Shown here: positions 1 to 64,000 of the stretch, one piece after another
How positions within the stretch are numbered: position 1 is the stretch's first letter
Layout of the letters: the number at the start of each line of letters is the position of its first letter
Sequence record: PZ445524.1
Length of the DNA stretch: 64,000 nt
Origin: a phage
Reading direction: 5' to 3' (one strand)
Position numbers and translations under genes: made by a program
The notes under the pieces: generated by a model
Databases searched by the model: none
The model's input: only the letters and a program-made list of their open reading frames with translations
What the model was told of the DNA's origin: nothing

Positions 1-218
1 ATTTCTGCATCATCATTAACTAGAGACAGAATACCGAGAAAACCGTTCAAATCGTAAATTGCTACATCAAAATCAATAACGTCAGAAATATTTGCTTCCG
101 CATAAGTTGTACCATTAACTGCACGAGTCATAATAAATTGACCTGATTTAAGCATAATGCCAGAGTTAATAGTAGCGAAATTTTTAAGCAGAGCAGTAGT
201 ATCTTTAGACAGTTTCAT
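1..218 (-). CDS. 45: gp45 sliding clamp, N-terminal part only (gene continues beyond window start)
   Basis: Reverse complement from ATG at 216-218 translates MKLSKDTTALLKNFATINSGIMLKSGQFIMTRAVNG..., which I recognise as the T4 gp45 N-terminus; SD AAGGAAA upstream. Confidence 0.85.
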   Translation of the reverse strand, partial: MKLSKDTTALLKNFATINSGIMLKSGQFIMTRAVNGTTYAEANISDVIDFDVAIYDLNGFLGILSLVNDDAE

Positions 219-273
219 GTAATTTCCTTCAATTCAAATGAGATTTAATTTTATAACTAATTTAATAAAGCAA

Positions 274-663
274 TTAACGATTAAAATCAGCCGCAATTGT
301 TTCCGCAACAATTTGAGCAGCAACAATTAGACGTTCATCTGCGTTACCGCAATAATCATCTTCAAGACGTTCACCACATGAAGTCATAATAAATTTAGCA
401 CCGGCGTTTAGGGATTCTGTAGTATGTTTGCGCATCAGTTCAATCCATTTATTACTCACTTCACAATCGATAGCTTCATAATATGCATGACGAGCAGGTG
501 CAGATTTAATTTTGTTCTGAATAACTTCCATCGCGTTATCAGAAAGAGACAAAACCCATGCTCGACGAATTTTATTTTGGTTTTGTGGATTTGATTCAGA
601 ACGCACGTGTTTTGGCTGAATATCTTTTACGTCAACAGTATAATTCACAGTAATTTTAGTCAT
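274..663 (-). CDS. rpbA: RNA polymerase-binding protein RpbA
   Basis: 129 aa ORF between 45 and 46, as in T4 synteny. Confidence 0.75.
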
Positions 664-672
664 AATACACCT

Positions 673-861
673 TTAGTCATAATAATCAGTAACAGTCCAA
701 GCTTCATTTCTATTGGACATTATTTTTGTATATTCTGCTTTAAATGCATTCCTAAGCATAGATTCAGTAACTATATGCTCTTCATTAGAAAAATTATTTC
801 TCAGAATATATCGTTTTATTTCAGGAATAGTTAATAGATGCTGTCCAGTTGAATATTCCAT
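673..861 (-). CDS. hypothetical protein (45.2 position)
   Basis: 62 aa ORF, same strand, tight packing. Confidence 0.5.
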   Translation of the reverse strand: MEYSTGQHLLTIPEIKRYILRNNFSNEEHIVTESMLRNAFKAEYTKIMSNRNEAWTVTDYYD

Positions 862-916
862 GTTTTTCCTCCATAGAGATTATACTCTAATAAATTAAAG
901 CATAATCTCTTATAAA

Positions 917-2599
917 TTAAACCATTACAGTAAATCGACCAACTTTCTTCATTTGAAGATGCTGACCATATTCTTGCGGGTCATGGTCTTTATGCGAAAT
1001 TATAAAAACATTAGTGTTTTTCATTGAATTTATAATATTAGCTACACCTTTAATACCTTCGGCATCAAATGACCCATCAAACACTTCATCGAGTATTAAT
1101 GTACTAATACTAACACCAGATACAGTAGAAGCAATATCACGCCAAGTAAATAAAAGAGCAATATCAATTCTTGCTTTTTCACCTTCACTAAATGAAGCAT
1201 AACTAAAATCTTCGCGACCACGGGATTTAATTGTCTCATTAAATTCTTCATCTAATGTAAACACATAATCCGCTTCCATTATTTTAAGATAATGGTTAAT
1301 CTGCTTATTAAATAATGGAATGTACTTTTTAATAATAGCACCTTTAATACCAGAATCTTTGAGCATATCAGTCAAAATTCCTCGGTGGTATTTTTCCATT
1401 ACTAAATTAGTTTTTGTCTTAACAATTTTATCAAGTTCTTCTTGAAGCAGTGCTATTTCATCAGCATGGTCAATAAACTCAGAAGATGCTTTTTCTATAG
1501 CCGCTTTAACCTTTTTAGCTTTATCTACTGCTGCGATCAGAGATTGCTTTTTATTGCGAATATCATTTGCCAACGACTGCTGGGTTTTAATATTATCTCG
1601 GTATTCATCAACAAGAACTTTTAAATTATCACGATGTGTTGAAAGCTGTTCAAACGAATGCGTACATTCAGAAACTTTATCTTTAATTTTAGAAACAACT
1701 TTATCACCGGAACTCAATTGCGACAAACAGGTTGGACATAATCCACCTTCGTGATACATATTAATGACTTTATTATATGAGTCAATTTTTGATTTAATTA
1801 AAACTGCTTCTTGACCGATTTTATTAAATGCATCAGTCGGGTCTTCATCTAAAACAATATTAACTAATCTTTCATTAGCTTCTTCTATTTCCGATTTTAG
1901 CGTTCTAGCTTCTTTTGCCAAATCATCATACATATTTTGCAGACGAGTAAGGTTGTCACCCGTTAATTTTTTCTGGCGTTCAACGTTATCATTATATATT
2001 TTAATTTGTTGGATAATACTATCTTTTTTAACATCAAGCACTTGGTTTTGTGAATTTAATTCGCGTATTAGTGCTTTATTAAGCTTATCCATTTCAGCTA
2101 ATGTTCCTACCTCGAGCAGGTCTTCCACAAGCTTTCTTCGCGCAGGGGTCGACAAACCCATGAAAGGGGTATACCCTGCTGTACCAAGGACAACAATCTG
2201 CTTGAAACTGGCATATGACATTCCGATAAGCTGTTCAAATTCTGCTTGGAAATCTTTACTGCTGGCAGATTCATTAAGACGTGTACCGTTAACGGTGATT
2301 TCGAAAACGTTTGGTTTTTGTCCTCTTTTGATATAATACTTTTTCTCATCATATTCCATCCACAGTTCAACTAAAAGTTCTTTCTTATTTGTGCTGTTTA
2401 TTAATTGACCTTTCTTTACATCGCGAAATGGCTTGCCAAAAAGCCCAAATGTGATGGCTTCTAGCATAGTAGACTTACCACCGCCATTTCGTCCAGTAAT
2501 AAGAGTTTTTTGAACCTTATCTAATTGAATGTCAACTCCATTTTGACCAACTGACATTATATTTTTATATTTTACTCTATTAAGTTTAAAATTCTTCAC
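917..2599 (-). CDS. 46: gp46 recombination nuclease subunit (Rad50/SbcC-like ATPase)
   Basis: 560 aa; Walker A GRNGGGKST; long coiled-coil middle; C-terminal signature/Walker B region; matches T4 gp46 length. Confidence 0.9.
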   Translation of the reverse strand: MKNFKLNRVKYKNIMSVGQNGVDIQLDKVQKTLITGRNGGGKSTMLEAITFGLFGKPFRDVKKGQLINSTNKKELLVELWMEYDEKKYYIKRGQKPNVFEITVNGTRLNESASSKDFQAEFEQLIGMSYASFKQIVVLGTAGYTPFMGLSTPARRKLVEDLLEVGTLAEMDKLNKALIRELNSQNQVLDVKKDSIIQQIKIYNDNVERQKKLTGDNLTRLQNMYDDLAKEARTLKSEIEEANERLVNIVLDEDPTDAFNKIGQEAVLIKSKIDSYNKVINMYHEGGLCPTCLSQLSSGDKVVSKIKDKVSECTHSFEQLSTHRDNLKVLVDEYRDNIKTQQSLANDIRNKKQSLIAAVDKAKKVKAAIEKASSEFIDHADEIALLQEELDKIVKTKTNLVMEKYHRGILTDMLKDSGIKGAIIKKYIPLFNKQINHYLKIMEADYVFTLDEEFNETIKSRGREDFSYASFSEGEKARIDIALLFTWRDIASTVSGVSISTLILDEVFDGSFDAEGIKGVANIINSMKNTNVFIISHKDHDPQEYGQHLQMKKVGRFTVMV

Positions 2600-2811
2600 A
2601 AAAGATTCCTTTTAATGTATCTTTTAGACCATTCTATCATATCATCATAATCTAAAAAGTATTCATCAAATTCAGCCATGCAAACAACACCTTGTGCTGT
2701 TTTTGATGTAATATAAATTATTCCAACATATCTAGAATCTTCTTCGATATAATCAATATTTGCTATGAATTCATCATTAATGTCAAATGTCGAAAACTTC
2801 ACAGTATGCAT
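2596..2811 (-). CDS. hypothetical protein (46.1 position); start taken at internal Met
   Basis: ORF 2596-2859 trimmed to ATG at 2809-2811 to avoid a 77-nt overlap with the upstream gene. Confidence 0.4.
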   Translation of the reverse strand: MHTVKFSTFDINDEFIANIDYIEEDSRYVGIIYITSKTAQGVVCMAEFDEYFLDYDDMIEWSKRYIKRNLL

Positions 2812-3046
2812 CCTTAATACAAGATACAGCCATATCTTGTAGTGATTTAGGTGTGTCATTATCTAAAATGTTGAAGTTAAAAGATACAGCCCAGTCAGTG
2901 CAGACTGTAACCTTTTTAATACAATTATCTTCAACTTCTAGCGGTTCAAACCAGTATTCAATAATTTCTTTATGCCCAATATCATCTTTTACTTCGCATT
3001 CAAAATGCTGACTCATCATAACATTTTTAAATTCATCAAAAGTCAT
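2783..3046 (-). CDS. hypothetical protein (46.2 position)
   Basis: 87 aa ORF; stop overlaps gp47 start. Confidence 0.5.
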   Translation of the reverse strand: MTFDEFKNVMMSQHFECEVKDDIGHKEIIEYWFEPLEVEDNCIKKVTVCTDWAVSFNFNILDNDTPKSLQDMAVSCIKDAYCEVFDI

Positions 3047-4062
3047 TGTGTTGCCTCTACATATAGCTGATTTGCATATTGAATAAGTGCTTCACGGTCA
3101 GAATCAGTGATGTCTGGAATTGCATTAATATACTCTTCCATTAATGTCTGAAGCGATTGAACTTCAACTTCTTCACTGTCATCTGACTCGACAGAGTTAT
3201 CAATCTTTGACACAACTCGTAACGAATGCACAACTTTTTCTAGTTCAGATTCGAACTTCGTCAGATTTTTGTCTACTTCAGTTACTATAACACGTACTGA
3301 TAGATTTGTAAAATCTTTATAGTCAATTTTTCCTTTAAATGGATAATGAATTCTACGATGCCAGGTAGTATTGTTTGGAATAAATTCCATTCGTTCTGTT
3401 TCTGTATCAAACATCCAGAACCCACGAGGGTCATTCTCGTCACCTGCAGTTAGTGTCCATGGTGTCCCAATATATCTGACGTTTGCAGCCTCAGAAATAG
3501 TATGGAAGTGACCAGACCACACTTCTTTATAAGTCTTAAGGAAATCAGGTTCAAGACCGTGAGATTTCATTCCTTTATAAAAATAAAATCCATTCAGTTC
3601 CCAGTGACCAACACAAAAAGAAGCAGATGAAGTTTTGATGTGCTCAAGAATTTCACCAGTATTTTCTTCGCACATCCAAGGAATCAAATCAATCAAACAT
3701 CCGTCAAAATCTACTGTAGTAGGCTTATCATATACTTTAACATTAGGATATTTAGCCAAAAGCTCAGTAGAAGCATTTGGAGTTAAAGTATTTTTAAAGT
3801 GCATATCATGGTTTCCTACAACAGTATGCAGGGTAATACCAGCATCATCAAGCATTTGAACTATTTCACGAGCAAACTCCATAGTTTTATGCGTGATTGC
3901 TTTTCGCACATCAAAAATATCGCCGTATTGAATCCAGGTAGTAATTCCATTTTTCTTAGAATATTCTATCGCTTGCTTAATTCCATCCAACTGAATGGAT
4001 TGAACCCACTCATCATCGGCTTTAACGCCTAAATGCCAATCACCTAAATTTAAAATTTTCAT
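3043..4062 (-). CDS. 47: gp47 recombination nuclease subunit (Mre11/SbcD-like phosphoesterase)
   Basis: 339 aa; calcineurin-like motifs GDWH, GDIFD, GNHD; matches T4 gp47 length. Confidence 0.9.
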   Translation of the reverse strand: MKILNLGDWHLGVKADDEWVQSIQLDGIKQAIEYSKKNGITTWIQYGDIFDVRKAITHKTMEFAREIVQMLDDAGITLHTVVGNHDMHFKNTLTPNASTELLAKYPNVKVYDKPTTVDFDGCLIDLIPWMCEENTGEILEHIKTSSASFCVGHWELNGFYFYKGMKSHGLEPDFLKTYKEVWSGHFHTISEAANVRYIGTPWTLTAGDENDPRGFWMFDTETERMEFIPNNTTWHRRIHYPFKGKIDYKDFTNLSVRVIVTEVDKNLTKFESELEKVVHSLRVVSKIDNSVESDDSEEVEVQSLQTLMEEYINAIPDITDSDREALIQYANQLYVEATQ

Positions 4063-4199
4063 ATATCAAGAACCGTCATTGAAATGCAAAATAAAATTAT
4101 TGAAATAAATCCATCTGGAGTGCTAAAGAACCCAATCCAACATGCTCTAGTGAATAGATAAAATGCAAGAAAAAGTATCACATATCCAAGAAATATCAT
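4059..4199 (-). CDS. small hydrophobic protein (47.1 position)
   Basis: 46 aa ORF MIFLGYVILFLAFYLF... translated by hand from ATG 4197-4199; stop overlaps gp47 start (ATGA); below the ORF-track size cutoff. Confidence 0.4.
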   Translation of the reverse strand: MIFLGYVILFLAFYLFTRACWIGFFSTPDGFISIILFCISMTVLDI

Positions 4200-4221
4200 T
4201 ATATCAAACTCCGTATAAAGC

Positions 4222-4238
4222 TAAAGGGCCGAAGCCCT
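4222..4238 (-). other. UUCG-tetraloop RNA hairpin downstream of a-gt
   Basis: plus agggccgaagccct gives minus-strand AGGGCUUCGGCCCU. Confidence 0.4.
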
Positions 4239-5441
4239 TTATTTTGTAATAATGTCAAACTGTTCTTTAAAGCAGAAGCTTGAATCTTGATGCTGATACA
4301 AAAATTCATATGCTTTTTCTCGCTCACGGTCATAAAGAGCTCGGTCAGATGACAGTTCTTTAATACGTTCAAATGTTGATTCCATGTCATTTTCATCAAA
4401 CCAAATGATACCGCTATCATGCGAGGTCAAAGGAGTATTATCAACACGGAATTTTAAATTTTCGCCAGTAGATTTCCAGAAAACAGGAATTGTACCGCAA
4501 GCACCTAATTCAAGATGAGTATATTCGAGTGAGCGTTGTAAGTATTTCTGGTTAAGTTTACTCAACTGATATCCAAAGCCAGATTTACTCATTCGTTCAA
4601 GCATTTCACTATTAATATAACAATCTAGGATTTGTGCCGGTTGATTCGGCGCGAGATTCATTTTATCAATCTCACGATTACCGTAATATTCATACGGAAT
4701 ACCTTTTTCCTTAATTGCAATAAAAGCAGGGGAACGTTCAAGACCTTCCATTACAGTGGATTTACCAGAAGGTTTTAAGAATTTTTCGTGAAAATCAAAC
4801 ATCTGATAAAAACCTTTCCATGTAGTCGTACGACCAATCCAACGGTTGATGTTCATGTTAATTTCAGAAACATCTTTCCAATAAGTTGACCGAACCTTCG
4901 CAATATCCATAGGAGGCTGAAAGTTATATACTGTCGGTGCTTCTTCAATATCATCAAACAGAGAAACAGTTTCTGGATACCATTCTTTCATCAGAACTTT
5001 ATTAAAATCACCATTATCAGAATGGCTAAAAATAACATCAGCTCGACGAACAGTTTCTTCTAATCCCAAATTTCGACGCAAAGAAAGAACAGAATGATCA
5101 TGCTGATAAACTACAACACGAATAGAAGGTTTAATATTATCTAAAAGTTTTTTATAGTTATTAATCGTGGCTTCTTGAACGGAAGTAGCAGGAACAGAAT
5201 TAATAATTAGAATATCACAATCATTAATCAGTTTAAGTGCTTTATCGTATTCTTTAGCTAAAATAACTGGAATTGAAAATGATTTGTGGTCATGAGAACT
5301 TGTACGAGTAAATGATTTATCTTTAGCATAAACCAAAGTTACTTCATGACCATTTTTAATAAACCAATCACGTTGCTCGAGTGAGAATTTTGTTACACCA
5401 CAACCTTCAAGACCCCGAGCCAGAAAAATGCATACTTTCAT
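4239..5441 (-). CDS. a-gt: DNA alpha-glucosyltransferase
   Basis: 400 aa; near-identical to the T4 Agt sequence as I recall it (…ICIF…ARGLEGCGVTKFSLEQRDWFIKNGHEVTLVYAKDKSF...). Confidence 0.9.
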   Translation of the reverse strand: MKVCIFLARGLEGCGVTKFSLEQRDWFIKNGHEVTLVYAKDKSFTRTSSHDHKSFSIPVILAKEYDKALKLINDCDILIINSVPATSVQEATINNYKKLLDNIKPSIRVVVYQHDHSVLSLRRNLGLEETVRRADVIFSHSDNGDFNKVLMKEWYPETVSLFDDIEEAPTVYNFQPPMDIAKVRSTYWKDVSEINMNINRWIGRTTTWKGFYQMFDFHEKFLKPSGKSTVMEGLERSPAFIAIKEKGIPYEYYGNREIDKMNLAPNQPAQILDCYINSEMLERMSKSGFGYQLSKLNQKYLQRSLEYTHLELGACGTIPVFWKSTGENLKFRVDNTPLTSHDSGIIWFDENDMESTFERIKELSSDRALYDREREKAYEFLYQHQDSSFCFKEQFDIITK

Positions 5442-5509
5442 TTAATATCCTCTTTGTTTTGGTTCATTTTACCAAAAAATTTATAAAGCAATATAGGAGC
5501 CGAAGCTCC

Positions 5510-5683
5510 TATCCACATAATACGCCATACAGAGGCTCGTTAGAACTTTTAAATTTTATGCGCTTATATGTTATAGTTCCTTCTGCTTTAGCTTTATCAT
5601 GAGACTCTTTAAAGCGTCTCATCATTTCCTCTTTAGAGGAACGAATTTTATTATAATCTATTTCAGAAGTCTGGGTGTTCATC
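5510..5683 (-). CDS. hypothetical small protein (a-gt.1 position)
   Basis: 57 aa ORF found by hand (MNTQTSEIDYNKIRSSKEEMMRRFKESHDK...); followed by UUCG hairpin at 5497-5512. Confidence 0.35.
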
Positions 5684-5685
5684 TT

Positions 5686-5892
5686 TCACAGTTGCCACCA
5701 TTTTTTGACTTGATAAGAATCAACCCACACTTTCATATTAGGGTCTGCTCTTACAATAGGAGGATTAACTTCTTTAATTGAACTATTACGGTATTCTTTT
5801 TCAGAAATTTTCACACAAAGATGACCATTCAAAGATTCAGTAAATCCTGCATTAATTTTAAGACGCTTGAATTTTACGCGTGTAAGCATCAA
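5686..5892 (-). CDS. hypothetical protein
   Basis: 68 aa ORF; co-oriented and tightly packed. Confidence 0.35.
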   Translation of the reverse strand: MMLTRVKFKRLKINAGFTESLNGHLCVKISEKEYRNSSIKEVNPPIVRADPNMKVWVDSYQVKKWWQL

Positions 5893-6175
5893 TCATATCC
5901 TCAATCTGCGATCTAGTAGTCTTCCAAAGAATACTAATGAGTTCATCGTTATATGGCTGTTTTAGAATATCCCGACTTTTCTTGATAGCATATTCGTATT
6001 GAGCAAAATTATTATTTTCAGCTGCAATCTGAGCGTGCTTATAAAGACGATTCAGTTCGCGTTTGTTTTTAGACAATAACTTATTTGCTTTTCTTTCTGC
6101 TTCAAGACGGTTCTTTTCTTCAATAGAAGAAATAAGCTTTTCCACTTCATCATTAATTTCGGGTTTATCAGTCAT
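5858..6175 (-). CDS. hypothetical protein
   Basis: 105 aa ORF, charged and helical. Confidence 0.5.
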   Translation of the reverse strand: MTDKPEINDEVEKLISSIEEKNRLEAERKANKLLSKNKRELNRLYKHAQIAAENNNFAQYEYAIKKSRDILKQPYNDELISILWKTTRSQIEDMIDAYTRKIQAS

Positions 6176-6176
6176 A

Positions 6177-6395
6177 TTATTTCTCTAATATAAAATAAAA
6201 ATCATCATCTGTTAAATGATACCGATAGTTTAATTCTACACCATTAGATTTAAAAGCGGTATCATACGGATTTTCTGGATCAATATCAATGTCAAGAGCT
6301 AAAACTTCCCTGAGATACATTTTAAGTAAATAGGGAATAGCTTCAACTTCAGGTATTTCTTCCAAGAATCCGGAGAGGTTAATCGTTAGCCTCAT
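6177..6395 (-). CDS. hypothetical protein
   Basis: 72 aa ORF immediately downstream of gene 55. Confidence 0.5.
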
Positions 6396-6936
6396 ATAAA
6401 AAATCCAAACTAGGAGAATCGTCTACAACACTTTTCTTTTCAGCCCCCGGTGTTCTATAGGTTGATTCTTCGTAATGCGTCATTTTATCGTAGATGTCTT
6501 GAATAAAAGTTTCATCTACTAACGCAACCATATCGTCGTCACGACTGTCATAGACATTGTGAACGAAGTAACTATATTTCTTTGCAACTTCCTTACGTTC
6601 TTTTTTAATACGTTGGACGAATGCATTAAAACAAGCTTGAGTTATATACGCATGTGGGTTTTTATATTTCGTTTCATCAAAATTATGAAGCCCCTTAATA
6701 GAAGCTTCTATACCATCTGCAATCATTTCTTGTTTCCAAGACTGGGTGTATCCTGAAAAGTTGAAACGTTTAGATAAGCCTTCTGCAATAAGCATAATGG
6801 CTAATCCGATAGTATCATTCTGACGAACTACTTTATTTGGGTCTTTATTATTTGCTAATTCTGTTTTCCAATCAATAATAGCTTGTAAAAGCTCTTTATT
6901 GTTTACGTAATTATATTTAGGCTTAGTTTCTGACAT
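6379..6936 (-). CDS. 55: gp55 late-transcription sigma factor
   Basis: Sequence [24 protein letters not shown]... matches T4 gp55 as I recall it; start set at the third codon (185 aa). Confidence 0.9.
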
Positions 6937-7014
6937 TTTCACCTCTTAGCTCAATTCATAGATCTATTATATCATAATATTTGAAGATCTATCTTAAAGC
7001 ATAGAGGATATCAG

Positions 7015-7284
7015 TTATCTAAGTAAGCAGTATGCTTGGAACACTTTCTCCATCATCTTTTTAAATTCATGAATATCTATATAATGACTAGTTAAATCAG
7101 CATGATATAAAAAGTCTAAAAACTTTTCATGTGTGCTAACATATTCACTTTCATTTAATTCAGAAACATGACTTTCCCAATATCCAACACCAGTCTTATT
7201 TGGGAAAAATGAAATTTTCATGTATTGGTCAACATAGAAAATGCCATAATTTTCAATAGTAATAGAAATATTAATAAATTTCAT
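7015..7284 (-). CDS. hypothetical protein (55.x)
   Basis: 89 aa ORF. Confidence 0.45.
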   Translation of the reverse strand: MKFINISITIENYGIFYVDQYMKISFFPNKTGVGYWESHVSELNESEYVSTHEKFLDFLYHADLTSHYIDIHEFKKMMEKVFQAYCLLR

Positions 7285-7502
7285 ACATTCATCAACTTAG
7301 CCGCTTCAAGAGCTGCATCTAGTGAATCAAATTGATCGACATATTCAATCAGTTCGCCGTAATTAGCATATAACCACCATTGGCTAAATTCATACTCAAG
7401 GATGAATCCGTTTCCTTCAATTTGAGTTAAACCAATGCCATTTGTATTTACTTCATATCCAGCAAGACGCAAATCGTTAATAAGAGCTTCGTTCATATTC
7501 AT
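7281..7502 (-). CDS. hypothetical protein (55.x)
   Basis: 73 aa ORF; ATGA-type overlap with neighbours. Confidence 0.5.
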   Translation of the reverse strand: MNMNEALINDLRLAGYEVNTNGIGLTQIEGNGFILEYEFSQWWLYANYGELIEYVDQFDSLDAALEAAKLMNV

Positions 7503-7825
7503 ACCTTAGTAATTTTCAGGTCTGCAAATTTTTTCTTGCGTTGATTTTTCATGCGACGAATAGTTTTATCGGAAATTTCATGCTTTTGATAAGCTTTAGA
7601 TTCTACACCAAAAGCTTTAACATCAAATTCTGACAAGATATATTGAACCAACAATTCACGGACAGTATTGCGTCCAATCTTCTGATCATTCTGTTTCATC
7701 GTCTGATGAAGCTCTTTTTCCCATTTATCCAAAATTTGAGGAGTTACAATATCGCCTTTTTCTAGCAAAGAAACTACTTTATCATATGCGTAAGAATTAA
7801 TGACGTTTTTAATTTGAATAGTCAT
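7499..7825 (-). CDS. hypothetical protein (55.x)
   Basis: 108 aa ORF; basic C-terminus. Confidence 0.5.
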   Translation of the reverse strand: MTIQIKNVINSYAYDKVVSLLEKGDIVTPQILDKWEKELHQTMKQNDQKIGRNTVRELLVQYILSEFDVKAFGVESKAYQKHEISDKTIRRMKNQRKKKFADLKITKV

Positions 7826-7865
7826 ACATTATCCTCAATTACGTTAAAATTTTATCATCCAAAAA

Positions 7866-7884
7866 GGGCCGAAGCCCTTAGCTA
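7866..7884 (-). terminator. UUCG hairpin plus U-run (intrinsic terminator or RNA stabiliser)
   Basis: minus strand GGGCUUCGGCCC followed by UUUUU. Confidence 0.5.
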
Positions 7885-8078
7885 AACTTTTTGGCACCCT
7901 TCCAGCCTTCGTACATCATTGCGGCTGATATTAATATTGCTCCTGAGCAACTTGAATATTTGTGGTTCCAAAACCAATTCAGAAAAACTTCGTCATCAAT
8001 ACCTTGGGCTATCATATTTTCAAAGAACTGACGACGAGCTTCGGCAATTCGCTGCGATAATTTAGATTCAGGATTCAT
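7878..8078 (-). CDS. hypothetical protein
   Basis: 66 aa ORF. Confidence 0.45.
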   Translation of the reverse strand: MNPESKLSQRIAEARRQFFENMIAQGIDDEVFLNWFWNHKYSSCSGAILISAAMMYEGWKGAKKFS

Positions 8079-8210
8079 TTAAATTTCCCAATTACCATTT
8101 TCATCAATAAATTTAATCCAGTCATTTACTGACCACTTAGTTGTATCGCCTTTTGGAGTAACATTTAAAGTATATAGTCCTTGCTTAAAAAGCATTCGTT
8201 TGATATTCAT
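8079..8210 (-). CDS. hypothetical small protein
   Basis: Internal ATG at 8208-8210 preceded by strong SD GAGGAAA; avoids overlap with the upstream ORF. Confidence 0.45.
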   Translation of the reverse strand: MNIKRMLFKQGLYTLNVTPKGDTTKWSVNDWIKFIDENGNWEI

Positions 8211-8217
8211 ATTTTCC

Positions 8218-8511
8218 TCAGCTATAACGATAACACTCGTTTGATTTACGCTTAGCAACCCGTTGAGAAGTATTATAATCAAAATCATCGTCAATGTAAA
8301 CTGATTTTTTCAACTTTCTTACTTCACCGCGTAATTGACGATTTAACTCATCTTTAACTTCTGAATCAATGCCTTTCATTCTACGCCATTTATCTGAGCG
8401 AAAAATGTTTTCAACCATATCTTTATGACTTACCCCATCAGGAGCTTTACGCTTTCCGAAATAGTCATAATCACGAACTTTCAAGTCTTTACGACGATAC
8501 GTTTTACCCAT
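8218..8511 (-). CDS. hypothetical basic protein
   Basis: ORF trimmed to internal ATG at 8509-8511; Lys/Arg rich. Confidence 0.45.
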   Translation of the reverse strand: MGKTYRRKDLKVRDYDYFGKRKAPDGVSHKDMVENIFRSDKWRRMKGIDSEVKDELNRQLRGEVRKLKKSVYIDDDFDYNTSQRVAKRKSNECYRYS

Positions 8512-8708
8512 GGAGTTTAATTTCCTTAGCAACTGAACTAAATACAGCACGATCACAAACCATGCGTTTGTTCCATTTAATCACAGTATAATGAACATCT
8601 AGATCATCGACTGCTGTAACAATAACGATATGTCCGTTAACACGATAATACTGATCAATTTTAATCTCTTTATCAACCATATCAATTCCTCAAAGGCAAT
8701 TCATGTGT

Positions 8709-8745
8709 TAATAATACCACAGTTTGAGCTCGTTGTAAACAACTT
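8709..8745 (-). promoter_or_regulatory. T4-type early promoter (-35 GTTTAC, extended -10, AT-rich UP element)
   Basis: plus gtaaac at 8735-8740 is minus GTTTAC; -10 GGTATTATTA. Confidence 0.5.
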
Positions 8746-8838
8746 TGTGAAAATTATTTTAGGGAATGATAAGAAGGGAACGATAGCTTAGAATGGTAAT
8801 ATACAGAATGTGAGAAAGAAAGGCCCAGAGGGCCCGTC

Positions 8839-9147
8839 TTAATCTTCTATGATATCTCTATCATATCCAAGTGAAATGAGAGTTTCTTTGAAGTGTTTAA
8901 TGTTCTTTTGTCTAGAATCATTAATGAAAATGACTGGATAACGAATGTTAAGAGATGTGAATCCAGCGCGTTTAGCAAGAGATACAATCAGTGGACGATC
9001 ATACTCAATCTTACCATTATTTGTAAGAACTTTATAGAAAGTAAAAGGAGCATTGAGCTCCTTTAGAAGTTTTGTAACTGATTGACATCCAGGACAACGA
9101 CCTACTTCATCTGGAATTCCATAGACTTCAATCTTATTTTGTTTCAC
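8839..9147 (-). CDS. nrdH: glutaredoxin-like protein NrdH
   Basis: 102 aa; CPGC redox motif; T4 synteny next to nrdG/nrdD. Confidence 0.85.
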   Translation of the reverse strand: MKQNKIEVYGIPDEVGRCPGCQSVTKLLKELNAPFTFYKVLTNNGKIEYDRPLIVSLAKRAGFTSLNIRYPVIFINDSRQKNIKHFKETLISLGYDRDIIED

Positions 9148-9149
9148 AA

Positions 9150-9362
9150 CTATTCCTTACTAAGAGCAGCATTCAGCTTGTTAGTAATTTTATCCAGACG
9201 CTCATTGAACTCACTAGAAGATAAGCCCTTTTCTGGAGAAATCAAACTAATCACGAAAAATATAGCAATAAAAGGAATAAGGAAAATAGCTCCAACTGCC
9301 ATAAACAGAAAGAATGTTACAGTTGTAAGAAAATCAGCTAAACCTTTACGAAATTTATACAT
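9150..9362 (-). CDS. small membrane protein
   Basis: 70 aa; central hydrophobic helix FLFMAVGAIFLIPFIAIFFVISLI. Confidence 0.5.
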   Translation of the reverse strand: MYKFRKGLADFLTTVTFFLFMAVGAIFLIPFIAIFFVISLISPEKGLSSSEFNERLDKITNKLNAALSKE

Positions 9363-9480
9363 TTACCTTTACCTTTAATTAATTAACCAAGCATTGATAA
9401 GCACTAAACTATACTGGGAATAAAATTCTGGACCAAAATGAAAAATCATATCATTTATAGTATCCATAATATAATTCAAT

Positions 9481-9951
9481 TTAATCATGTTTCCACACCC
9501 CATCGGTATTTGACCAAAGCCGCTGATTATCTGATCCTCGCCACAGCTTTTTAGTCGGAAGATTTTTCTCATACTTCCCATCAATAATAACATCAACATA
9601 TTTAAGCATTTCTAGTTGTTTAATATCTTCAAACTTATATCCAGTCCACAACCAAATGCTTTTATTGGGATAAAGATTTTTTACTGTTTGAACAATGCAA
9701 TGAATAACATCTCGGTTATCAGGATAGAGAGGGTCACCTCCGGTTATAGTCAATCCTTCTATATAATCATTATTCAAACATTCAATTAATTGTTCTAGTG
9801 TTTCACCAGTGAATGGAACGCCATTTCTAGCATTCCATGTTGATTTATTATAACACCCTTCACATTTATGCAAACAGCCTGTAACGAAAAGAACGGTCCT
9901 GCAGCCAGGACCATTAATAAAATCGCAAGGATAAAATCTATCATAATTCAT
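9481..9951 (-). CDS. nrdG: anaerobic ribonucleotide reductase activating protein (radical SAM)
   Basis: 156 aa; CLHKCEGC = CxxxCxxC radical-SAM motif. Confidence 0.9.
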   Translation of the reverse strand: MNYDRFYPCDFINGPGCRTVLFVTGCLHKCEGCYNKSTWNARNGVPFTGETLEQLIECLNNDYIEGLTITGGDPLYPDNRDVIHCIVQTVKNLYPNKSIWLWTGYKFEDIKQLEMLKYVDVIIDGKYEKNLPTKKLWRGSDNQRLWSNTDGVWKHD

Positions 9952-11765
9952 TGGTGTTTAACCCTATGCATGATTTCTTTATTTTTGCCGAGATTAAATC
10001 CGCGTTCGTTCGGATTTCCCAAATAACCACACGTTCTTCTTATTGTGTTCATCTTTTTAGGATCAGTTTCTCCACAAATAGAACAAACAAATCCGTTTTC
10101 AGTAGGAGTCATTTCATGGGTACTTCCACATGTAAAACATTTATCTACTGGCATATTAACACCAAAATAATCTAAATGTTGTGCAGCATAATCCCACACG
10201 GCCTCAAGACCTTTCAAGTTATTTTTCATATCAGGAAGTTCAACATAAGAAATGTGACCACCTGTCGCAATGAAATGATATGGCGCTTCACGAGAAATCT
10301 TTTCAAACGGAGTAATATTTTCTTCTACTGAAACATGGAAACTGTTAGTGTACCAACCTTTATCGGTAACATCTTTTACGCTTCCATATTTTTCTGTATC
10401 GAGTTTACAGAAGCGATAACAAAGGTTTTCAGCAGGAGTCGAATATAAACTAAAAGCAAATCCAGTTCTTTCAGTCCACTGTTTAAGACGAGCATTCATT
10501 TTAGTTAAAATTTCTCGTCCAATATCACGACCGGCAAGAATATTCAATTCGTGAATACCAATGTATCCTAAAGACACTGAACTTCTACCGTTTTTAAATA
10601 ACTCAATTATGTCGTCATCAGGTTTAAGACGAACCCCGAATGCACCTTCTTGGTAAAGAATAGGAGCAACAGTAGCTTTAACTCCTTTTAAGGAACTAAT
10701 TCTACACATCAAAGCTTCAAAACATAAATCCATTCGTTCATTAAATAGCTCAACAAATTTCTGTTCATTGAACTGTGTTCCAATATAAGAATCTAACGCG
10801 ATGCGAGGAAGATTCAGTGTTACAACACCAAGATTATTACGTCCATCAAGAATTTCATTACCAGTCGAATCTTTCCATACGCTCAAGAAACTACGGCATC
10901 CCATCGGAGAAACAGGAACAGATGAACCAGTGATAGCTTTATTGTTCTTAGCTGAAATAATATCAGGATACATCCTTTTGCTTGCACACTCTAGAGCAAG
11001 CTGCTTAATATCATAGTTCGGATCATCTTTATAAAGATTAACACCTTCTTCGACGAACATAACAAGCTTAGGGAAAATAGGAGTTATCCCATCACGACCA
11101 AGACCTTTAATACGATTTTTCAGAATTGCTTTCTGAATCATTCGTTCAGTCCAGTCAGTTCCCGTACCAAATGTAATTGTTACAAAAGGTGTTTGCCCGT
11201 TTGAACTAAAGAGAGTATTTACTTCATATTCATAAGCTTGGAATGCATCGTATACGTCTTTTTCTGTTTTAGATTGAGCATAATTCAACGCATCAGCGAT
11301 TTGCCATTTTTCTGCATCTTCAATATGTTTTGCATAGGTGCGTTTAACATAAGGAGAAAGTACTTTATCTACATTCGCAAAAGTCGTTCCGCCGTATTGG
11401 TGAGAAGCAACCTGTGCAGTAATTTGTGCCATAATTGCAGTAGCAACACCGATTGATTTAGGAGTTTCAATCTGCGCATTACCAAGCTTAAATCCGTTCT
11501 CAAGCATTCCTTTTAAATCTACTAAACAGCAATTAGTAAATGGAAGAGCAGGGGAATAATCAATATCATGGAAATGAATAATTCCGCTTTCATGCGCTTT
11601 CATAATAAAAGACGGGACCATATTTTTGGCAATGTGTTTAGACACAATACCAGCCATAAGGTCCCGTTGAGTTGGAAAAACACGAGAATCTTTATTAGCA
11701 TTCTCGTTTAAAAGGTCTTTATTAGTTTTATGAATCAATCCTTCAATTTCTTTTTCAATTGTCAT
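9948..11765 (-). CDS. nrdD: anaerobic (class III) ribonucleotide reductase, uninterrupted
   Basis: 605 aa; C-terminal glycyl radical motif RTCGYLG and Zn-ribbon cysteines; contiguous ORF without intron. Confidence 0.95.
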   Translation of the reverse strand: MTIEKEIEGLIHKTNKDLLNENANKDSRVFPTQRDLMAGIVSKHIAKNMVPSFIMKAHESGIIHFHDIDYSPALPFTNCCLVDLKGMLENGFKLGNAQIETPKSIGVATAIMAQITAQVASHQYGGTTFANVDKVLSPYVKRTYAKHIEDAEKWQIADALNYAQSKTEKDVYDAFQAYEYEVNTLFSSNGQTPFVTITFGTGTDWTERMIQKAILKNRIKGLGRDGITPIFPKLVMFVEEGVNLYKDDPNYDIKQLALECASKRMYPDIISAKNNKAITGSSVPVSPMGCRSFLSVWKDSTGNEILDGRNNLGVVTLNLPRIALDSYIGTQFNEQKFVELFNERMDLCFEALMCRISSLKGVKATVAPILYQEGAFGVRLKPDDDIIELFKNGRSSVSLGYIGIHELNILAGRDIGREILTKMNARLKQWTERTGFAFSLYSTPAENLCYRFCKLDTEKYGSVKDVTDKGWYTNSFHVSVEENITPFEKISREAPYHFIATGGHISYVELPDMKNNLKGLEAVWDYAAQHLDYFGVNMPVDKCFTCGSTHEMTPTENGFVCSICGETDPKKMNTIRRTCGYLGNPNERGFNLGKNKEIMHRVKHQ

Positions 11766-12235
11766 TTTAAACTCTTTCTAAGCTGCTTCTTGAATGAAGC
11801 TATTAATTGTGTTTTGGTGTCAGATTCATTATATTCAAATCCTCTTTGAAGCATCTCGGCCATCATTTCCTCTTTTCCTAAACGAGAAAATTCCTTTGAT
11901 TTATCTCCAACAAAGTTAGGGTGAATATTATTTTGGGTGTAATCGGATTTTAAATAAGTAAGTAAATTTTCTAACCATTCAAGATAATCAACACCTTGTC
12001 CCTTTAAGCCAGAACGATTAAATTTATGCTTCATTTGACCTTCTGCGGCATTGCATAGATTACAAAGCAATCCACGTACCTTTCCTGCTTTTGGTCCATT
12101 TAATTCATGGTCATGATCGAGGTGATTAGCTTGAACATCAGGATTTAGTTCTCGTTGGCAAATTAAGCATTTACCGTTTTGTGCATCATAAAATTTCTGT
12201 TTTTCTTCTTTATATAATTTGCCAGTCAATAACAT
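11762..12235 (-). CDS. 49: endonuclease VII (Holliday junction resolvase)
   Basis: 157 aa; Cys-rich N-terminus (CLICQ ... CNLCN) and His cluster; T4 length and position. Confidence 0.9.
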   Translation of the reverse strand: MLLTGKLYKEEKQKFYDAQNGKCLICQRELNPDVQANHLDHDHELNGPKAGKVRGLLCNLCNAAEGQMKHKFNRSGLKGQGVDYLEWLENLLTYLKSDYTQNNIHPNFVGDKSKEFSRLGKEEMMAEMLQRGFEYNESDTKTQLIASFKKQLRKSLK

Positions 12236-12276
12236 AATAAACCCTTACCTTAAATAGATAAGGGTATTTATTATTT

Positions 12277-12762
12277 TCAAGTATTGTAAAACATTTGATG
12301 CAATCGCTTATATTGCCGAATCTTTTGGTCAGAAAAAGAAATTTGAGTTTCAAGCCATTCAATATATTCTGCCGCAGCTTGCATCAAATTTCCTTCGTAA
12401 TCATCAATATCTTTTTTCAACGCCGATTTAGCTAATGCGTATGAAATACGTTCACCTTGAAAACCGGCTTTAGGCTTCTGAATAACTTGATTAGTTCGCT
12501 CTACAACTTCTTCAATTTCGCCATTTTCGACTGATTCAGTATTCCACAAGCACCAATACGTAATTGGCTTATCATAGATGTTAATAATCTTTCCATCAGA
12601 AAGTTCAATTTCAATAATTCCAGTATCAGGTTCTATATCATCTTCACATTCTTTTGCAAGTTCACGAACTTTAAAGACAGTACCTGCACTAAGTTCCGGC
12701 CAGTAATTACACAGCCCTATATCAGCACGATTAATTCTAAACCACTTATCTACTGTAATCAT
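12277..12762 (-). CDS. pin: probable Lon protease inhibitor Pin
   Basis: 161 aa from internal Met; position downstream of 49 as in T4. Confidence 0.6.
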   Translation of the reverse strand: MITVDKWFRINRADIGLCNYWPELSAGTVFKVRELAKECEDDIEPDTGIIEIELSDGKIINIYDKPITYWCLWNTESVENGEIEEVVERTNQVIQKPKAGFQGERISYALAKSALKKDIDDYEGNLMQAAAEYIEWLETQISFSDQKIRQYKRLHQMFYNT

Positions 12763-12884
12763 GTCCCATCTCCATATCAATTAAGTCATTTATTGTAGGT
12801 TCATTGTATACTGTTTCTTCATCAGTGTAAACCGGTTCTTCCGGCTCTGGCTCTACAGTTTCCCATCTAGCCGCCCACCAGGGT

Positions 12885-13055
12885 TTAACCCCGAAGCTTA
12901 TTAAGTTCTTCATAATCAATCCAGGATTCTAATCCTGATGGCAAATCAGATTCAATTTCCCAAAGAAGTTCTTCAATTTTATGAAGACGATCTAATTCTT
13001 CAGCTGGAATAGTAACCATTGATGGAGTTCTTGATACACTAATATCGTAAATCAT
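12885..13055 (-). CDS. hypothetical small protein (49.x)
   Basis: ORF trimmed to ATG 13053-13055. Confidence 0.4.
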   Translation of the reverse strand: MIYDISVSRTPSMVTIPAEELDRLHKIEELLWEIESDLPSGLESWIDYEELNKLRG

Positions 13056-13057
13056 AT

Positions 13058-13273
13058 TTACCCCAGTTTGACCATGCAATCGCCGTATTTCCACTTAGAA
13101 ATAGACTTTTCGCCATTAGAATAATAAACTTCGAGTTTAGCACGATTATTTTTAATTTGAATAACCTTGGCTGTCATCAAAGTTCCATATCCATAGTAAA
13201 CTGCAACTTCATCACCTACATATACCGCGCTTCCGCGGTAATCATGGATATAATCAGTTCCTTCGAGCATCAT
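13058..13273 (-). CDS. hypothetical protein (49.x)
   Basis: 71 aa ORF. Confidence 0.5.
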   Translation of the reverse strand: MMLEGTDYIHDYRGSAVYVGDEVAVYYGYGTLMTAKVIQIKNNRAKLEVYYSNGEKSISKWKYGDCMVKLG

Positions 13274-13533
13274 TTAAAGTATTCCCGCAATTGGTCAAAT
13301 CCACCAATATGACTTCCATCAGGAGCAAATACCTGAGGCATTGTCAAGCCGATTTGAGTATCACGACCTAGTTTAGTCAGAAGCTCAGCAATTTTCTCAT
13401 CATCAAAAACACCTTTTTCCGGCATAATGTTGATAAATTCAAACGGCTGTTTCTTCACAGTCAAAAGACGTTTTGCATTATCGCAATACACACATTTATG
13501 GATGTTGCTATCATAACCATATACTTTAAACAT
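13270..13533 (-). CDS. nrdC: thioredoxin/glutaredoxin NrdC
   Basis: 87 aa; CVYC active site; T4 length. Confidence 0.9.
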   Translation of the reverse strand: MFKVYGYDSNIHKCVYCDNAKRLLTVKKQPFEFINIMPEKGVFDDEKIAELLTKLGRDTQIGLTMPQVFAPDGSHIGGFDQLREYFK

Positions 13534-13534
13534 A

Positions 13535-13777
13535 TTATTCCTTAATTCCTAGTACTTGTTTAAAAGTCTCGTCGTAATCAAGACTTTGGCCCGTTTGTTC
13601 TTTATGTTTGTATATAATATCACTTACTTCTGATAGCATATTTTTATATGAACGAGTTAAAGCTGATTTAAGCACGCTGTATCTATCAGGAAATTTACCG
13701 TGTTCATTATAATAAGCTATTGCTAATTCACGGACTGCCTTTTCGGCAGTCTCCATATATTCTTTACGCTTGGTCAT
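13535..13777 (-). CDS. hypothetical protein (nrdC.1 position)
   Basis: 80 aa from internal Met [13 protein letters not shown]. Confidence 0.45.
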
Positions 13778-14060
13778 TTTCTTCTCGGTCAAATCGGTGT
13801 TTACAATGGCGACATTTATAACGAAGATTATTAGTCTGCCAATGGACCAATTGCACCTGTTCAGTTCCACATTCAGGGCAATTAGGAACGTATTTAGAAG
13901 CCCTTTCGCGACGTTTAACCATAGCCATAATGGCATCCCATGCTGGAGGTTTAAAATCTAAATCGTCAGTAACTAGCAGTCCTTTATCAAACCCAGCGCA
14001 TGGAGTCCATTCAGGAAAATCTGAAGCTTCGGCAATATCTTCTAATAGACGCTTTTTCAT
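13764..14060 (-). CDS. zinc-ribbon protein (nrdC.2 position)
   Basis: 98 aa; CPECG ... CRHCKH four-Cys zinc ribbon. Confidence 0.5.
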
Positions 14061-14983
14061 TTCAATACCTCAATAGCATTACGTAAACCATTTGCTTTTG
14101 CATTAAGAGCTTTTAACAATTTGGTGTGTTCTGCAATTTGGGCTTCAACTTCAATCAAACGAGCATTGAGATATTCGCGTTCTTCTTTCATAGTATCATT
14201 CCCATGATTGGATTTTGGTGTAGGTTTAAATTCACTAGGGTCCTTTAATTTAATAACAAATTTAGTTTCAAACAGTGAAAGACCATAATTCATATTATCA
14301 TCAAAGGATTTGACTACATCCATATCAGATAATAACACGCGTAAATTATAAGCCAAAGAACTAATAGTTTCATTGTGTTTATTAGCTTCGCGTGGTTTCA
14401 TATACGGAAGATTTTTATATATCTCGTGCGGAGCACAAATGATAATTGACAATTCAAATTGCCCATTCTGGGACGATGGAGTGAATTTAGCCGTAACCCA
14501 GTCTTTTACATTTACATTAATAGTACGGTTATCACCATGACAAAACAGTCTACGAGAATGCTTAAAAAGCATATTCACATTATTATTAAATTCGTGTGAA
14601 AATTCACTAGCAAATTTTTCTTTACTATCTTTAGAAAACCATTCTTCTAAATAAGTTCTTTTCACGTCGTTAATAATATTAAATGTAACAACACTAGCAT
14701 TTGATACATTAGTCTCAATGTAGCTTGGATACATAAATTTTTTAACATTATTAACAGCTATCACAGAAGATAGTAATCGGGAACGTTTGAACCACTCGAG
14801 CAAAGAACCAAGAGAATGTGAATATGCATTTTGTGTATCTTTACAAATATGGTTTTCCCATCCAATATAGTCTAAAAAATCACGAAGAATATTATTGATT
14901 ACTGCTCTGTGTCCTATCTGATAATTACGATGTTTAGTAATAAGACTGTCAAAATAATCAATATAATGTTTACGAGTTTTCAT
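14057..14983 (-). CDS. hypothetical protein with C-terminal coiled coil (family member 1)
   Basis: 308 aa; starts MKTR; C-terminal heptad region ...[33 protein letters not shown]. Confidence 0.55.
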   Translation of the reverse strand: MKTRKHYIDYFDSLITKHRNYQIGHRAVINNILRDFLDYIGWENHICKDTQNAYSHSLGSLLEWFKRSRLLSSVIAVNNVKKFMYPSYIETNVSNASVVTFNIINDVKRTYLEEWFSKDSKEKFASEFSHEFNNNVNMLFKHSRRLFCHGDNRTINVNVKDWVTAKFTPSSQNGQFELSIIICAPHEIYKNLPYMKPREANKHNETISSLAYNLRVLLSDMDVVKSFDDNMNYGLSLFETKFVIKLKDPSEFKPTPKSNHGNDTMKEEREYLNARLIEVEAQIAEHTKLLKALNAKANGLRNAIEVLK

Positions 14984-15035
14984 GTTCTTCTCACTTGGTT
15001 AATGATTTATACTCCGAGCCATCCTTGGCTTTAAA

Positions 15036-16037
15036 TTACTTAATTAACTGTAAAGCTTGTTCCAGACGATCAAGACGATTAACAGATTCTTCCCAAATCC
15101 TTTTAGCCTGCTCATATTCTTTCTGCGCTTTATTAGAAATTTCTAGAACTTCTTTATAAGCTTTTTCTAGTGCAATAACTTCTGGACGAATTTCTATCGG
15201 TTCAGGTGAATCATCAAGACATTCCATTAGTTCCTCAAGGGTAGTTTCTTCTTTAGGAGTATTCACAATTTCATCACATTTTTGTTGATAAATTTCTTTA
15301 TCAGTAGGTGAGTACGCGCACTTTACTTCACGAAGACTAATTACAATTTTATATCCTTCCCAACCGCATATATTCTTAAAAGGATAAGTATGAATATTTT
15401 CTACTGTTTCCATACAAAGTAATGCGGTCTCTAATTGACGAGTTATAGTGCTAGCAATTGAGAAAAATTTATTAATGTTCTTTTGGTTAGTTTCTGGTGT
15501 AAAAAATCCATAATTCACAAAAATAGATACTTTATTTTTATCAAGTTCATATTCTTTTATGATAATCATATCAGAAGCCAAAGGATGAATTTGACGATAA
15601 TCGCCATAACATAATTTAGAAGCTGATTTTAGAATCTGTCCTTTGAAAAGTCTGAAATTACTAATCCAACGACGAGTAAAAATATTCTCAGGGTCTTCTT
15701 TATTATTAAGATGATAAGAATTAACATCACCGAACCAATTATATCCTACTACATCTTTGGTTCGTTTAATTTCTTTCCCAAAATTACCAAGAATATCCCG
15801 ATTAACCAAATATGAAAGAAGACGAGACTCTTTAAAGGTTTTCTTGATAAGATCTTTATCTACACGGCTAGAAATTTTACGAATTTCATGAATAAATTTA
15901 GTAGAAGAAACAATACCTGCATCAACACTATTGAGCCATTGATTGATAATAGAAAGAACGCTATTTTGGCCAAACATCGGTATAGCTTTATCATCAATAA
16001 CGCTATTGAATGATTTGATATATTCGTTACGAGTCAT
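15036..16037 (-). CDS. hypothetical protein with C-terminal coiled coil (family member 2)
   Basis: Start set at internal ATG 16035-16037 with SD GGAG and promoter directly upstream; C-terminal coiled coil. Confidence 0.55.
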   Translation of the reverse strand: MTRNEYIKSFNSVIDDKAIPMFGQNSVLSIINQWLNSVDAGIVSSTKFIHEIRKISSRVDKDLIKKTFKESRLLSYLVNRDILGNFGKEIKRTKDVVGYNWFGDVNSYHLNNKEDPENIFTRRWISNFRLFKGQILKSASKLCYGDYRQIHPLASDMIIIKEYELDKNKVSIFVNYGFFTPETNQKNINKFFSIASTITRQLETALLCMETVENIHTYPFKNICGWEGYKIVISLREVKCAYSPTDKEIYQQKCDEIVNTPKEETTLEELMECLDDSPEPIEIRPEVIALEKAYKEVLEISNKAQKEYEQAKRIWEESVNRLDRLEQALQLIK

Positions 16038-16063
16038 ATTAATCTCCTCAGTAGAAAGTAAGA

Positions 16064-16094
16064 ACATTATACCACATCCTTGTGGCAAAGTAAA
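16064..16094 (-). promoter_or_regulatory. T4-type early promoter
   Basis: minus GTTTAC ... TGGTATAATG with about 17 bp spacer. Confidence 0.55.
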
Positions 16095-17120
16095 CTAGTT
16101 CAGTGCATTTAGTGCATTGTTCAGTTTAGAACGTTGCTTTGTCAGATTTTGAACCCTTGACTGAGCTTGTTTTAACACCTTTTCAGCTTCTAGCACTTCA
16201 TTGGTCGCTTTAACGAGTTCAGCATCTACTGCTTTAAGAGACTTCTCAATCGCATCTGCATGCCATTTTTCAACAGGTTTAAGACTCGGATTTTCAACAG
16301 GAAGAAAATTCACTTTATTGAATTTCCATGCATCTTTATTACCTGAACTATACATCCAAAATTTAGGATCGTTTGATAAGTAATTGGATAAATTTAAATT
16401 TAAGTTATCTTGCACTTCCTGCTTTTTCTCTTGCGGGACTTCGTCCTTTCTCAAAAATTCATATTTAAATGAAACGATCATATCAAGTTCATATGATGTT
16501 GTATCTAACTTAAATCGTTCAAAACGAGGTAAAATCTTAGATTGAACAGCAGCAACAACATCCATATACTTAAATGCTTCTGTCAACTGTGATTTAAGGC
16601 ATTCACAAATTGAAAGAGAATTTTTTGTATTAGGTTTAAAGCTAATTCGTGCAGTTCTATTATTTTCTTTTAACGGTCTTACTTCCATCTGAAGAGTATA
16701 ACCATCAAATTTCAGATTCTTTAAGTTAATATCAGAGCCTTTTAATCGACTAGCAGTAGACAAAATTTGCTTTAATTGTCTACGGAATAGAGCAATAAAT
16801 CTCCATTCAAGACGATAATGATTTGGATTGAAAAATCCAGATGATAAATCGACCTTACTTTGACCAACGCCTTGAACAAATAGAGGATTTTTATAATCAA
16901 TAGTTTTACAGAAATCGGTGAGCTGCTCACGAGCAGTCATTTGTGTAATATACCCCGCTTTACTAAAATGACGTAACCATTCACTGCTATTCATATATTT
17001 AAAGTGAATATCACGATTAACTTTATCAGGGTCTAAATTATTTTGGCACAAAAATGTCATAACATCACGAGTATAGCTGGCATTACGAACCATATCTTCA
17101 ATTTGAGAACGAGTTTTCAT
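16095..17120 (-). CDS. hypothetical protein with C-terminal coiled coil (family member 3)
   Basis: 341 aa; starts MKTR; C-terminal coiled coil. Confidence 0.55.
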   Translation of the reverse strand: MKTRSQIEDMVRNASYTRDVMTFLCQNNLDPDKVNRDIHFKYMNSSEWLRHFSKAGYITQMTAREQLTDFCKTIDYKNPLFVQGVGQSKVDLSSGFFNPNHYRLEWRFIALFRRQLKQILSTASRLKGSDINLKNLKFDGYTLQMEVRPLKENNRTARISFKPNTKNSLSICECLKSQLTEAFKYMDVVAAVQSKILPRFERFKLDTTSYELDMIVSFKYEFLRKDEVPQEKKQEVQDNLNLNLSNYLSNDPKFWMYSSGNKDAWKFNKVNFLPVENPSLKPVEKWHADAIEKSLKAVDAELVKATNEVLEAEKVLKQAQSRVQNLTKQRSKLNNALNALN

Positions 17121-17128
17121 GGTGTTCC

Positions 17129-18037
17129 TTAAGATTTAAGTAAATCAACAATTTTAATTAACTTTTCACGCTCAGATTTAGCTTTACTACTCAATCCAGA
17201 TAGTCTGAAAATTTCATCATCATATTGTTGAATAGAAATATTCAGCTCTTCAATCTGTTTATTAAAATAATCAATTTGTTCAGAATGTTTTTCGTTACTA
17301 CGAAATGGTACAAGTTTTGTAGGCAATTTAGTTGAACTGGATTCATTCGGGCGATAAATTAAAATGCAATTTGAACCAATCGGGCATTTAGCACCAGATG
17401 AATATTCTAACGTTCCAGCTTCTTTTAAAACTTCAAAAGCTAAACAGAGATGATGCCCCATATTAACATAATCTGTAGAGCGAGCTCTGATGTAATAATC
17501 ATCTCCACGAGTACTAAATTTAAAGCATTTAAGGTCTTCTGTATTATTGGTCTTAAAAATCATTTGTTTATCTAGACCTTTAGCTAATCGAGCACCTAAT
17601 GCTAATAATCGTCGTTGATTTTCCCACAAATCTGCGATCATTTGGTCGAATGATAATTTCGGCATTAGTCGGCCATAAAGGTCATATCCTTTATTATAAT
17701 TACGAAGGATTTCACTCGCGTTAATACGAGACAATGCTCCAATTTTATTAAGGGCTTTCATAATGCGATTAGATAAACTCATTCCAGACCCGTTTGTTCG
17801 CTGTAAATGTTTATCTAATCCAAACCCAATATCAACTTTAAATTTATCTAAAATTTCTGCATGAACATCTTTATCAATAACATTCAAATCCAAAGTTGGG
17901 TTAAATCTATGAAAAAATTTATCTGGCTCTCCACGACGAAGTACAGTCCATTCATTCAATTTTTTATTAACTAAAGATTTAATTACTGCATTGACATTAT
18001 TAATTACTACTGACATATTTTCCTCACTCAATTTCAA
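17129..18037 (-). CDS. hypothetical protein with C-terminal coiled coil (family member 4)
   Basis: 302 aa; C-terminal coiled coil. Confidence 0.55.
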   Translation of the reverse strand: MKLSEENMSVVINNVNAVIKSLVNKKLNEWTVLRRGEPDKFFHRFNPTLDLNVIDKDVHAEILDKFKVDIGFGLDKHLQRTNGSGMSLSNRIMKALNKIGALSRINASEILRNYNKGYDLYGRLMPKLSFDQMIADLWENQRRLLALGARLAKGLDKQMIFKTNNTEDLKCFKFSTRGDDYYIRARSTDYVNMGHHLCLAFEVLKEAGTLEYSSGAKCPIGSNCILIYRPNESSSTKLPTKLVPFRSNEKHSEQIDYFNKQIEELNISIQQYDDEIFRLSGLSSKAKSEREKLIKIVDLLKS

Positions 18038-18431
18038 TTTTACTAAATATACAGAATAAGATAGAACAGACTATATAAGCACCACACACAGATTGAACTA
18101 ATACCATTCCAAAGAACCAAACAATATTATCAAACCATGTCTGTTTTACGTCGAAAGGACGTAAACTTACAGTAATATTATCACCTTTTTCTATTGAAGA
18201 ATACATCTCCGGTGAAATATATTCGCTAAATCTATAACCGTCTTTGAGTTCATATACAGCAATAAACGATAAACTAGACCCCTTTCCTTGAGTTCCTGTA
18301 AGGGTATTAACTACAGTAACATCATAATCTTTATAATGCATATAATCATTAATTGCGTAATAACCATATGCAATTACTATACATAAACAACATATCAATA
18401 AATTCAATCTTTTAATTATCAACTGTTTCAT
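18024..18431 (-). CDS. membrane protein
   Basis: 135 aa; N-terminal and C-terminal hydrophobic helices. Confidence 0.5.
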   Translation of the reverse strand: MKQLIIKRLNLLICCLCIVIAYGYYAINDYMHYKDYDVTVVNTLTGTQGKGSSLSFIAVYELKDGYRFSEYISPEMYSSIEKGDNITVSLRPFDVKQTWFDNIVWFFGMVLVQSVCGAYIVCSILFCIFSKIEIE

Positions 18432-18486
18432 AATAATCTCAATTAAAAGGGCTTAGAACCATTATACCATCCTTGGTATAAAGCGG

Positions 18487-19014
18487 TTATGCGAGTACCG
18501 TCTTTAACCGTTCTTCAAACTTCCGAAGAGTGTTCTGGCGTTCAGCTCTTTGCTTTTTGTAAGTTTCAATACGCTCTGAAATGAGAGTGTATCGTTCATT
18601 TACTGATTCTTTCATAAAATCAGGAATTTCACGAGAAGCTTTAATCTCATCAAATTTATCAATAACAGCTTGCTCTTCAGCAATTAAGTTATCATACATC
18701 AAAATATCTTTCTTGATGAACTCAATATCTTCTTGAGTTACACGAGATAATTTAGATGCTTTATCCTTTTTGTACTGTTCATTAGTATCACGAGACCAGT
18801 GTAATGTACGATTTTTATTCGTATTTTTGTAAATTTCTACAATACCAATCTCATCGATAATAACGATCCAATTCCAACGAGATTTGTAAATTTGCCCTCC
18901 GTCAACCGTGATTTCACCTCCGATTGAGATGTCATTAAAGAACTTGCTTTGTGCTTCAGATTTAAATTTACCATCGTTGTAATTTACCAGGTTGAAAATA
19001 TCTTTAGCGTTCAT
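18487..19014 (-). CDS. hypothetical protein
   Basis: 175 aa; SD GGAGGAAC and early promoter upstream. Confidence 0.55.
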   Translation of the reverse strand: MNAKDIFNLVNYNDGKFKSEAQSKFFNDISIGGEITVDGGQIYKSRWNWIVIIDEIGIVEIYKNTNKNRTLHWSRDTNEQYKKDKASKLSRVTQEDIEFIKKDILMYDNLIAEEQAVIDKFDEIKASREIPDFMKESVNERYTLISERIETYKKQRAERQNTLRKFEERLKTVLA

Positions 19015-19042
19015 TTTGTGTTCCTCCGTAGTTGATAGTTGT

Positions 19043-19073
19043 ATAGTACCACAGAGGAACAGTCTTGTAAACC
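19043..19073 (-). promoter_or_regulatory. T4-type early promoter with conserved leader
   Basis: minus GTTTAC ... GGTACTATACAACTATCAACTACGGAGGAA. Confidence 0.55.
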
Positions 19074-19074
19074 A

Positions 19075-19389
19075 CTAAAAGAAACTTCTTTCACAATTTT
19101 TTCCACTGAACCACGCGCTCACTGCTTTCTTAGTCTCAGGAGCAGTGTTATCCATAAACCATTCAAAGGCAGCCTTTTTATGATTCTGGAGGGCTTCTCG
19201 GGCTTTAATCTGCTCACGGTCTATTAACACTAACATATGAGCCTTTCTTGTCACCAGGGGCTTCTTATGATTTTTTGAATACTCCCAATCATTTGTCCAT
19301 CGCATCGTTGTTGCGAATTGAAGTACAGCTTCTTTAATCTTAGTTTCGTAAATTTCACGAGCCTTTGAGTATAACATCATTACCTCCAT
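19075..19389 (-). CDS. hypothetical protein
   Basis: 104 aa ORF. Confidence 0.45.
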   Translation of the reverse strand: MEVMMLYSKAREIYETKIKEAVLQFATTMRWTNDWEYSKNHKKPLVTRKAHMLVLIDREQIKAREALQNHKKAAFEWFMDNTAPETKKAVSAWFSGKNCERSFF

Positions 19390-19478
19390 TTACCAGTTTA
19401 ATTCTAGTCATCTTTTTGATGGCAGTCCATATAATCTATTTCTGAACTGCCTTTTTGTCACAGAAGGCCTCTTATGAA

Positions 19479-20459
19479 TTATTTCAGAAGAGTAACCTCA
19501 GCGATTTCTTCCCAACCGTTTTTGTCGGTCATAATAAAGTCAGCAAGATAAAGAGCAGTACGCAGTGAAACATTGCGTAAACGGTTAACATTGACTTTCA
19601 TCCATGATAATGCTTTATAAGTTTCTTCATCAGAAAGACCGCGCTTTTGCATCATGTCAGTTGAAAGAATAACATCTTCAACCCTGACCATAATTTCTTC
19701 ATTAGTGTGAACACCCAAATCCAAATAAACTGAGCGGGACACTAATGCTTGTAAATGTGGAGCAAGTTTAGTACCACGGTCTAATTCGCGGTCAATGTCA
19801 ACGTTTGTGATAAAAACAATCGTTCCTTTAAATTCAAACTCACGCTCAATGCCTTTTTCTTCTAAATAAGAAGATGCAGTGCTCCAGCAGACTTTACGGG
19901 TCTCTCCAGTGTCCAGAGCAGCTTTCAGAAGATTAAGAATGTCCATATCAGAGAAAACATCCACATCATCAATCAAAAGGACAGAATTCTCTTCACGATT
20001 ATTCCAGAGCTGTTCATAAAGACCGATACCAGAGATTTTACCGTTAATGCTTTTATATTCAATGTATCCAATATCATTTGCTTTATTTAAAGCTTTATCT
20101 AAAGAATACGTTTTACCAATACCTGCTGCTCCCGAGATAATTAATGAACGAATATTTCCGTTAATAATACCATTCGTCATCATTCCCATAACATTAAATC
20201 TTTTATTAATGCGGGTTTTCATATCTTCATATGATTCTTTAACTTCTTCAACTTTTACACCATCATATGAAATGTCTGATTTGTAAACCCAAACACCACG
20301 ACGTTTACCGTCAATTTCAACAAAAACTTTACCATCTCCTTGTGCATCTACTGGTGCATTATCTGGGAACCATTCGCCTAAGAGCTCAAAAGTTCCAGAG
20401 ATTTCTTTACCGAAGTAGATACCCTTATTGATAGTTACAGTTTTCATTTTATTCTCCAA
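19479..20459 (-). CDS. AAA+/P-loop ATPase
   Basis: 326 aa; Walker A GAAGIGKT; Walker B VLLIDDVD; sensor-like FITN. Confidence 0.65.
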   Translation of the reverse strand: MENKMKTVTINKGIYFGKEISGTFELLGEWFPDNAPVDAQGDGKVFVEIDGKRRGVWVYKSDISYDGVKVEEVKESYEDMKTRINKRFNVMGMMTNGIINGNIRSLIISGAAGIGKTYSLDKALNKANDIGYIEYKSINGKISGIGLYEQLWNNREENSVLLIDDVDVFSDMDILNLLKAALDTGETRKVCWSTASSYLEEKGIEREFEFKGTIVFITNVDIDRELDRGTKLAPHLQALVSRSVYLDLGVHTNEEIMVRVEDVILSTDMMQKRGLSDEETYKALSWMKVNVNRLRNVSLRTALYLADFIMTDKNGWEEIAEVTLLK

Positions 20460-20480
20460 ATCCGTATCAGTTGATAGTTG

Positions 20481-20511
20481 TATAGTACCATAAAGCTTTA
20501 TGCTTGTAAAC
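20481..20511 (-). promoter_or_regulatory. T4-type early promoter with conserved leader
   Basis: same module as at 19043 and 34616. Confidence 0.55.
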
Positions 20512-20561
20512 AGTTTTGTGAAAAATTTTTGAAATAAAAAAGGGAGCCCGAAGGCTCCCTA

Positions 20562-21572
20562 TCATTTATAATAACTTCGGTGGTTTTCAAGATAGACCTT
20601 CTCAAGGAAGTCATCCCAGAAACCCATGTCTACTTTTTGCTGCATACCGTTCTTAGAAGCTTCAGTAGATGCTGCTTCTACTTGATCGACCACATCTTCC
20701 AAAAACTCTTGAACCGTTTTAAATGGATGTTTACCCAACTTCACGTCGAGAATAAATGGAGCGTCTTTGAGTGGATAGACTAAGTCGCCAGTTTTGTAAA
20801 TTTCCAATAGTTGAAGTCCACCACGACAAGCATGGCTCAGAGCTTTCCAGTCAATGCCTTCGTTGGCTTCGGCCTTACGAGCGCGTTCACCATATTCAGC
20901 ATCTAATTTGTTCAGTGACTGCTTAAGCTCAATAAGAGAAAGAGTTGTCTGATATTTACGACCCAACACAGTGTAGAACGTTTGTGGGCCTGTTTTCTCA
21001 TGATTATGAAATACCCATTCACAGAACTCGTTCTCTGGAAGACGATGCTTAATATCTTCAACTTTAGTGCGACGCTGCTTAATAGAACCATCTTCTTGGT
21101 AATCAACCCATTGCTCAGGGATTTGATTAACTACTTTCAATACATCGCGTAATGCAGCCAAACGAGAACCCTTGACACCGTATTTAGAAGCTTGCTTGCG
21201 AACATATCCTAAATATGATTTCATGTTAGTCGTATAAAAACGAGAACGGTTGTCTTGAATAAACTTCCACACATCAGGCAAATCAGATTTAACCACTAGC
21301 TCAGGTGGAGTGTGAAGCATATCTAATGCTACAGTTTCACCATCTGCTGCTAATTTAAAGAAATACTTAAGACTGTATAGTTCATGGTCAATATCATCTT
21401 TAGTGTTTTTAGATGATGTGTTGTTAGTGTTTTTACTCATATGCTCTTTGACGTTTCCGATAAGAATATCGCGAGCAGGAGGAACAAAAATTTCTTTAAA
21501 ATCTACATCAGATTCTGGGGTAGAAGTTCCATAAAGATGACTACCAAAATAAGACTTAACTACAGTTTTCAT
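20562..21572 (-). CDS. putative nucleotidyltransferase (Pol beta-like fold)
   Basis: N-terminal motif FGSHLYGTSTPESDVDF fits the GS-x(9-13)-DxD signature; start uncertain (ATGs at 21572, 21587, 21596). Confidence 0.5.
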   Translation of the reverse strand: MKTVVKSYFGSHLYGTSTPESDVDFKEIFVPPARDILIGNVKEHMSKNTNNTSSKNTKDDIDHELYSLKYFFKLAADGETVALDMLHTPPELVVKSDLPDVWKFIQDNRSRFYTTNMKSYLGYVRKQASKYGVKGSRLAALRDVLKVVNQIPEQWVDYQEDGSIKQRRTKVEDIKHRLPENEFCEWVFHNHEKTGPQTFYTVLGRKYQTTLSLIELKQSLNKLDAEYGERARKAEANEGIDWKALSHACRGGLQLLEIYKTGDLVYPLKDAPFILDVKLGKHPFKTVQEFLEDVVDQVEAASTEASKNGMQQKVDMGFWDDFLEKVYLENHRSYYK

Positions 21573-22335
21573 TATTAGACCTTTCATAATCTTCATTAAA
21601 TTGTACAATCAATCGATGATAATTAGATTTTGGATATCCTAATTTACTTATATAAGTTCCGAATGACCCACGTTTAGGTCTATTTAATTTAATCCATAAC
21701 TTATAAAGTAAGTCATAGTCTTGCCAATGTTTACCAGTTCTTTGTCTAATTTTAGATGAATTTGATTGTTTCTTTTTAGTTTCAAAATTATTCAAAGATT
21801 TTTTGACTGCAGCAGAGTGTTTTTCTTTAACTCCCGGTCGTTTAAAAGCAGCTTTCACCCCTTTAGATATTTTTTCTTTAACTTCCGGTTTGTTTTGTGC
21901 TTCTAACTGGGATTCTGAAATTTTAGCCCTTATTTCAGGAAGACTTAATGTTATCGAACGTTTTTCTCTGTATTCATTAGACTTCCACATTTCTTTCATT
22001 GTATTAGAATGTATTTTTGAAAATTTTTCTCTAACTAACTGATATCCTCTTGAAGTTAATTTGAGATTTCTTCCTAAAGAATCTTCTCCAAAATTATAAA
22101 ATGACCACCATGCATAAATTAATCCAGGCGAATTATAATGAATTTTAGCTAAAAGCCAATGGGCTATAAAATGCTCTCTAGCTGTTAATAAAACTAGATT
22201 ATCAGAATCATCATTACCACCAATACAAGATGGAATAATATGATGCTTTTCCGTATAAAAATTTAATTTAGATTTATCTAATTTTCTGAGTTTTCCTTTC
22301 TTAATTAAATTATTATATACTTTAGTATAATTCAT
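21556..22335 (-). CDS. HNH homing endonuclease (MobD-like)
   Basis: 259 aa; HHIIPSCIGGNDDSDNLVLLTAREHFIAH HNH core; basic C-terminal repeats; paralog of ORF 59238-60050. Confidence 0.7.
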   Translation of the reverse strand: MNYTKVYNNLIKKGKLRKLDKSKLNFYTEKHHIIPSCIGGNDDSDNLVLLTAREHFIAHWLLAKIHYNSPGLIYAWWSFYNFGEDSLGRNLKLTSRGYQLVREKFSKIHSNTMKEMWKSNEYREKRSITLSLPEIRAKISESQLEAQNKPEVKEKISKGVKAAFKRPGVKEKHSAAVKKSLNNFETKKKQSNSSKIRQRTGKHWQDYDLLYKLWIKLNRPKRGSFGTYISKLGYPKSNYHRLIVQFNEDYERSNNENCS

Positions 22336-22409
22336 TGGTTCTTCGTCTCATTTAATTTTGCTTTGCATTTATAACACATGTCTGTTCCACTTGAAATAAA
22401 CATATTTCC

Positions 22410-22967
22410 TCACTTTGAAATCATAGTTGGAATAACAGAATCAAGATAAGTCTTTAGTGCAATAGCTTCGTCTTTGTTTAATGTAATGATATGTGATCGA
22501 AAATCGTCAATTTGACGAATAGATACTATATCTCCCTCTTCATAGCATTTTGACACATTTAAAATAGTTTCATCATTATGATTACAGGAGTTAGTAATAA
22601 TAGCATTACATTTTTTAAACCATTTTAAATTATGTTTTCTTTTAGTAGAATCATAAAAATATTTAATGTTAGTTATAAAATTATCCCAATTATTAATTGA
22701 TAAGCACATTGACTCGCTTTTAATATTAAATCCTGGGCATGAAGAATAAAAATGAATTTTATGCTCATCATTAATGCTTACAATTTTATCAGTGTAAGCA
22801 TATTCAATTTGGGTTAAACGAACAATTTCGCTAGGCGTAAAATATAACATGTCATCTTCTTGCGTCAAACGATACATGTTATTTACTTTTTCTATAGCCA
22901 ATTCACCAAAAAGCGGACTAACTTCTAATACTAATCGTTTCATATTGATTCTCTTCGACTCACTCAC
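22410..22967 (-). CDS. hypothetical protein
   Basis: 185 aa ORF. Confidence 0.5.
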   Translation of the reverse strand: MSESKRINMKRLVLEVSPLFGELAIEKVNNMYRLTQEDDMLYFTPSEIVRLTQIEYAYTDKIVSINDEHKIHFYSSCPGFNIKSESMCLSINNWDNFITNIKYFYDSTKRKHNLKWFKKCNAIITNSCNHNDETILNVSKCYEEGDIVSIRQIDDFRSHIITLNKDEAIALKTYLDSVIPTMISK

Positions 22968-23100
22968 AATTACATACTCCTTTGAATAATATCAATAATG
23001 TTGTTCACCAGATTATAAGTAAACATTGGGTAATTATATTGAATCATCACATACACAACAAACAAAATTTTCATTCTCTTCTCCTTGACAGTTGACAAGA

Positions 23101-23132
23101 TTACTATACCATAACCTTGCCAACTTGTAAAC
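23101..23132 (-). promoter_or_regulatory. T4-type early promoter
   Basis: minus GTTTAC ... GGTATAGTAA. Confidence 0.45.
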
Positions 23133-23297
23133 CATTAAATGACGTTTTCAATAAAATTCTGAAGCTTTGTGTGAGCATCAACCATGATTTTCATTTCTTC
23201 CTTTGCGAAAGCTGTACCTCTTTCCCGAGAAGAACATTCATAGTCAGAAACTGCATTAGCATATTCTTCAATTAGCTTCATTAAAAACATCTGCTTT

Positions 23298-23492
23298 TCA
23301 GTTTTCATTATTCCACCTAATCATTTCAAGATATTGAACTAACTTAGCTTTAGATTTATCCAAATCCTTTTTAGCTGCTTCTATACCGTCGTATGAATAT
23401 CCTTCACAATGCTCAACTGCTAATTGGTATGAATCTATTTCAATATCACGTGCTAATTTAATGATTTTTTCAAACTGTTCACGTGTTAGCAT
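23298..23492 (-). CDS. small acidic protein (EQ-motif paralog family)
   Basis: 64 aa; MLTREQFEKIIKL. Confidence 0.5.
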   Translation of the reverse strand: MLTREQFEKIIKLARDIEIDSYQLAVEHCEGYSYDGIEAAKKDLDKSKAKLVQYLEMIRWNNEN

Positions 23493-23494
23493 AA

Positions 23495-23677
23495 TTAAAC
23501 TCTCGTATTATGATCGATAATTTCATCAAGAAACATATCTAACGCTTCTAAAGCATTATCAACTTTAGCTTCAAGTTCTTCAATACCTGATAAGGCAAAG
23601 TTAATGCGTTCCTCATCTGCTTTACGAATTAAAGCTACCAATTCCTTAATTTTATCAGCTTGTTCGATACTAATCAT
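23495..23677 (-). CDS. small acidic protein (EQ-motif paralog family)
   Basis: Start at internal ATG 23675-23677 ([13 protein letters not shown]); ATGA junction with the upstream gene. Confidence 0.45.
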   Translation of the reverse strand: MISIEQADKIKELVALIRKADEERINFALSGIEELEAKVDNALEALDMFLDEIIDHNTRV

Positions 23678-23865
23678 TATTCCACCACATATGAAAGAGA
23701 GAATATTGCACACGCCATGTGAGTTGCAACTTCATCACACATATTATAACGTTTCTTAAGAAGTTCTACAAGTTCTTCACTAGTAACTTCATCCATGTCG
23801 ACGAAAAAATCACCATTAATGATGACGTAGATATTTCCTTCTTGATTGAGTGCTTCAATTTTCAT
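23677..23865 (-). CDS. hypothetical small protein
   Basis: Start at MKIEALNQ with SD AGGAGAAC; promoter just upstream. Confidence 0.5.
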
Positions 23866-23892
23866 GATGTTCTCCTCTTTATCCGATGGTTG

Positions 23893-23923
23893 TATAGTAC
23901 CACAGCTCAAACGGAAAGTAAAC
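23893..23923 (-). promoter_or_regulatory. T4-type early promoter
   Basis: minus GTTTAC ... GGTACTATACAACC. Confidence 0.5.
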
Positions 23924-23960
23924 CGGTAAAATGAAAAAAGTCTCCCGAAGGAGACTAATG

Positions 23961-24347
23961 TTATTCGAGGGAAAGAAGATACTTACTCTGGTAAAACATT
24001 CCAGTAATATCATCTATCGTGCTTTGGATGGCTGGAGGCATTTCTTTATAAATGCTGTTAGATTGGTCTAGTATGCGATCAATCATTTTAATTGTGTCGG
24101 TAGGAAGTTTACTAGCATCTGGAATTGAAGGTGTGTATTTTCTACCAGAATACCCCAAATATTGCTCACCAAATTTATCAATCAAATCTGGCAACTCGGA
24201 GAAAATAAAATCGTATGCTTTGTGTCTAGCATAACTTTTAGTTTCAAAATGTGCAGAATGAAAATAAGCTTGTGCAGCCATTAATAAACCTAAGTATTCA
24301 TCTGCCTTTGAAGGTTTTCCACTTTGTGAAAAGTCGCTGAATTTCAT
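23961..24347 (-). CDS. hypothetical protein (rI.-1 position)
   Basis: 128 aa ORF upstream of rI. Confidence 0.55.
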
Positions 24348-24637
24348 TCAGTCTCCAATTTAATGTTCATAATTCTAGCGTATGATTGTGCCATCTCCGC
24401 GCCTCGTTCTATACATTCAAAATCAGAAGAGCACGGGTCATTTTTATAGGTCGTTCTCATAAAACTATAGAATTGTTCAGACGATTCTACGCTTTTATTT
24501 TCAAAAAGCATATAAACGTGCCTAATACCAGATTCCATAAATTTATCAAAATGAGGATCGACATTCGCTTCAATCGATGGAGATAAAACAAATGACAATC
24601 CTAGCATGGCAAATAGTGCCGTTGCTTTTAAGGCCAT
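24344..24637 (-). CDS. rI: lysis inhibition regulator RI (antiholin)
   Basis: 97 aa; N-terminal signal-anchor MALKATALFAMLGLSFVLSPSIEA; matches T4 RI as I recall it. Confidence 0.85.
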   Translation of the reverse strand: MALKATALFAMLGLSFVLSPSIEANVDPHFDKFMESGIRHVYMLFENKSVESSEQFYSFMRTTYKNDPCSSDFECIERGAEMAQSYARIMNIKLETE

Positions 24638-24649
24638 AAAGGCCTCCTA

Positions 24650-24862
24650 TCATTTTTGCCCTGTATTTACTTTATGCCGATGCACGGCCTTAACTTTATC
24701 AAGGTATTTTTCAAAATTTCGCAATCTAGTATAGTCTGCCGGAGATTGGTTGAGTGATACTTCTCGACGCAAAGCTGAAATGATATTTCCAACTTCCCTA
24801 CGAATTTCATCTAATTGAAGCACAGTAAGATTGCGAAGTTGCTTTTCAGTTAATTGTAGCAT
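24650..24862 (-). CDS. hypothetical protein (rI.1 position)
   Basis: 70 aa ORF. Confidence 0.5.
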
Positions 24863-24904
24863 ATATACCCCTTTAGTTAGATAAACCTATTTATAACTTT
24901 TGCA

Positions 24905-25486
24905 CTAACCGAGCTTTTTAGTTAATTCATTCCAATGTTTTCTACACAAAGAAACATAAATTTCATCACCAATACAGATTTGATTACCTTCTTTAACGGG
25001 TGTTCCATCTTCCATTAATCGAGCTGTCATAATAGCTTTTTTACCACAATGACAAACTGCCTTTAGTTCAATAAGTTTATCTGCAATCGCCAAAAGTTCT
25101 TTAGAACCTTCAAACAATTTTCCAGCGAAATCAGTCCTTAATCCATAAGCCATAACAGGAACATTATATGTATCAACAATTCGACTCAATTGATGCACCT
25201 GTTCAGTTTTTAAAAACTGGGCTTCATCTACAAATACGCAATGAATATCTTTTTGTGCTTCAGCCCATTTATAGAACTCGAAAATATCCATATCATCTGT
25301 AATAATATTTGCTTCCTGCCTAATTCCAATGCGAGAAACGACTTCACAGACAGAATCGCGAGTATCAATAGCAGGCTTAAGAACTAATACACTCATTCCA
25401 CGTTCTTTATAATTATGTGCAGCAGTCAAAAGAGAAGCAGATTTTCCAGCATTCATTGCTGCATAAGTAAAAATTAAACTCGCCAT
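24905..25486 (-). CDS. tk: thymidine kinase
   Basis: 193 aa; P-loop AAMNAGKS; C-terminal zinc-binding cysteines; T4 length. Confidence 0.9.
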   Translation of the reverse strand: MASLIFTYAAMNAGKSASLLTAAHNYKERGMSVLVLKPAIDTRDSVCEVVSRIGIRQEANIITDDMDIFEFYKWAEAQKDIHCVFVDEAQFLKTEQVHQLSRIVDTYNVPVMAYGLRTDFAGKLFEGSKELLAIADKLIELKAVCHCGKKAIMTARLMEDGTPVKEGNQICIGDEIYVSLCRKHWNELTKKLG

Positions 25487-25487
25487 T

Positions 25488-25676
25488 TTAATCCTTAGTT
25501 AAATTTTCTAAATATGTTTTTAAATCATTTTCAGCTTTATCGATAGATTTTACTAATTCGTAATATGTTTCGGCATCTCCATATTCAGAAGATATTTCAA
25601 AAGACAAATCCTTTTCTAAACTAATAATTTCACCAACTAAAAATAATATTTCGTTCTTTTGTTCGCGAGTAATCAT
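25488..25676 (-). CDS. small acidic protein (EQ-motif paralog family; tk.1 position)
   Basis: 62 aa; MITREQKNEILFL. Confidence 0.5.
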   Translation of the reverse strand: MITREQKNEILFLVGEIISLEKDLSFEISSEYGDAETYYELVKSIDKAENDLKTYLENLTKD

Positions 25677-25864
25677 AAGGAATTTATATAATCAATGAGT
25701 TCTTGTTCTTTATTATCGAATTCTTTAGAAAGTTCTTCGTACTCGTTTGCACTAAAAGGACCGCATTCATTACAAACTTTTTCCAATTCACTATTTTTAT
25801 CCATAACTTCGTGGATAAGAGAAAAGAGTTTGTCTTTTTGTTCTTTACTTAAACTCATAACCAT
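25673..25864 (-). CDS. small acidic protein (EQ-motif paralog family; tk.2 position)
   Basis: 63 aa; SLSKEQKDKLFSL. Confidence 0.5.
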   Translation of the reverse strand: MVMSLSKEQKDKLFSLIHEVMDKNSELEKVCNECGPFSANEYEELSKEFDNKEQELIDYINSL

Positions 25865-26082
25865 GTCACCTTTAAGCAGTATTCTTCTACATGCTGTTTA
25901 CGACCTTTCTTATCAATAAAGGTATATTCAACGAATGTTCCAATGTAGTCTTTATCTACATCATGTGGACTATTAATTGGACATTTAGTACGGCAAATGC
26001 GTTCCCATTGACGAATAATTACTGCCTTATTCTTTGGGTCATATGGATGTGGATAATGTATATTCATAATAATGGTTCCCAA
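25855..26082 (-). CDS. hypothetical protein (tk.3 position)
   Basis: 75 aa ORF. Confidence 0.45.
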   Translation of the reverse strand: MGTIIMNIHYPHPYDPKNKAVIIRQWERICRTKCPINSPHDVDKDYIGTFVEYTFIDKKGRKQHVEEYCLKVTWL

Positions 26083-26531
26083 TCAACAATCACAATTTCT
26101 AATTTAGAGGAATATGTATCTAAAATCCCCTCAATAATATCCCAGTTCCCTTTACCTATGCCTGCACCAATCCTAGGCATATAGATTGTAGGTTTAATCA
26201 GTTTATTTTCACCAAACTCATTTAATTCTAACATACAATTCATTAAAGCGGAATATTCAAAATTTGGCCCTGGTTGAAATTGAGTATAAAGATTAAAGCA
26301 GTAAGCTTTATGAGTCCTAAAGTATTTTTCATAGACTGAATAAGAACCAAGTTTAGTTACATCACCCCATTCAGTCTGTAATTTATCAGCTTCCAAAATT
26401 TTAGGGAAAGCTTTGGTTAATTGACCTGCGACTCCAGCTTTCATCGTATGAAAACAATTGCATCCATGCGCAATATTTTTACCTTCAGTGAAAAGGGCGA
26501 CAATATCGCCCTTGATATATTTTACAATCAT
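26064..26531 (-). CDS. putative macro-domain-like protein (tk.4 position)
   Basis: 155 aa; GDIVALFTEGKNIAHGCNCFHTMKAGVAGQL and IYMPRIGAGIGKGNW resemble macro-domain Gly-rich motifs; divergent. Confidence 0.4.
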   Translation of the reverse strand: MIVKYIKGDIVALFTEGKNIAHGCNCFHTMKAGVAGQLTKAFPKILEADKLQTEWGDVTKLGSYSVYEKYFRTHKAYCFNLYTQFQPGPNFEYSALMNCMLELNEFGENKLIKPTIYMPRIGAGIGKGNWDIIEGILDTYSSKLEIVIVDWEPLL

Positions 26532-26875
26532 TTAGTACTCAATCCTCGATTATAAGAATCTACCAAACGGTCAACCATTGAATGACAAGCGGCTTTATCT
26601 TTCTCCTCCGCAACTGAACATTCTAAGGTATTCCACTTTTTAGCATATCGTTTTAATAATGTATCGTTTTTGTATCTGCTTGATTTATCTCTTTCTCCGT
26701 CTTTATATGCATATATTAATTTCTGTGCAAATTCAGCTTGGCATGCTTTATTTTTCCCACAATAATCTGCCGCAGTGCGGTTTACATATTCTCTAATTTC
26801 AGTATATGATGTATCTGCTGACGCAGAAGCAGAAAATGAAATTAATCCTATACATAAAACCAAAATTTTAGTCAT
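26528..26875 (-). CDS. secreted/periplasmic protein with signal peptide (vs position)
   Basis: 115 aa; N-terminal signal peptide MTKILVLCIGLISFSASASA; four Cys. Confidence 0.5.
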   Translation of the reverse strand: MTKILVLCIGLISFSASASADTSYTEIREYVNRTAADYCGKNKACQAEFAQKLIYAYKDGERDKSSRYKNDTLLKRYAKKWNTLECSVAEEKDKAACHSMVDRLVDSYNRGLSTK

Positions 26876-27413
26876 TTACTATTTCCAAAAGTTTATTATT
26901 TTTAAGGTAATTAGCCTTTTCTAGGACTTCAGAAGCATATTTAGAACCAGCTTTAACATTCCATCCCGAATTATAAGAGGATATTGCTTTTCTTATATCG
27001 CCCTTATGTATATTTAACCAATAAGAAAGTTCAATGTACGCCCAGGAAGCTGAATTGGATCGTTTATTCAACATTCTTTTTATTTCAGCATCGGTCATAT
27101 TATAACCAAGTTCCTTAACTCTTGCTCGCATAGTAGGCAAATAATTTTGGAACATTCCGTAGGCGTGATGCTTTGGTTTAGATTTTAAATTAACTCCGCC
27201 AGAGCTTTCTTGCCATAAAATAGCAGCCATTATATGACCTAATCCGCTCTTGTGGATATTTTTGTGTGTTTTATATTTTCCATCCTTAGAAAATTGTTCC
27301 CCGAATTGATACGCGTAACGCATGTTATCGAGTTGGACATTACTGAAAGTATGCTCGGAGCTATGTGCCATCATTGAAATGGCCAATAGACCAGCGAGTA
27401 GTGCTTTTCTCAT
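26868..27413 (-). CDS. secreted lytic-transglycosylase-like protein (vs.1 position)
   Basis: 181 aa; signal peptide; AAILWQESSGG resembles the SLT-domain catalytic Glu motif. Confidence 0.5.
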   Translation of the reverse strand: MRKALLAGLLAISMMAHSSEHTFSNVQLDNMRYAYQFGEQFSKDGKYKTHKNIHKSGLGHIMAAILWQESSGGVNLKSKPKHHAYGMFQNYLPTMRARVKELGYNMTDAEIKRMLNKRSNSASWAYIELSYWLNIHKGDIRKAISSYNSGWNVKAGSKYASEVLEKANYLKNNKLLEIVND

Positions 27414-27420
27414 GCTTACC

Positions 27421-27882
27421 TCATTGAGTTTTAATTACTGCTTTAGAAGCCTTTCCTGGTAAACGACGACTGTTGATAATTGCCATCCTACATTGAAGTG
27501 ACGGGTCTTTGAACTTCGCGTTAGGTTTACAAACTGTAAATCCAAGCCAAAGATTTCCATCTGTGATTTCTAAACGTCCAGGACGATATTCAACCCCATC
27601 AATAAAATCCTCGTCAATGTCAGGACGCGGAGGCATACTCAGGAATTCATTAACTTCTAAAACATGGTCTTTTATTTTATGGAATAATTCAAAAACGTAT
27701 GTCTCATCAATCTCCCGTTGAATTGCGCGATCAAGAAGATGCTGAGAATATTTTAGATGAAACGATGAGACTCCTGCTGCTTTTGATGCCTCACGAATCT
27801 CATTGTTAATTTGACGAAACTCCGACTCAAAGTGACGACGAAGCTTATTTCGACGGATAAAAACTTCTGTATTGATAGTCAT
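27421..27882 (-). CDS. regB: endoribonuclease RegB
   Basis: 153 aa; T4 length and position; early promoter directly upstream. Confidence 0.8.
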   Translation of the reverse strand: MTINTEVFIRRNKLRRHFESEFRQINNEIREASKAAGVSSFHLKYSQHLLDRAIQREIDETYVFELFHKIKDHVLEVNEFLSMPPRPDIDEDFIDGVEYRPGRLEITDGNLWLGFTVCKPNAKFKDPSLQCRMAIINSRRLPGKASKAVIKTQ

Positions 27883-27910
27883 GTTATTCTCCTCTTAACT
27901 GATAGAAAAA

Positions 27911-27939
27911 TTATACCACAGTCAAGAGGAAAAGTAAAC
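27911..27939 (-). promoter_or_regulatory. T4-type early promoter
   Basis: minus GTTTAC ... TGGTATAAT. Confidence 0.5.
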
Positions 27940-27941
27940 AG

Positions 27942-28220
27942 TTATTCTTTAAATCTAATCAATTTATTCATAGACTTTGAAACTTCTGCACGAACCTCAT
28001 GTAGATTTTTGAGCTGTTCAAGACGCTGCGTATAGTAAGCAATTTCATCTTCTTCGAGACAGTCCTGTGAATCTTCTTTAAGATAACGTGCATAGTCCTG
28101 GAAAGCGTTACGAACTACTTCCTGGAAATCATCAAGACTTTGAATTTTCTTAGGAGCAGCAGATACACGACGAGGGGCAGTATAATACTCATAACCAAAC
28201 CCTGCGCTTAATTGAGCCAT
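27942..28220 (-). CDS. hypothetical protein (vs.3 position)
   Basis: ORF trimmed to internal Met at ATGA junction. Confidence 0.4.
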
Positions 28221-28486
28221 TAGTATTTTTCCTCTGGTTGGAACACTGCACGACAAGCCCACATACTGGCTTCTTTGAGTTTCGTTTTAGCAATAGTTAA
28301 CTGATCGAGGCTTTCGGCGTAATTCTTCGCGAGTTCATCATCTTCACAGCTATCAAATGCTTCCCAAAATTCATCGTATAAAGCATCAAAGATAAGTCCT
28401 AAACGAACTTCAGCGTCTTTAATAGCATTTACTTTACCGATTTTTTCGTCGGTGTGTGGCTTATAACCTTTAATATCTTCAATCAT
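28220..28486 (-). CDS. hypothetical protein (vs.4 position; possible Acb2-like by position only)
   Basis: 88 aa from ATG 28484-28486 with SD GAGGAAG; no motif-level support for function. Confidence 0.4.
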
Positions 28487-28700
28487 ATTTGACTTCCTCA
28501 CCAGTGCATAAATCATATTCAACTAAACGAATAGGTTCATGAATGCCATATCCCTGAACAGAAATTTCTGTCGTAGGATAAATTCCATCAATATCGCCCA
28601 TATTCCACGCTTCATTAAATTGCTGTTCGCCTGAATTACTAAACCACTCGGCGAAAGCATTTAGAACATCTTTAGAACCTTCAATAATTATCTTTGCCAT
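28479..28700 (-). CDS. hypothetical protein (vs.5 position)
   Basis: 73 aa ORF. Confidence 0.45.
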   Translation of the reverse strand: MAKIIIEGSKDVLNAFAEWFSNSGEQQFNEAWNMGDIDGIYPTTEISVQGYGIHEPIRLVEYDLCTGEEVKYD

Positions 28701-29062
28701 TACAAACTCTCGGTGAAGGTACGAGCGATAACGTCGCGCTGCTGTTCCGGAGTCAGAGAGTTAAAGCGAACTGCATAACCGGATACACGGATGGTCAGCT
28801 GCGGATATTTTTCCGGATGCTTAACTGCATCTTCCAGAGTTTCACGACGCAGAACGTTAACGTTCAGGTGCTGACCACCTTCAATTTTAACTGTAGGCTG
28901 TGACTCAATTTCAATTTCACGGGCATGCAAACCATAGAAAATTTCTGGGTCTACAAAAGAGTCCTCTTTAAAGGTTTTAGAGACAATAATTCGTGCTTGA
29001 ATACCATCTTCAAAATAAATAGTACCTTTATGTGTGCCTTCAAGAATTTGATATGCTTTCAT
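28700..29062 (-). CDS. autonomous glycyl radical cofactor (GrcA/YfiD-like)
   Basis: 120 aa; C-terminal [25 protein letters not shown] glycyl-radical signature. Confidence 0.8.
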
Positions 29063-29069
29063 ATAAACC

Positions 29070-29396
29070 TCAATTAGAAAATAAATTTATCCAAGATTGT
29101 TCTTTAATTAAAAATGGCTCAGAATCATATGCCATTAAACTTTGCGTAATTAGTCCTTTAAAAGGCCCATCAATAAATTCCATGGTAAAATATGGAATTT
29201 TATTCATTAGCCGTGCATTAGGAGCAGTACACAAAACTCTGCATCCTTTGAATACGCCTTTTTGCAATTTGTATTGCTTAGGATAAAATTCGCTTAAAAT
29301 GTTATTTTTTGCCAAAATTTCAAAATGATTCACCAATTTATTTTTAATAGTTTTTGGCGAAAAATAAAGATATTCGAAAAGCTGAGTGTCTGTCAT
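29070..29396 (-). CDS. hypothetical protein (vs.7 position)
   Basis: ORF trimmed to internal Met; overlaps the next gene in ATGA fashion. Confidence 0.4.
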
Positions 29397-29935
29397 CATT
29401 GCATTCCGATTACGAAAAACTGTGGACGAGTAATACCACCAATACAACATTTAATATTACAGCAGCAGTGTACAGTGTCAATATGGACACTATAAATTTT
29501 ATCCATATCAGGAGATTTAACAGGCTCATCAATTATATACAAAATTCGCGAAAGCTTTAAACCTCTGAACTTGCTTCCTTTATTACCGATAAAACTGCGC
29601 ACAGAATCAGTAAATAAACGAAAACGTATATCATCATTAGAATAACGCGAAAATTCCTTTTTGATGCTATTTGCAGAAATTTTAGCGTAAGCTGAAGTAT
29701 TAGAAAGAACAATAACTGTTCCGCCATCATACAACCAATTAGCGGCAAAATTAGTTACTGCAGTTGATTTACCGGATTGACGTCCACCATCTAGTCGAAG
29801 TGTGCAATACTGCTTAAGTAAGTCTTCAAATGGTGGGATATAATCGTTTTTACAAATTTCTTCTACTCTAGCATCAGAATGGTGTGTAAAAGCATTCATC
29901 AGGGATAGATAAGGACCAGTTAAAAATGTTCTCAT
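29396..29935 (-). CDS. P-loop NTPase/kinase-like protein (where denV would be)
   Basis: Walker A GGRQSGKST; Cys cluster HCCCNIKCC near C-terminus; start chosen at ATG 29933-29935. Confidence 0.5.
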   Translation of the reverse strand: MRTFLTGPYLSLMNAFTHHSDARVEEICKNDYIPPFEDLLKQYCTLRLDGGRQSGKSTAVTNFAANWLYDGGTVIVLSNTSAYAKISANSIKKEFSRYSNDDIRFRLFTDSVRSFIGNKGSKFRGLKLSRILYIIDEPVKSPDMDKIYSVHIDTVHCCCNIKCCIGGITRPQFFVIGMQ

Positions 29936-30112
29936 TTTATTCTCTCTAAATTTGGGCCATTCCATGGCGCATGAATTGTCCATTTCTGTATTTACCCATT
30001 ACCGCACTTGGGCTTGACCTTATTACAGGTTGGCGGGAATCCCTCACAAAATCATGAGGTCCAGGTTGTTCCCATGTTATTTAAATGTAAATAGGTCTGA
30101 GTATTCGCTTTA

Positions 30113-30691
30113 TTAGGAATTACGGGCTGCATTAGCAACGGCATACGCGTACTGAATATTAGCGTCTTTAAACTTACCTTTAGAGGTATCTATTTCTGCC
30201 TTAAAGCCGCCTTTAGTCATAACATCGGCAAATTCTTTACGGAAAGCCATTGCATCAAGACCTTTCCATGATGATTTATGCTTAGCAAATTCAAGACCTG
30301 CGAAGTTAACAGCCTTAGCTAATTTATTATCAATAACCCATTTACCGGCTTTAGGCACAAACTTCGGGCCTTTCTGTTTAGAGAACAGTTTTAAATTCCA
30401 GCGGCGAAGGTCTGCATCAGCTTTAACAAATTCTGAGTCTAAGTTACTAGCAACAACATCTTCAATATGAGCAAATTTAAGTCCGTCAACTTCAATATTT
30501 AAATCGGTACGCCAGCGAAGTCCTTCCCATGCGAAGGCTTTAAAGTCGGAAGCCTTTGTAGCTAAGTACCGTTCAATAGGAGCTGTTTTAGGGTCAAAGC
30601 CGTTTCCCGATCGGTAGGTCCACTCATCTTTGTTAATGCCTTTGGCCTTTACTACAGAAGCTTCGGCAATAAATTCTTGATATGTTTTCAT
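30113..30691 (-). CDS. ipIII: internal protein III-like (capsid-targeted)
   Basis: 192 aa; N-terminal capsid targeting sequence MKTYQEFIAEA; size matches T4 IPIII. Confidence 0.75.
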   Translation of the reverse strand: MKTYQEFIAEASVVKAKGINKDEWTYRSGNGFDPKTAPIERYLATKASDFKAFAWEGLRWRTDLNIEVDGLKFAHIEDVVASNLDSEFVKADADLRRWNLKLFSKQKGPKFVPKAGKWVIDNKLAKAVNFAGLEFAKHKSSWKGLDAMAFRKEFADVMTKGGFKAEIDTSKGKFKDANIQYAYAVANAARNS

Positions 30692-30707
30692 GCGTTTCCT
30701 TTAATTT

Positions 30708-31025
30708 TTATTCTTTAGGGAAGTTTTTAGAATATGCATCATAAAGCTTATTTCCAATACGGCGGAAAACTCTAGCCGCAAAACGATTTTCTGGGTTTTT
30801 AATCATGATTTGCATCATATAAGTACCCGCGTCAGAAAGAGCTTCTTCATAGTACCCGTTAATTTCTTTAAGAGTCCTACGTTTACCACCAGGACCATCA
30901 ACAGTGATTTTCCATTTACCTGTAGAAGTGCGACTTGGCGGCTCAACTTGTTCAATCCAAATATAACCGCCTTCTACACGTTGTCCTGCAGCAGATTCTG
31001 CAATAAATTCTTGATATGTTTTCAT
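30708..31025 (-). CDS. ipII: internal protein II-like (capsid-targeted)
   Basis: 105 aa; N-terminal MKTYQEFIAES. Confidence 0.7.
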   Translation of the reverse strand: MKTYQEFIAESAAGQRVEGGYIWIEQVEPPSRTSTGKWKITVDGPGGKRRTLKEINGYYEEALSDAGTYMMQIMIKNPENRFAARVFRRIGNKLYDAYSKNFPKE

Positions 31026-31070
31026 GTGTTTCCTTTAAATATTTTAATTAGTAATTTGTCTCTTCAAGCA

Positions 31071-31101
31071 ACTGTGAATATACTATCACAATTCTAGGAG
31101 A
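31071..31101 (-). promoter_or_regulatory. T4-type early promoter
   Basis: minus GTTTAC ... TGATAGTATAT. Confidence 0.45.
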
Positions 31102-31113
31102 AAGTAAACAACT

Positions 31114-31644
<531 letters not shown>

Positions 31645-32100
31645 TTAAAAGAGGTTGTTCATTATTCGGTAAAGTGAAGGACCCATCACATATTGCCACT
31701 GAGTACGAGGAATAAGAGCAAAAGCGTCCATCTCTGGAATCATAACGCCATCTTTATTTTCAAAATAAGACTCGCAACGGCAATTTCTAAACATCTCATG
31801 CTCTACTGGAATCGTATAATAAAATAACTGTAGGTCTTTATTACTAGAATATTTAAATACACCTAGGTCTTCTAGAAGGTCTGGATTATAATTGCTAAAA
31901 CCAGTCTCTTCTAAGCATTCTCTTCGTGCTGCATCTAATGCGCTTAAATCAGAACATTCTACACGACCTTTTGGAATATCCCAACGATGTGCCATCATTC
32001 CAGGCTTACGAGAACCAGTAACCCGACCCATAAATAAATCTTTATCTTCTGTCATAAAGATAATACCAGCTGATAATGTTTTCATTTTAATTTCCTGCAA
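31645..32100 (-). CDS. nudE: Nudix hydrolase
   Basis: 151 aa; Nudix box AARRECLEETGF. Confidence 0.85.
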   Translation of the reverse strand: MQEIKMKTLSAGIIFMTEDKDLFMGRVTGSRKPGMMAHRWDIPKGRVECSDLSALDAARRECLEETGFSNYNPDLLEDLGVFKYSSNKDLQLFYYTIPVEHEMFRNCRCESYFENKDGVMIPEMDAFALIPRTQWQYVMGPSLYRIMNNLF

Positions 32101-32444
32101 TCACTCACAAACTCTTTCATTGATTCATTTTCAATATAAGACATGTAGCTATTATATTCCTTTAATTGTATTTTGTAATCCTTTTTTCTTTGCCAATTTA
32201 TTTTAAAATTATCATAATGAAAATATAGCATGATACCAAAGAATGAAAATAATGAAATCGCTATAGTAAAACGAAGTTCACTCCAAACCTCTGTTATAAT
32301 TACTGTGCCGTCGATGTTTAAAATAAGACAGTCAATTAACAATCCAAAAAGACTACCTGCAAGAGCTGCAGCCAACGCCACAGCAAAAATTAAAAATGAC
32401 TCAGGAAACGAATATTTGACTTTATTTAATTTTGGCTTTTGCAT
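32082..32444 (-). CDS. membrane protein (e.x)
   Basis: 120 aa; two predicted TM helices. Confidence 0.5.
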   Translation of the reverse strand: MQKPKLNKVKYSFPESFLIFAVALAAALAGSLFGLLIDCLILNIDGTVIITEVWSELRFTIAISLFSFFGIMLYFHYDNFKINWQRKKDYKIQLKEYNSYMSYIENESMKEFVSDCRKLK

Positions 32445-32818
32445 CGTGATTCCTTAACAAATTTCATAATTTCATTAAATTCATACATATCAAGTTTAAG
32501 CTGATGTTCCCTTTTAATCTTTTTACATTGGGCTTTCCAATCGCGTACACGTTTACGATAATGTCTTCCTTGATACCAATATCCTATCCAGTTTACAGGT
32601 ACTAATAAAAATGGAACTATTAATGGAAGAATTAGCATTAACACAAGTATTTCGCCAGAATCAATATCAGTCATAACATCTAAAACACCTCCAATAATCA
32701 ATAGAATTACAAATGATATGAGTATCACAGGACCTATTAATACATCAGTAGAAATTATCTGACGCTTTAATTCATACTTCAACGGTTTACTTGGAAGGTA
32801 TAGTGATGGTTTTGACAT
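32426..32818 (-). CDS. membrane protein (e.x)
   Basis: two TM helices then basic tail; start approximate. Confidence 0.45.
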   Translation of the reverse strand: MSKPSLYLPSKPLKYELKRQIISTDVLIGPVILISFVILLIIGGVLDVMTDIDSGEILVLMLILPLIVPFLLVPVNWIGYWYQGRHYRKRVRDWKAQCKKIKREHQLKLDMYEFNEIMKFVKESRCKSQN

Positions 32819-33395
32819 ATTCTCTACATTCCTTAACAAATTTTTCTAGTAATAAATCACTTTCAAAATTAGGATTTTCCACTAATTTATCAAAAAGACC
32901 ATCAACAATATTCAAGATATTTCTTTTACTAAGAATACGTTTATTTTCATGCTTCGTTTCAGAATCAACTATAAGAGTAAAGAAATATTTCTTTCCCTGA
33001 AATTTTACTGTAGTATCAATATAGAATAAATTTGACTTTTGTAAGTTACGTTTAAACCATGCGTCACTTAAACTATAAACACCGAGATAATCAAAATCGT
33101 CGTTTAAATAACAAACTGTCCATTCAGGGGAAATGAAATCAGTAAATTCAACATCAAAATCACATGTCAATAAATGAATTGATTCAATGCTGTTAATAAG
33201 TATTCCAGGACGTATTAAAGACTTTTTACCTCTGGAAAATCTTCCAGAAAGACTTTCATCAGTTTCATATGAAGAACCCCAATAATAATTACGTCCTTCT
33301 GCCATACGTTTAAGAGCATTTAGCAATTGGTCTGGAACATCAACTTGCCTTTGGAACTCTTCAAACATTGAATTGAAATCACTTTGCATTTTCAT
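32787..33395 (-). CDS. hypothetical protein
   Basis: 202 aa ORF. Confidence 0.5.
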   Translation of the reverse strand: MKMQSDFNSMFEEFQRQVDVPDQLLNALKRMAEGRNYYWGSSYETDESLSGRFSRGKKSLIRPGILINSIESIHLLTCDFDVEFTDFISPEWTVCYLNDDFDYLGVYSLSDAWFKRNLQKSNLFYIDTTVKFQGKKYFFTLIVDSETKHENKRILSKRNILNIVDGLFDKLVENPNFESDLLLEKFVKECREYVKTITIPSK

Positions 33396-33436
33396 TCCTA
33401 TTTACTCCAAGTAATAGGGGCCGAAGCCCCTTATCA

Positions 33437-34030
33437 TTATTTCAGAGAATTAATATATTCCTGAACATCGGCAGAGGTAGTTTCAACCCCAGAAATATTG
33501 CCATTAAATGTTTCAACTCGAGCAAGAGTATCTTCAATATCAACCTTAGTCAGTGCTGCAATTTCAACTACATCATCAGCAGTACTAATTCCAAGTGCAT
33601 TCGCTGCACGAGTTTCACGGATATATTCCAATTTAACTGCAAGTTCTTGGCGAGCATCATCTAACTCAACTACTTTCTTAGCGATTTCAATTCGCATTTC
33701 AGCATAACCATCAGCTTTAGTAGTCAGCTGTTCAGCTGTTCGACGATATAGCAAACCGAGTTTAGCATGCATTGTTACATCTTGACCTTCGGAAAGAAGC
33801 TTGCGAATTTCACGCTCTTTTGATTCAGCCTGCTTATTCTTTTCGACAATAAGTTCACGAATACGCTTTTCTTCATTAATAGATTTAACAGAAGCAGTTT
33901 TTAGATCTTTAATTTTATCAAGCAGTTTTGCTGCTGCGGCAGTATACTGTTCTTCAACAGATAAATTTTTAGCCATAGCAGAACCAAGTTTAGTGCGAAT
34001 AAACTCAACAATTTTCTTCAGTGTGTTCAT
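33437..34030 (-). CDS. coiled-coil protein (PspA/IM30-like?)
   Basis: 197 aa, all-helical heptad-rich; resemblance to PspA is compositional only. Confidence 0.45.
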
Positions 34031-34073
34031 AGTATTTCCTTAGGTTAATTAAGATTTAAAATCCATGAGAGTA

Positions 34074-34250
34074 TTATACTCCGGATAGGTTGTAAACTAT
34101 TTCAACATCGCCTTTTGCTGCTTTATAACCTTCAGCCCAAGATACAACCGAGTTTTTATCCGAAGATTCAAATTCTGGCATTGGGCTTTCGCCAATGTTC
34201 ACGCAGTATGTTTCTTCATTTTCGTCAAACCAAATAATTAAAGTAGTCAT
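34074..34250 (-). CDS. hypothetical small protein
   Basis: 58 aa ORF translated by hand (MTTLIIWFDENEETYCVNIG...). Confidence 0.35.
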   Translation of the reverse strand: MTTLIIWFDENEETYCVNIGESPMPEFESSDKNSVVSWAEGYKAAKGDVEIVYNLSGV

Positions 34251-34319
34251 TTATTTCTCCGTTTTCTGTATTTGTTTTGATAAGTCTATAATAACACCGT
34301 CCTTGGCGTTTGTACACAA

Positions 34320-34595
34320 TTATTTCATATTATTGAAATATTCTTCTGCGATTTCATCGTTATCATGGTAAACTTTAGAAGACAGTTTAACATAACCTTC
34401 AGCAGTGAACATGTTAATCACAACCTTTACAGTATACCACTGACCATCTTCATTACCCATTACTGCGTAAGTTTCAAACATCGGATGGTCAGGACCGATA
34501 ACTTTAATATCATTCACTGTACGACCAAAATCTTCTGAAACACATTTCATAAAGAAGTTGAACAGTTCACCGTAATTATCCATTTTATTCTCCAA
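34320..34595 (-). CDS. hypothetical protein
   Basis: 91 aa; early promoter and SD upstream. Confidence 0.5.
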   Translation of the reverse strand: MENKMDNYGELFNFFMKCVSEDFGRTVNDIKVIGPDHPMFETYAVMGNEDGQWYTVKVVINMFTAEGYVKLSSKVYHDNDEIAEEYFNNMK

Positions 34596-34615
34596 GTTGT
34601 TTTCTGTATCAGTAG

Positions 34616-34646
34616 TTGATAGTTGTATAGTACCATGGAAGAACAG
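34616..34646 (-). promoter_or_regulatory. T4-type early promoter with conserved leader
   Basis: minus GTTTAC ... GGTACTATACAACTATCAACTAC. Confidence 0.55.
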
Positions 34647-34811
34647 GGATGTAAACAGTTTTGTGAAAAATTTTTAGGGAATTCTAGGGCGGGGAGGGGC
34701 AATTAAAAGATAGGATAATATATTATAAAGGGTATAAACTAAATGACGCCTAGAGAGGTCTGGAAAGGCCTAGATACCAAAAAGCCCTATCATTTAGATA
34801 GGGATTTAAAA

Positions 34812-35375
34812 TTATTTACCTAGTTTAGCTATTATAGCTTCGGCAGCAGCTTTTAGCTTAGATGCAGTGTTAATACGATTTTTAATTTCAGTATAAGCAT
34901 CGCCAAGAACATCAAGGCTATCAGAATAAACACTTACACTATTGCGTTCGCTATTTGAAATAGAACCTTTAGTTTTACGATCAAAATCGGTATACACGTC
35001 TTGAAGATCGCGGGCTGCCTTCTTTGCATCATCCAATGCATCAAGAGCTTTATTCAAAGCATTAACATATTTTTTAGTGTCAAACATATTCTTAGAAATT
35101 TTGACAGGTGCGCGTTCAGGAGTAGCTAAGGCAGATTTAGGAACCTGTTTACCAGATGCCAGTTTCTTAGAAATTTTGAAAAATGCTTTATTGAAATTAT
35201 TTTCTTGACTCATCGTAAAAGAACTATTATCGATGTTATACATTTCAATAGCTTTAGCTTTCCACTTAAGAAAATCGCCCCGGTCTTTTGGGTCCAAGTG
35301 GAAGAATACTTTAGTAAGATCTGCTTCAGATGGTAATTTTGCTGCTTCGGTTAAAAATTCTGCATAGGTTTTCAT
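34812..35375 (-). CDS. internal-protein-like protein with capsid targeting sequence
   Basis: 187 aa; N-terminus MKTYAEFLTEA resembles the IP capsid targeting sequence. Confidence 0.55.
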   Translation of the reverse strand: MKTYAEFLTEAAKLPSEADLTKVFFHLDPKDRGDFLKWKAKAIEMYNIDNSSFTMSQENNFNKAFFKISKKLASGKQVPKSALATPERAPVKISKNMFDTKKYVNALNKALDALDDAKKAARDLQDVYTDFDRKTKGSISNSERNSVSVYSDSLDVLGDAYTEIKNRINTASKLKAAAEAIIAKLGK

Positions 35376-35449
35376 TTAAAATCCTTGAAATAATTTATTG
35401 GTTATTAATTATTTATTATTGTAACAGCATTCTCCGAGTGATTCAAACT

Positions 35450-35477
35450 AAAAAGCCCCAACCTTTCGGTCGGGGCT
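35450..35477 (-). terminator. rho-independent terminator ending the tRNA/stable-RNA transcription unit
   Basis: minus AGCCCCGACCGAAAGGUUGGGGCU followed by UUUUU. Confidence 0.7.
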
Positions 35478-35793
35478 AAGCCTTGCGGCAACCTTGTCGG
35501 GGTTCCACCTGCTAAGGCAAGTGTTTGTACGAAACGCCGGGACTTGAACCCGGTTATTGAGTAGTTGACGCTACTCAATATTTTTAAAAGGCCATATCTC
35601 GACCATATCCGAACGTTCCGTCAAAAACGCTACTCGGCTTATGGCAAAGATATTTCCTCGAATCGATAATTCGGTGCGCCGTTTCTGCTGTGATGTAAGG
35701 GGATATTAACAAATCGTAAAGATTTATTAAGACCAGTCCTTACTCAGGGAACATCAGTCCGACGACTTACCGGTAGCGACCCGGTTTCTTGTC
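35478..35793 (-). ncRNA. stable small RNA region (likely two RNAs, T4 species 1/2-like), boundaries not resolved
   Basis: No credible ORF; lies between tRNA-Arg and the terminator; contains tRNA-like T-arm CCGGGTTCAAGTCCCGG with pairing acceptor-like strands CGGAACG / CGTTTCG. Confidence 0.4.
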
Positions 35794-35870
35794 TGGTCGA
35801 GGCAGAAGGATTCTAACCTTCAACCTACGGATTAGAAATCCGTTGCTCTATACAATTGAGCTATGCCCCG
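35794..35870 (-). tRNA. tRNA-Arg (anticodon UCU), CCA encoded
   Basis: Hand-folded cloverleaf: acceptor CGGGGCA/TGCCTCG, D-stem GCTC/GAGC, anticodon stem ACGGA/TCCGT with loop TTTCTAA, T-arm GAAGG/CCTTC. Confidence 0.75.
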
Positions 35871-35873
35871 TAA

Positions 35874-36539
35874 TTAAAATTTCATTTTTCGACCTTTAAA
35901 CCATCCTTCTGGAATTGGGTCAGTTTTCTTAATACGTTTAGAAACTTTTTCATCTAATGAATGAATCCACATCATACCAAATTGGGAATTCTTTTCGCCC
36001 TGTTGATGTTTATTTCTGGCGTGAGATTCTTTCATTTTATTAATAGTTTCAGGAGTATGATGCTTATTTAAAAATCTGCTATTATTTAAAAATTTTTCCC
36101 TGTATTCAGGAGTTGACCACAAGCGTTTAAATACATTTGAACCATGTTTACGATATTTTTCTTGAAGTAAAATATCATTTTTAAAACGTGACTTAAACGA
36201 TTTAGCTCCTTTTAAGCTAGCATCTTTCTTCTGGTTTAGCATCCCAGGAATATTTACATGATCCCATCCACCTTCACCACCAAGTTTTAAATTATACACA
36301 TCTGGTCTATTTAAAAACTCTTCTGTGACAATATTTTTCTCGGCTTCAAGCATAGATTCTTTATCATCAAAATACTCTAATATTTCTTTAGAAAAATTTT
36401 CTATACCATATTTATCTTGGGCTCTTTTTAATAATTTACCAGAACCCATATATCCATCATCTAAATTTTCGGTAGAATGCGCACCAATATAAATTTTATT
36501 ATTAATTTTATTTGTTATTTTATAAGTGTAATGGAACAT
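35874..36539 (-). CDS. segB: GIY-YIG homing endonuclease SegB
   Basis: 221 aa; GIY-YIG motifs KIYIGAHST and YMGSG; embedded in the tRNA cluster as in T4. Confidence 0.85.
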   Translation of the reverse strand: MFHYTYKITNKINNKIYIGAHSTENLDDGYMGSGKLLKRAQDKYGIENFSKEILEYFDDKESMLEAEKNIVTEEFLNRPDVYNLKLGGEGGWDHVNIPGMLNQKKDASLKGAKSFKSRFKNDILLQEKYRKHGSNVFKRLWSTPEYREKFLNNSRFLNKHHTPETINKMKESHARNKHQQGEKNSQFGMMWIHSLDEKVSKRIKKTDPIPEGWFKGRKMKF

Positions 36540-36580
36540 AAATATCTCCTATTTCTAAGAGTATTTATGTTCCCAAAATA

Positions 36581-36652
36581 TGGCCCTGGGTGGAATTGAA
36601 CCACCATCTGGCGATTATGAGTCGCTTGCTTGAACCTTCCAGCTACAGGGCC
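36581..36652 (-). tRNA. tRNA-Ile (anticodon CAU, presumably lysidine-modified), no encoded CCA
   Basis: Hand-folded: acceptor GGCCCTG/CAGGGCC, anticodon loop CTCATAA, T-arm GGTGG-TTCAATT-CCACC. Confidence 0.7.
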
Positions 36653-36653
36653 T

Positions 36654-36729
36654 TGGTGCTGATTGACGGAATCGAACCGCCGACCTTCTCATTACAAGTG
36701 AGTTGCTCTACCTACTGAGCTAAATCAGC
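36654..36729 (-). tRNA. tRNA-Thr (anticodon UGU), CCA encoded
   Basis: Hand-folded: acceptor GCTGATT/AATCAGC, D-arm GCTC/GAGC, anticodon loop CTTGTAA, T-loop TTCGATT. Confidence 0.8.
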
Positions 36730-36731
36730 AA

Positions 36732-36818
36732 CGGAGGCGATAGGATTTGAACCTATGAGTCGCCGGAGCGACTGCCGGTTTTCAAGACCGGTGCATTAAA
36801 CCACTCTGCCACGCCTCC
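36732..36818 (-). tRNA. tRNA-Ser (anticodon UGA), long variable arm, no encoded CCA
   Basis: Hand-folded: acceptor GGAGGCG/CGCCTCC, anticodon stem CCGGT/ACCGG with loop CTTGAAA, variable arm GTCGC-TCCG-GCGAC. Confidence 0.8.
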
Positions 36819-36820
36819 AG

Positions 36821-36894
36821 TCTCCGCGGCAGGATTTGAACCTGCGACATTCTGCTCCCAAAGCAGACGCTCTACCAAACTGAGCTACACGGAG
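36821..36894 (-). tRNA. tRNA-Pro (anticodon UGG), no encoded CCA
   Basis: Hand-folded: acceptor CTCCGTG/CGCGGAG, anticodon stem TCTGC/GCAGA with loop TTTGGGA, T-arm GCAGG-TTCAAAT-CCTGC. Confidence 0.8.
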
Positions 36895-36904
36895 TAAATT
36901 AAAT

Positions 36905-36978
<74 letters not shown>

Positions 36979-36983
36979 AAATT

Positions 36984-37070
36984 TGGTGCGAGAAGTGGGA
37001 CTCGAACCCACAAGGAAATCATTCCGCAGCATTTTAAGTGCTGTGCCTTTACCAATTTGACCATTCTCGC
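36984..37070 (-). tRNA. tRNA-Leu (anticodon UAA), long variable arm, CCA encoded
   Basis: Hand-folded: acceptor GCGAGAA/TTCTCGC, anticodon stem CAGCA/TGCTG with loop CTTAAAA, variable arm GGAA-TGAT-TTCC. Confidence 0.8.
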
Positions 37071-37071
37071 G

Positions 37072-37144
37072 CTGGGAATAAAGGACTCGAACCTTTGCAT
37101 CCTGGAATCAAAATCCAGTGCCTTACCAACTTGGCTAATTCCCA
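37072..37144 (-). tRNA. tRNA-Gln (anticodon UUG), no encoded CCA
   Basis: Hand-folded: acceptor TGGGAAT/ATTCCCA, anticodon stem CTGGA/TCCAG with loop TTTTGAT, T-loop TTCGAGT; 1 nt from tRNA-Leu. Confidence 0.75.
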
Positions 37145-37241
37145 ATTATTAACAAAGGCTCTCTAACAAGAACCCTTGATGATAGAGGGTATTAATCAGT
37201 GCGGTATGAGTTAATAATAACAAATAATTCTTAAAGCATAT

Positions 37242-37529
37242 TTACCATTTATGATGATATGTATTTACGATACATTCAAGACCCAAAGGATTCTTGAAAA
37301 TATCATATTCAAGAGGACCTTTTTCCGTTTCAATAAAGAAATCAAAATTTACTGTATTAAATTTACGGTCTTCCTTTACTAATTTAACTTGAGAAGATGA
37401 ACGGTCAATGTAAACCTTTTCAACTTCAAAACATGTTAAAATTCCATAATCATCAATCAAGGCTTTAGCTGCGTCTTGATCATATTTATATCCATTTTCA
37501 ATGGACGATACTTTCGCATAAAGAATCAT
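37242..37529 (-). CDS. hypothetical protein
   Basis: 95 aa ORF in the ipI-locus neighbourhood. Confidence 0.5.
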   Translation of the reverse strand: MILYAKVSSIENGYKYDQDAAKALIDDYGILTCFEVEKVYIDRSSSQVKLVKEDRKFNTVNFDFFIETEKGPLEYDIFKNPLGLECIVNTYHHKW

Positions 37530-37531
37530 TA

Positions 37532-37942
37532 TCAGCCTCTATCAACAATAGCATGAGTATGGGCATTTACAATTTGCCACCAATCGAAACGATTGGAACC
37601 ATAATCTGGTTTATTTTCATTTTCTTTAATGATATCACGCAGTTTATCTTCTGTTTCAGCATACGCAATTAAATCATCATATCCGCCACAAGGATAATAA
37701 TTATCACCTGCGAATAAAAGAAAATTTACCTTAGATGGATTTACGTAATAATGGTCTTTAGGATATTTAGTTCCTCTCCAATCAGTTACTTCAACATAAC
37801 GGTAAGAAAATCCATTTTTACTTTCAATCCAACTCCACGCTTCAAAAGGAGTATTAAAAACTTTATCAGGTATTAAATTACCTTCAAAATGAGAAGGATT
37901 TGCATAATCCCCAGCATAAACATAGTATTCGTTAATACTCAT
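37532..37942 (-). CDS. hypothetical protein (Tyr/Trp-rich)
   Basis: 136 aa ORF. Confidence 0.5.
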   Translation of the reverse strand: MSINEYYVYAGDYANPSHFEGNLIPDKVFNTPFEAWSWIESKNGFSYRYVEVTDWRGTKYPKDHYYVNPSKVNFLLFAGDNYYPCGGYDDLIAYAETEDKLRDIIKENENKPDYGSNRFDWWQIVNAHTHAIVDRG

Positions 37943-38128
37943 CTATTCACCTTTAGAAATTTTATCCATAACAATAGCGATTAAACCAATTAAAAATGCT
38001 ACTACAAGTGAAAACACATTTTCTGATGTAGTTAATAATCCGCATATAAATCCAACAAACATTGAAAAACTAAAAGCGGAAGCAGAAATTGCAATAGCAA
38101 CATTTCGAATTAATTCACAACGTTTCAT
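37943..38128 (-). CDS. small membrane protein
   Basis: 61 aa from ATG 38126-38128 (MKRCELIRNVAIAISASAFSFSMFVGFICGLL...); the longer ORF would run through its own promoter. Confidence 0.5.
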   Translation of the reverse strand: MKRCELIRNVAIAISASAFSFSMFVGFICGLLTTSENVFSLVVAFLIGLIAIVMDKISKGE

Positions 38129-38153
38129 TTTATTCTCCTCAGTAGTTGATAGG

Positions 38154-38186
38154 GTAATAATATCACTATTAAAACCCAATGTAAAC
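38154..38186 (-). promoter_or_regulatory. T4-type early promoter cassette
   Basis: minus GTTTAC ... ATATTATTACCCTATCAACTACT. Confidence 0.5.
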
Positions 38187-38189
38187 AAT

Positions 38190-38414
38190 TTATTCAACAC
38201 CAGCGGCTTTCAAAAGTTTTTTAAGATTGGCAACACCTTGAGCAGAAAATGTGACCTTGCCACCTTTTTCACTGATAGAACCAACCAATTTAGCAAGTTT
38301 ATCATTAGGAATTTTTTTAAAATCAGCCAATGTTCCATCAAAGGTTTTTGAAACAAAAGGCAGTTCGTCTTCATGTCTTTTAGCTTCTGCAATAAATTCT
38401 TGATATGTTTTCAT
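38190..38414 (-). CDS. internal-protein-like small protein with capsid targeting sequence
   Basis: 74 aa from ATG 38412-38414; N-terminus MKTYQEFIAEA. Confidence 0.65.
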   Translation of the reverse strand: MKTYQEFIAEAKRHEDELPFVSKTFDGTLADFKKIPNDKLAKLVGSISEKGGKVTFSAQGVANLKKLLKAAGVE

Positions 38415-38446
38415 TTTAGTTTCCATTTGGATGTTTTGTTTTGATA

Positions 38447-38481
38447 GGGTAATAATATCACCACCCTATCTAAAAGTAAAC
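38447..38481 (-). promoter_or_regulatory. T4-type early promoter cassette
   Basis: minus GTTTAC ... GATATTATTACCC. Confidence 0.5.
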
Positions 38482-38491
38482 AGTTTATAAA

Positions 38492-38800
38492 CTATTTTAT
38501 TCCGCGTGATGCAATTGTGTTCTGTCGTTTAACACCAGTTTGTTTAAAGTCATGATTGTCGATTTGATCGGTACGAGCAACTCCGAATGATGATTTGATT
38601 TTAGCTTTAGATCCTTTAGTTATAGAAATAAACATCTCGGAAGCCCCTTTCTTAAAGTCCGAGGCGATTACTTCAACGCCGTTCTTAGCAAGTGACTTCA
38701 GAATTGCCTCTGCATACTCATCGTCAAGACTCGTCTGAGTATTAATAACGAATGTCTTTGGCGCAGCCGCTTCATTGATAAATTCTTTAAATGTTTTCAT
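38492..38800 (-). CDS. internal-protein-like protein with capsid targeting sequence
   Basis: 102 aa; N-terminus MKTFKEFINEA. Confidence 0.6.
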   Translation of the reverse strand: MKTFKEFINEAAAPKTFVINTQTSLDDEYAEAILKSLAKNGVEVIASDFKKGASEMFISITKGSKAKIKSSFGVARTDQIDNHDFKQTGVKRQNTIASRGIK

Positions 38801-38825
38801 TTTATTTTCCTAATTAATTTTGATA

Positions 38826-38860
38826 GGGTAATAGTATCACTACTAAAACCACATGTAAAC
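38826..38860 (-). promoter_or_regulatory. T4-type early promoter cassette (direct repeat copy 1)
   Basis: near-identical to the cassette at 39156-39190. Confidence 0.55.
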
Positions 38861-38872
38861 AACTTTGTGAAA

Positions 38873-39130
38873 TTATTTTAAATCTTCTAATCGTTTCTTC
38901 ATCTTAGAACCGTTCTTAGCGATTTCGCCTGCATCAGAGCATAATGCTAAAAGCGCTTTAACTTTAGTTTGGTCTCCTTTAAAAGATGAAGGATCCACAG
39001 CAGCAGCAAGTTCTTTAATACGAGAGAAAAGACGCTCAGCTTCAGCTAAAGCCATTCCAAGCTTTACTTCCATACCGTGGGAAGATTCAGTGATAGTAGT
39101 TTTTGTAGCAAACTCTTTGAAAGTTTTCAT
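38873..39130 (-). CDS. internal-protein-like protein with capsid-targeting-like N-terminus
   Basis: 85 aa; N-terminus MKTFKEFATK; flanked by about 100 bp direct repeats. Confidence 0.55.
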   Translation of the reverse strand: MKTFKEFATKTTITESSHGMEVKLGMALAEAERLFSRIKELAAAVDPSSFKGDQTKVKALLALCSDAGEIAKNGSKMKKRLEDLK

Positions 39131-39155
39131 TTTATTTTCCTAATTAATTTTGATG

Positions 39156-39190
39156 AGGTAATAGTATCACTACCTCATCAGTATGTAAAC
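39156..39190 (-). promoter_or_regulatory. T4-type early promoter cassette (direct repeat copy 2)
   Basis: minus GTTTAC ... GATACTATTACC. Confidence 0.55.
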
Positions 39191-39202
39191 AACTTTGTGA
39201 AA

Positions 39203-39899
<697 letters not shown>

Positions 39900-39900
<1 letters not shown>

Positions 39901-40625
39901 TATAGTACCTTTAGTGTATTTTTAATTTTAGAAAAAAGTTCTTCAAGAGAACCATCGTTTGTAATTACTAAATCGCCATCACGAATTGGCAATCCAGCTT
40001 CTGTAATATGTGTATCATTGGATTTTTGACCAGGACGAACTACATGAATTACTGTAGCACCCATCGCCCTAGCCGCATCCATTTCATGATCTTGACGGGT
40101 ATCAGGAACGATATAATAATCATAACCTGAGTTAAATTTATCAAGATAATCTAAAGCAAATAATTTTACCCAGTACATGCGGTCGAAGTTATTAACAATC
40201 AAATCCGTACCTAGGGCTTGCATCAGACGACGGACTGACCATTGATCTTCAATATTATTTATAACGTCAATAATCTTGTTAAATGCTACGGAATTAACTG
40301 ATTCTTGTCCTTCGTCATCAAAAACAAACACACCTTTAATTGGGCTTTTACCATTAAGATAGCAAAATGCTTGTTCCATAATCGTGATTACTTCTGATTT
40401 AGTCAGATTTAAATTAGTCTCACGATCATAGTCAATTCCTTCAAACTCTTTACGAGTTAAGCAAGGATAGTCAGTGTTTGCTGCAAATACTCCCCATGCA
40501 TAAGCCAATGCATCCTTAATAGGACCAGCAAGTTGGTATTTAACTGCAGAATAATTGCTCATGATAAAATCAGCAGTAGTATCTTTTCCACTACGCTTTA
40601 CACCGCTTAAAAAGATTAGTTTCAT
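39900..40625 (-). CDS. 1: gp1 deoxynucleoside monophosphate kinase
   Basis: 241 aa from MKLIFLSGVKRSGKDT (P-loop); T4 length. Confidence 0.9.
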
Positions 40626-40674
40626 GTGTTTCTCCTCAAATTTAATTAAGATTATAACACACAAAACTGAAGCA

Positions 40675-41205
40675 TTAAACTTCTGCTATAATTTTTCCAT
40701 CTTTTTCTACTTGAAAATAGGTGTAAGGAATCGTTGCTGTACATACTAAAGCCGGGTCTGAATCTTCCGTATAGCTAAATTCTACTTCAGATAGGTCAGA
40801 AACCCAAGGCTTATAAAAATTTATTGACATCACGATTTCAGTTTTGCTATTATCTAAGATGTAAAGCGTAATGTACTCAGGACCTGTTTTTTGGGCAGTA
40901 TTTTCACCTGTAAGATAGTTGCTAGTTCCTAGCATCCATTCATACATTCCTATCCACGACTTAAGCTCTTCATCAACTATAAATCTCACGATGAGTGGAT
41001 CATACTCGAATGTAGCACCTGGACGTTGTGCTCGGCCCAGTCCAAACGGCCCAGTCACGGTATCAGTAACAGGTATTCTAATTCCTGGAATAGGAACTGA
41101 CTGAGCATTTAAAGTAAAAGCAGATGTAGTATTACTATGTGGTATTGATACTACAAAGTTAGTTGTATTTGCTTGGTTAAAAATTTGTTGCAGAGCTTGC
41201 GACAT
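40675..41205 (-). CDS. 3: gp3 tail tube terminator / sheath stabiliser
   Basis: 176 aa from internal ATG 41203-41205 (MSQALQQIFNQ...); T4 length and synteny. Confidence 0.8.
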   Translation of the reverse strand: MSQALQQIFNQANTTNFVVSIPHSNTTSAFTLNAQSVPIPGIRIPVTDTVTGPFGLGRAQRPGATFEYDPLIVRFIVDEELKSWIGMYEWMLGTSNYLTGENTAQKTGPEYITLYILDNSKTEIVMSINFYKPWVSDLSEVEFSYTEDSDPALVCTATIPYTYFQVEKDGKIIAEV

Positions 41206-41311
41206 ATATTCCTCATAATGCTTTATAATTGTTGGTGGTATAATGGGTCTAAGTCCCTTCCATTCAATTCCATTTAGAACAAACAACAGAAAAGAATGGA
41301 AGATAATAGAA

Positions 41312-42136
41312 TTAAATATTTGACCAGACTTTGTTTGCAGAGAAACGTTTTCCTTTTGAAACGAACTGCTGAAGTGGCATCAACACAACGTTCGCCCAGT
41401 CTTTCGGGGCGATTTCAACAAGGCTACCCATAATATTACCAGGTATATATGCCTTAATCATTTGGTCTGCACCCCTAAATCCTTTCACTTGACTCCAATC
41501 AATTTTTAATTTCGTTTTATTAGTAATAGTAGGTGTATTTGCATATTGCTTTAAAAGCTCTTCTAGAAATTGCTGACGAGCTTTAGGTGGAATATAGTGC
41601 AAGTTTAATCCGTACATTAAATTATGCTTACCTAAACCAAGGTAAATTATCAAAGGAAATTTATCCCAGTAAGGAAGAGTTTCCTTGTGTTTAGCATCAT
41701 AAGCAAAAGCATATATTCGTCCCGGTTGCGGGCGAACAACTTTATGTCCTTTTACTTGCTTAATAGTTTCAGCAAACCACTTTCTTGTTTTATTATTAAT
41801 TGCTGCACCTTCATTACGAATTTTATCACGCAATGTTTGTCTGAATGAATTTATCATAAGCAGTTGTCTTTCTTGCTTATTGAGTTTATTCATTGGTTTT
41901 GATTCAAGCTTTTGAATCTTTTCAGCCGTTTTAATTCCTGAAGCATATTTTGACATTGCTGAAGTAAACGTAGAGTATTTGATTCCTCTTTCTTCAGCAA
42001 ATTGCTTTCCTGTCATTCCTTTTGCTTTGGCCTTTTTATATTCAAGACCTATCTGAATCCATTTCTTTTCGTTTAATGATTGCTTAACCTTTGGAACTTG
42101 GGGAGTGCTTTCATTAATTATTTGAAAAATAGCCAT
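41312..42136 (-). CDS. 2: gp2 DNA end protector protein
   Basis: 274 aa; T4 length and synteny. Confidence 0.85.
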
Positions 42137-42588
42137 TATGCCCCCTTAAAGCCAAGAGCTCGTAATCCATCTTCTGTTAGAATTCTAAATTTTATTCCAC
42201 GCTTTTCAGCTAAAGATTGTGCTGCTTTCCATTTGTCGGTATTAACAGAATATGTATAAATTTCATTCATAAATCTTTTTTTCGCTGCGGTTGTTAGATG
42301 TGCTGGTTTAACTGGTGGTTGTGTTTCTTTTTTAGGTTTTATTTCAATAAAAAATTCTTGCCCAGAAGAATCTTTCATCCAAATATCCATGAAGTATCTA
42401 CGTTTTTTCCCTTCTGCATTACAAAAATAAGGAATTACTGCTGTTTCACTACCCCATGCAATAATTTCTGGATTTTTATCTAACCATTCAAAAAAGAATT
42501 TTTCCCAATTTGATCTATACGTAATTTTTTTAGGGTCACCTCTATACTTTGATATATTTTTAGGAACCCATTTTCCAGAATATGCCAT
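42136..42588 (-). CDS. 4: gp4 head completion protein
   Basis: 150 aa; T4 length and synteny. Confidence 0.85.
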
Positions 42589-42599
42589 TGGATTCTCCT

Positions 42600-42607
42600 T
42601 ATAAATA
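42600..42607 (+). promoter_or_regulatory. late promoter TATAAATA for gene 53
   Basis: exact TATAAATA 28 nt upstream of ATG; SD AGGAGG. Confidence 0.65.
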
Positions 42608-42635
42608 GATAATATATTTATAAACAGGAGGGCCC

Positions 42636-43226
42636 ATGCTCTTTACATTTTTTGATCCGATTGAATATGCGGCCAAAACGGTGAATAAAAACGCGCCGAC
42701 TATTCCTATGACAGATATTTTTAGAAACTATAAAGACTATTTTAAACGCGCTCTTGCGGGATACCGCTTACGTACTTATTATATCAAAGGTTCACCACGC
42801 CCGGAAGAATTAGCAAATGCTATATACGGAAATCCACAGCTGTATTGGGTTTTATTGATGTGTAATGATAATTATGACCCGTATTATGGATGGATTACTT
42901 CACAAGAAGCTGCTTATCAGGCATCTATACAAAAATACAAAAATGTAGGTGGAGACCAAATAGTATATCATGTGAATGAGAACGGTGAAAAATTTTATAA
43001 TTTAATATCATACGATGATAATCCATATGTTTGGTATGATAAAGGCGATAAAGCTAGAAAATATCCTCAATACGAAGGAGCACTTGCTGCGGTCGATACG
43101 TATGAAGCTGCTGTTCTTGAAAATGAAAAACTTCGTCAAATAAAAATAATAGCAAAATCAGACATCAATTCATTTATGAACGACCTTATACGTATAATGG
43201 AGAAATCTTATGGAAATGATAAGTAA
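42636..43226 (+). CDS. 53: gp53 baseplate wedge protein
   Basis: 196 aa; T4 length; first gene of plus-strand late cluster. Confidence 0.85.
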   Translation: MLFTFFDPIEYAAKTVNKNAPTIPMTDIFRNYKDYFKRALAGYRLRTYYIKGSPRPEELANAIYGNPQLYWVLLMCNDNYDPYYGWITSQEAAYQASIQKYKNVGGDQIVYHVNENGEKFYNLISYDDNPYVWYDKGDKARKYPQYEGALAAVDTYEAAVLENEKLRQIKIIAKSDINSFMNDLIRIMEKSYGNDK

Positions 43227-44937
43227 TAACCTTAATTGGTTTGTTGGTGTTGTTGAAGATAGAATGGACCCATTAAAATTAGGTCGTGTTCGTGTTCGTG
43301 TGGTTGGTCTGCATCCACCTCAAAGAGCACAAGGTGATGTAATGGGTATTCCAACTGAAAAATTACCATGGATGTCAGTTATTCAACCTATAACTTCTGC
43401 AGCAATGTCAGGAATTGGAGGTTCTGTTACAGGGCCAGTAGAAGGAACTAGAGTTTATGGTCATTTTTTAGACAAATGGAAAACTAACGGAATTGTCCTT
43501 GGTACGTATGGTGGAATAGTTCGCGAAAAACCGAATAGACTTGAAGGATTTTCTGACCCAACTGGGCAGTATCCTAGACGTTTAGGAAATGATACTAACG
43601 TACTAAACCAAGGCGGAGAAGTAGGATATGATTCGTCTTCTAACGTTATCCAAGATAGTAACTTAGACACTGCAATAAATCCCGATGATAGACCACTATC
43701 AGAAATTCCAACTGATGATAATCCAAATATGTCAATGGCTGAAATGCTTCGCCGTGATGAAGGATTAAGACTAAAAGTTTATTGGGATACTGAAGGATAT
43801 CCGACAATTGGTATTGGTCATCTTATCATGAAGCAGCCAGTTCGTGATATGGCTCAAATTAATAAAGTTTTATCAAAACAAGTTGGTCGTGAAATTACTG
43901 GAAACCCAGGTTCTATTACAATGAAAGAAGCGACGACTTTATTTGAACGTGATTTGGCTGATATGCAACGGGACATTAAATCACATTCTAAAGTAGGACC
44001 AGTCTGGAAAGCTGTCAACCGTTCTCGTCAAATGGCGTTAGAAAATATGGCATTTCAGATGGGTGTTGGTGGTGTAGCTAAATTTAACACAATGTTAACT
44101 GCTATGTTAGCAGGAGATTGGGAAAAAGCATATAAAGCCGGTCGTGATTCATTGTGGTATCAACAAACAAAAGGCCGTGCATCCCGTGTTACCATGATTA
44201 TTCTTACGGGGAATTTGGAATCATATGGTGTTGAAGTGAAAACACCAGCTAGGTCTTTATCTGCAATGGCTGCTACTGTAGCTAAATCTTCTGACCCTGC
44301 TGACCCTCCTATTCCAAATGACTCGAGAATTTTATTCAAAGAACCAGTTTCTTCATATAAAGGTGAATATCCTTATGTGCATACAATGGAAACTGAAAGC
44401 GGACATATTCAGGAATTTGATGATACCCCTGGGCAAGAACGATACAGATTAGTTCATCCAACTGGAACTTATGAAGAAGTATCACCGTCAGGAAGAAGAA
44501 CAAGAAAAACTGTTGATAATTTGTATGATATAACCAACGCTGATGGTAATTTTTTGGTAGCCGGTGATAAAAAGACTAACGTCGGTGGATCAGAAATTTA
44601 TTATAACATGGATAATCGTCTTCATCAAATAGATGGAAGTAATACAATATTTGTACGTGGCGATGAAACTAAGACAGTTGAAGGTAATGGAACTATCCTA
44701 GTCAAAGGTAATGTTACTATTGTAGTTGAAGGCAATGCTGACATTACAGTTAAAGGAGATGCTACCACTTTAGTTGAAGGAAATCAAACTAATACAGTAA
44801 ATGGAAACCTTTCTTGGAAAGTTGCCGGGACAGTTGATTGGGACGTTGGTGGTGATTGGACAGAAAAAATGGCATCTATGAGTTCTATTTCATCTGGTCA
44901 ATACACAATTGATGGATCGAGGATTGACATTGGCTAA
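43210..44937 (+). CDS. 5: gp5 baseplate hub / tail-associated lysozyme
   Basis: 575 aa MEMISNNLNWFVGVVEDRMDPLKLGRVRVRVVG...; internal lysozyme domain paralogous to e; C-terminal VxGxxxxx beta-helix repeats. Confidence 0.95.
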   Translation: MEMISNNLNWFVGVVEDRMDPLKLGRVRVRVVGLHPPQRAQGDVMGIPTEKLPWMSVIQPITSAAMSGIGGSVTGPVEGTRVYGHFLDKWKTNGIVLGTYGGIVREKPNRLEGFSDPTGQYPRRLGNDTNVLNQGGEVGYDSSSNVIQDSNLDTAINPDDRPLSEIPTDDNPNMSMAEMLRRDEGLRLKVYWDTEGYPTIGIGHLIMKQPVRDMAQINKVLSKQVGREITGNPGSITMKEATTLFERDLADMQRDIKSHSKVGPVWKAVNRSRQMALENMAFQMGVGGVAKFNTMLTAMLAGDWEKAYKAGRDSLWYQQTKGRASRVTMIILTGNLESYGVEVKTPARSLSAMAATVAKSSDPADPPIPNDSRILFKEPVSSYKGEYPYVHTMETESGHIQEFDDTPGQERYRLVHPTGTYEEVSPSGRRTRKTVDNLYDITNADGNFLVAGDKKTNVGGSEIYYNMDNRLHQIDGSNTIFVRGDETKTVEGNGTILVKGNVTIVVEGNADITVKGDATTLVEGNQTNTVNGNLSWKVAGTVDWDVGGDWTEKMASMSSISSGQYTIDGSRIDIG

Positions 44938-44947
44938 TATACTTCCA

Positions 44948-45466
44948 ATGAGCGCTGATTTAGGAGAATCCATGGAAGGTTCTTCTATCGACGTCACCTT
45001 TACCGCTCAATTAGAAACAGGTGAAACGTTAGTATCTATAAATATAACTAGTTACGAAGAAACTCCTGGGGTTTTAGTAGAAGAAAATCGCTTATATGGA
45101 ACATATGAATCTGTGTTTGGATTTGGAAATGACGCGTTGAAATATCGACTAGGCGATGAATTTAAAACTGCTGCTTCATGGGAAGAACTTCCTACTGATT
45201 CTGACACTCAGTTGTATTTGTGGAAAGCTCCTCAGAATCTCCAGAAGACATTCACTTACGAAGTAACATTAATATATGACTACCAAGAACAAAGTGAATC
45301 TGGGGGTTCTGGCAGTAATTCTAGGTCATCTTCTGATACTACTGAACCGACAGATCCTCCTGCTCCAGTAAGAAAAACTCTCGTTAAAAATTATACTAAA
45401 ACTATAGTTGGAAATTGGAGTCGTTGGGCTAATAAACTGAGAAGCTATGTGTATGAGAGGCCATAA
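44948..45466 (+). CDS. 5.1: gp5.1 hypothetical baseplate-associated protein
   Basis: Start at ATG 44948 just after gp5 stop. Confidence 0.6.
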
Positions 45467-45760
45467 ATGTCAGGATTAAGTTATGATAAGTGTGTTACTG
45501 CTGGCCATGAAGCGTGGCCTCCAACAGTTGTGAATGCTACACAAAGTAAAGTATTCACTGGAGGAATTGCTGTTCTAGTAGCAGGCGATCCAATTACAGA
45601 ACATACAGAAATTAAAAAGCCATATGAAACACATGGCGGAGTGACACAACCCAGAACTTCTAAGGTATATGTCACTGGAAAGAAAGCTGTTCAAATGGCT
45701 GATCCAATATCATGTGGTGATACTGTGGCTCAGGCATCATCTAAAGTATTCATTAAATAG
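45467..45760 (+). CDS. 5.4: gp5.4 PAAR-repeat spike tip protein
   Basis: 97 aa; T4 length and position. Confidence 0.8.
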
Positions 45761-45768
45761 GATTTAAA

Positions 45769-47751
45769 ATGGCAAATACCCCTGTAAATTATCAATTAAC
45801 AAGAACAGCAAATGCTATTCCCGAGATATTCGTCGGGGGTACGTTTGCTGAAATAAAACAAAACCTCATTGAATGGCTTAATGGCCAAAATGAATTTTTG
45901 GATTATGATTTTGAAGGCTCAAGATTAAACGTTCTGTGTGACCTTTTGGCTTATAATACACTGTACATTCAGCAGTTTGGTAATGCTGCTGTGTATGAAA
46001 GCTTTATGCGTACTGCTAACTTACGAAGTTCAGTTGTTCAAGCTGCACAAGATAACGGATATTTACCTACTTCAAAATCCGCTGCGCAGACCGAAATTAT
46101 GTTAACATGCACTGACGCATTGAATAGGAATTACATTACTATTCCTCGCGGAACTCGCTTTTTAGCATATGCAAAAGATACTTCTGTTAATCCATATAAC
46201 TTCGTTTCTACCGAAGACGTTATTGCTATTCGTGATAAAAATAACCAATATTTTCCGCGTTTAAAATTGGCCCAGGGGCGTATAGTAAGAACTGAAATCA
46301 TTTATGATAAATTAACACCTATTATCATTTATGATAAAAATATTGATAGAAACCAGGTTAAATTATATGTTGATGGAGCGGAATGGATTAACTGGACGAG
46401 AAAGTCAATGGTTCATGCTGGTTCAACATCAACGATTTACTATATGCGTGAAACTATTGATGGAAACACTGAATTCTATTTTGGTGAAGGTGAAATTTCT
46501 GTTAATGCTTCTGAAGGAGCTTTGACCGCTAATTATATCGGAGGTCTTAAACCTACTCAGAACTCTACGATTGTTATTGAGTACATCAGTACTAATGGCG
46601 CTGACGCGAACGGAGCAGTCGGATTTTCATACGCAGATACATTAACAAATATAACTGTCATCAATATTAATGAAAATCCAAACGATGACCCAGATTTTGT
46701 TGGGGCAGATGGAGGCGGTGATCCAGAAGATATTGAGCGTATTCGCGAATTGGGTACTATTAAACGCGAAACCCAACAACGATGCGTAACTGCGACTGAC
46801 TATGATACATTCGTTTCAGAGAGATTTGGTTCTATTATTCAGGCAGTTCAAACTTTCACTGATTCTACTAAACCTGGGTATGCATTTATTGCTGCTAAAC
46901 CTAAATCAGGATTGTATTTAACTACTGTGCAACGTGAAGATATTAAAAATTATCTCAAAGACTATAATTTAGCTCCTATTACGCCATCAATTATTTCTCC
47001 TAATTATCTTTTTATTAAGACTAATTTAAAAGTCACATATGCTTTAAATAAGCTGCAAGAATCCGAACAGTGGCTCGAAGGTCAAATAATTGATAAAATT
47101 GATCGTTATTATACCGAAGATGTAGAAATTTTTAACTCGTCTTTCGCCAAGTCTAAGATGTTGACATATGTAGATGATGCAGATCATTCTATCATTGGTT
47201 CATCAGCGACAATTCAAATTGTTCGTGAAGTACAAAACTTCTATAAAACACCTGAAGCAGGTATTAAATACAATAATCAAATAAAAGATCGTTCTATGGA
47301 ATCTAATACGTTTTCATTTAATTCTGGACGAAAGGTTGTAAATCCTGATACTGGTTTAGAAGAAGATGTATTATATGACGTTCGCATAGTATCAACAGAC
47401 CGAGATTCTAAAGGAATTGGTAAAGTTATTATTGGTCCATTTGCTTCTGGCGATGTTACAGAAAATGAAAACATTCAGCCGTATACAGGCAACGATTTTA
47501 ACAAATTAGCAAATTCTGATGGACGCGACAAATACTATGTTATCGGTGAAATAAATTATCCAGCTGATGTGATTTATTGGAATATCGCTAAAATTAATTT
47601 AACATCTGAAAAATTTGAAGTTCAAACTATTGAATTATATTCTGACCCAACCGATGATGTTATCTTTACTCGCGATGGTTCACTGATTGTATTTGAAAAT
47701 GACTTACGTCCACAATACTTAACTATCGATTTGGAGCCTATATCACAATGA
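45769..47751 (+). CDS. 6: gp6 baseplate wedge protein
   Basis: 660 aa; T4 length and synteny. Confidence 0.9.
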   Translation: MANTPVNYQLTRTANAIPEIFVGGTFAEIKQNLIEWLNGQNEFLDYDFEGSRLNVLCDLLAYNTLYIQQFGNAAVYESFMRTANLRSSVVQAAQDNGYLPTSKSAAQTEIMLTCTDALNRNYITIPRGTRFLAYAKDTSVNPYNFVSTEDVIAIRDKNNQYFPRLKLAQGRIVRTEIIYDKLTPIIIYDKNIDRNQVKLYVDGAEWINWTRKSMVHAGSTSTIYYMRETIDGNTEFYFGEGEISVNASEGALTANYIGGLKPTQNSTIVIEYISTNGADANGAVGFSYADTLTNITVININENPNDDPDFVGADGGGDPEDIERIRELGTIKRETQQRCVTATDYDTFVSERFGSIIQAVQTFTDSTKPGYAFIAAKPKSGLYLTTVQREDIKNYLKDYNLAPITPSIISPNYLFIKTNLKVTYALNKLQESEQWLEGQIIDKIDRYYTEDVEIFNSSFAKSKMLTYVDDADHSIIGSSATIQIVREVQNFYKTPEAGIKYNNQIKDRSMESNTFSFNSGRKVVNPDTGLEEDVLYDVRIVSTDRDSKGIGKVIIGPFASGDVTENENIQPYTGNDFNKLANSDGRDKYYVIGEINYPADVIYWNIAKINLTSEKFEVQTIELYSDPTDDVIFTRDGSLIVFENDLRPQYLTIDLEPISQ

Positions 47752-50700
47752 CAGTAAAAGCACCTTCAGTCACTAGTCTCAGAATTTCCAAGTTATCCGC
47801 AAATCAGGTGCAAGTACGCTGGGATGACGTTGGTGCTAATTTCTACTATTTTGTAGAAATCGCTGAGACAAAAACAGACTCGGGGGAAAATCTCCCGAGT
47901 AATCAATACAAATGGATTAACTTAGGATATACAGCAAATAATAGTTTCTTTTTTGATGATGCTGATCCATTAACAACATACATTATTAGAGTAGCCACAG
48001 CTGCGCAAGATTTTGAGCAGTCTGATTGGATTTATACCGAAGAGTTTGAAACTTTTGCTACAAATGCTTATACATTTCAAAACATGATTGAAATGCAATT
48101 AGCCAATAAATTCATTCAGGAAAAATTTACTCTTAATAATTCTGATTATGTTAATTTTAATAATGATACTATAATGGCTGCATTGATGAATGAATCGTTC
48201 CAATTCAGCCCATCATATGTTGATGTTTCATCAATAAGTAATTTTATTATTGGTGAAAATGAGTATCATGAAATACAAGGTTCCATTCAGCAAGTATGTA
48301 AGGATATTAATCGAGTTTATTTGATGGAATCAGAAGGGATTCTATATCTTTTTGAGCGCTATCAGCCTGTAGTTAAAGTATCCAATGATAAAGGACAAAC
48401 CTGGAAAGCTGTGAAGCTCTTCAATGACCGTGTAGGATATCCTTTATCTAAGACAGTATATTACCAATCTGCGAACACAACATACGTTCTAGGATACGAC
48501 AAGGTCTTCTATGGCCGTAAATCGACTGACGTTAGATGGTCAGCAGATGATGTCAGATTCAGTTCACAGGATATAACATTTGCTAAATTAGGAGACCAAC
48601 TTCATTTAGGATTCGATGTTGAAATCTTCGCTACTTATGCTACTTTACCAGCGAATGTATACCGTATAGCTGAGGCTATTACTTGCACGGATGATTATAT
48701 CTATGTTGTTGCCAGAGATAAAGTTAGATACATAAAAACGAGTAATGCACCTATAGATTCTGATCCATTATCCCCAACATATTCGGAAAGACTTTTTGAA
48801 CCTGACACAATGACTATAACCGGAAATCCTAAAGCAGTATGCTATAAAATGGATTCTGTTGGTGATAAAGTTTTTGCTCTTATTATTGGTGAAGTTGAAA
48901 CATTAAATGCCAATCCGAGAACATCAAAAATAATTGATTCCGCTGATAAAGGAATATATGTTTTAAACCATGATACGAAAACGTGGAAAAGAGTTTTTGG
49001 TAATACTGAAGAAGAAAGAAGACGTATTCAACCCGGATATGCGAATATGTCAACTGACGGTAAATTAGTTTCTCTGTCTTCGAGTAATTTTAAATTTTTA
49101 AGTGATAATGTTGTTAATGACCCTGAAACTGCAGCAAAATATCAGTTAATTGGTGCTGTCAAATATGAATTTCCTCGTGAATGGTTAGCTGATAAGCATT
49201 ATCATATGATGGCATTTATAGCGGATGAAAAATCTGATTGGGAGACTTTTACTCCTCAACCAATGAAATACTACGCAGAACCGTTCTTTAACTGGTCTAA
49301 AAAATCTAACACACGCTGTTGGATAAACAACTCTGATAGAGCTGTAGTAGTTTATGCGGATTTAAAATACACCAAAGTTATAGAAAATATTCCGGAAACA
49401 TCACCAGATAGATTAGTACATGAATACTGGGATGATGGCGATTGCACTATAGTAATGCCAAATGTTAAATTCACTGGATTTAAAAAATACGCATCAGGAA
49501 TGCTTTTCTATAAAGCCTCCGGTGAAATAATTTCTTACTATGATTTTAACTATCGTGTGAGAGATACAGTAGAAATTATTTGGAAGCCAACTGAAGTATT
49601 TTTAAAAGCATTTTTACAAAACCAAGAGCATGAGACTCCTTGGTCACCAGAAGAAGAGCGTGGATTAGCTGACCCCGATTTAAGGCCATTAATTGGCACA
49701 ATGATGCCTGATTCTTATTTGTTACAGGATTCGAATTTTGAGGCATTTTGCGAAGCATATATTCAATATCTTTCTGATGGATATGGAACTCAGTATAACA
49801 ATTTACGAAATTTAATTCGTAATCAGTATCCTAGAGAAGAGCATGCATGGGAATATTTGTGGTCAGAGATATATAAAAGAAACATTTATTTAAATGCTGA
49901 TAAACGCGATGCTGTTGCGAGATTCTTTGAATCACGTAGCTATGATTTTTATTCTACTAAAGGAATTGAAGCATCATACAAGTTTCTTTTTAAAGTTCTT
50001 TATAATGAAGAAGTTGAAATTGAAATTGAATCTGGGGCTGGTACTGAATATGACATAATCGTTCAATCTGATTCTTTGACTGAAGATTTAGTAGGACAAA
50101 CGATTTATACGGCAACAGGAAGATGTAATGTTACTTATATAGAAAGAAGCTATTCTAATGGTAAATTGCAATGGACCGTAACTATTCATAATCTTTTGGG
50201 AAGATTAATTGCTGGTCAAGAAGTTAAAGCAGAAAGACTCCCTAGTTTTGAAGGCGAAATTATTCGTGGCGTTAAAGGAAAGGATTTGCTTCAAAACAAT
50301 ATAGACTATATTAATAGAAGTAGATCATACTATGTAATGAAAATTAAATCCAATTTACCTTCTTCCCGCTGGAAATCTGACGTTATTCGTTTTGTTCATC
50401 CAGTAGGATTTGGATTTATAGCAATTACCCTTTTAACAATGTTTATTAATGTTGGTTTAACTCTTAAACATACAGAGACTATAATTAATAAATACAAAAA
50501 CTATAAATGGGATTCTGGATTGCCTACTGAATATGCCGACAGAATAGCTAAATTAACTCCAACCGGTGAAATTGAGCATGATTCAGTAACAGGCGAAGCA
50601 ATTTATGAGCCTGGCCCAATGGCTGGTGTAAAATATCCTCTTCCTGATGACTATAATGCTGAAAATAATAATTCAATATTTCAAGGTCAATTGCCGTCTG

Positions 50701-50846
50701 AACGACGTAAATTAATGAGTCCTTTATTTGATGCATCTGGAACAACATTTGCGCAATTTAGAGATTTAGTTGATAAACGTCTAAAAGATAATATAGGAAA
50801 TCCAAGAGACCCTGAAAATCCAACACAGGTTAAAATAGATGAATGA
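47748..50846 (+). CDS. 7: gp7 baseplate wedge initiator
   Basis: 1032 aa; T4 length and synteny. Confidence 0.9.
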   Translation: MTVKAPSVTSLRISKLSANQVQVRWDDVGANFYYFVEIAETKTDSGENLPSNQYKWINLGYTANNSFFFDDADPLTTYIIRVATAAQDFEQSDWIYTEEFETFATNAYTFQNMIEMQLANKFIQEKFTLNNSDYVNFNNDTIMAALMNESFQFSPSYVDVSSISNFIIGENEYHEIQGSIQQVCKDINRVYLMESEGILYLFERYQPVVKVSNDKGQTWKAVKLFNDRVGYPLSKTVYYQSANTTYVLGYDKVFYGRKSTDVRWSADDVRFSSQDITFAKLGDQLHLGFDVEIFATYATLPANVYRIAEAITCTDDYIYVVARDKVRYIKTSNAPIDSDPLSPTYSERLFEPDTMTITGNPKAVCYKMDSVGDKVFALIIGEVETLNANPRTSKIIDSADKGIYVLNHDTKTWKRVFGNTEEERRRIQPGYANMSTDGKLVSLSSSNFKFLSDNVVNDPETAAKYQLIGAVKYEFPREWLADKHYHMMAFIADEKSDWETFTPQPMKYYAEPFFNWSKKSNTRCWINNSDRAVVVYADLKYTKVIENIPETSPDRLVHEYWDDGDCTIVMPNVKFTGFKKYASGMLFYKASGEIISYYDFNYRVRDTVEIIWKPTEVFLKAFLQNQEHETPWSPEEERGLADPDLRPLIGTMMPDSYLLQDSNFEAFCEAYIQYLSDGYGTQYNNLRNLIRNQYPREEHAWEYLWSEIYKRNIYLNADKRDAVARFFESRSYDFYSTKGIEASYKFLFKVLYNEEVEIEIESGAGTEYDIIVQSDSLTEDLVGQTIYTATGRCNVTYIERSYSNGKLQWTVTIHNLLGRLIAGQEVKAERLPSFEGEIIRGVKGKDLLQNNIDYINRSRSYYVMKIKSNLPSSRWKSDVIRFVHPVGFGFIAITLLTMFINVGLTLKHTETIINKYKNYKWDSGLPTEYADRIAKLTPTGEIEHDSVTGEAIYEPGPMAGVKYPLPDDYNAENNNSIFQGQLPSERRKLMSPLFDASGTTFAQFRDLVDKRLKDNIGNPRDPENPTQVKIDE

Positions 50847-51843
50847 TTCAAGTGTTATCTATCGTGCGATAGTTACTTCAAAATTTAGAACAGAAAAAAT
50901 GTTGAATTTTTATAATTCAATTGGAAGTGGTCCAGATAAAAACACTATCTTTATCACATTTGGAAGATCAGAACCATGGTCATCAAATGAAAATGAGGTG
51001 GGCTTTGCCCCACCTTATCCAACCGATTCTGTATTAGGCGTAACTGACATGTGGACGCATATGATGGGAACAGTAAAAGTTCTTCCATCAATGCTTGATG
51101 CAGTTATTCCTCGTCGAGATTGGGGAGATACTAGATATCCGGATCCATACACATTTAGAATTAACGATATTGTAGTGTGTAACTCAGCTCCTTACAATGC
51201 TACTGAATCAGGCGCAGGCTGGTTAGTATATCGTTGTTTAGATGTTCCTGATACCGGAATGTGTTCAATCGCATCTTTAACTGATAAAGATGAATGCCTT
51301 AAGTTAGGTGGAAAATGGACTCCTTCTGCTAGGTCAATGACTCCGCCTGAAGGCCGAGGAGATGCTGAAGGAACAATTGAACCTGGAGACGGATATGTTT
51401 GGGAATATCTATTTGAGATTCCGCCTGATGTATCTATAAATAGATGTACGAATGAATATATCGTGGTTCCTTGGCCTGAGGAATTAAAAGAAGACCCGAC
51501 TAGATGGGGGTATGAAGATAATCTCACTTGGCAACAAGATGATTTTGGATTAATTTACCGTGTTAAGGCAAATACTATCCGTTTTAAAGCATATTTAGAT
51601 TCAGTTTATTTTCCTGAAGCTGCATTGCCAGGAAATAAAGGATTTAGACAAATATCAATAATCACGAATCCTCTTGAAGCTAAAGCTCATCCAAATGACC
51701 CAAACGTTAAAGCTGAAAAGGATTATTATGACCCAGAAGATTTAATGAGGCATTCGGGTGAAATGATTTACATGGAAAATAGGCCACCTATTATTATGGC
51801 AATGGATCAAACAGAAGAAATCAATATTCTGTTTACATTTTAA
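50839..51843 (+). CDS. 8: gp8 baseplate wedge protein
   Basis: 334 aa; T4 length and synteny. Confidence 0.9.
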   Translation: MNDSSVIYRAIVTSKFRTEKMLNFYNSIGSGPDKNTIFITFGRSEPWSSNENEVGFAPPYPTDSVLGVTDMWTHMMGTVKVLPSMLDAVIPRRDWGDTRYPDPYTFRINDIVVCNSAPYNATESGAGWLVYRCLDVPDTGMCSIASLTDKDECLKLGGKWTPSARSMTPPEGRGDAEGTIEPGDGYVWEYLFEIPPDVSINRCTNEYIVVPWPEELKEDPTRWGYEDNLTWQQDDFGLIYRVKANTIRFKAYLDSVYFPEAALPGNKGFRQISIITNPLEAKAHPNDPNVKAEKDYYDPEDLMRHSGEMIYMENRPPIIMAMDQTEEINILFTF

Positions 51844-51848
51844 ATTAA

Positions 51849-51875
51849 GGGAGCCCATGGGCTCCCTTTTTCTTT
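51849..51875 (+). terminator. rho-independent terminator after gene 8
   Basis: GGGAGCCCATGGGCTCCC hairpin followed by TTTTTCTTT. Confidence 0.7.
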
Positions 51876-51882
51876 ATAAATA
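51875..51882 (+). promoter_or_regulatory. late promoter TATAAATA for gene 9
   Basis: exact TATAAATA 25 nt upstream of ATG. Confidence 0.65.
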
Positions 51883-51906
51883 CTATAAACTCATAAGGAA
51901 ACCGCT

Positions 51907-52773
51907 ATGTTCATTCAAGAACCAAAGAAATTGATTGATACCGGCGAAATTGGTAACGCTTCTACTGGTGATATCTTATTCGACGGTGGTAATAAAATTA
52001 ATAGTGATTTTAACGCAATTTATAATGCGTTTGGCGATCAGCGTAAAATGGCAGTAGCAAACGGCACTGGAGCAGATGGTCAAATTATTCATGCTACTGG
52101 ATATTATCAAAAACACTCTATTGCAGAGTACGCAACTCCAGTAAAAGTTGGCACTAGGCATGATATTGATACCTCTACTGTAGGTGTTAAAGTTATCATT
52201 GAAAGAGGCGAACTCGGCGATTGTGTTGAATTCATTAACTCTAATGGATCAATATCAGTTACTAATCCTTTGACAATTCAAGCTATTGATTCAATTAAAG
52301 GTGTTTCAGGTAATTTAGTAGTAACTAGCCCATATAGTAAAGTAACTTTACGCTGTATTTCATCTGATAATTCTACGTCGGTTTGGAATTATTCTATTGA
52401 AAGTATGTTTGGACAAAAGGAATCACCAGCTGAAGGTACATGGAATATTTCTACATCTGGATCAGTTGACATTCCATTATTTCATCGTACTGAATACAAT
52501 ATGGCTAAATTGCTAGTTACGTGCCAATCGGTAGATGGAAGAAAAATTAAAACAGCAGAAATAAATATTCTTGTGGATACTGTTAATTCAGAGGTAATTT
52601 CTTCTGAATATGTTGTCATGCGAGTTGGGAATGAAACCGAAGAAGACGAAATCGCTAATATTGCATTTAGTATTAAAGAAAACTATGTAACGGCGACTAT
52701 AAGTTCTTCAACTGTCGGTATGAGAGCAGCAGTTAAAGTTATCGCTACGCAGAAAATCGGGGTGGCTCAATAA
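51907..52773 (+). CDS. 9: gp9 baseplate wedge / long-tail-fiber socket
   Basis: 288 aa; T4 length. Confidence 0.9.
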   Translation: MFIQEPKKLIDTGEIGNASTGDILFDGGNKINSDFNAIYNAFGDQRKMAVANGTGADGQIIHATGYYQKHSIAEYATPVKVGTRHDIDTSTVGVKVIIERGELGDCVEFINSNGSISVTNPLTIQAIDSIKGVSGNLVVTSPYSKVTLRCISSDNSTSVWNYSIESMFGQKESPAEGTWNISTSGSVDIPLFHRTEYNMAKLLVTCQSVDGRKIKTAEINILVDTVNSEVISSEYVVMRVGNETEEDEIANIAFSIKENYVTATISSSTVGMRAAVKVIATQKIGVAQ

Positions 52774-54581
52774 TGAAACAAAATATTAATATCGGTAATG
52801 TTGTAGATGATGGTACCGGTGACTACCTGCGTAAAGGTGGTATAAAAATAAATGAAAACTTTGATGAGCTTTATTATGAACTTGGTGATGGTGATGTTCC
52901 ATATTCAGCCGGTGCCTGGAAAACTTATGATGCTTCATCTGGGCAAACACTAAAAGCTGAATGGGGAAAATCATACGCTATTAATACCTCTTCTGGAAGA
53001 GTGACTATAAATCTTCCAAAAGGAACAGTTAATGATTACAACAAGGTAATTAGAGCTAGAGACGTATTTGCTACATGGAACATCAACCCAGTTACTTTAG
53101 TAGCTGCTTCCGGTGATACGATTAAAGGGTCTGCAGTACCAGTTGAAATTAATGTTCAATTCAGTGATTTAGAACTAGTGTATTGTGCCCCAGGACGTTG
53201 GGAATATGTCAAAAATAAACAAATTGACAAAATTACCAGTTCAGACATTAGTAATGTAGCTCGTAAAGAATTTTTAGTCGAAGTCCAAGGACAAACGGAC
53301 TTTTTAGATGTTTTCCGTGGAACTAGTTATAATGTAAATAACATCAGAGTAAAACATCGCGGTAACGAATTGTATTACGGTGATGTGTTTAGCGAAAACA
53401 GCGATTTTGGCTCTCCGTGCGAAAATGAAGGAGAACTAGTTCCTCTTGATGGATTTAATATTCGATTAAGACAGCCTTGTAATATTGGTGACACTGTTCA
53501 AATTGAAACATTTATGGATGGTGTATCGCAGTGGAGAAGTTCATATACAAGACGTCAAATTAGATTGTTAGATTCAAAATTAACGTCAAAAACTTCTTTA
53601 GAAGGAAGCATTTACGTTACTGATTTATCAACAATGAAATCAATTCCATTTTCTGCTTTTGGATTAATTCCAGGAGAACCTATTAATCCTAACTCTCTTG
53701 AGGTTCGTTTTAATGGAATTTTACAAGAATTGGCTGGAACAGTTGGAATGCCATTATTTCATTGTGTTGGTGCCGATTCAGACGATGAAGTAGAATGCTC
53801 TGTTTTAGGTGGAACTTGGGAACAATCTCATACCGATTATTCAATTGAAACTGATGAAAACGGCATACCGGAAATTTTACATTTCGATAGAGCATTTGAG
53901 CATGGTGACATTATCAATATCACCTGGTTTAATAATGATTTGGGTACATTATTAACAAAAGACGAGATTATTGATGAAACTGATAATCTCTATGTATCGC
54001 AAGGACCGGGAGTAGATATTTCTGGTGATGTAAATTTAACAGACTTCGATAAAATTGGTTGGCCAAATGTAGAAGCAGTTCAATCTTATCAACGCGAATT
54101 TAATGCTGTTTCAAATATCTTTGATACGATTTATCCTATTGGAACTATATATGAAAACGCTGTTAATCCAAATAACCCTGTTACATATATGGGATTCGGC
54201 TCATGGAAATTATTTGGGCAAGGAAAAGTTTTAGTTGGATGGAATGAAGATATTTCGGATCCGAATTTTGCTCTAAATAACAACGATTTAGATTCTGGTG
54301 GAAATCCTTCGCATACTGCAGGTGGAACAGGTGGTTCTACTTCGGTTACATTGGAAAATGCTAATCTTCCTGCAACTGAAACAGATGAAGAAGTTCTAAT
54401 AGTTGATGAAAATGGATCAGTCATTGTTGGTGGGTGTCAATACGATCCAGATGAATCCGGTCCAATTTACACTAAATACCGTGAAGCTAAAGCATCTACT
54501 AACTCTACTCACACTCCGCCAACATCAATAACTAACATTCAACCATATATTACAGTTTATCGTTGGATAAGGATTGCATAA
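52773..54581 (+). CDS. 10: gp10 baseplate wedge / short-tail-fiber attachment
   Basis: 602 aa; T4 length. Confidence 0.9.
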
Positions 54582-55240
54582 TGAGTTTACTTAATAATAA
54601 AGCGGGAGTTATTTCCCGCTTAGCCGATTTTCTTGGTTTTAGACCTAAAGCTGGTAATATAGATGTAATGAATCGTCAATCAGTTGGGTCAGTGACAATT
54701 TCTCAATTAGCGAAAGGATTTTATGAACCAAACGTAGAATCAGCTATTAATGACGTTCATAATTTTTCTATAAAAGACGTTGGTACAATTATTACTAATA
54801 AAACTGGTGTTTCTCCTGAGGGTGTTTCTCAAACTGATTATTGGGCATTTTCTGGAACTGTAACAGACGATTCTCTTCCTCCGGGTTCTCCTGTTACGGT
54901 ATTAGTATTTGGTCTTCCAGTTTCAGCAACAACTGGAATGACGGCAATTGAGTTTGTTGCAAAAGTTCGTGTTGCCCTTCAAGAAGCTATTGCGTCATTT
55001 ACTGCTATCAACTCATATAAAGACCATCCAACAGATGGTAGTAAATTAGAAGTTACTTATTTAGATAATCAAAAACATGTATTAAGCACATATTCTACAT
55101 ATGGAATAACTATTTCGCAGGAAATTATTTCTGAGTCTAAACCTGGCTATGGTACATGGAATTTATTAGGCGCACAAACTGTAACTTTAGATAATCAGCA
55201 GACTCCTACAGTATTTTATCATTTTGAGAGAACAGCATGA
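54581..55240 (+). CDS. 11: gp11 baseplate wedge protein
   Basis: 219 aa from [14 protein letters not shown]; TAATG junction with gene 10. Confidence 0.85.
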
Positions 55241-56820
55241 GTAATAATACATATCAACACGTTTCTAATGAATCTCGTTATGTAAAATTTGATCCTACCG
55301 ATACGAATTTTCCACCAGAGATTACTGATGTTCAGGCTGCTATAGCAGCCATTTCTCCTGCTGGCGTAAATGGAGTTCCTGATGCATCGTCAACAACAAA
55401 GGGAATTTTATTTCTTGCCACTGAACAGGAAGTTATAGATGGAACTAATAATACCAAAGCAGTTACACCAGCAACGTTGGCAACAAGATTATCATATCCA
55501 AACGCAACTGAAACTGTTTACGGATTAACAAGATATTCAACCAATGATGAAGCCATTGCCGGAGTTAATAATGAATCTTCTATAACTCCAGCTAAATTTA
55601 CTGTTGCTCTTAATAATGCGTTTGAAACACGAGTTTCAACTGAATCCTCTAATGGTGTTATTAAAATTTCATCTCTACCGCAAGCATTAGCTGGTGCAGA
55701 TGATACTACTGCAATGACTCCATTAAAAACACAGCAGTTAGCTATTAAATTAATTGCGCAAATTGCTCCTTCTGAAACTACAGCTACAGAGTCTGACCAG
55801 GGTGTTGTTCAATTAGCAACAGTAGCACAGGTTCGTCAGGGAACTTTAAGAGAAGGCTATGCAATTTCTCCTTATACGTTTATGAATTCATCTGCTACTG
55901 AAGAATATAAAGGCGTAATTAAATTAGGAACACAGTCAGAAGTTAACTCGAATAATGCTTCCGTTGCAGTTACTGGCGCAACTCTTAATGGTCGTGGTTC
56001 TACAACGTCAATGAGAGGCGTAGTTAGATTAACAACAACGGCTGGTTCACAGAGTGGAGGCGATGCTTCATCAGCCTTAGCTTGGAATGCTGATGTTATC
56101 CACCAAAGAGGCGGTCAAACGATTAATGGAACACTTCGCATTAATAATACGCTCACGATAGCTTCAGGTGGAGCAAATATTACCGGAACAGTTAACATGA
56201 CCGGTGGTTATATTCAAGGTAAGCGTGTCGTAACACAAAATGAAATTGATAGAACTATTCCTGTCGGAGCTATTATGATGTGGGCCGCTGATAGTCTTCC
56301 TAGTGATGCTTGGCGTTTTTGCCACGGTGGAACCGTTTCAGCGTCAGATTGTCCATTATATGCTTCTAGAATTGGAACAAGATATGGCGGAAGCTCATCA
56401 AATCCTGGATTACCTGATATGCGTGGTCTTTTTGTTCGTGGCTCTGGTCGTGGCTCTCACTTAACAAATCCAAATGTTAATGGTAATGACCAGTTTGGTA
56501 AACCTAGATTAGGTGTAGGTTGTACTGGTGGATATGTTGGTGAAGTACAGAAACAACAGATGTCTTATCATAAACATGCTGGTGGATTTGGTGAGTATGA
56601 TGATTCTGGGGCATTCGGTAATACTCGTAGATCAAATTTTGTTGGTACACGTAAAGGACTTGACTGGGATAACCGTTCATACTTCACTAATGACGGGTAT
56701 GAAATTGACCCAGCATCACAACGAAATTCCAGGTATACATTAAATCGTCCTGAATTAATTGGAAATGAAACACGTCCATGGAACATTTCTTTAAACTACA
56801 TAATTAAGGTAAAAGAATGA
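55237..56820 (+). CDS. 12: gp12 short tail fiber
   Basis: 527 aa; T4 length. Confidence 0.9.
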
Positions 56821-58280
56821 CAGATATTGTACTGAATGACTTACCATTCGTTGACGGCCCTCCTGCAGAGGGCCAGAGCCGCATTTCCTGGATTAAAAAC
56901 GGCGAAGAAATATTAGGAGCTGACACGCAGTATGGAAGCGAAGGTTCAATGAATAGACCTACAGTTTCTGTACTAAGAAATGTCGAAGTTCTCGATAAAA
57001 ACATTGGAATACTTAAAACATCTTTAGAAACCGCAAATAGTGATATTAAAACAATTCAGGGCATCTTAGATGTATCTGGTGATATTGAAGCTTTGGCCCA
57101 AATAGGTATCAATAAAAAGGATATTTCTGACCTCAAAACGCTAACCAGTGAACACACAGAAATATTAAATGGAACTAATAATACGGTTGACAGTATTCTT
57201 GCTGATATTGGTCCATTTAACTCCGAGGCCAACTCTGTATACAGAACGATCAGAAATGATTTACTGTGGATAAAGCGTGAACTTGGACAATACACTGGTC
57301 AAGATATTAATGGTCTTCCTGTTGTAGGAAATCCTAGTAGTGGAATGAAGCATCGCATTATTAATAATACCGATGTCATTACTTCACAGGGAATACGTTT
57401 AAGCGAATTAGAAACAAAATTTATTGAATCTGATGTAGGTTCTTTGACTATTGAAGTTGGTAATCTTCGCGAAGAGCTTGGACCGAAACCGCCATCATTT
57501 TCACAAAACGTTTATAGTCGTTTAAATGAAATTGACACTAAACAGACAACATTTGAATCTGACATTAGTGCTATTAAGACCTCAATAGGATATCCAGGAA
57601 ATAATTCGATTATCACGAGTGTTAATACAAACACTGATAATATTGCATCTATTAATTTAGAGCTAAATCAAAGTGGAGGTATTAAACAGCGTTTAACCGT
57701 TATTGAAACTTCTATTGGCTCAGACGATATTCCTTCGAGTATTAAAGGCCAAATTAAAGATAATACAACTTCAATCGAATCTCTAAATGGAATCGTCGGT
57801 GAAAACACTTCATCTGGTTTAAGAGCGAATGTTTCATGGTTAAACCAAATTGTTGGAACTGATTCTAGCGGTGGACAACCTTCTCCTCCTGGGTCTCTTT
57901 TAAACCGAGTTTCTACAATTGAAACTTCTGTTTCAGGCTTGAATAATGATGTTCAAAACCTACAAGTAGAGATTGGTAATAACAGCACAGGAATTAAAGG
58001 GCAAGTTGTAGCGTTAAATACTTTAGTAAATGGAACTAATCCAAACGGTTCAACTGTTGAAGAGCGCGGATTAACCAATTCAATAAAAGCTAACGAAACC
58101 AACATTGCATCGGTTACACAAGAAGTGAATACAGCTAAAGGCAATATATCTTCTTTACAAGGCGATGTTCAAGCTCTCCAAGAAGCCGGTTATATTCCTG
58201 AAGCGCCAAGAGATGGGCAAGCTTACGTTCGTAAAGACGGCGAATGGGTATTGCTTTCTACCTTTTTATCACCAGCATAA
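56817..58280 (+). CDS. wac: fibritin (whisker antigen control)
   Basis: 487 aa; long coiled-coil; C-terminal [27 protein letters not shown] foldon. Confidence 0.95.
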
Positions 58281-58283
58281 CAT

Positions 58284-58299
58284 GGGGCCGCAAGGCCCC
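58284..58299 (+). other. GC hairpin with GCAA tetraloop after wac (RNA stabiliser or weak terminator)
   Basis: GGGGCC-GCAA-GGCCCC; no immediate U-run. Confidence 0.35.
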
Positions 58300-58311
58300 A
58301 AAGGATTTTAA

Positions 58312-60822
<2,511 letters not shown>

Positions 60823-60863
60823 TAAATATTATAAACTAATTAAAGCCCAGATTAGGAGAAATC

Positions 60864-64000
<3,137 letters not shown>

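Follow-up and report, generated by a model that had tools for sequence, protein, structure and literature searches.

The anti-Dsr1 gene nrdC.5 lies among four diverged tandem genes of T4-like phages that probably share an origin and a predicted build

Phage proteins that counter host defences are actively sought, and most accessory genes of T4 still have no function on record. The T4 gene nrdC.5 alone suffices to overcome the SIR2-domain defence Dsr1: supplied in trans, it enables a T4 deletion mutant to plate again on cells with Dsr1 (eLife 2022, PMC9391042). The gene is described as an early one (PMC9391042). Its product (DUF7235, PF23882; Srikant, Guegler & Laub, 2022) is without a published mechanism or structure. 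A second described family, PF26897/phrog_1435, covers nrdC.3 and nrdC.4 and excludes nrdC.5 and nrdC.6; the wider link requires profile-profile and structure comparison. By analogy only, NrdC.5 also resembles DSAD1 from SPbeta-like phages, which is a phage accessory protein that inhibits the SIR2 defence DSR2 by direct binding, but which belongs to another phage group and has DSR2 rather than Dsr1 as its target.

Here, we analysed a stretch of 64,000 nucleotides from sequence record PZ445524.1 (the window), which derives from a Tequatrovirus, a T4-like phage. Endonuclease VII, pin, nrdC and nrdC.1-nrdC.10 follow each other in the same order as in NC_000866. Four consecutive ORFs in the 14057-18037 region, all on the minus strand, are by sequence the orthologues of the T4-type early accessory genes nrdC.3, nrdC.4, nrdC.5 and nrdC.6; that of nrdC.5 also has the same neighbours as in T4. 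Percentages are identities to the T4 proteins.

14057..14983, minus strand: nrdC.3 orthologue, paralogue 1; 308 aa; 90% to T4 NrdC.3; phrog_1435 at 1.9e-101
15036..16037, minus strand: nrdC.4 orthologue, paralogue 2; 333 aa; 98% to T4 NrdC.4; phrog_1435 at 2.3e-168
16095..17120, minus strand: nrdC.5 orthologue, paralogue 3; 341 aa; 96.5% to T4 NrdC.5; DUF7235 at 2.5e-120
17129..18016, minus strand: nrdC.6 orthologue, putative paralogue 4; 295 aa; 97.7% to T4 NrdC.6 over 259 aa; phrog_2257 at 1.1e-150
16066..16094, minus strand: sigma-70 type promoter-like site between nrdC.5 and nrdC.4; TTTACT-17-TATAAT with upstream TG, 10/12 matches

The first three ORFs stand where a preliminary description of the window had placed them, whereas the fourth starts at 18016 and not at 18037. 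A GAGG ribosome-binding site lies 6-7 nt upstream of the ATG at 18016, and this start agrees with the T4 annotation and yields 295 aa with the N-terminus MSVVINN; the TTG at 18037 was rejected as an artefact of ORF extension. A likeness of all four N-termini had also been claimed. It is real for nrdC.3, nrdC.4 and nrdC.5, in whose lineages M-(K)-T-R is invariant across genera, but the nrdC.6 lineage does not have it and the MKLS start is artefactual. The ATG of nrdC.4 is preceded by a GAGGAG ribosome-binding site. The promoter-like site, which is a consensus match only, agrees with nrdC.5 being described as an early gene. The label 'thioredoxin' attached to nrdC.3-nrdC.6 in many GenBank records is a name propagated from nrdC and was given no evidential weight.

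Both nrdC.3 and nrdC.4 matched phrog_1435 over their full length, and nrdC.5 proved to be a full-length member of DUF7235 (it scored 402 bits, where the Pfam gathering threshold is 30, and its residues 1-341 aligned to model positions 1-307). The PF26897 label 'Phage_T4_Y04OP' is precomputed on all nrdC.4 homologues and PF26899 on all 109 nrdC.6 homologues, the latter being a label of the homologues and not the window protein's own score. The databases split these genes into three separate families, and because of this division the link between them has been overlooked. NCBIfam and PADLOC searches, as well as PDB sequence searches with single proteins and profiles, returned nothing significant, and no enzyme signature was significantly matched in Pfam, NCBIfam, PADLOC or PDB sequences. 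Weak Pfam matches to MerR-DNA-bind, BipA_C, Cas6b_C, CENP-F and others fell far under the cut-offs and were discarded. Almost no polar residue is invariant across the nrdC.3/.4/.5 alignment.

The claim that each ORF ends in a heptad segment of 40-50 residues was borne out. The last 42 residues of every protein follow one unbroken heptad register of at least five heptads with 10-11 of the 12 a/d positions hydrophobic and 0-1 Pro/Gly, as is characteristic of coiled coils.

14060..14194, minus strand: nrdC.3 C-terminal heptad helix, last 45 aa; 10/12 a/d hydrophobic; top 0.4% of random 42-mers
15039..15185, minus strand: nrdC.4 C-terminal heptad helix, residues 285-333; 10/12 a/d hydrophobic; end ...RLEQALQLIK
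16098..16232, minus strand: nrdC.5 C-terminal heptad helix, last 45 aa; 11/12 a/d hydrophobic; top 0.08%; end ...KLNNALNALN
17132..17284, minus strand: nrdC.6 C-terminal helices, residues 245-295; 10/12 a/d hydrophobic

Measured against random 42-mers drawn from window ORFs of at least 150 aa, the four tails ranked in the top 0.08-2.2%, and their presence on all four adjacent genes is far beyond chance. AlphaFold models the nrdC.4 tail as a single 48-residue helix (285-332) and that of nrdC.6 as two helices (245-271 and 277-294). In each lineage, the coil is better conserved between genera than any other part, and the nrdC.6 tail is the most conserved part of its family (80% identity).

The array had been taken for an expanded, diverged paralogous family. 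Paralogue identity is only 15-25%, and pairwise BLASTP among the four window proteins detected nrdC.3-nrdC.4 alone (E 0.019), so that profiles were needed. All-against-all profile alignment with hhalign, a check suggested in the preliminary description, connected nrdC.3 with nrdC.4 (98% probability, E 2e-13) and with nrdC.5 (90%, E 1.5e-6, 228 collinear columns), while nrdC.4-nrdC.5 gave 22-75%; reversed-sequence controls mostly stayed at or below 1%. The metagenomic protein P0238 matched the nrdC.5, nrdC.4 and nrdC.3 profiles over its full length (97%, 93% and 86%; E 3e-11, 4.5e-7 and 5e-6, respectively). As judged from these profiles and the bridging P0238, nrdC.3, nrdC.4 and nrdC.5 are true paralogues. 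The alignment did not bring in nrdC.6, which reached 12-35% with the other three in a weak match on the equivalent helix. When used in an exhaustive HMMER search, the nrdC.3/.4/.5 profile retrieved neither nrdC.6 nor the Acinetobacter proteins; hence, the family cannot be united by sequence alone, and nrdC.6 is joined to it by predicted structure only. The family occurs in phages only, at 18 representatives in 1.84 billion. A possible fifth member, nrdC.8 (18487-19014), which has an amphipathic helix at its end, was dismissed at hhalign probabilities of 0.5% or less.

Comparison of T4-like genomes, which had likewise been suggested, revealed that copy number at the syntenic locus varies from one to four: there is one copy in Acj9, two in Acj61, three in VR7, NC-G, IME08, LQ5 and SF, and four in Tequatrovirus; the three-copy loci occur in Mosig-, Dhaka- and Gaprivervirus. 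Within Tequatrovirus, nrdC.3 exists as two alleles, the window type and the pSs-1 type, with identical ends and centres that are 26-60% identical. Natural chimeras occur as well, as do an internal duplication and the fusion of a coil with a foreign N-terminal domain (P0119, P0121 and P0240). Such copy-number variation, allelic replacement and chimerism are typical of genes in arms-race-like evolution. Hardly any variation is seen in the central core of nrdC.5 within Tequatrovirus, which is not the pattern expected of a surface under strong diversifying selection. In the laboratory T4 reference, a 1-nt deletion removes the coil from nrdC.6, indicating that this copy is dispensable on laboratory hosts.

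As the best overall explanation we lean, by a little, towards old tandem duplicates that encode oligomeric, non-enzymatic counter-defence binders with one target each. One gene, which in T4-like phages is located between nrdC and nrdC.10, would have given rise to four highly diverged copies with a common build. In this predicted build, a helical bundle at the N-terminus is followed by a central alpha/beta sandwich of helix-hairpin-helix-hairpin order, then by a flexible linker predicted at low confidence, and finally by a C-terminal heptad helix of about 45 residues that closes with L-x-x-A-(L/I)-x-x-L-K. Produced early in infection, the proteins would oligomerise via this C-terminal coiled coil and neutralise host anti-phage immune proteins by binding rather than catalysis; we infer both the direct binding and the oligomerisation. 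Each paralogue would have a different target, and the array would thereby broaden the range of strains that can be infected. The connection to host range or defence proposed in the preliminary description holds for nrdC.5, whose T4 counterpart counters Dsr1 (PMC9391042); for nrdC.3, nrdC.4 and nrdC.6, we infer that they are good candidates against other host defences. Membership of the array turns these three genes into concrete candidates next to the anti-Dsr1 nrdC.5, the only characterised member, and relatives in T4-like phages of Acinetobacter, Klebsiella, Serratia and Erwinia would be further candidates against defence systems. The common build suggests one mode of action, a coiled-coil oligomer with a variable binding body, and solving the structure of a single member could expose it.

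Unlikely, yet deserving serious attention, is that all four genes are paralogous and nrdC.5 alone serves counter-defence, the others having unrelated early host-takeover or regulatory roles such as binding host or phage proteins outside immunity. A phenotype exists for nrdC.5 alone, the low identity between paralogues leaves ample scope for functional divergence, and T4 tolerates its truncated nrdC.6. Yet the genes occupy a non-essential accessory region, belong to a rare phage-only family and vary by copy number, allelic replacement and chimerism in the manner of arms-race genes.

The place of nrdC.6 in the array was assessed on AlphaFold models of nrdC.4 (pLDDT 82.3) and nrdC.6 (pLDDT 75.6), whose central parts are as follows.

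15333..15776, minus strand: nrdC.4 predicted central alpha/beta sandwich, residues 88-235
17354..17650, minus strand: nrdC.6 predicted equivalent helix-hairpin-helix-hairpin core, residues 123-221 (AlphaFold)

The predicted core elements of nrdC.6 (H123-146, E165-170, E173-178, H186-199, E204-211 and E214-221) have the same order as those of the nrdC.4 model and near-identical positions, giving helix-hairpin-helix-hairpin-linker-coil in both monomers. With the nrdC.4 model as query, Foldseek found NrdC.3 at E 2.8e-8 and two NrdC.6 models over their full length (E 9.9e-6 and 1.5e-4), the predicted structures behind the nrdC.6 link having a TM of about 0.43-0.49. Both models also matched Acj9 E5EPQ6, Acj61 E5E4A2 and Mineola A0A2Z4QAR2, proteins of about 300-335 aa from distant T4-like phages. 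The fold of nrdC.5 would follow from homology. What was found goes beyond a shared coil on unrelated N-terminal folds, since profile links and matching predicted folds are both present. It is improbable in our view that nrdC.6 is unrelated to the other three and shares only size, position and C-terminal coil with them, whether through convergence or through the capture of a module. Its hhalign maximum of 35%, its separate family in Pfam and PHROGs and P0240, which demonstrates that an unrelated domain can carry the coil, speak for such an origin; the agreement in element order and position, the full-length Foldseek matches, the third-party proteins matched in common and the location of the weak hhalign match on the equivalent helix speak against it. 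By predicted structure, and by structure only, nrdC.6 belongs with nrdC.3, nrdC.4 and nrdC.5. The genes were already known; the superfamily link, which groups T4 NrdC.5 with nrdC.3, nrdC.4 and nrdC.6 as four members, and the fold appear to be new.

The fold may resemble that of tail terminators (lambda gpU-like), whose identity to the nrdC proteins is at most 12%; none of nrdC.3-nrdC.6 matched a tail-terminator family in Pfam or PHROG. The nrdC genes differ from those of tail terminators in being early and non-structural, in lying outside any late structural module in the early nrdC-mobD accessory region, and in encoding additional N-terminal helical and C-terminal coiled-coil parts. There is a slim chance that the central domain is an exapted tail-terminator fold that serves as decoy, or competes as ligand, for those host pattern-recognition sensors by which conserved structural folds of phages are detected; the TPR sensors in Dsr1 or in Avs proteins would be examples. 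Equally speculative is descent of the whole family from a tail-terminator-type domain duplicated into the early region, where oligomeric decoys would each occupy a different sensor before structural proteins are made; that these sensors would be the Dsr1- or Avs-type TPR sensors of host pattern-recognition immune proteins is likewise doubtful. Were such descent true, the array would work as a modular 'anti-sensor' battery, and the number of its members (1-4 copies) would follow the immune repertoire met across the host range. A role in structure or morphogenesis, as neck or tail accessory proteins related to tail terminators, might be suggested by the fold but is scarcely credible: the genes lie in an early region close to sigma-70-like promoters, nrdC.5 is described as early and functions from a plasmid in the host, evolved T4 clones that had lost the region were viable, and tail-terminator sequence families went unmatched.

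Returning to the preferred reading of old duplicates, a repeat search found no long DNA repeats across the array, and neither duplication nor gene conversion has been recent. The sole meaningful DNA repeat in the array is the start context ATGAAAACTCGT, common to nrdC.3 and nrdC.5.

The 3.98-kb stretch carrying the four genes matched 507 phage records, nearly all from Tequatrovirus (best match 97%); the window represents the genome of a T4-like phage. Every gene of the array region lies on the minus strand. The array is collinear with nrdC.3, nrdC.4, nrdC.5 and nrdC.6 of T4 (NC_000866) and is flanked as in T4, by endonuclease VII, pin, nrdC, nrdC.1 and nrdC.2 on one side and by nrdC.7-nrdC.10 on the other. 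The genes, with protein identity to T4, are as follows:

14057-14983, minus strand, nrdC.3 orthologue, 308 aa, 90%
15036-16037, minus strand, nrdC.4 orthologue, 333 aa, 98%
16095-17120, minus strand, nrdC.5 orthologue, 341 aa, 96.5%
17129-18016 (ORF as called 17129-18037), minus strand, nrdC.6 orthologue, 97.7%

Four ORFs had been described here, and their coordinates hold except for the start of the fourth at 18037. The correct start should be ATG 18016, which has a GAGG ribosome-binding site 6-7 nt upstream and yields MSVVINN, the N-terminus of nrdC.6 in T4 and other phages; the MKLS N-terminus given in the preliminary description is the product of an in-frame TTG upstream of this codon. Sigma-70-like promoters (consensus matches only) were found upstream of nrdC.4, nrdC.8 and nrdC.10 and would be compatible with early expression.

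The preliminary description took the four proteins for a diverged paralogous family. Direct BLASTP among them gave nearly no signal. Profile comparisons were built with homologues from six other phages, and reversed-sequence controls in hhalign mostly scored ≤1%. nrdC.3 and nrdC.4, which both match phrog_1435, were connected via intermediates with E values of 1e-7 to 1e-9 and by hhalign with 98% probability (E 2e-13). hhalign aligned nrdC.5 with nrdC.3 over 228 collinear columns (90%, E 1.5e-6) and with nrdC.4 at 22-75% probability, the value varying with the input alignment. Among 1.84 billion representatives, an exhaustive HMMER search with one profile combining nrdC.4, nrdC.3 and nrdC.5 returned only 18 proteins. 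One of these, a metagenomic protein of 315 aa (P0238), matched the full-length profiles of nrdC.5, nrdC.4 and nrdC.3 with 97%, 93% and 86% probability, respectively. These profile links and the bridging protein establish that nrdC.3, nrdC.4 and nrdC.5 are homologous by sequence; all three share an invariant N-terminal M-(K)-T-R.

For nrdC.6, hhalign gave no convincing sequence link to the others (probability ≤35%), as would be expected if its resemblance were convergent. Predicted structures support homology instead. The nrdC.4 AlphaFold model (pLDDT 82, pTM 0.67) has a helical bundle (residues 3-84), three strands (88-110), helix 119-142, hairpin 158-174, helix 185-208, hairpin 212-235, a low-confidence linker and a terminal helix (285-332). 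The nrdC.6 model (pLDDT 76, pTM 0.64) likewise has a helical N-terminal part followed by helix 123-146, hairpin 165-178, helix 186-199, hairpin 204-221, a linker and helices 245-271 and 277-294. In Foldseek searches of BFVD the nrdC.4 model retrieved NrdC.3 (E 2.8e-8), NrdC.6 of JS10 (E 9.9e-6, 335 columns, TM 0.43/0.49) and NrdC.6 of Sf25 (1.5e-4). Both models matched the same distant proteins from Acinetobacter phages Acj9 (E5EPQ6) and Acj61 (E5E4A2) and Klebsiella phage Mineola (A0A2Z4QAR2). Common ancestry of all four proteins is thus very probable, although for nrdC.6 it is structure and not sequence that argues for it.

The C-terminal heptad repeats noticed at first reading are real. A single register runs through the C-terminal 42 residues in all four proteins, with hydrophobic residues at 10-11 of 12 a/d positions and 0-1 Pro/Gly, and each tail ranks in the top 0.08-2.2% against random 42-mers from the long ORFs of the window. 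The tail is one helix of 48 residues in the nrdC.4 model and two helices in that of nrdC.6. A common terminal motif (RLEQALQLIK in nrdC.4, KLNNALNALN in nrdC.5, KLIKIVDLLKS in nrdC.6) is recognisable in relatives from Acinetobacter phages, and in nrdC.4, nrdC.5 and nrdC.6 the coil is the best conserved part between genera. The nrdC.8 orthologue (18487-19014, 175 aa) likewise has a charged amphipathic helix at its C-terminus (…ERIETYKKQRAERQNTLRKFEERLKTVLA); homology to the four proteins was not detectable by hhalign (≤0.5%).

The family is narrow and confined to phages; word-indexed searches gave 63, 57 and 109 clusters, from T-even coliphages throughout. Across T4-like genomes, copy number ranges from one to four. 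Tequatrovirus carries all four genes; Gaprivervirus VR7 and Dhakavirus NC-G, IME08 and LQ5 carry three, without nrdC.3; Mosigvirus SF has nrdC.6-like, nrdC.5-like and nrdC.3-like genes, without nrdC.4. Acinetobacter phage Acj61 has two in tandem (p120, p121) and Acj9 one (p122), in the syntenic interval from nrdC or gene 49 to nrdC.10. No long DNA repeats were found between the array copies, so the duplications are old. Adjacent nicotinamide phosphoribosyltransferase and ribose-phosphate pyrophosphokinase genes occur in Acj9 (L008:4691-7345), the genome with the single-copy family member; NAD+ salvage pairs of this type have been reported to act against NAD+-depleting defences.

Within Tequatrovirus nrdC.3 exists as two alleles, with 140 records at ≥90% identity to the window type, the minority one, and 357 at 60-80%. 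Compared with pSs-1 (L006:7001-7930), identity is 86-100% over the first ~75 and last ~30 residues and 26-70% in the centre, a pattern of cassette replacement. Within the genus, variation in nrdC.4 and nrdC.5 falls chiefly at residues ~20-60 and near the linker, and the nrdC.5 core is almost invariant. Rearranged members were also retrieved: a deletion chimera joining nrdC.5 residues ~135-272 to nrdC.3 ~147-309 with loss of nrdC.4 (P0119), a 378-aa nrdC.6 of Shigella phage Sf25 with an internal tandem duplication (P0121), and a 173-aa protein from an 803-bp metagenome contig with an unrelated ~120-aa N-terminal domain before the last ~50 nrdC.5 residues, the coil (P0240). Relative to window 17129-18016, nrdC.6 of the T4 reference (L001:10067-10894) has a 1-nt deletion at ~nt 778 of the gene, and its product ends …EELIFLFNNMMMKFSDYLD after 275 aa, without the C-terminal coil conserved in other phages. 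Either the laboratory strain carries a pseudogene here, or the deletion is an old sequencing error.

For none of the four proteins was there a relative of solved structure or a family match that would inform on function, and a single functional result is found in the literature for the array genes. A T4 clone with compensatory deletions no longer plated on ECOR17, plating was regained once the host dsr1 was deleted, plasmid-borne dsr1 protected MG1655 from this mutant, and T4 nrdC.5 in trans restored plating on Dsr1-carrying cells (Srikant, Guegler & Laub, eLife 2022, PMC9391042). ORF 16095-17120 is accordingly orthologous to a gene already known to counter Dsr1, and the defence-related role proposed for the array is borne out for nrdC.5; for nrdC.3, nrdC.4 and nrdC.6 we infer it. 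The array would thus add members to the phage counter-defence accessory proteins and is not a novel type of system. As the most likely mechanism we suggest that the proteins would be produced early, oligomerise through the coiled coil and, without enzymatic activity, bind host immune proteins and so neutralise them, each paralogue having its own single target. The main rival, that only nrdC.5 among the four has anti-defence activity, accords with the Dsr1 genetics; the copy-number variation, allele replacement and chimeras favour a wider role. According to a 2026 preprint (PMC12803255), the TPR sensor of Dsr1 detects phage major capsid protein, and tail terminators are recognised by other sensors of bacteria. 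In this light a decoy mechanism, here a tail-terminator decoy, is conceivable, though unproven. A structural role for the array proteins is very unlikely.

The genes themselves and the nrdC.5 phenotype were already known, and nrdC.3 and nrdC.4 are grouped together in both Pfam and PHROGs. In the literature and databases searched we found no published record that unites all four with their relatives in other T4-like genera or that describes their common domain plan or a possible tail-terminator-like core. Many GenBank phage records label nrdC.3-nrdC.11 orthologues "thioredoxin"; no thioredoxin match was obtained for any of them, and the label appears to have been propagated from the nrdC.x locus names.

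Among the neighbours, the nrdC.2 orthologue (13764-14060, 98 aa) is a small protein of zinc-ribbon type, with two CxxC pairs and numerous weak zinc-ribbon Pfam matches. The ATGA at 14057-14060 holds both its start codon and the stop codon of nrdC.3, an overlap suggestive of translational coupling. The nrdC.10 orthologue (19479-20459), which adjoins the array even in Acinetobacter phages, contains a P-loop NTPase domain; its matches to AAA_14, AAA_22 and nSTAND3 are weak and lie below cut-offs (E 6e-5 to 5e-4). Judging by the start annotated in T4, the protein probably begins at an ATG (MKTVTINK) and not at TTG 20459. Directly upstream of the nrdC.10 promoter-like site, a perfect 8-bp GC-rich hairpin on the minus strand (20541-20560, AGGGAGCC-TTCG-GGCTCCCT) is followed by a T-run and looks like an intrinsic terminator between nrdC.11 and nrdC.10.

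Follow-up and report, generated by a model that had tools for sequence, protein, structure and literature searches.

Gene tk.4 of a T4-type phage encodes a stand-alone macrodomain with a predicted Gln-type active site that probably acts against DarT2

The tk.4 locus

We analysed a stretch of phage DNA of 64,000 nucleotides (record PZ445524.1), hereafter the window, for which a preliminary description read from the letters had proposed a possible macrodomain protein at 26064–26531, in a tk–vs block. The ORF list of the window contains one ATG-started ORF of 155 amino acids with exactly these ends, on the minus strand, and both peptides quoted in that description are present in its translation (GDIVALFTEGKNIAHGCNCFHTMKAGVAGQL, residues 8–38; IYMPRIGAGIGKGNWDIIEGIL, residues 116–137). 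The ORF is real, and its setting was also named correctly: the adjoining ORFs match thymidine kinase, tk.1/tk.2 (small paralogues), tk.3, the valyl-tRNA synthetase modifier vs, vs.1 and RegB. The preliminary description gave no strand, and it missed both the identity of the gene as tk.4 and the missing catalytic lysine of DarG and TARG1.

Compared over a 2.1-kb stretch that includes the ORF, the window shows 99.3% DNA identity with Escherichia phage vB_Eco_F26, 98.9% with T6 and 98.6% with T4, which places its source in Tequatrovirus. Gene order around the ORF agrees with the T4 and T6 annotations, and this identifies the ORF, at the level of sequence, as the gene tk.4 of T4-type phages. The encoded protein shares 152 of its 155 residues (98%) with T4 Tk.4, falls with it into one 90% UniRef cluster and is identical to a protein that public databases name 'Macro domain protein', for example in Escherichia phage HY03. 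Other GenBank labels for the gene are 'phosphatase', 'high-affinity ADP-ribose binding module protein' and 'contains A1pp phosphatase motif'. A chance ORF would not be expected to match, as this one does, Pfam Macro, PHROG 335 (7.8e-65) and 168 homologues, nor to have so low a dN/dS (0.02–0.09 between the window tk.4 and its relatives). The features of the locus are collected in Table 1.

Table 1. Features of tk.4 and its boundaries in the window
Feature	Position	Strand	Basis
tk.4 / adfM, coding for a one-domain macrodomain protein of 155 aa	26064..26531	-	T4 identity, Pfam, AlphaFold2, Foldseek
ATGA overlap, vs stop (TGA) / tk.4 start (ATG)	26528..26531	-	sequence, ORF coordinates
ATGA overlap, tk.4 stop / tk.3 start	26064..26067	-	sequence
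Putative ribosome-binding region GAGGATTGAG	26538..26547	-	read from sequence; inferred
First Gly-rich ADP-ribose loop, residues 22–37 HGCNCFHTMKAGVAGQ, after conserved His-x-Cys-Asn-Cys	26421..26468	-	conservation, alignments
19-nt divergent patch encoding K31/A32 (gene nt 87–105)	26427..26445	-	nucleotide comparison with T4 tk.4
NLYTQ, residues 80–84; Q84 at the DarG K80 / TARG1 K84 position	26280..26294	-	hmmalign and profile alignments
Second Gly-rich (diphosphate-binding) loop, residues 119–130 PRIGAGIGKGNW	26142..26177	-	conservation, TARG1 alignment

The overlap of vs with tk.4 is annotated likewise in T4 and T6, as is the start of tk.3 4 nt before the end of tk.4; the whole of the 70-aa tk.3 product matches PHROG 2008. 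The putative ribosome-binding region lies within the 3' end of vs, 6–12 nt upstream of the tk.4 ATG. Scanning of 24800–28400 for promoters and terminators returned 14 promoter-like sites against 14.2 expected, none of them directly upstream of tk.4. Together with the ATGA overlaps, the lack of an above-chance promoter-like site directly upstream suggests that tk.4 is co-transcribed and translationally coupled with vs and tk.3. A plus-strand hairpin at 26493–26513, antisense to tk.4, does not exceed chance expectation.

Prior evidence linking tk.4 to DarTG2

Neither the domain nor the role is new: deposited records already describe the gene as encoding a macrodomain, and its part in countering DarTG2 was reported in 2025. 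When a DarTG2-expressing host was infected with a T4 transposon library, no gene other than tk.4 scored as a significant hit, and T4 with a clean tk.4 knockout became sensitive to DarTG2; the gene was renamed adfM, for anti-DarT factor Macrodomain (bioRxiv 10.1101/2025.11.20.689424, a preprint of November 2025). The need for tk.4 during growth on DarTG2 hosts was demonstrated there for T4 alone, and the sole basis given for removal of ADP-ribose from DNA by T4 AdfM was its structural similarity to DarG. Earlier work had reported T-even phages to be DarTG2-resistant as a group, had found that T4 lacking adfA and adfN is still resistant and had predicted a further anti-DarTG2 strategy in T-even phages (PMC11257639). 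The literature that we searched held no biochemical assay of the Tk.4 protein itself, and two reviews of NAD and ADP-ribose in viruses (PMC9503650, PMC8120803) do not mention it.

By its near-identical sequence and the synteny of vs, tk.4 and tk.3 within Tequatrovirus, we place the window gene in the T4 AdfM orthologue group. The preliminary description had suggested that the protein could reverse ADP-ribosylation of DNA by a host toxin, a suggestion that now has genetic support from this 98%-identical T4 orthologue (bioRxiv 10.1101/2025.11.20.689424). For its two other suggestions, degradation of ADP-ribose-derived immune signals and a counterbalance to the phage's own ADP-ribosyltransferases, our analysis found evidence in neither direction. 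A reading of raw sequence alone can thus recognise a macrodomain and correctly predict an anti-defence role.

Tk.4 is predicted to be a free-standing macrodomain

The sole Pfam match of the protein is Macro (PF01661), which scores 25.0 bits against a gathering cutoff of 22 (E = 1.9e-5) and aligns at profile positions 2–113 of 118 with residues 22–132. Searching PDB chains with the single sequence returned BT1257 (4e-8), yeast Poa1p (3.3e-5) and TARG1 (3e-3), with DarG macrodomains as weak matches. We then built a family profile from 107 aligned sequences of the 168 homologues gathered from a large protein database. Against the PDB this profile matched BT1257 (5.9e-20), TARG1 (2e-16), SCO6735 (5e3b; 7e-16), Poa1p (2.2e-14) and M. 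tuberculosis DarG (6.4e-14), and the MacroD-type viral macrodomains came behind (about 1e-3). DarG was the sole match to Tk.4 in the PADLOC library (1.7e-7, 29 bits), and the antitoxin DarG was its sole match in NCBIfam.

AlphaFold2 run without an alignment gave an unusable model (pLDDT 38), which we replaced with one built from the 107-homologue alignment (pLDDT 95.9, pTM 0.91). With this model as query, Foldseek returned TARG1 (5.6e-10), Poa1p (2.4e-9), BT1257 (7.1e-9) and DarG (1.6e-7) from the PDB, the closest macrodomain matches having a probability of 1.00 and TM scores of 0.68–0.81. Nearly all of the top matches are natural macrodomains, the exceptions being designed serine hydrolases (OSH55 series). 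Tk.4 is accordingly modelled as a three-layer alpha/beta/alpha macro fold, and the matches of the model to TARG1, Poa1p, BT1257 and DarG point to a macrodomain that stands alone as a single domain and falls in the ALC1/TARG1-like class. Both the profile search and the structure prediction thus bear out the macrodomain call of the preliminary description.

An invariant Gln in place of the catalytic Lys

We aligned DarG from both species, TARG1, BT1257, PhiKZ gp104 and both Tk.4 alleles to the family profile, using for M. tuberculosis DarG a sequence 100% identical to 5M3I. The two motifs that had been singled out from the sequence as Gly-rich ADP-ribose-binding loops fell on the corresponding loops of TARG1 and DarG: M30-K31-A32-G33-V34-A35 on TARG1 MGAGIA and DarG MGKGIA, and P119-R-I-G-A-G124 on TARG1 PRIGCG and DarG PPLGxG. 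Over its whole length, the second loop PRIGAGIGKGNW aligns with TARG1 PRIGCGLDRLQW. The core positions of both loops (M30..G33-x-A35 and P119-x-I-G-x-G124) are invariant or nearly so among the 107 aligned members. In the first loop, G33 and A35 are found in all 107, G23 and N25 in 106, M30 in 105 and H22 in 102; in the second, P119, I121 and G124 are invariant, G122 is present in 106/107 and W130 in 104/107. N25 aligns with N23 of the PhiKZ AdfM.

The catalytic lysines did not follow this pattern. DarG K80 (FPTK) and TARG1 K84 (LITK) align with Q84 of Tk.4 (LYTQ), and the pairing of TARG1 K84 with Q84 was reproduced independently by hmmsearch. Q84 and Y82 are invariant in the family (107/107), and T83 is present in 105/107. 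TARG1 Asp125 is absent from Tk.4 as well, its column being occupied by G126 and, across the family, by Ala or Gly. In SCO6735, Gln85 is equivalent to the DarG and TARG1 lysines, and the Q85A and Q85E substitutions each abolish activity (PMC9411070). We therefore class Tk.4, from its aligned residues, as a Gln-type macrodomain like SCO6735 and not a Lys-type one like DarG; the equivalence of Q84 and SCO6735 Gln85 is transitive, running through the TARG1/DarG alignment and the published statement (PMC9411070).

The same columns bear on a role in housekeeping of NAD metabolites, in which Tk.4 would act, like Poa1p, as a phosphatase on ADP-ribose-1''-phosphate or would deacetylate O-acetyl-ADP-ribose. 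Sequence and structure searches both rank yeast Poa1p among the best matches, and the motif around its His23 (IHSCNC) lines up with the conserved Tk.4 residues H22-G-C-N-C. Database labels point the same way: PHROG 335 is labelled phosphatase, the T6 record mentions an 'A1pp phosphatase motif' and JGI labels Tk.4 homologues as OAADPr deacetylase. These phosphatase and deacetylase labels, however, were transferred by homology, and Poa1p has Ser where the Tk.4 family has its invariant Gln. Our analysis identified no source of Appr1p in T4 biology, and sensitivity to DarTG2 is the sole phenotype found in the literature searched. We consider a housekeeping role very unlikely. Appr1p and OAADPr activities could still occur in Tk.4 as side reactions.

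Two loop alleles and the distribution of the family

The window protein differs from T4 Tk.4 by three substitutions, T15 for Ala, K31 for Gly and A32 for Ser, the last two of which sit in the first Gly-rich loop and turn the MGSG of T4 into MKAG. Column 31 is Gly in 91/107 family members (85%), so that in the window allele a Lys replaces the first glycine of this loop. At the nucleotide level, 9 of the 16 differences between the window gene and T4 tk.4 fall within the 19-nt patch that encodes K31/A32 (Table 1), and codon 31 differs at all three bases. This clustering suggests that the patch arose by a short recombination event rather than by point mutation.

The K31/A32 allele is also carried by T6, SG1, PST and viral contigs L002–L004, and pairwise comparison of its carriers gave dN/dS values of 0.02–0.05. 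Lys or Arg recurs at column 31 in family members that are only 37–43% identical. We regard the allele as one under purifying selection and not as a defect of one isolate. From its presence in T6 and other phages, the low dN/dS, the recurrence of Lys or Arg and the resistance of T-even phages to DarTG2, we expect it to be functional and to behave like the T4 allele; the link between T-even resistance to DarTG2 and the K31/A32 allele of T6 is circumstantial. Two tk.4 loop alleles thus circulate in T-even phages.

It is conceivable that the patch is adaptive and that its two substitutions retune the predicted enzyme, either by shifting its substrate range (towards uracil-ADP-ribose on RNA or other DarT2 variants, for example) or by letting it escape a host factor able to recognise or inhibit such a macrodomain. 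We think this improbable; were it true, tk.4 would be a polymorphic arms-race locus among T-even phages.

By tblastn, homologues of tk.4 were found in 2,728 of 50,697 phage records (about 5%). The carriers are Straboviridae of many hosts together with phages that have genomes of about 86–92, 130–158 and 250 kb, and they infect Salmonella, Pseudomonas, Acinetobacter, Vibrio and other bacteria. An 85%-identical homologue occurs in the same tk/vs/regB context in 121-kb contigs, the T4-like records Av-05 and phiE142; we rejected its assignment to T5-like phages, the records being T4-like. Given this spread, the mechanism of Tk.4, once clarified, would be relevant to many phages.

Proposed action of Tk.4 against DarT2

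Tk.4 is probably a stand-alone, Gln-type glycohydrolase that restores replication by stripping single-stranded phage DNA of the ADP-ribose that DarT2 has added to its thymidines. On this model, tk.4 would most likely be made during infection within the regB–vs.1–vs–tk.4–tk.3 string of overlapping genes. Host DarT2 would attach ADP-ribose to thymidine of single-stranded phage DNA at TNTC motifs. Tk.4 would then bind the thymidine-attached ADP-ribose and hydrolyse the N-glycosidic link, and release of ADP-ribose would allow replication of the phage DNA to continue. We infer hydrolysis as the mode of action and thymidine-ADP-ribose as the substrate. Since Tk.4 has the invariant Q84 where DarG and TARG1 have their catalytic lysine, an exchange also seen in SCO6735, catalysis of the SCO6735 type is expected, in which the Gln (Q84) would position the substrate and water would start the reaction, with no lysine nucleophile. 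SCO6735 cleaves the thymidine-ADP-ribose that DarT makes, in vitro as well as in cells, and its presence rescues cells exposed to DarT (PMC9411070). Against a hydrolase stand the absence from Tk.4 of both the catalytic Lys of DarG and TARG1 and the Asp of TARG1, and the Lys at the first loop-1 glycine of the window allele.

These same features would suit a non-catalytic antagonist, with Tk.4 mainly binding and inhibiting DarT2 or shielding ADP-ribosylated DNA. The canonical catalytic lysine is missing, the window allele has lost the first loop-1 glycine, and the dead Q85A mutant of SCO6735 still blocks DarT by binding, more strongly than the DarG or TARG1 mutants do (PMC9411070). Strong conservation of the ligand-pocket residues N25, G33, A35, Q84, G122 and G124, however, is what would be expected of an enzyme, efficient hydrolysis is documented for its Gln-type homologue SCO6735, and the single domain of 155 residues leaves Tk.4 without the DarT-binding domain of DarG. 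On balance we find a mainly non-catalytic role unlikely; in view of SCO6735 Q85A, a partial contribution of this kind may still exist.

Removal of ADP-ribose from RNA or protein was also weighed, the candidate substrates being uracil-ADP-ribose on RNA, the marks of host ART toxins and those of the phage enzymes Alt, ModA and ModB. TARG1-like macrodomains, the Gln-type SCO6735 among them, efficiently reverse uracil-ADP-ribose on RNA (PMC13036486); SCO6735 acts on protein substrates too (PMC9411070); and T4-like phages encode three ADP-ribosyltransferases (PMC9503650, PMC8120803). But no phenotype or assay ties Tk.4 to RNA or protein substrates, and thymidine marks on DNA account for the DarTG2 phenotype. 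Alt and the Mod enzymes modify arginine, a linkage that macrodomains generally do not cleave. An RNA or protein substrate is, in our judgement, highly improbable as the main target.

Comparison with known systems

The closest relative is T4 Tk.4/AdfM, which has the same length, the same conserved residues, the same position between vs and tk.3 and the same ATGA overlaps; the window protein is unlike it in having T15, K31 and A32 where T4 has A, G and S.

SCO6735 of Streptomyces coelicolor (PDB 5E3B) resembles Tk.4 in having Gln at the catalytic Lys position, in being without the TARG1-type Asp and in standing alone, with no paired DarT. Unlike Tk.4 it is bacterial and, at 181 residues against 155, longer by 26; overall sequence similarity is low. 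An extra mobile-loop element of SCO6735 has been credited with its high activity on DNA (PMC9411070).

The DarG macrodomains of T. aquaticus (5M31/5M3E) and M. tuberculosis (5M3I) match the Tk.4 model in Foldseek at 1.6e-7 to 2.0e-7 with a TM score of about 0.76. They belong to the same macro subclass, contain the conserved Asn and both Gly-rich loops and have DarT2 as their opponent. In DarG the catalytic residue is K80, a DarT-binding domain follows at the C terminus and darT lies next to the gene; Tk.4 has none of the three. We considered filing Tk.4 as DarG and rejected this: it reaches 24.3 bits on the NCBIfam equivalog model NF048014, whose cutoff is 250, and matches only profile positions 2–146 of 338, its domain architecture and the residue at the catalytic Lys position do not fit, and its neighbours are vs and tk.3, with no darT.

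PhiKZ gp104 is, like Tk.4, a stand-alone phage macrodomain that counters DarTG2, and the two have the Asn in common (N23 there, N25 here). It removes DarT2 marks from DNA in vitro, the N23A mutant being less active, and was independently given the name AdfM (PMC13309987, Cell Rep 2026). In contrast to Tk.4, gp104 is Lys-type and DarG-like, with the motif FPTKDNW, and is imported into the phage nucleus. Placing Tk.4 in the subfamily of the PhiKZ AdfM was rejected, gp104 scoring 36.6 bits and Tk.4 211 against the Tk.4 family profile, which makes them only distant relatives; judged by these profile scores and residues, the name AdfM has been given to members of two different subfamilies.

Human TARG1 (OARD1) is the best structural match to Tk.4, although its K84/D125 dyad is absent from the phage protein. 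The best sequence match is BT1257 of Bacteroides (2FG1/2AFC), whose returned PDB entries are listed as a protein of unknown function and in which the Gln is also present (MIGQ against LYTQ in Tk.4). The Gln-for-Lys active site, common to SCO6735 and BT1257, is a detail that the present analysis adds, as are the separation of Tk.4 from DarG and from the PhiKZ AdfM and the K31/A32 allele of the first loop. For the chemistry predicted here, SCO6735 would provide the precedent of a Gln-type hydrolase and PhiKZ gp104 that of a phage macrodomain.

A clustered allele in the ADP-ribose loop of tk.4

Nucleotide comparison of the macrodomain gene tk.4 with its T4 counterpart revealed that 9 of the 16 differences are packed into 19 nt spanning codons 29–35. 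This cluster produces K31/A32 in place of T4's G31/S32 in the first Gly-rich loop, an allele that is common to T6, SG1 and PST. The cluster in the substrate loop looks like a short recombination patch. We also found that, in a deposited T4 genome (Escherichia phage T4, OL964745.1), the tk.4 match at 53142–53586 is split in two and the annotation places two macro-domain CDS in this stretch, which suggests that tk.4 is frameshifted or disrupted in that stock.

Features in and around tk.4 (window positions unless stated)
Feature	Position	Strand	Remark
tk.1 and tk.2	25488–25864	minus	
RB32ORF110c/111c (two extra ORFs)	L013 (T6 sequence) 456–838		window point, 25864/25855 junction (tk.2/tk.3)
19-nt cluster	26427–26445	minus	within tk.4
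Terminator-like hairpin	26493–26513	plus	8-bp stem then T-run; antisense to tk.4 5′ end
vs	26528–26875	minus	
vs.1	26868–27413	minus	

Neighbouring genes and the tk.4 transcript

tk.1 and tk.2 are paralogues, both belonging to a single family of small proteins of unknown function (PHROG 653; E = 2e-22 and 5e-25), and the T4 annotation has two further PHROG 653 copies past tk, on the side facing away from tk.4. In T6 and several close relatives, two additional small ORFs, RB32ORF110c/111c (~370 bp), separate tk.2 from tk.3; the pair is missing from the window and from T4, and DNA matches of the region to those relatives are consequently split into two pieces. On the other side, vs and vs.1 begin with hydrophobic, signal-peptide-like N termini (MTKILVLCIGLISFSASASA... 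and MRKALLAGLLAISMMAHS..., respectively). This is unexpected for vs, which is annotated as modifying the valyl-tRNA synthetase, a cytoplasmic enzyme. Some records name vs.1 an SLT transglycosylase. In minimal medium, vs was the gene with the strongest depletion (HIDEN-SEQ preprint).

A RIL-seq study of T2 reported chimeras in which tk.4 mRNA is joined to ArcZ, an sRNA of the host, and called tk.4 a 'putative thymidine kinase' (bioRxiv 10.64898/2026.06.19.733364); this is a mislabel of a macrodomain gene. The antisense hairpin is one of three terminator-like hairpins between window positions 24800 and 28400, a count compatible with the chance expectation of 1.5 ± 1.1.

Two macrodomain proteins named AdfM

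The name AdfM was coined independently for PhiKZ gp104 (PMC13309987) and for T4 Tk.4 (10.1101/2025.11.20.689424), and according to the former paper, in Cell Reports, there was no earlier report of a macrodomain Adf. The two proteins are members of separate macrodomain subfamilies: PhiKZ gp104 is Lys-type and DarG-like, whereas T4 Tk.4 is Gln-type and resembles SCO6735 and BT1257.

Follow-up and report, generated by a model that had tools for sequence, protein, structure and literature searches.

ROOL and GOLLD are phage-encoded structured RNAs of unknown function that are ‘often near tRNA islands’ (10.1101/2024.12.08.627333). The element described here resembles them in its predicted pseudoknot, in having been found via covariation and in its association with tRNAs in phage genomes, but is smaller (∼110–145 nt, compared with ∼580–800 nt for ROOL and GOLLD) and has no sequence or structure match to their models or to any Rfam model. 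The stable RNA species 1 and 2 of T4 (rnaC and rnaD) serve as a further comparison class; unlike the RNAs of tRNA islands, the element lies 6 kb away from the tRNA cluster in T4-like phages. It also resembles pseudoknotted riboswitch aptamers in its compact fold, in which an invariant junction would be locked by a loop-to-tail pseudoknot, and in being followed in some cases by a terminator or lying next to a ribosome-binding site. Unlike riboswitches, it precedes no consistent downstream gene family and matched no curated riboswitch.

At the level of the locus, the closest described systems are the vs.8–denV–ip regions of T4 and T2, with which the window (the whole 64-kb stretch of DNA analysed, of T4-like, i.e. 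Tequatrovirus, genome type) shares the order regB–vs.3...vs.8–ip cassette–e–nudE and ∼96% DNA identity. The explanation that we favour for this locus, at a probability of about 0.6, combines a T2-type arrangement with the vs.8 ATPase and a conserved RNA that would be an autonomous gene.

Gene layout and exchange of the ip cassette

The genes and intergenic segments of the region are as follows.

28700–29062, minus strand: vs.6/GrcA (Pfam Gly_radical, 2.4e-18)
29070–29399, minus strand: vs.7 (PHROG 2049), its start coupled to the vs.8 stop via an ATGA overlap
29396–29935, minus strand: vs.8, a predicted 179-aa ASCE-type P-loop ATPase with Walker A LDGGRQSGKS and Walker B LYIIDEP
29936–29983, minus strand: in-frame upstream extension of the vs.8 ORF (MDNSCAMEWPKFRENK), assigned as non-coding and overlapping the 3′ part of the RNA element
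29939–29947, minus strand: vs.8 ribosome-binding site (AGAGAGAAU), overlapped by the in-frame extension
30074–30112, minus strand: spacer and recombination scar 3′ of the ipIII stop codon, from blastn breakpoints against T4, with 30074–30099 lacking a T4 counterpart
30113–30691, minus strand: ipIII, internal head protein (99% identity to T4 IpIII over 192 aa; PHROG 5341)
30708–31025, minus strand: additional internal-protein-type gene between ipIII and e, with the targeting leader MKTYQEFIAE (PHROG 3966, function unknown)

The last of these genes has no T4 counterpart, and its leader alone matches T4 ipII and ipIII. It differs from the ip-type genes that T4 and T2 carry in this region, and whereas ipIII directly abuts the RNA element here, T4 has denV and ipII in that place and T2 has ipIV alone, together with a frameshifted vs.8. 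The preliminary description had reported denV as missing, and this observation holds; the arrangement is T2-like. Neither the usual denV position nor any other part of the 64-kb window contains the gene (tblastn, and blastn against T4), with a best E of 0.5–0.9 for tblastn of the T4, RB69 and phiR1-RT DenV proteins against the window, and the 882 bp that carry denV and ipII in T4 (locus positions 2883–3764) correspond by blastn to 26 bp here (30074–30099). Phage T2 carries no denV alongside its vs.7, frameshifted vs.8, copy of the RNA element, ipIV and e, and PST and ∼20 further Tequatroviruses likewise lack denV at this position. The relative Shinka, whose complete 162-kb genome shares the ipIII junction, has no intact denV genome-wide and retains only a 42-codon 3′ remnant. 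As judged from these comparisons, denV and ipII were lost through shuffling of the ip cassette, as in phage T2; the exchange uses the MKTYQEFIAE leader common to these genes at one end and the conserved RNA element at the other.

Since the window contains no denV, the arrangement is T2-like and Shinka has no intact denV, a UV-sensitive phenotype of the phage is plausible. UV sensitivity is a classical difference between T2 and T4, and the predicted phenotype is therefore not new. The denV and vs.8 results are of little weight, as they repeat that classical difference and re-identify a known T4 gene.

The vs.8 ATPase and its start codon

The preliminary description regarded the P-loop protein as a lineage-specific accessory gene unless it proved to be the conserved T4 vs.8, which it is: blastn gives 96.4% DNA identity to T4 over 1382 bp spanning vs.6–vs.8, the gene is syntenic with vs.7 and vs.6, and residues 3–179 align to positions 2–177 of the 177-position profile of PHROG 1488 (E = 2e-79). 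The Walker-A ORF described at 29396–29983 on the minus strand does contain both the GGRQSGKST and HCCCNIKCC motifs, but the latter cluster is not conserved; it lies in the most variable, low-confidence segment of the protein, and a metal-binding role for it was rejected. The suggested nucleotide or polynucleotide kinase activity was likewise abandoned, given the invariant hhhhDE Walker B (LYIIDEP in the aligned homologs) and the absence of kinase matches by profile or fold: no kinase family was matched in Pfam, NCBIfam or PHROGs, and the best 50 of 1312 Foldseek PDB matches (E <= 10) consist of ASCE ATPases and include no kinase.

The AlphaFold model (pLDDT 82) matches generic ASCE ATPases only among the Foldseek matches listed, where the sequence and fold relatives comprise terminase, helicase, RecA, KaiC and F1. 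With the ATPase domain of the terminase large subunit, the SF1/SF2 helicase core and RecA/KaiC the protein shares an alpha/beta core as well as the Walker A GxxxxGK[ST], the Walker B hhhhDE and a conserved Arg (Foldseek probability 0.9–1.0; phrog_2, terminase, E = 2e-6), whereas it differs from them in being a single 179-aa domain without nuclease, helicase-2 or oligomerisation domains, at TM-scores of just 0.4–0.5 and with every Pfam match under curated cut-offs. On sequence and modelled fold, vs.8 is thus predicted to be a small ASCE (RecA/terminase-like) ATPase and not a kinase. The family is confined to T4-like phages.

The true start of vs.8 is the ATG at 29935 (MRTFLTG...). All 16 of the 16 aligned homologs begin there, each with M[RKN]TFLT, in keeping with the 177-aa PHROG profile. 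The frame of the upstream extension is not conserved, as indels just 5′ of the ATG lead into other frames or an early stop in T4, PST, 235Ecol030PP and the window. The non-coding stretch with short inverted repeats noted in the preliminary description therefore stands as such, with 29936–30112 free of conserved ORFs (a 177-bp gap before ipIII), but its repeats are not chance: they form the helices in a conserved RNA. The gap has a high GC content (0.47, compared with 0.26–0.37 in the flanks).

Predicted fold of the RNA element

The segment 29956–30073 on the minus strand is a conserved structured RNA with a predicted pseudoknot, as judged from its sequence and covariation. Its parts are as follows.

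29956–30073, minus strand: structured RNA, 118 of the 177 gap bases (covariance model, covariation)
30069–30073 with 30035–30039, minus strand: 5′ domain helix P1, GGGAA with UUCCC (compensatory variants)
30055–30059 with 30042–30046, minus strand: inner hairpin P1a, CCUCA with UGAGG (compensatory variants)
29993–30035, minus strand: core three-way junction, 43 nt, almost invariant (covariance model R1)
30062–30064 with 29986–29988, minus strand: pseudoknot P6, 5′ strand CUG and 3′ strand CAG (covarying pairs in the long form)
29978–29983, minus strand: single-stranded AUGGAC motif (A-N-GGA-Y), kept in all T4-like forms and specific to them
29956–29968, minus strand: T4-like-specific 3′ hairpin GCCA-UGGAA-UGGC, its loop carrying GGA

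In the 5′ domain (30035–30073), compensatory variants are GGGAG/CUCCC (L033) and CCUUA/UAAGG (L059), and the corresponding domain of the long form, which opens on the tandem stop UAAUAA of the preceding gene, varies as AAAGG/CCUUU, AAAGCU/AGCUUU and AAAGA/UCUUU. Within the core, the bulged helix P2 (GCCA with U-G-GGU) closes hairpin P3 (ACCU-GUAAUA-AGGU; ACCUGUAAUAAGGU), hairpin P4 (GC-N6-GC) and the junction GGUAA. Pseudoknot P6 would join the P1 internal loop to the tail 3′ of P2, and its equivalents in the long form covary, one pair occurring as CG 9, AU 3, GC 2 and UG 1 times and the other as GC 8, CG 5 and AU 1 times. The 3′ hairpin is paired in 98% of cells among 15 T4-like sequences with one compensatory change (GGCA/UGCC in L013), while the Pylas-type and Vequintavirus copies carry a UGGAC similar to the AUGGAC motif 3′ of their core. 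About 20 nucleotides of the element are invariant.

The covariance model R1 matches 29993–30035 at 65.8 bits (E = 3.5e-19), the runner-up in the 64 kb scoring 8.9 bits, and overall separates true matches (at least 47.5 bits) cleanly from noise (at most 16.6 bits). For P2, 88.6% of cells are paired, compared with 26–47% in slid-register controls; double changes number 7, 7 and 15 at its pairs across 43 sequences, and its covariation score of 0.232 (0.067 shuffled) was reached in 0 of 500 shuffles. The full T4-like structure including the pseudoknot is 93.1% paired, with 7 pairs showing double changes and 0 of 500 shuffles as high, and G-U wobble pairs are confined to the minus strand, i.e. that of the element. 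The support for P3 and P4, which are invariant, comes from conservation and not from covariation. An alternative pairing proposed by RNAalifold (CCUUU/GUAAAGG) was discarded, as it clashes with the register of P2 for which every class shows covariation. The single-sequence fold energy of the 186-nt gap is not unusual (z = −0.45), and an alignment-free pseudoknot search on single sequences, which revealed an 8–9-bp closing stem in the Pylas-type copies, was not significant for the pseudoknot (median p = 0.58), its helices being too short; the support for P6 accordingly comes from the alignment of T4-like sequences, together with by-eye inspection of the other classes. As the loci were retrieved via exact sequence patterns, the known diversity is skewed to near-consensus cores.

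An Rfam 15 cmscan of 29800–30250 at E <= 10 returned just two chance snoRNA matches, both inside vs.8, and at E <= 1 no family (riboswitches, ribozymes, tRNA/tmRNA, ROOL, GOLLD and leaders included) matched at the element in 9 diverse loci; ARAGORN detected no tRNA or tmRNA at the element. Literature searches on the core sequence, vs.8 and T4-like structured or tRNA-cluster RNAs gave no description, although the RNA may be listed in the supplement of a 10,006-entry catalogue of candidate viral RNAs (PMC10690425). A scan of 29300–31200 for intrinsic terminators (GC hairpin plus U-tract) and sigma70 promoters (−35/−10 hexamers) found neither in the gap on either strand. A promoter of its own is lacking in the T4-like element, a point against autonomy.

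Distribution and possible function

The core matches 1047 phage records, which span at least four unrelated Enterobacteria-infecting lineages as well as relatives of Pseudomonas phages (L085, L096). T4, the best-studied phage, itself carries an unannotated, putatively pseudoknotted RNA of ∼120 nt between denV and the true start of vs.8, obscured by a vs.8 ORF that has been drawn too long since the 1986 sequence, and further copies occur in Mosig-, Jiaoda- and Tegunaviruses, Vequintavirinae and the N4-like Klebsiella phage Pylas (Schitoviridae). The non-T4-like copies usually lie within or beside tRNA gene clusters on the same strand, with same-strand tRNA genes within 50–600 nt of the element in ten loci (L096, L074, L044, L055, L061, L078, L085, L025, L005, L035). 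No match was found in 185,579 species genomes, and blastn at E <= 1 gave none in any of 5,426 E. coli genomes, on which a resemblance to host RNAs (tmRNA, the 16S 530 loop, 5S and SRP) was dismissed. The lack of matches in the bacterial genomes searched and the usual location in tRNA arrays point to a function of the RNA in virulent phages that is selectable and moves horizontally, and the element would constitute a small, genetically tractable member of the poorly understood tRNA-island-associated phage RNAs (ROOL, GOLLD, T4 species 1 and 2).

The element is not a regulator dedicated to vs.8. No vs.3–vs.8 homologs were found near its non-T4 copies, and an association with vs.8 or another vs gene outside the T4-like phages was accordingly rejected. 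In JD18, the gene after the element is an ip gene and not vs.8. We tentatively propose, with the chances slightly below even, that the element is an autonomous RNA gene processed from polycistronic transcripts, stable, and acting in trans via a conserved partner, the trans role being suggested by genomic context. It would be transcribed inside polycistronic early or tRNA transcripts and trimmed out as tRNAs are, the pseudoknotted fold keeping the RNA stable. The partner to which it would display its invariant junction and P3 loop (U-G-U-A/G-A) would be one that gamma-proteobacterial hosts or phages have in common, and plausibly belongs to the tRNA or translation machinery.

The T4-like copies start at the upstream gene's stop codon and finish 20–40 nt short of the following start codon, a placement also compatible with a cis-acting leader or a 3′-UTR element. 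A cis-regulatory RNA (a riboswitch or protein-binding leader), in which the conserved junction would bind a metabolite or protein and folding of P2 and P6 would control a terminator (L085, L096) or ribosome access to the next gene (vs.8 in T4-like phages), is doubtful. It would account for the aptamer-like complexity, with a pseudoknot, covarying P2 and P6 and a junction holding ∼20 invariant nucleotides, for the T4-like copies directly 5′ of a start codon, and for the intrinsic terminators 3′ of the element in L085 and L096, of which the L096 terminator 5′ half AAAGCCC could alternatively pair, by eye, with GGGGUUU of the P2 3′ strand and linker. The A-N-GGA motifs of the T4-like 3′ extension, one of them in a hairpin loop, are candidate CsrA-type binding sites as well, AUGGAC and the GCCA-NGGAA-UGGC hairpin being conserved in T4-like phages and resembling the CsrA consensus. 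However, the downstream genes are unrelated and share no common function or pathway (the vs.8 ATPase, an ip gene, tRNAs, structural genes including a 629-aa structural-type protein, and terminase), a strong sigma70-type promoter separates the element from the next ORF in Vequintavirus, the Pylas copy lies within a 1-kb ORF-free stretch, T2 retains the element before its broken, frameshifted vs.8, and no known riboswitch model matched.

The position of the element, always at cassette boundaries, would also suit processing or stability ‘punctuation’, where the fold would be recognised by or block RNases of the host (RNase E, RNase III, RNase P, 3′ exonucleases) and so define and protect the transcript ends at which strongly expressed cassettes such as ip genes and tRNAs meet the adjoining genes. 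It could alternatively be a put-like element, which would modify RNA polymerase to read through terminators. The UAAUAA start of the long form, the adjoining tRNAs, themselves processing signals, and the terminators just 3′ of the element in L085 and L096 agree with such a role, yet ∼20 loop and junction nucleotides that are invariant across Straboviridae, Vequintavirinae, Schitoviridae and Pseudomonas phages would be superfluous for blocking or guiding a nuclease, and no Rfam antitermination or leader family matched, which makes this account improbable. We give almost no credence to the conserved stretch being the coding N-terminus of vs.8 (a 219-aa protein when read from GTG), a small upstream peptide or a DNA-level site. 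T4 NC_000866 does annotate vs.8 from a GTG 120 nt upstream, gene callers often choose a 195-aa form (cluster P0001), and the core has two open frames, but the frame is shifted by indels among close relatives, the GTG frame of the window hits a stop after 33 codons, the compensatory changes, G-U pairs included, track helices and not codons, and the same core occurs without an ORF in intergenic DNA of unrelated phages. Start codons in the AUGGAC frame are not conserved either (AAG and AGG in RB69, L013 and L060); the idea of a uORF beginning with AUGGAC (Met-Asp) was dropped for this reason, for its non-conserved frame and for a hairpin that covaries against the peptide.

A further reading, which we consider unlikely, is that the element represents a novel type of small phage RNA, which would engage the host tRNA/translation system, for example as a decoy, and would have spread horizontally with tRNA arrays among unrelated virulent phages. 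The invariant P3 loop (C-U-G-U-A/G-A-N) would then mimic the U33-G34-U35 anticodon loop of GUN tRNAs (Tyr/His family) and could titrate a defence or modification factor that recognises tRNAs, such as an anticodon nuclease or tRNA-guanine transglycosylase. If true, T4 would possess a third stable RNA that has been overlooked and that serves in anti-defence or takeover. Finally, positions 30090–30115 of the window (UAAUAAAGCGAAUACUCAGACCU), which include the ipIII stop codon, resemble by eye the first 22 nt of the long-form element (JD18, UAAUAAAGCUAAACACGACCU).

A structured RNA between ipIII and vs.8

The region belongs to the genus Tequatrovirus (T4-like), with 95–97% identity to many phages by megablast, and its genes, all of them minus-strand, follow the order of T4.

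Genes of the region (window positions)
31645-32100, minus strand: nudE
31114-31608, minus strand: e
30708-31025, minus strand: ip-type gene between ipIII and e, with MKTYQEFIAE capsid-targeting leader (PHROG 3966) and without T4 counterpart
30113-30691, minus strand: ipIII
29936-30112: gap of 177 bp
29396-29935, minus strand: Walker-A gene (vs.8)
29070-29399, minus strand: vs.7
28700-29062, minus strand: vs.6/GrcA (Pfam Gly_radical, 2.4e-18)
27421-27882, minus strand: regB

The real finding of the region is its noncoding stretch, rather than the loss of denV or the P-loop gene. The preliminary description had noted short inverted repeats there; the 177-bp gap is indeed present, but what it holds is a conserved structured RNA that had been overlooked, apparently an undescribed family that is present in T4 itself.

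Coding or a DNA-level function is a highly improbable explanation for conservation of this GC-rich island (0.47 versus ∼0.3). In the T4 reference (NC_000866), vs.8 is annotated as a 219-aa protein with a GTG start 120 nt upstream; the added stretch is 2737-2856 of the T4 locus, the equivalent of window 29936-30047, and other records annotate 179, 195 or 196 aa. Against this GTG start, every aligned vs.8 homolog begins M[RKN]TFLT, the PHROG profile spans 177 aa, and small indels immediately before the ATG change the reading frame among T4, PST, 235Ecol030PP and the window, although these 120 nt stay ∼95% identical. Translation of the first 40 codons of the 219-aa form, which overlie the RNA element, almost certainly does not occur.

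Scanning viral and metagenome collections for sequence patterns yielded 50 distinct sequences of the 43-nt core, in which helix P2 (3–4 bp, with a bulged base on the 3′ strand) closes two hairpins and a junction. Hairpin P3 (A-CCU-GUAAUA-AGG-U) is followed by the linker C-R-A, and hairpin P4 (GC-N5-7-GC) by the junction GGUAA. Among 43 sequences, the three inner P2 pairs exhibit compensatory double changes in 7, 7 and 15 sequences with mispairs almost nil. The P2 covariation score is 0.232, whereas shuffles give 0.067 and none of 500 is as high; when, as a control, the partners are shifted by one to three columns, pairing falls from 89% to 26–47%. P3 and P4 are invariant, so that their support comes from conservation only. 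With a covariance model, the window copy reaches 65.8 bits (E = 3.5e-19) as the sole match in 64 kb; across ∼500 kb of other loci, true copies score 47.5 bits or more and noise 16.6 bits or less, a clear separation. The T2 element, where a G-to-U change breaks a P3 pair (AAUAAUGUC), scores 56.9 bits versus 66–68 for other Tequatroviruses.

Upstream of the core, every class has the 5′ hairpin P1 in compensatory variants (GGGAA/UUCCC, GGGAG/CUCCC, AAAGG/CCUUU, AAAGCU/AGCUUU and AAAGA/UCUUU), with an inner hairpin P1a (CCUCA/UGAGG; CCUUA/UAAGG in locus L059). In RNAalifold analysis of 15 long forms, the version found in other T4-like genera, the 5′ internal loop of P1 pairs with the tail after P2 to give the pseudoknot P6. 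Its two central pairs occur as four types (CG 9, AU 3, GC 2, UG 1) and three types (GC 8, CG 5, AU 1), respectively. The nine-helix structure including P6 has 93% of cells paired and 7 pairs with double changes, a result reached by 0 of 500 shuffles. A conserved pseudoknotted fold on the transcribed strand is shown; outside the aligned long forms, P6 was identified by eye.

P6 pairings identified by eye (L numbers, collected loci)
Window 30062-30064 with 29986-29988, minus strand: Tequatrovirus, CUG/CAG
L096: ACCG/CGGU
L085: AACCA/UGGUU
Two Vequintavirus types: GAGG/CCUC; GCCAG/CUGGU
Pylas type (copies like that of Klebsiella phage Pylas): CGGA/UCCG; L074, CGGU/GCCG

Pylas-type copies additionally have an outer stem of 8–9 bp that closes the entire element.

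Distribution and genomic context

The element is phage-specific, horizontally distributed and independent of neighbouring protein genes. A 140-nt query of the stretch matched 1047 phage records, and the central 45 nt are kept at 75–93% identity in RB69, JD18, phiR1-RT, Proteus and Citrobacter phages and the Vequintavirinae, the last of which otherwise have no DNA similarity to T4. None of 185,579 species genomes of bacteria and archaea contains the core pattern, and blastn with the element found no match among 5,426 complete Escherichia coli genomes. T4-like copies start where the preceding gene ends, at its stop codon, and always lie between the variable ip/denV block and vs.8, or before an ip gene in Jiaodavirus. 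Outside the T4-likes, the element lies on the tRNA-gene strand, within the cluster or 50–600 nt away (L096, L074, L044, L055, L061, L078, L085, L025, L005 and L035), and no vs-gene homologs were found beside it. In Pylas (Schitoviridae), it occupies a 1-kb ORF-free stretch after six tRNAs (locus 2335-3342), where a repeated motif (AGUGCUCUUUCCGUUGUG) flanks it, as in L044, L051, L061, L071 and L078, an arrangement suggestive of multiple small transcription units or additional ncRNAs. A phiR1-RT-type metagenome contig (L070) holds two tandem cores ∼110 nt apart (365-407 and 479-519; 57.8 and 47.5 bits), and the Vequintavirus-like contig L035 has a group I intron (3115-3418; Rfam Intron_gpI, 81 bits) ∼3 kb downstream of the element.

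Known RNAs and possible functions

Even at permissive thresholds, neither the window copy nor a set of nine diverse copies matched any Rfam 15 family, ARAGORN found no tRNA or tmRNA at the element, and literature text and topic searches returned no description, although an uncharacterised entry in a catalogue of 10,006 candidate viral RNAs is possible. The nearest known kind is that of ROOL and GOLLD, phage RNAs ‘often near tRNA islands’ and of unknown function (10.1101/2024.12.08.627333). The element is five- to seven-fold smaller than these and unrelated in sequence. Beside them stand the T4 stable RNAs species 1 and 2, which map to the gap of the T4 tRNA cluster corresponding to a ∼700-bp gap in the window. 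There, eight minus-strand tRNA genes (Arg, Met, Thr, Ser, Pro, Gly, Leu and Gln; 35794-37144) include tRNA-Arg separated from the other seven by this gap, in which the core model has no match.

We infer, with a probability of roughly 0.45, an autonomous stable RNA that would be matured out of polycistronic early or tRNA transcripts and would act in trans through its invariant junction and P3 loop. A cis-acting riboswitch or protein-binding leader is unlikely. The genes downstream of the element are unrelated to one another. T4-like forms, and only these, have two additions ahead of the next gene's ribosome-binding site: the conserved motif A-N-GGA-Y and the hairpin GCCA-NGGAA-UGGC. A role in processing, stability or antitermination is improbable. 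An intrinsic terminator follows the element in both L085 and L096 (nearest relatives, Pseudomonas phages phiPMW/SYP and pf16), and Vequintavirus has a consensus sigma70 promoter between the element and the next ORF. As to the partner of a trans-acting RNA, the near-invariant U-G-U-R-A of the P3 loop resembles a GUN anticodon loop (Tyr/His) and also a T-loop. This likeness makes a partner in the tRNA system attractive, albeit as a speculative analogy that is itself unlikely to hold.

vs.8 and the loss of denV

The motifs GGRQSGKST and HCCCNIKCC both occur in the Walker-A ORF as described, yet the gene is neither a lineage-specific accessory nor a likely kinase: its product matches PHROG 1488 (E = 2e-79) and is T4 Vs.8, an identity the preliminary description had named as refuting. 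Its homologs (27 clusters, all from T4-like phages) share invariant Walker A (LDGGRQSGK) and Walker B (LYIIDEP) motifs, R113, R124-G125 and a conserved C-terminus (FFVIGMQ in the window), whereas the cysteine cluster lies where the alignment varies most, in what is also the lowest-confidence part of the AlphaFold model. Weak sequence relatives are AAA_14, AAA_30 and Terminase_6N (all below cut-off) and terminase phrog_2 (2e-6), and the best 50 of 1312 Foldseek PDB matches to the model (pLDDT 82) are all to ASCE ATPase cores of a generic kind (helicase, terminase, RecA, KaiC and F1; TM 0.4–0.5). On these relatives, Vs.8 is predicted to be a single-domain ASCE ATPase and not a kinase. In T2 (NC_054931, locus 1172-1860), a 1-nt deletion frameshifts vs.8, annotated as a 110-aa fragment, so that this strain, at least, can do without the gene. 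The GrcA-type autonomous glycyl-radical cofactor gene vs.6 is tightly packed with vs.7 and vs.8 in the same orientation.

The reported absence of denV and its T2-like arrangement stand: tblastn with DenV of T4, RB69 and phiR1-RT against the 64-kb window gave a best E of 0.5–0.9, and T2 and PST have ipIV and no denV at this position. Window 28700-30073 corresponds to T4 from vs.6 up to and including the first base past the denV stop codon, and window 30100-30704 to T4 ipIII; thus, 26 bp stand in for 882 bp of T4 (denV, ipII and spacers). The exact ipIII junction is common to ∼20 database phages. Shinka (MZ502379, 162 kb), the closest complete genome with this junction, has no intact denV anywhere in its genome and retains the last 42 codons (60115-60240; 79% identical to T4, 94% to RB69) between an ip-region ORF and a DUF2937 ORF adjoining e; in this close relative, the remnant is a fossil of the loss of denV. 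Elsewhere DenV is common, matching 1119 phage records. UV sensitivity of the T2-like kind is a known phenomenon, and for this phage its prediction from the 64-kb window is plausible; denV loss here is an ordinary, already-known kind of event. As the MKTYQEFIAE leader is common to ip genes and the window spacer after ipIII (UAAUAAAGCGAAUACUCAGACCU) is similar to the initial 22 nt of the long-form element of other genera, the region appears to be a hotspot of cassette exchange with these repeats as its boundaries. Shuffling of ip cassettes is also illustrated by the ip-type gene between ipIII and e.

Follow-up and report, generated by a model that had tools for sequence, protein, structure and literature searches.

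We analyzed a 64,000-nucleotide stretch of phage DNA (PZ445524.1; hereafter, the window) from a Tequatrovirus (T4-like) genome, and studied a gene in it for a protein of 187 aa, ORF187, which occupies positions 34812..35375 on the minus strand and opens MKTYAEFLTEAAKLP from an ATG start. All genes in this region lie on the minus strand. In the order of transcription, seven tRNAs (37144-36581) are followed by a segB-like GIY-YIG endonuclease gene (36539-35874), a tRNA-Arg (35870-35794), and the stable RNAs rnaD (35673-35789; 89% identity to T4 rnaD) and rnaC (35528-35666; 96% identity to T4 rnaC), after which an intrinsic terminator hairpin, AGCCCCGACCGAAAGGTTGGGGCT with a T-run (35454..35477), ends the tRNA/rnaD/rnaC transcription unit. 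In an Rfam scan of 34300-37300, the tRNAs alone reached the gathering score, the matches below it overlapped tRNA genes, and rnaC and rnaD went undetected. ORF187 comes next, preceded by the Shine-Dalgarno sequence AAGGA 6 nt 5' of the ATG (35382..35386), which is conserved in six genomes, and followed immediately 3' of its stop codon by a second intrinsic terminator hairpin, CCCTATCTAAATGATAGGG with CTTTTT (34785..34803). The gene after it is e.8 (34320-34583), which has an early promoter, TTTACA-17-TACTAT, at 34627-34655. The original prediction had reported a 187-aa ORF starting MKTYAEFLTEA at 34812-35375, between the e-region ORFs and the stable RNAs, and the ORF listing and the neighbors (e.8 on one side, rnaC/rnaD on the other) bear this out. 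It had left the strand unstated, however, and had placed the gene upstream of the tRNA cluster, which is true in plus-strand coordinates only: with every one of these genes encoded on the minus strand, ORF187 is downstream of the tRNAs in transcription.

The gene resides in a 659-bp cassette (34788..35446, minus strand) that is missing in T4, PST, and T6. Upon aligning the 284-bp spacer between e.8 and rnaC of T4 with the window, we found that its positions 1-215 correspond to 34584-34787 and its positions 204-284 to 35447-35527, and the PST spacer gave breakpoints identical to those of T4. Since the T4 spacer splits into two matches in this way, ORF187 represents a 659-bp insertion with a 12-nt junction overlap, which lies straight behind the hairpin that ends the stable-RNA operon and carries a terminator of its own. 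The same spacer is gene-free in T4, PST, and T6, and tblastn found no family member at the T2, T4, and T6 loci. With a precise indel, presence in 165 records, and absence from T4, PST, T6, and T2, the cassette is of the dispensable type. A second gene, encoding a 157-aa protein that starts MKSY[AT]QFLNEA, occurs at the same site in fPS-90 (g136c) and fD1 (g140, product Gp140), and fPS-90 carries the ORF187-type and g136c-type genes in tandem. This arrangement invites a comparison with PeSL cassettes, in which a variable gene is flanked by repeated units of early promoter and stem-loop that mediate shuffling (Arbiol 2010; Comeau 2014). Stem-loop terminators bracket the ORF187 cassette, and the hairpin that ends the stable-RNA unit recurs, as a 31-nt copy, on either side of the sibling g136c-type cassette in fPS-90 and fD1. 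The promoter element that goes with the ORF187 cassette is of the late type, the sole early-type promoter being peculiar to this window. RB69ORF150c and ORF151c, neighbors of the site in RB69 and CT01, were considered as further proteins with a capsid targeting sequence (CTS) and rejected.

By the measure of its conservation, ORF187 is a real gene. A 2.6-kb query spanning it matched 768 phage records at 90-99% identity, most of them from T4-like phages of Escherichia, Shigella, and Yersinia, and tblastn found ORF187 intact in 165 phage records, nearly all of which have an amino-acid identity of at least 95%. A comparison of the window with RB14, fPS-90, and T4_ev151 gave ~3 times as many synonymous as non-synonymous codon differences, a substitution pattern according to which the gene is under purifying selection. 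The phrog_2280 profile (PHROGs v4, 'unknown function') matched with an E-value of 1.4e-53, residues 1-181 aligning to 1-178 of its 178 positions. In the records, the gene appears as RB14ncORF136c, RB69ORF149c+148c (RB69ORF149c/148c), and Shfl2p135, labeled hypothetical protein everywhere, and in the open-access literature we found no mention of any of these names.

The signals upstream of ORF187 would be compatible with late expression. On the minus strand, 34 nt 5' of the ATG, lies AATAAATA (35410..35417), a 7/8 match to the T4 late-promoter consensus TATAAATA at the positional equivalent of the canonical element of homologs. All 14 family loci examined have exactly one NATAAATA element in the 120 nt preceding the gene, at a distance of 25-40 nt from the ATG; eight of these have the canonical TATAAATA, and in the ORF187 subgroup the element reads AATAAATA or GATAAATA. 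As RATAAATA is under-represented in the window (7 sites versus 22.2 ± 4.4 expected), the conserved position of the late element is unlikely to have arisen by chance. We infer that ORF187 is transcribed late from this predicted element, as a protein of the prohead core needs to be. A sigma-70-like promoter, TTGAAT-17-TACAAT with a TG (35418..35446, minus strand), stems from a 12-bp deletion peculiar to the window; being absent from five relatives, it was rejected as a conserved feature and is probably incidental.

Codons 1-10 of ORF187 (35346..35375, minus strand) encode MKTYAEFLTE, which reads as a CTS and is kept family-wide. According to PMC9026906, the first 10 residues of IPIII are enough for foreign proteins to be taken up into T4 heads, and CTS mutagenesis (Mullaney & Black 1996, as described there) assigned targeting mainly to residues 4 and 7 and processing to residues 8 and 10. 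The protease gp21 cleaves after Glu in I/LxE motifs (PMC12991175). The ORF187 leader holds all four mapped determinants, Y4 and F7 for targeting and L8 and E10 for processing, and the protein contains no [LI]xE site other than L8-T9-E10. The predicted mature protein comprises 177 aa (19.6 kDa, pI 9.5) and would begin at Ala11 with the peptide AAKLPSEADLTK. Ten of the first 12 residues match PST IpIV, which is annotated as an internal head protein and whose leader, MKTYQEFITEAA, is nearly identical to that of ORF187, while the rest of the two proteins is unrelated. T4 IPIII and IPII, with the CTS MKTYQEFIAE, likewise have Y4, F7, [IL]8, and E10 in common with ORF187, and the resemblance extends to basic mature products (pI about 9.5-9.65), to size (192 aa for IPIII and 187 aa for ORF187), and to genes that are non-essential and variable among relatives. 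On the other hand, there is no similarity past residue 12, the structure predicted for ORF187 is all-alpha and has two domains, and the loci differ, with ORF187 in the rnaC-e.8 spacer and IPIII/IPII between denV and e.

Scanning the window in six frames for ORFs, 40 aa or longer, whose N-terminus fits the regular expression MKT[YF]xEF, we obtained exactly six, all on the minus strand, versus a chance expectation of 0.0007 among 591 ATG-start candidates; the count of six genes sharing this N-terminus, as originally given, is thereby confirmed. Besides ORF187, the set consists of ipIII (192 aa, 30113-30691; 98% nucleotide identity to T4 ipIII), a CTS protein of 105 aa at the position of ipII (30708-31025; phrog_3966, 'unknown function'), and three cassettes at the ipI locus, of 74 aa (38190-38414), 102 aa (38492-38800), and 85 aa (38873-39130), which have an early promoter apiece with a short hairpin and whose PHROGs all carry the annotation of an internal head or virion protein. 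The pI is 9.65 for the window ipIII and 9.60 for the 105-aa protein. The latter had been taken for ipII, an identification that we rejected, as its DNA matches T4 ipII/ipIII over the 30-nt leader-coding start only; it is a different CTS protein. The idea that the repertoire exceeds the classical three agrees with the six CTS ORFs and falls short as a novelty, as the literature from Repoila 1994 onward counts at least 10 Ips (PMC12373910). What had been proposed for ORF187 itself, an internal-protein-like gene with a CTS outside the ipI and ipII/ipIII loci, finds support in the leader determinants, the family, the late element, and the basic protein.

Relatives of ORF187 extend far beyond Tequatrovirus. 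A word-indexed search and a single-sequence scan of 1.84 billion representatives returned almost only close relatives, plus one protein (P0013), pattern scans of IMG/VR and metagenomes gave nothing beyond relatives at 97% identity, and a BFVD search gave family members only, one of them a 22%-identity protein of fHe-Yen9-01. P0013 is a 30%-identity homolog from a short metagenomic T4-like contig, L006, and its use as a tblastn bridge was the sole search that opened the wider family, yielding 351 records from Karamvirus, Mosigvirus, Dhakavirus, Kagamiyamavirus, and Jiaodavirus as well as from Klebsiella and Erwinia phages. Relatives at 17-30% identity to ORF187 come from at least six further genera of the Tevenvirinae, and every one is annotated as hypothetical (phrog_2280). 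At seven of the eight bridge loci examined, the gene lies directly after tRNA genes or at an equivalent position, ahead of e.8/e.6-like genes; the eighth, Dhakavirus CLBP2, is a record without annotation and was left out of the context count. On the best reading of this synteny, the site behind the tRNAs and stable RNAs would be a third ip locus across Tevenvirinae. The Mosigvirus RB69 has the Tequatrovirus ORF187 allele, at 97% identity, whereas other Mosigviruses have an orthologue at 22% identity.

Throughout the family, the leader is retained. Identity to ORF187 outside its own subgroup was 17-28% in a 20-sequence alignment, and the leader of all members follows the pattern aromatic-x-[ED]-[FI]-[LI]-x-E, its Glu being residue 9 or 10. 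F7, L8, and E10 were at least 90% conserved in the family alignment (94% for L8 and E10), all 18 non-redundant members have an aromatic residue at the equivalent of position 4 and Phe or Ile at 7, and many have a second [LIVM]xE site 5-9 residues on. On L006, the homolog follows tRNA genes and has the leader MITFNEFLNES, and the next gene codes for a protein of 144 aa that is unrelated to it, contains an ART-PolyVal ADP-ribosyltransferase domain, and has the leader MITFKQFLNES, so that the pair share MITF[NK][EQ]FLNES. Because these unrelated neighbors share a leader type, the leader tracks the resident phage and not the protein, which is what one expects of a head-loading signal and not of an inherited part of the fold.

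The g136c-type gene, found in 512 records versus 165 for ORF187, belongs to the same wider family. Its representatives (fPS-90 g136c, fD1 Gp140, and RB32ORF132c, 157 aa) share with ORF187 the insertion site after the rnaC terminator, the leader, the N-domain, the P/A/K linker, and the C-terminal helices, and fPS-90 g136c, like P0013, also matches phrog_2280. The g136c type has the canonical late promoter, whereas ORF187 in the window has the 7/8 match. Pairwise BLAST between the two aligned the leader only, and an earlier, narrower profile comparison of the groups was marginal (probability 83%), but the broader alignment was convincing, with an hhalign probability of 96.5% and an E-value of 1e-9 over the full length. 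Since this full-length match agrees with the common phrog_2280, the ORF187 and g136c types are, as judged from their profiles, distant paralogues. An identification of fPS-90 g136c with PST IpIV was considered and rejected. LC-MS/MS of fD1 virions flagged Gp140 as particle-associated in a non-stringent preparation, which contained 113-137 of the 277 phage proteins, the neighbors e.5 and e.6 included, as well as 672 host proteins; by analogy, this detection gives weak backing to the packaging of ORF187. We found no virion proteomics, sequencing of the N-terminus, or genetic work for ORF187 itself in the open-access literature, the fPS-90 paper being one without proteomics.

Structure prediction with AlphaFold2, using the 20-sequence alignment, gave a mean pLDDT of 79 for ORF187. 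In the model, a leader helix is followed by a small helical N-domain (about residues 17-73). Residues from about 76 to 94 make up a Pro/Lys/Ala linker that is disordered, and the C-terminal part (about 100-186; pLDDT about 90) forms a long antiparallel helical hairpin. The linker is short in ORF187 and was lost by an in-frame deletion in phage CT01, whereas it is long and histone-H1-like in the Dhakavirus, Mosigvirus, and Karamvirus homologs; in some homologs, this Pro/Ala/Lys segment looks like a DNA-binding tail. As modeled, the fold of ORF187 is a generic helical hairpin that offers no clue to function. Foldseek found no match to the model in the PDB at E ≤0.001, and the PDB sequence search gave nothing at E ≤1 except choline kinase (E 0.29). 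Pfam returned sub-threshold helical-bundle noise only (Cytochrome b562, E 0.006, below the cut-off) and PADLOC gave no match, so neither identified an enzymatic domain, and the matches of ORF187 to internal virion proteins in PHROG span the leader alone.

We consider it likely that ORF187 is a T4-type internal (injected) head protein that is packaged and processed. The observations behind this reading are the reality of the gene, the leader determinants, the anatomy of the cassette, the family-wide leader and late element, and the synteny; to these, the reading adds packaging, cleavage, injection, and an anti-defense role as proposed steps. ORF187 would be transcribed late, from the NATAAATA element, and the pre-protein would enter the assembling prohead core via its 10-residue CTS (Y4, F7). 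The prohead protease gp21 would then cleave behind Glu10 (L8-T9-E10) and free the mature protein, which would remain in the head with the DNA and, at infection, be ejected into the host before phage gene expression. There, it would most likely counter a first-response host defense, by analogy a variant of a Type IV (modification-dependent) restriction enzyme. CTS loading, gp21 cleavage, and injection constitute the classical mechanism, which ORF187 extends without revealing a new one.

The analogy on which the last step draws is that modification-dependent restriction is what all five CTS proteins characterized to date counteract. One distinct GmrSD variant is inhibited by each of Ip1, Ip2, and Ip3, without cross-protection, Ip2 and Ip3 acting on the variants of ECOR21 and ECOR17, respectively (PMC12373910); IPIII is required for infection of ECOR17 and is active also when supplied without its CTS; and the CTS protein Bas37_0260 inhibits McrBC (bioRxiv 10.1101/2025.11.20.689424). 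On this basis, we see an anti-defense function of ORF187 as an evenly balanced prospect, and a Type IV restriction enzyme as its target as a tentative proposal about which our doubts outweigh our confidence. PDB and PHROG searches found no sequence or fold similarity of ORF187 to these GmrSD/McrBC inhibitors (Ip1, Ip2, Ip3, Bas37_0260), which is uninformative because the characterized Ips are themselves mutually unrelated save for the leader. The divergence at genus level, the tandem paralogues, the presence or absence in near-identical phages, and the transfer to RB69 fit the pattern of an arms-race gene. Against this, the family occupies a fixed locus over many genera, unlike the hypervariable ip cassettes, and its role could be more general than strain-specific anti-restriction. 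A bolder variant, which strikes us as quite improbable, is that phrog_2280 comprises pan-Tevenvirinae injected effectors that are older and wider in distribution than the T4 Ips, are directed against a target other than Type IV enzymes, and exist as tandem specificity variants. In that variant, the proteins would be modular, a CTS and a variable N-domain being joined by a flexible P/A/K linker to a conserved helical hairpin, and example roles are the countering of a defense that senses the DNA end or the ejection, or DNA delivery itself.

The main rival to an anti-defense role is a structural, DNA-associated, or ejection role, in which ORF187 would be packaged and would condense or neutralize DNA or help its ejection, for example as an escort of the leading end. 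Such a function, which we regard as unlikely, would suit the pI of 9.5 of the mature protein, the long H1-like linker of the Dhakavirus, Mosigvirus, and Karamvirus homologs, and the single fixed locus and single architecture over many genera, unlike the strain-specific ip cassettes. The linker is short in ORF187 itself, however, and deleted in frame in CT01, and the family is missing in T2, T4, and T6, so that neither head filling nor ejection requires it. The extreme divergence between genera, the tandem duplication, and the cross-genus transfer are, moreover, arms-race traits.

Packaging itself might also be questioned, as unrelated ip genes have only the CTS-coding DNA in common, which would fit recombination there: the leader could be a recombination scar of ip-type 5' ends on a late accessory protein that stays in the cytoplasm, and a virion detection of ORF187 was not found in the literature. 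We rate this as very unlikely, given that the leader is kept at the protein level with different codons down to 17-25% identity, co-varies with the leader type of the resident phage, and preserves the very positions (4, 7, 8, and 10) that have been functionally mapped; as ten IPIII residues suffice for head loading, a late-made carrier of such a leader should be packaged. Still further from the evidence is the notion of a non-functional ORF187, whether a chance ORF or a decaying pseudogene. It can point to the RB69 reference sequence, in which a frameshift breaks the counterpart in two, but must contend with the 165 records in which the gene is intact, the purifying-selection signature of its substitutions, its own Shine-Dalgarno sequence, promoter-like element, and terminator, and the full-length homologs across many genera. 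To judge from these sequence comparisons, that notion is effectively refuted, and we give it next to no credence.

As a likely packaged and injected protein, ORF187 can be set beside other head-borne proteins of T4-like phages. The Ips at the ipI locus (Ip5-Ip12 in Repoila 1994, PST IpIV-VI, and Bas37_0260) bear a CTS and are mutually unrelated, as is ORF187, and, like it, they occur as presence/absence cassettes with flanking regulatory repeats. They differ in that the ipI-locus cassettes of the window have early promoters, whereas the ORF187 family has a late-type NATAAATA after a terminator, and in that the ipI-locus Ips form a strain-level assortment, whereas the ORF187 family keeps to one locus that is conserved over genera. 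T4 Alt and the ADP-ribosyltransferases of polyvalent proteins are head-packaged, gp21-processed, and injected effectors to which ORF187 may be likened from its sequence, and a link to them is provided by L006, in which the ORF187 homolog adjoins the CTS-bearing ART-PolyVal protein. In contrast to these enzymes, ORF187 is without an enzymatic domain detectable by Pfam or PADLOC.

Measured against the open-access literature and database annotation, three points appear to be new: that the ORF187 family consists of putative CTS proteins, that a third ip locus lies behind the tRNA/stable-RNA cluster, and that a CTS family spans many Tevenvirinae genera while missing from T2, T4, and T6. The gene was presumably overlooked because these model phages are without it. 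Injected internal proteins act ahead of phage gene expression, and those studied to date are, as antagonists of modification-dependent restriction enzymes, direct determinants of host range. Hundreds of sequenced T4-like phages of the therapeutic type, from at least seven genera, have one or two 'hypothetical' members of this family at the post-tRNA site. Recognizing the family would supply candidates for anti-defense screens and for explaining host-range differences between near-identical phages, and would allow for better annotation.

Alleles of ORF187, the gene for a 187-aa candidate internal head protein, differ among relatives. The RB69 reference (genus Mosigvirus) carries the Tequatrovirus ORF187 allele with 97% amino-acid identity, but a frameshift divides it into two ORFs, ORF149c and ORF148c (3001-3563 of the RB69 locus L004, equivalent to NC_004928 73428-73990). 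As JQD51, another Mosigvirus-type phage, has at the same site an orthologue with 22% identity, the RB69 allele suggests a recent transfer between genera; its frameshift would then reflect later decay or else an error in sequencing. In the allele of Shigella phage CT01 (1501-1989 of its locus L007), an in-frame deletion of ~25 residues removes the inter-domain linker. The protein can therefore dispense with this linker, and its two helical domains form separate modules.

Upon sequence comparison of the region ahead of ORF187, we found that a 12-bp deletion in the window relative to RB14, fPS-90, T4_ev151, RB69, and CT01 gives rise to an extended -10 sigma-70-type promoter (TTGAAT-17-TG-n-TACAAT; 35418-35446, minus strand), which might allow for early ORF187 expression in this particular phage. 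At the ipI locus (38415-39240, minus strand), each of the three cassettes is preceded by a near-identical promoter/hairpin module, in which a short hairpin (…tagtgatactattaccctatca…) is overlapped by an early promoter GTTGTTTACA-17-GATACTAT. These modules look like PeSL repeats, promoter/stem-loop elements that were proposed to mediate cassette shuffling (PMC4122927). Furthermore, positions 19025-19061 and 20469-20534 also match parts of the T4 e.8-rnaC spacer (its early-promoter region) at 84-89% identity, and are regulatory modules repeated elsewhere in the genome. Across the whole window, the late-promoter near-match RATAAATA was strongly under-represented (7 sites versus 22.2 ± 4.4 expected), while the canonical late promoter TATAAATA occurred at chance level (11 sites versus 10.6 expected), which together suggests that near-consensus late-promoter sequences are selected against.

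Within the tRNA cluster, a segB-like GIY-YIG homing endonuclease gene (35874-36539, minus strand) occupies the same placement as in T4. The adjoining tRNA with a CAU anticodon (36581-36652, minus strand) was called 'tRNA-Met' by ARAGORN, and its positional counterpart in T4 is tRNA-Ile.

For the 105-aa protein with a capsid targeting sequence (CTS) at the ipII position (30708-31025, minus strand), we rejected T4 ipII as its identity because the DNA match to T4 ipII and ipIII covers only the first ~30 nt, i.e., the leader. PHROG assignment placed the protein in phrog_3966 ('unknown function'), making it a second CTS protein in the window from a family without internal-protein annotation.

On L006, a metagenomic T4-like contig (Logan SRR28624380), the ORF187 homologue adjoins a gene (2092-2526, plus strand) whose 144-aa product carries an ART-PolyVal ADP-ribosyltransferase domain and begins with the leader MITFKQFLNES. 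Because the two proteins have this leader in common, the ART-PolyVal protein is a candidate head-packaged, injected ADP-ribosyltransferase that would be distinct from Alt.
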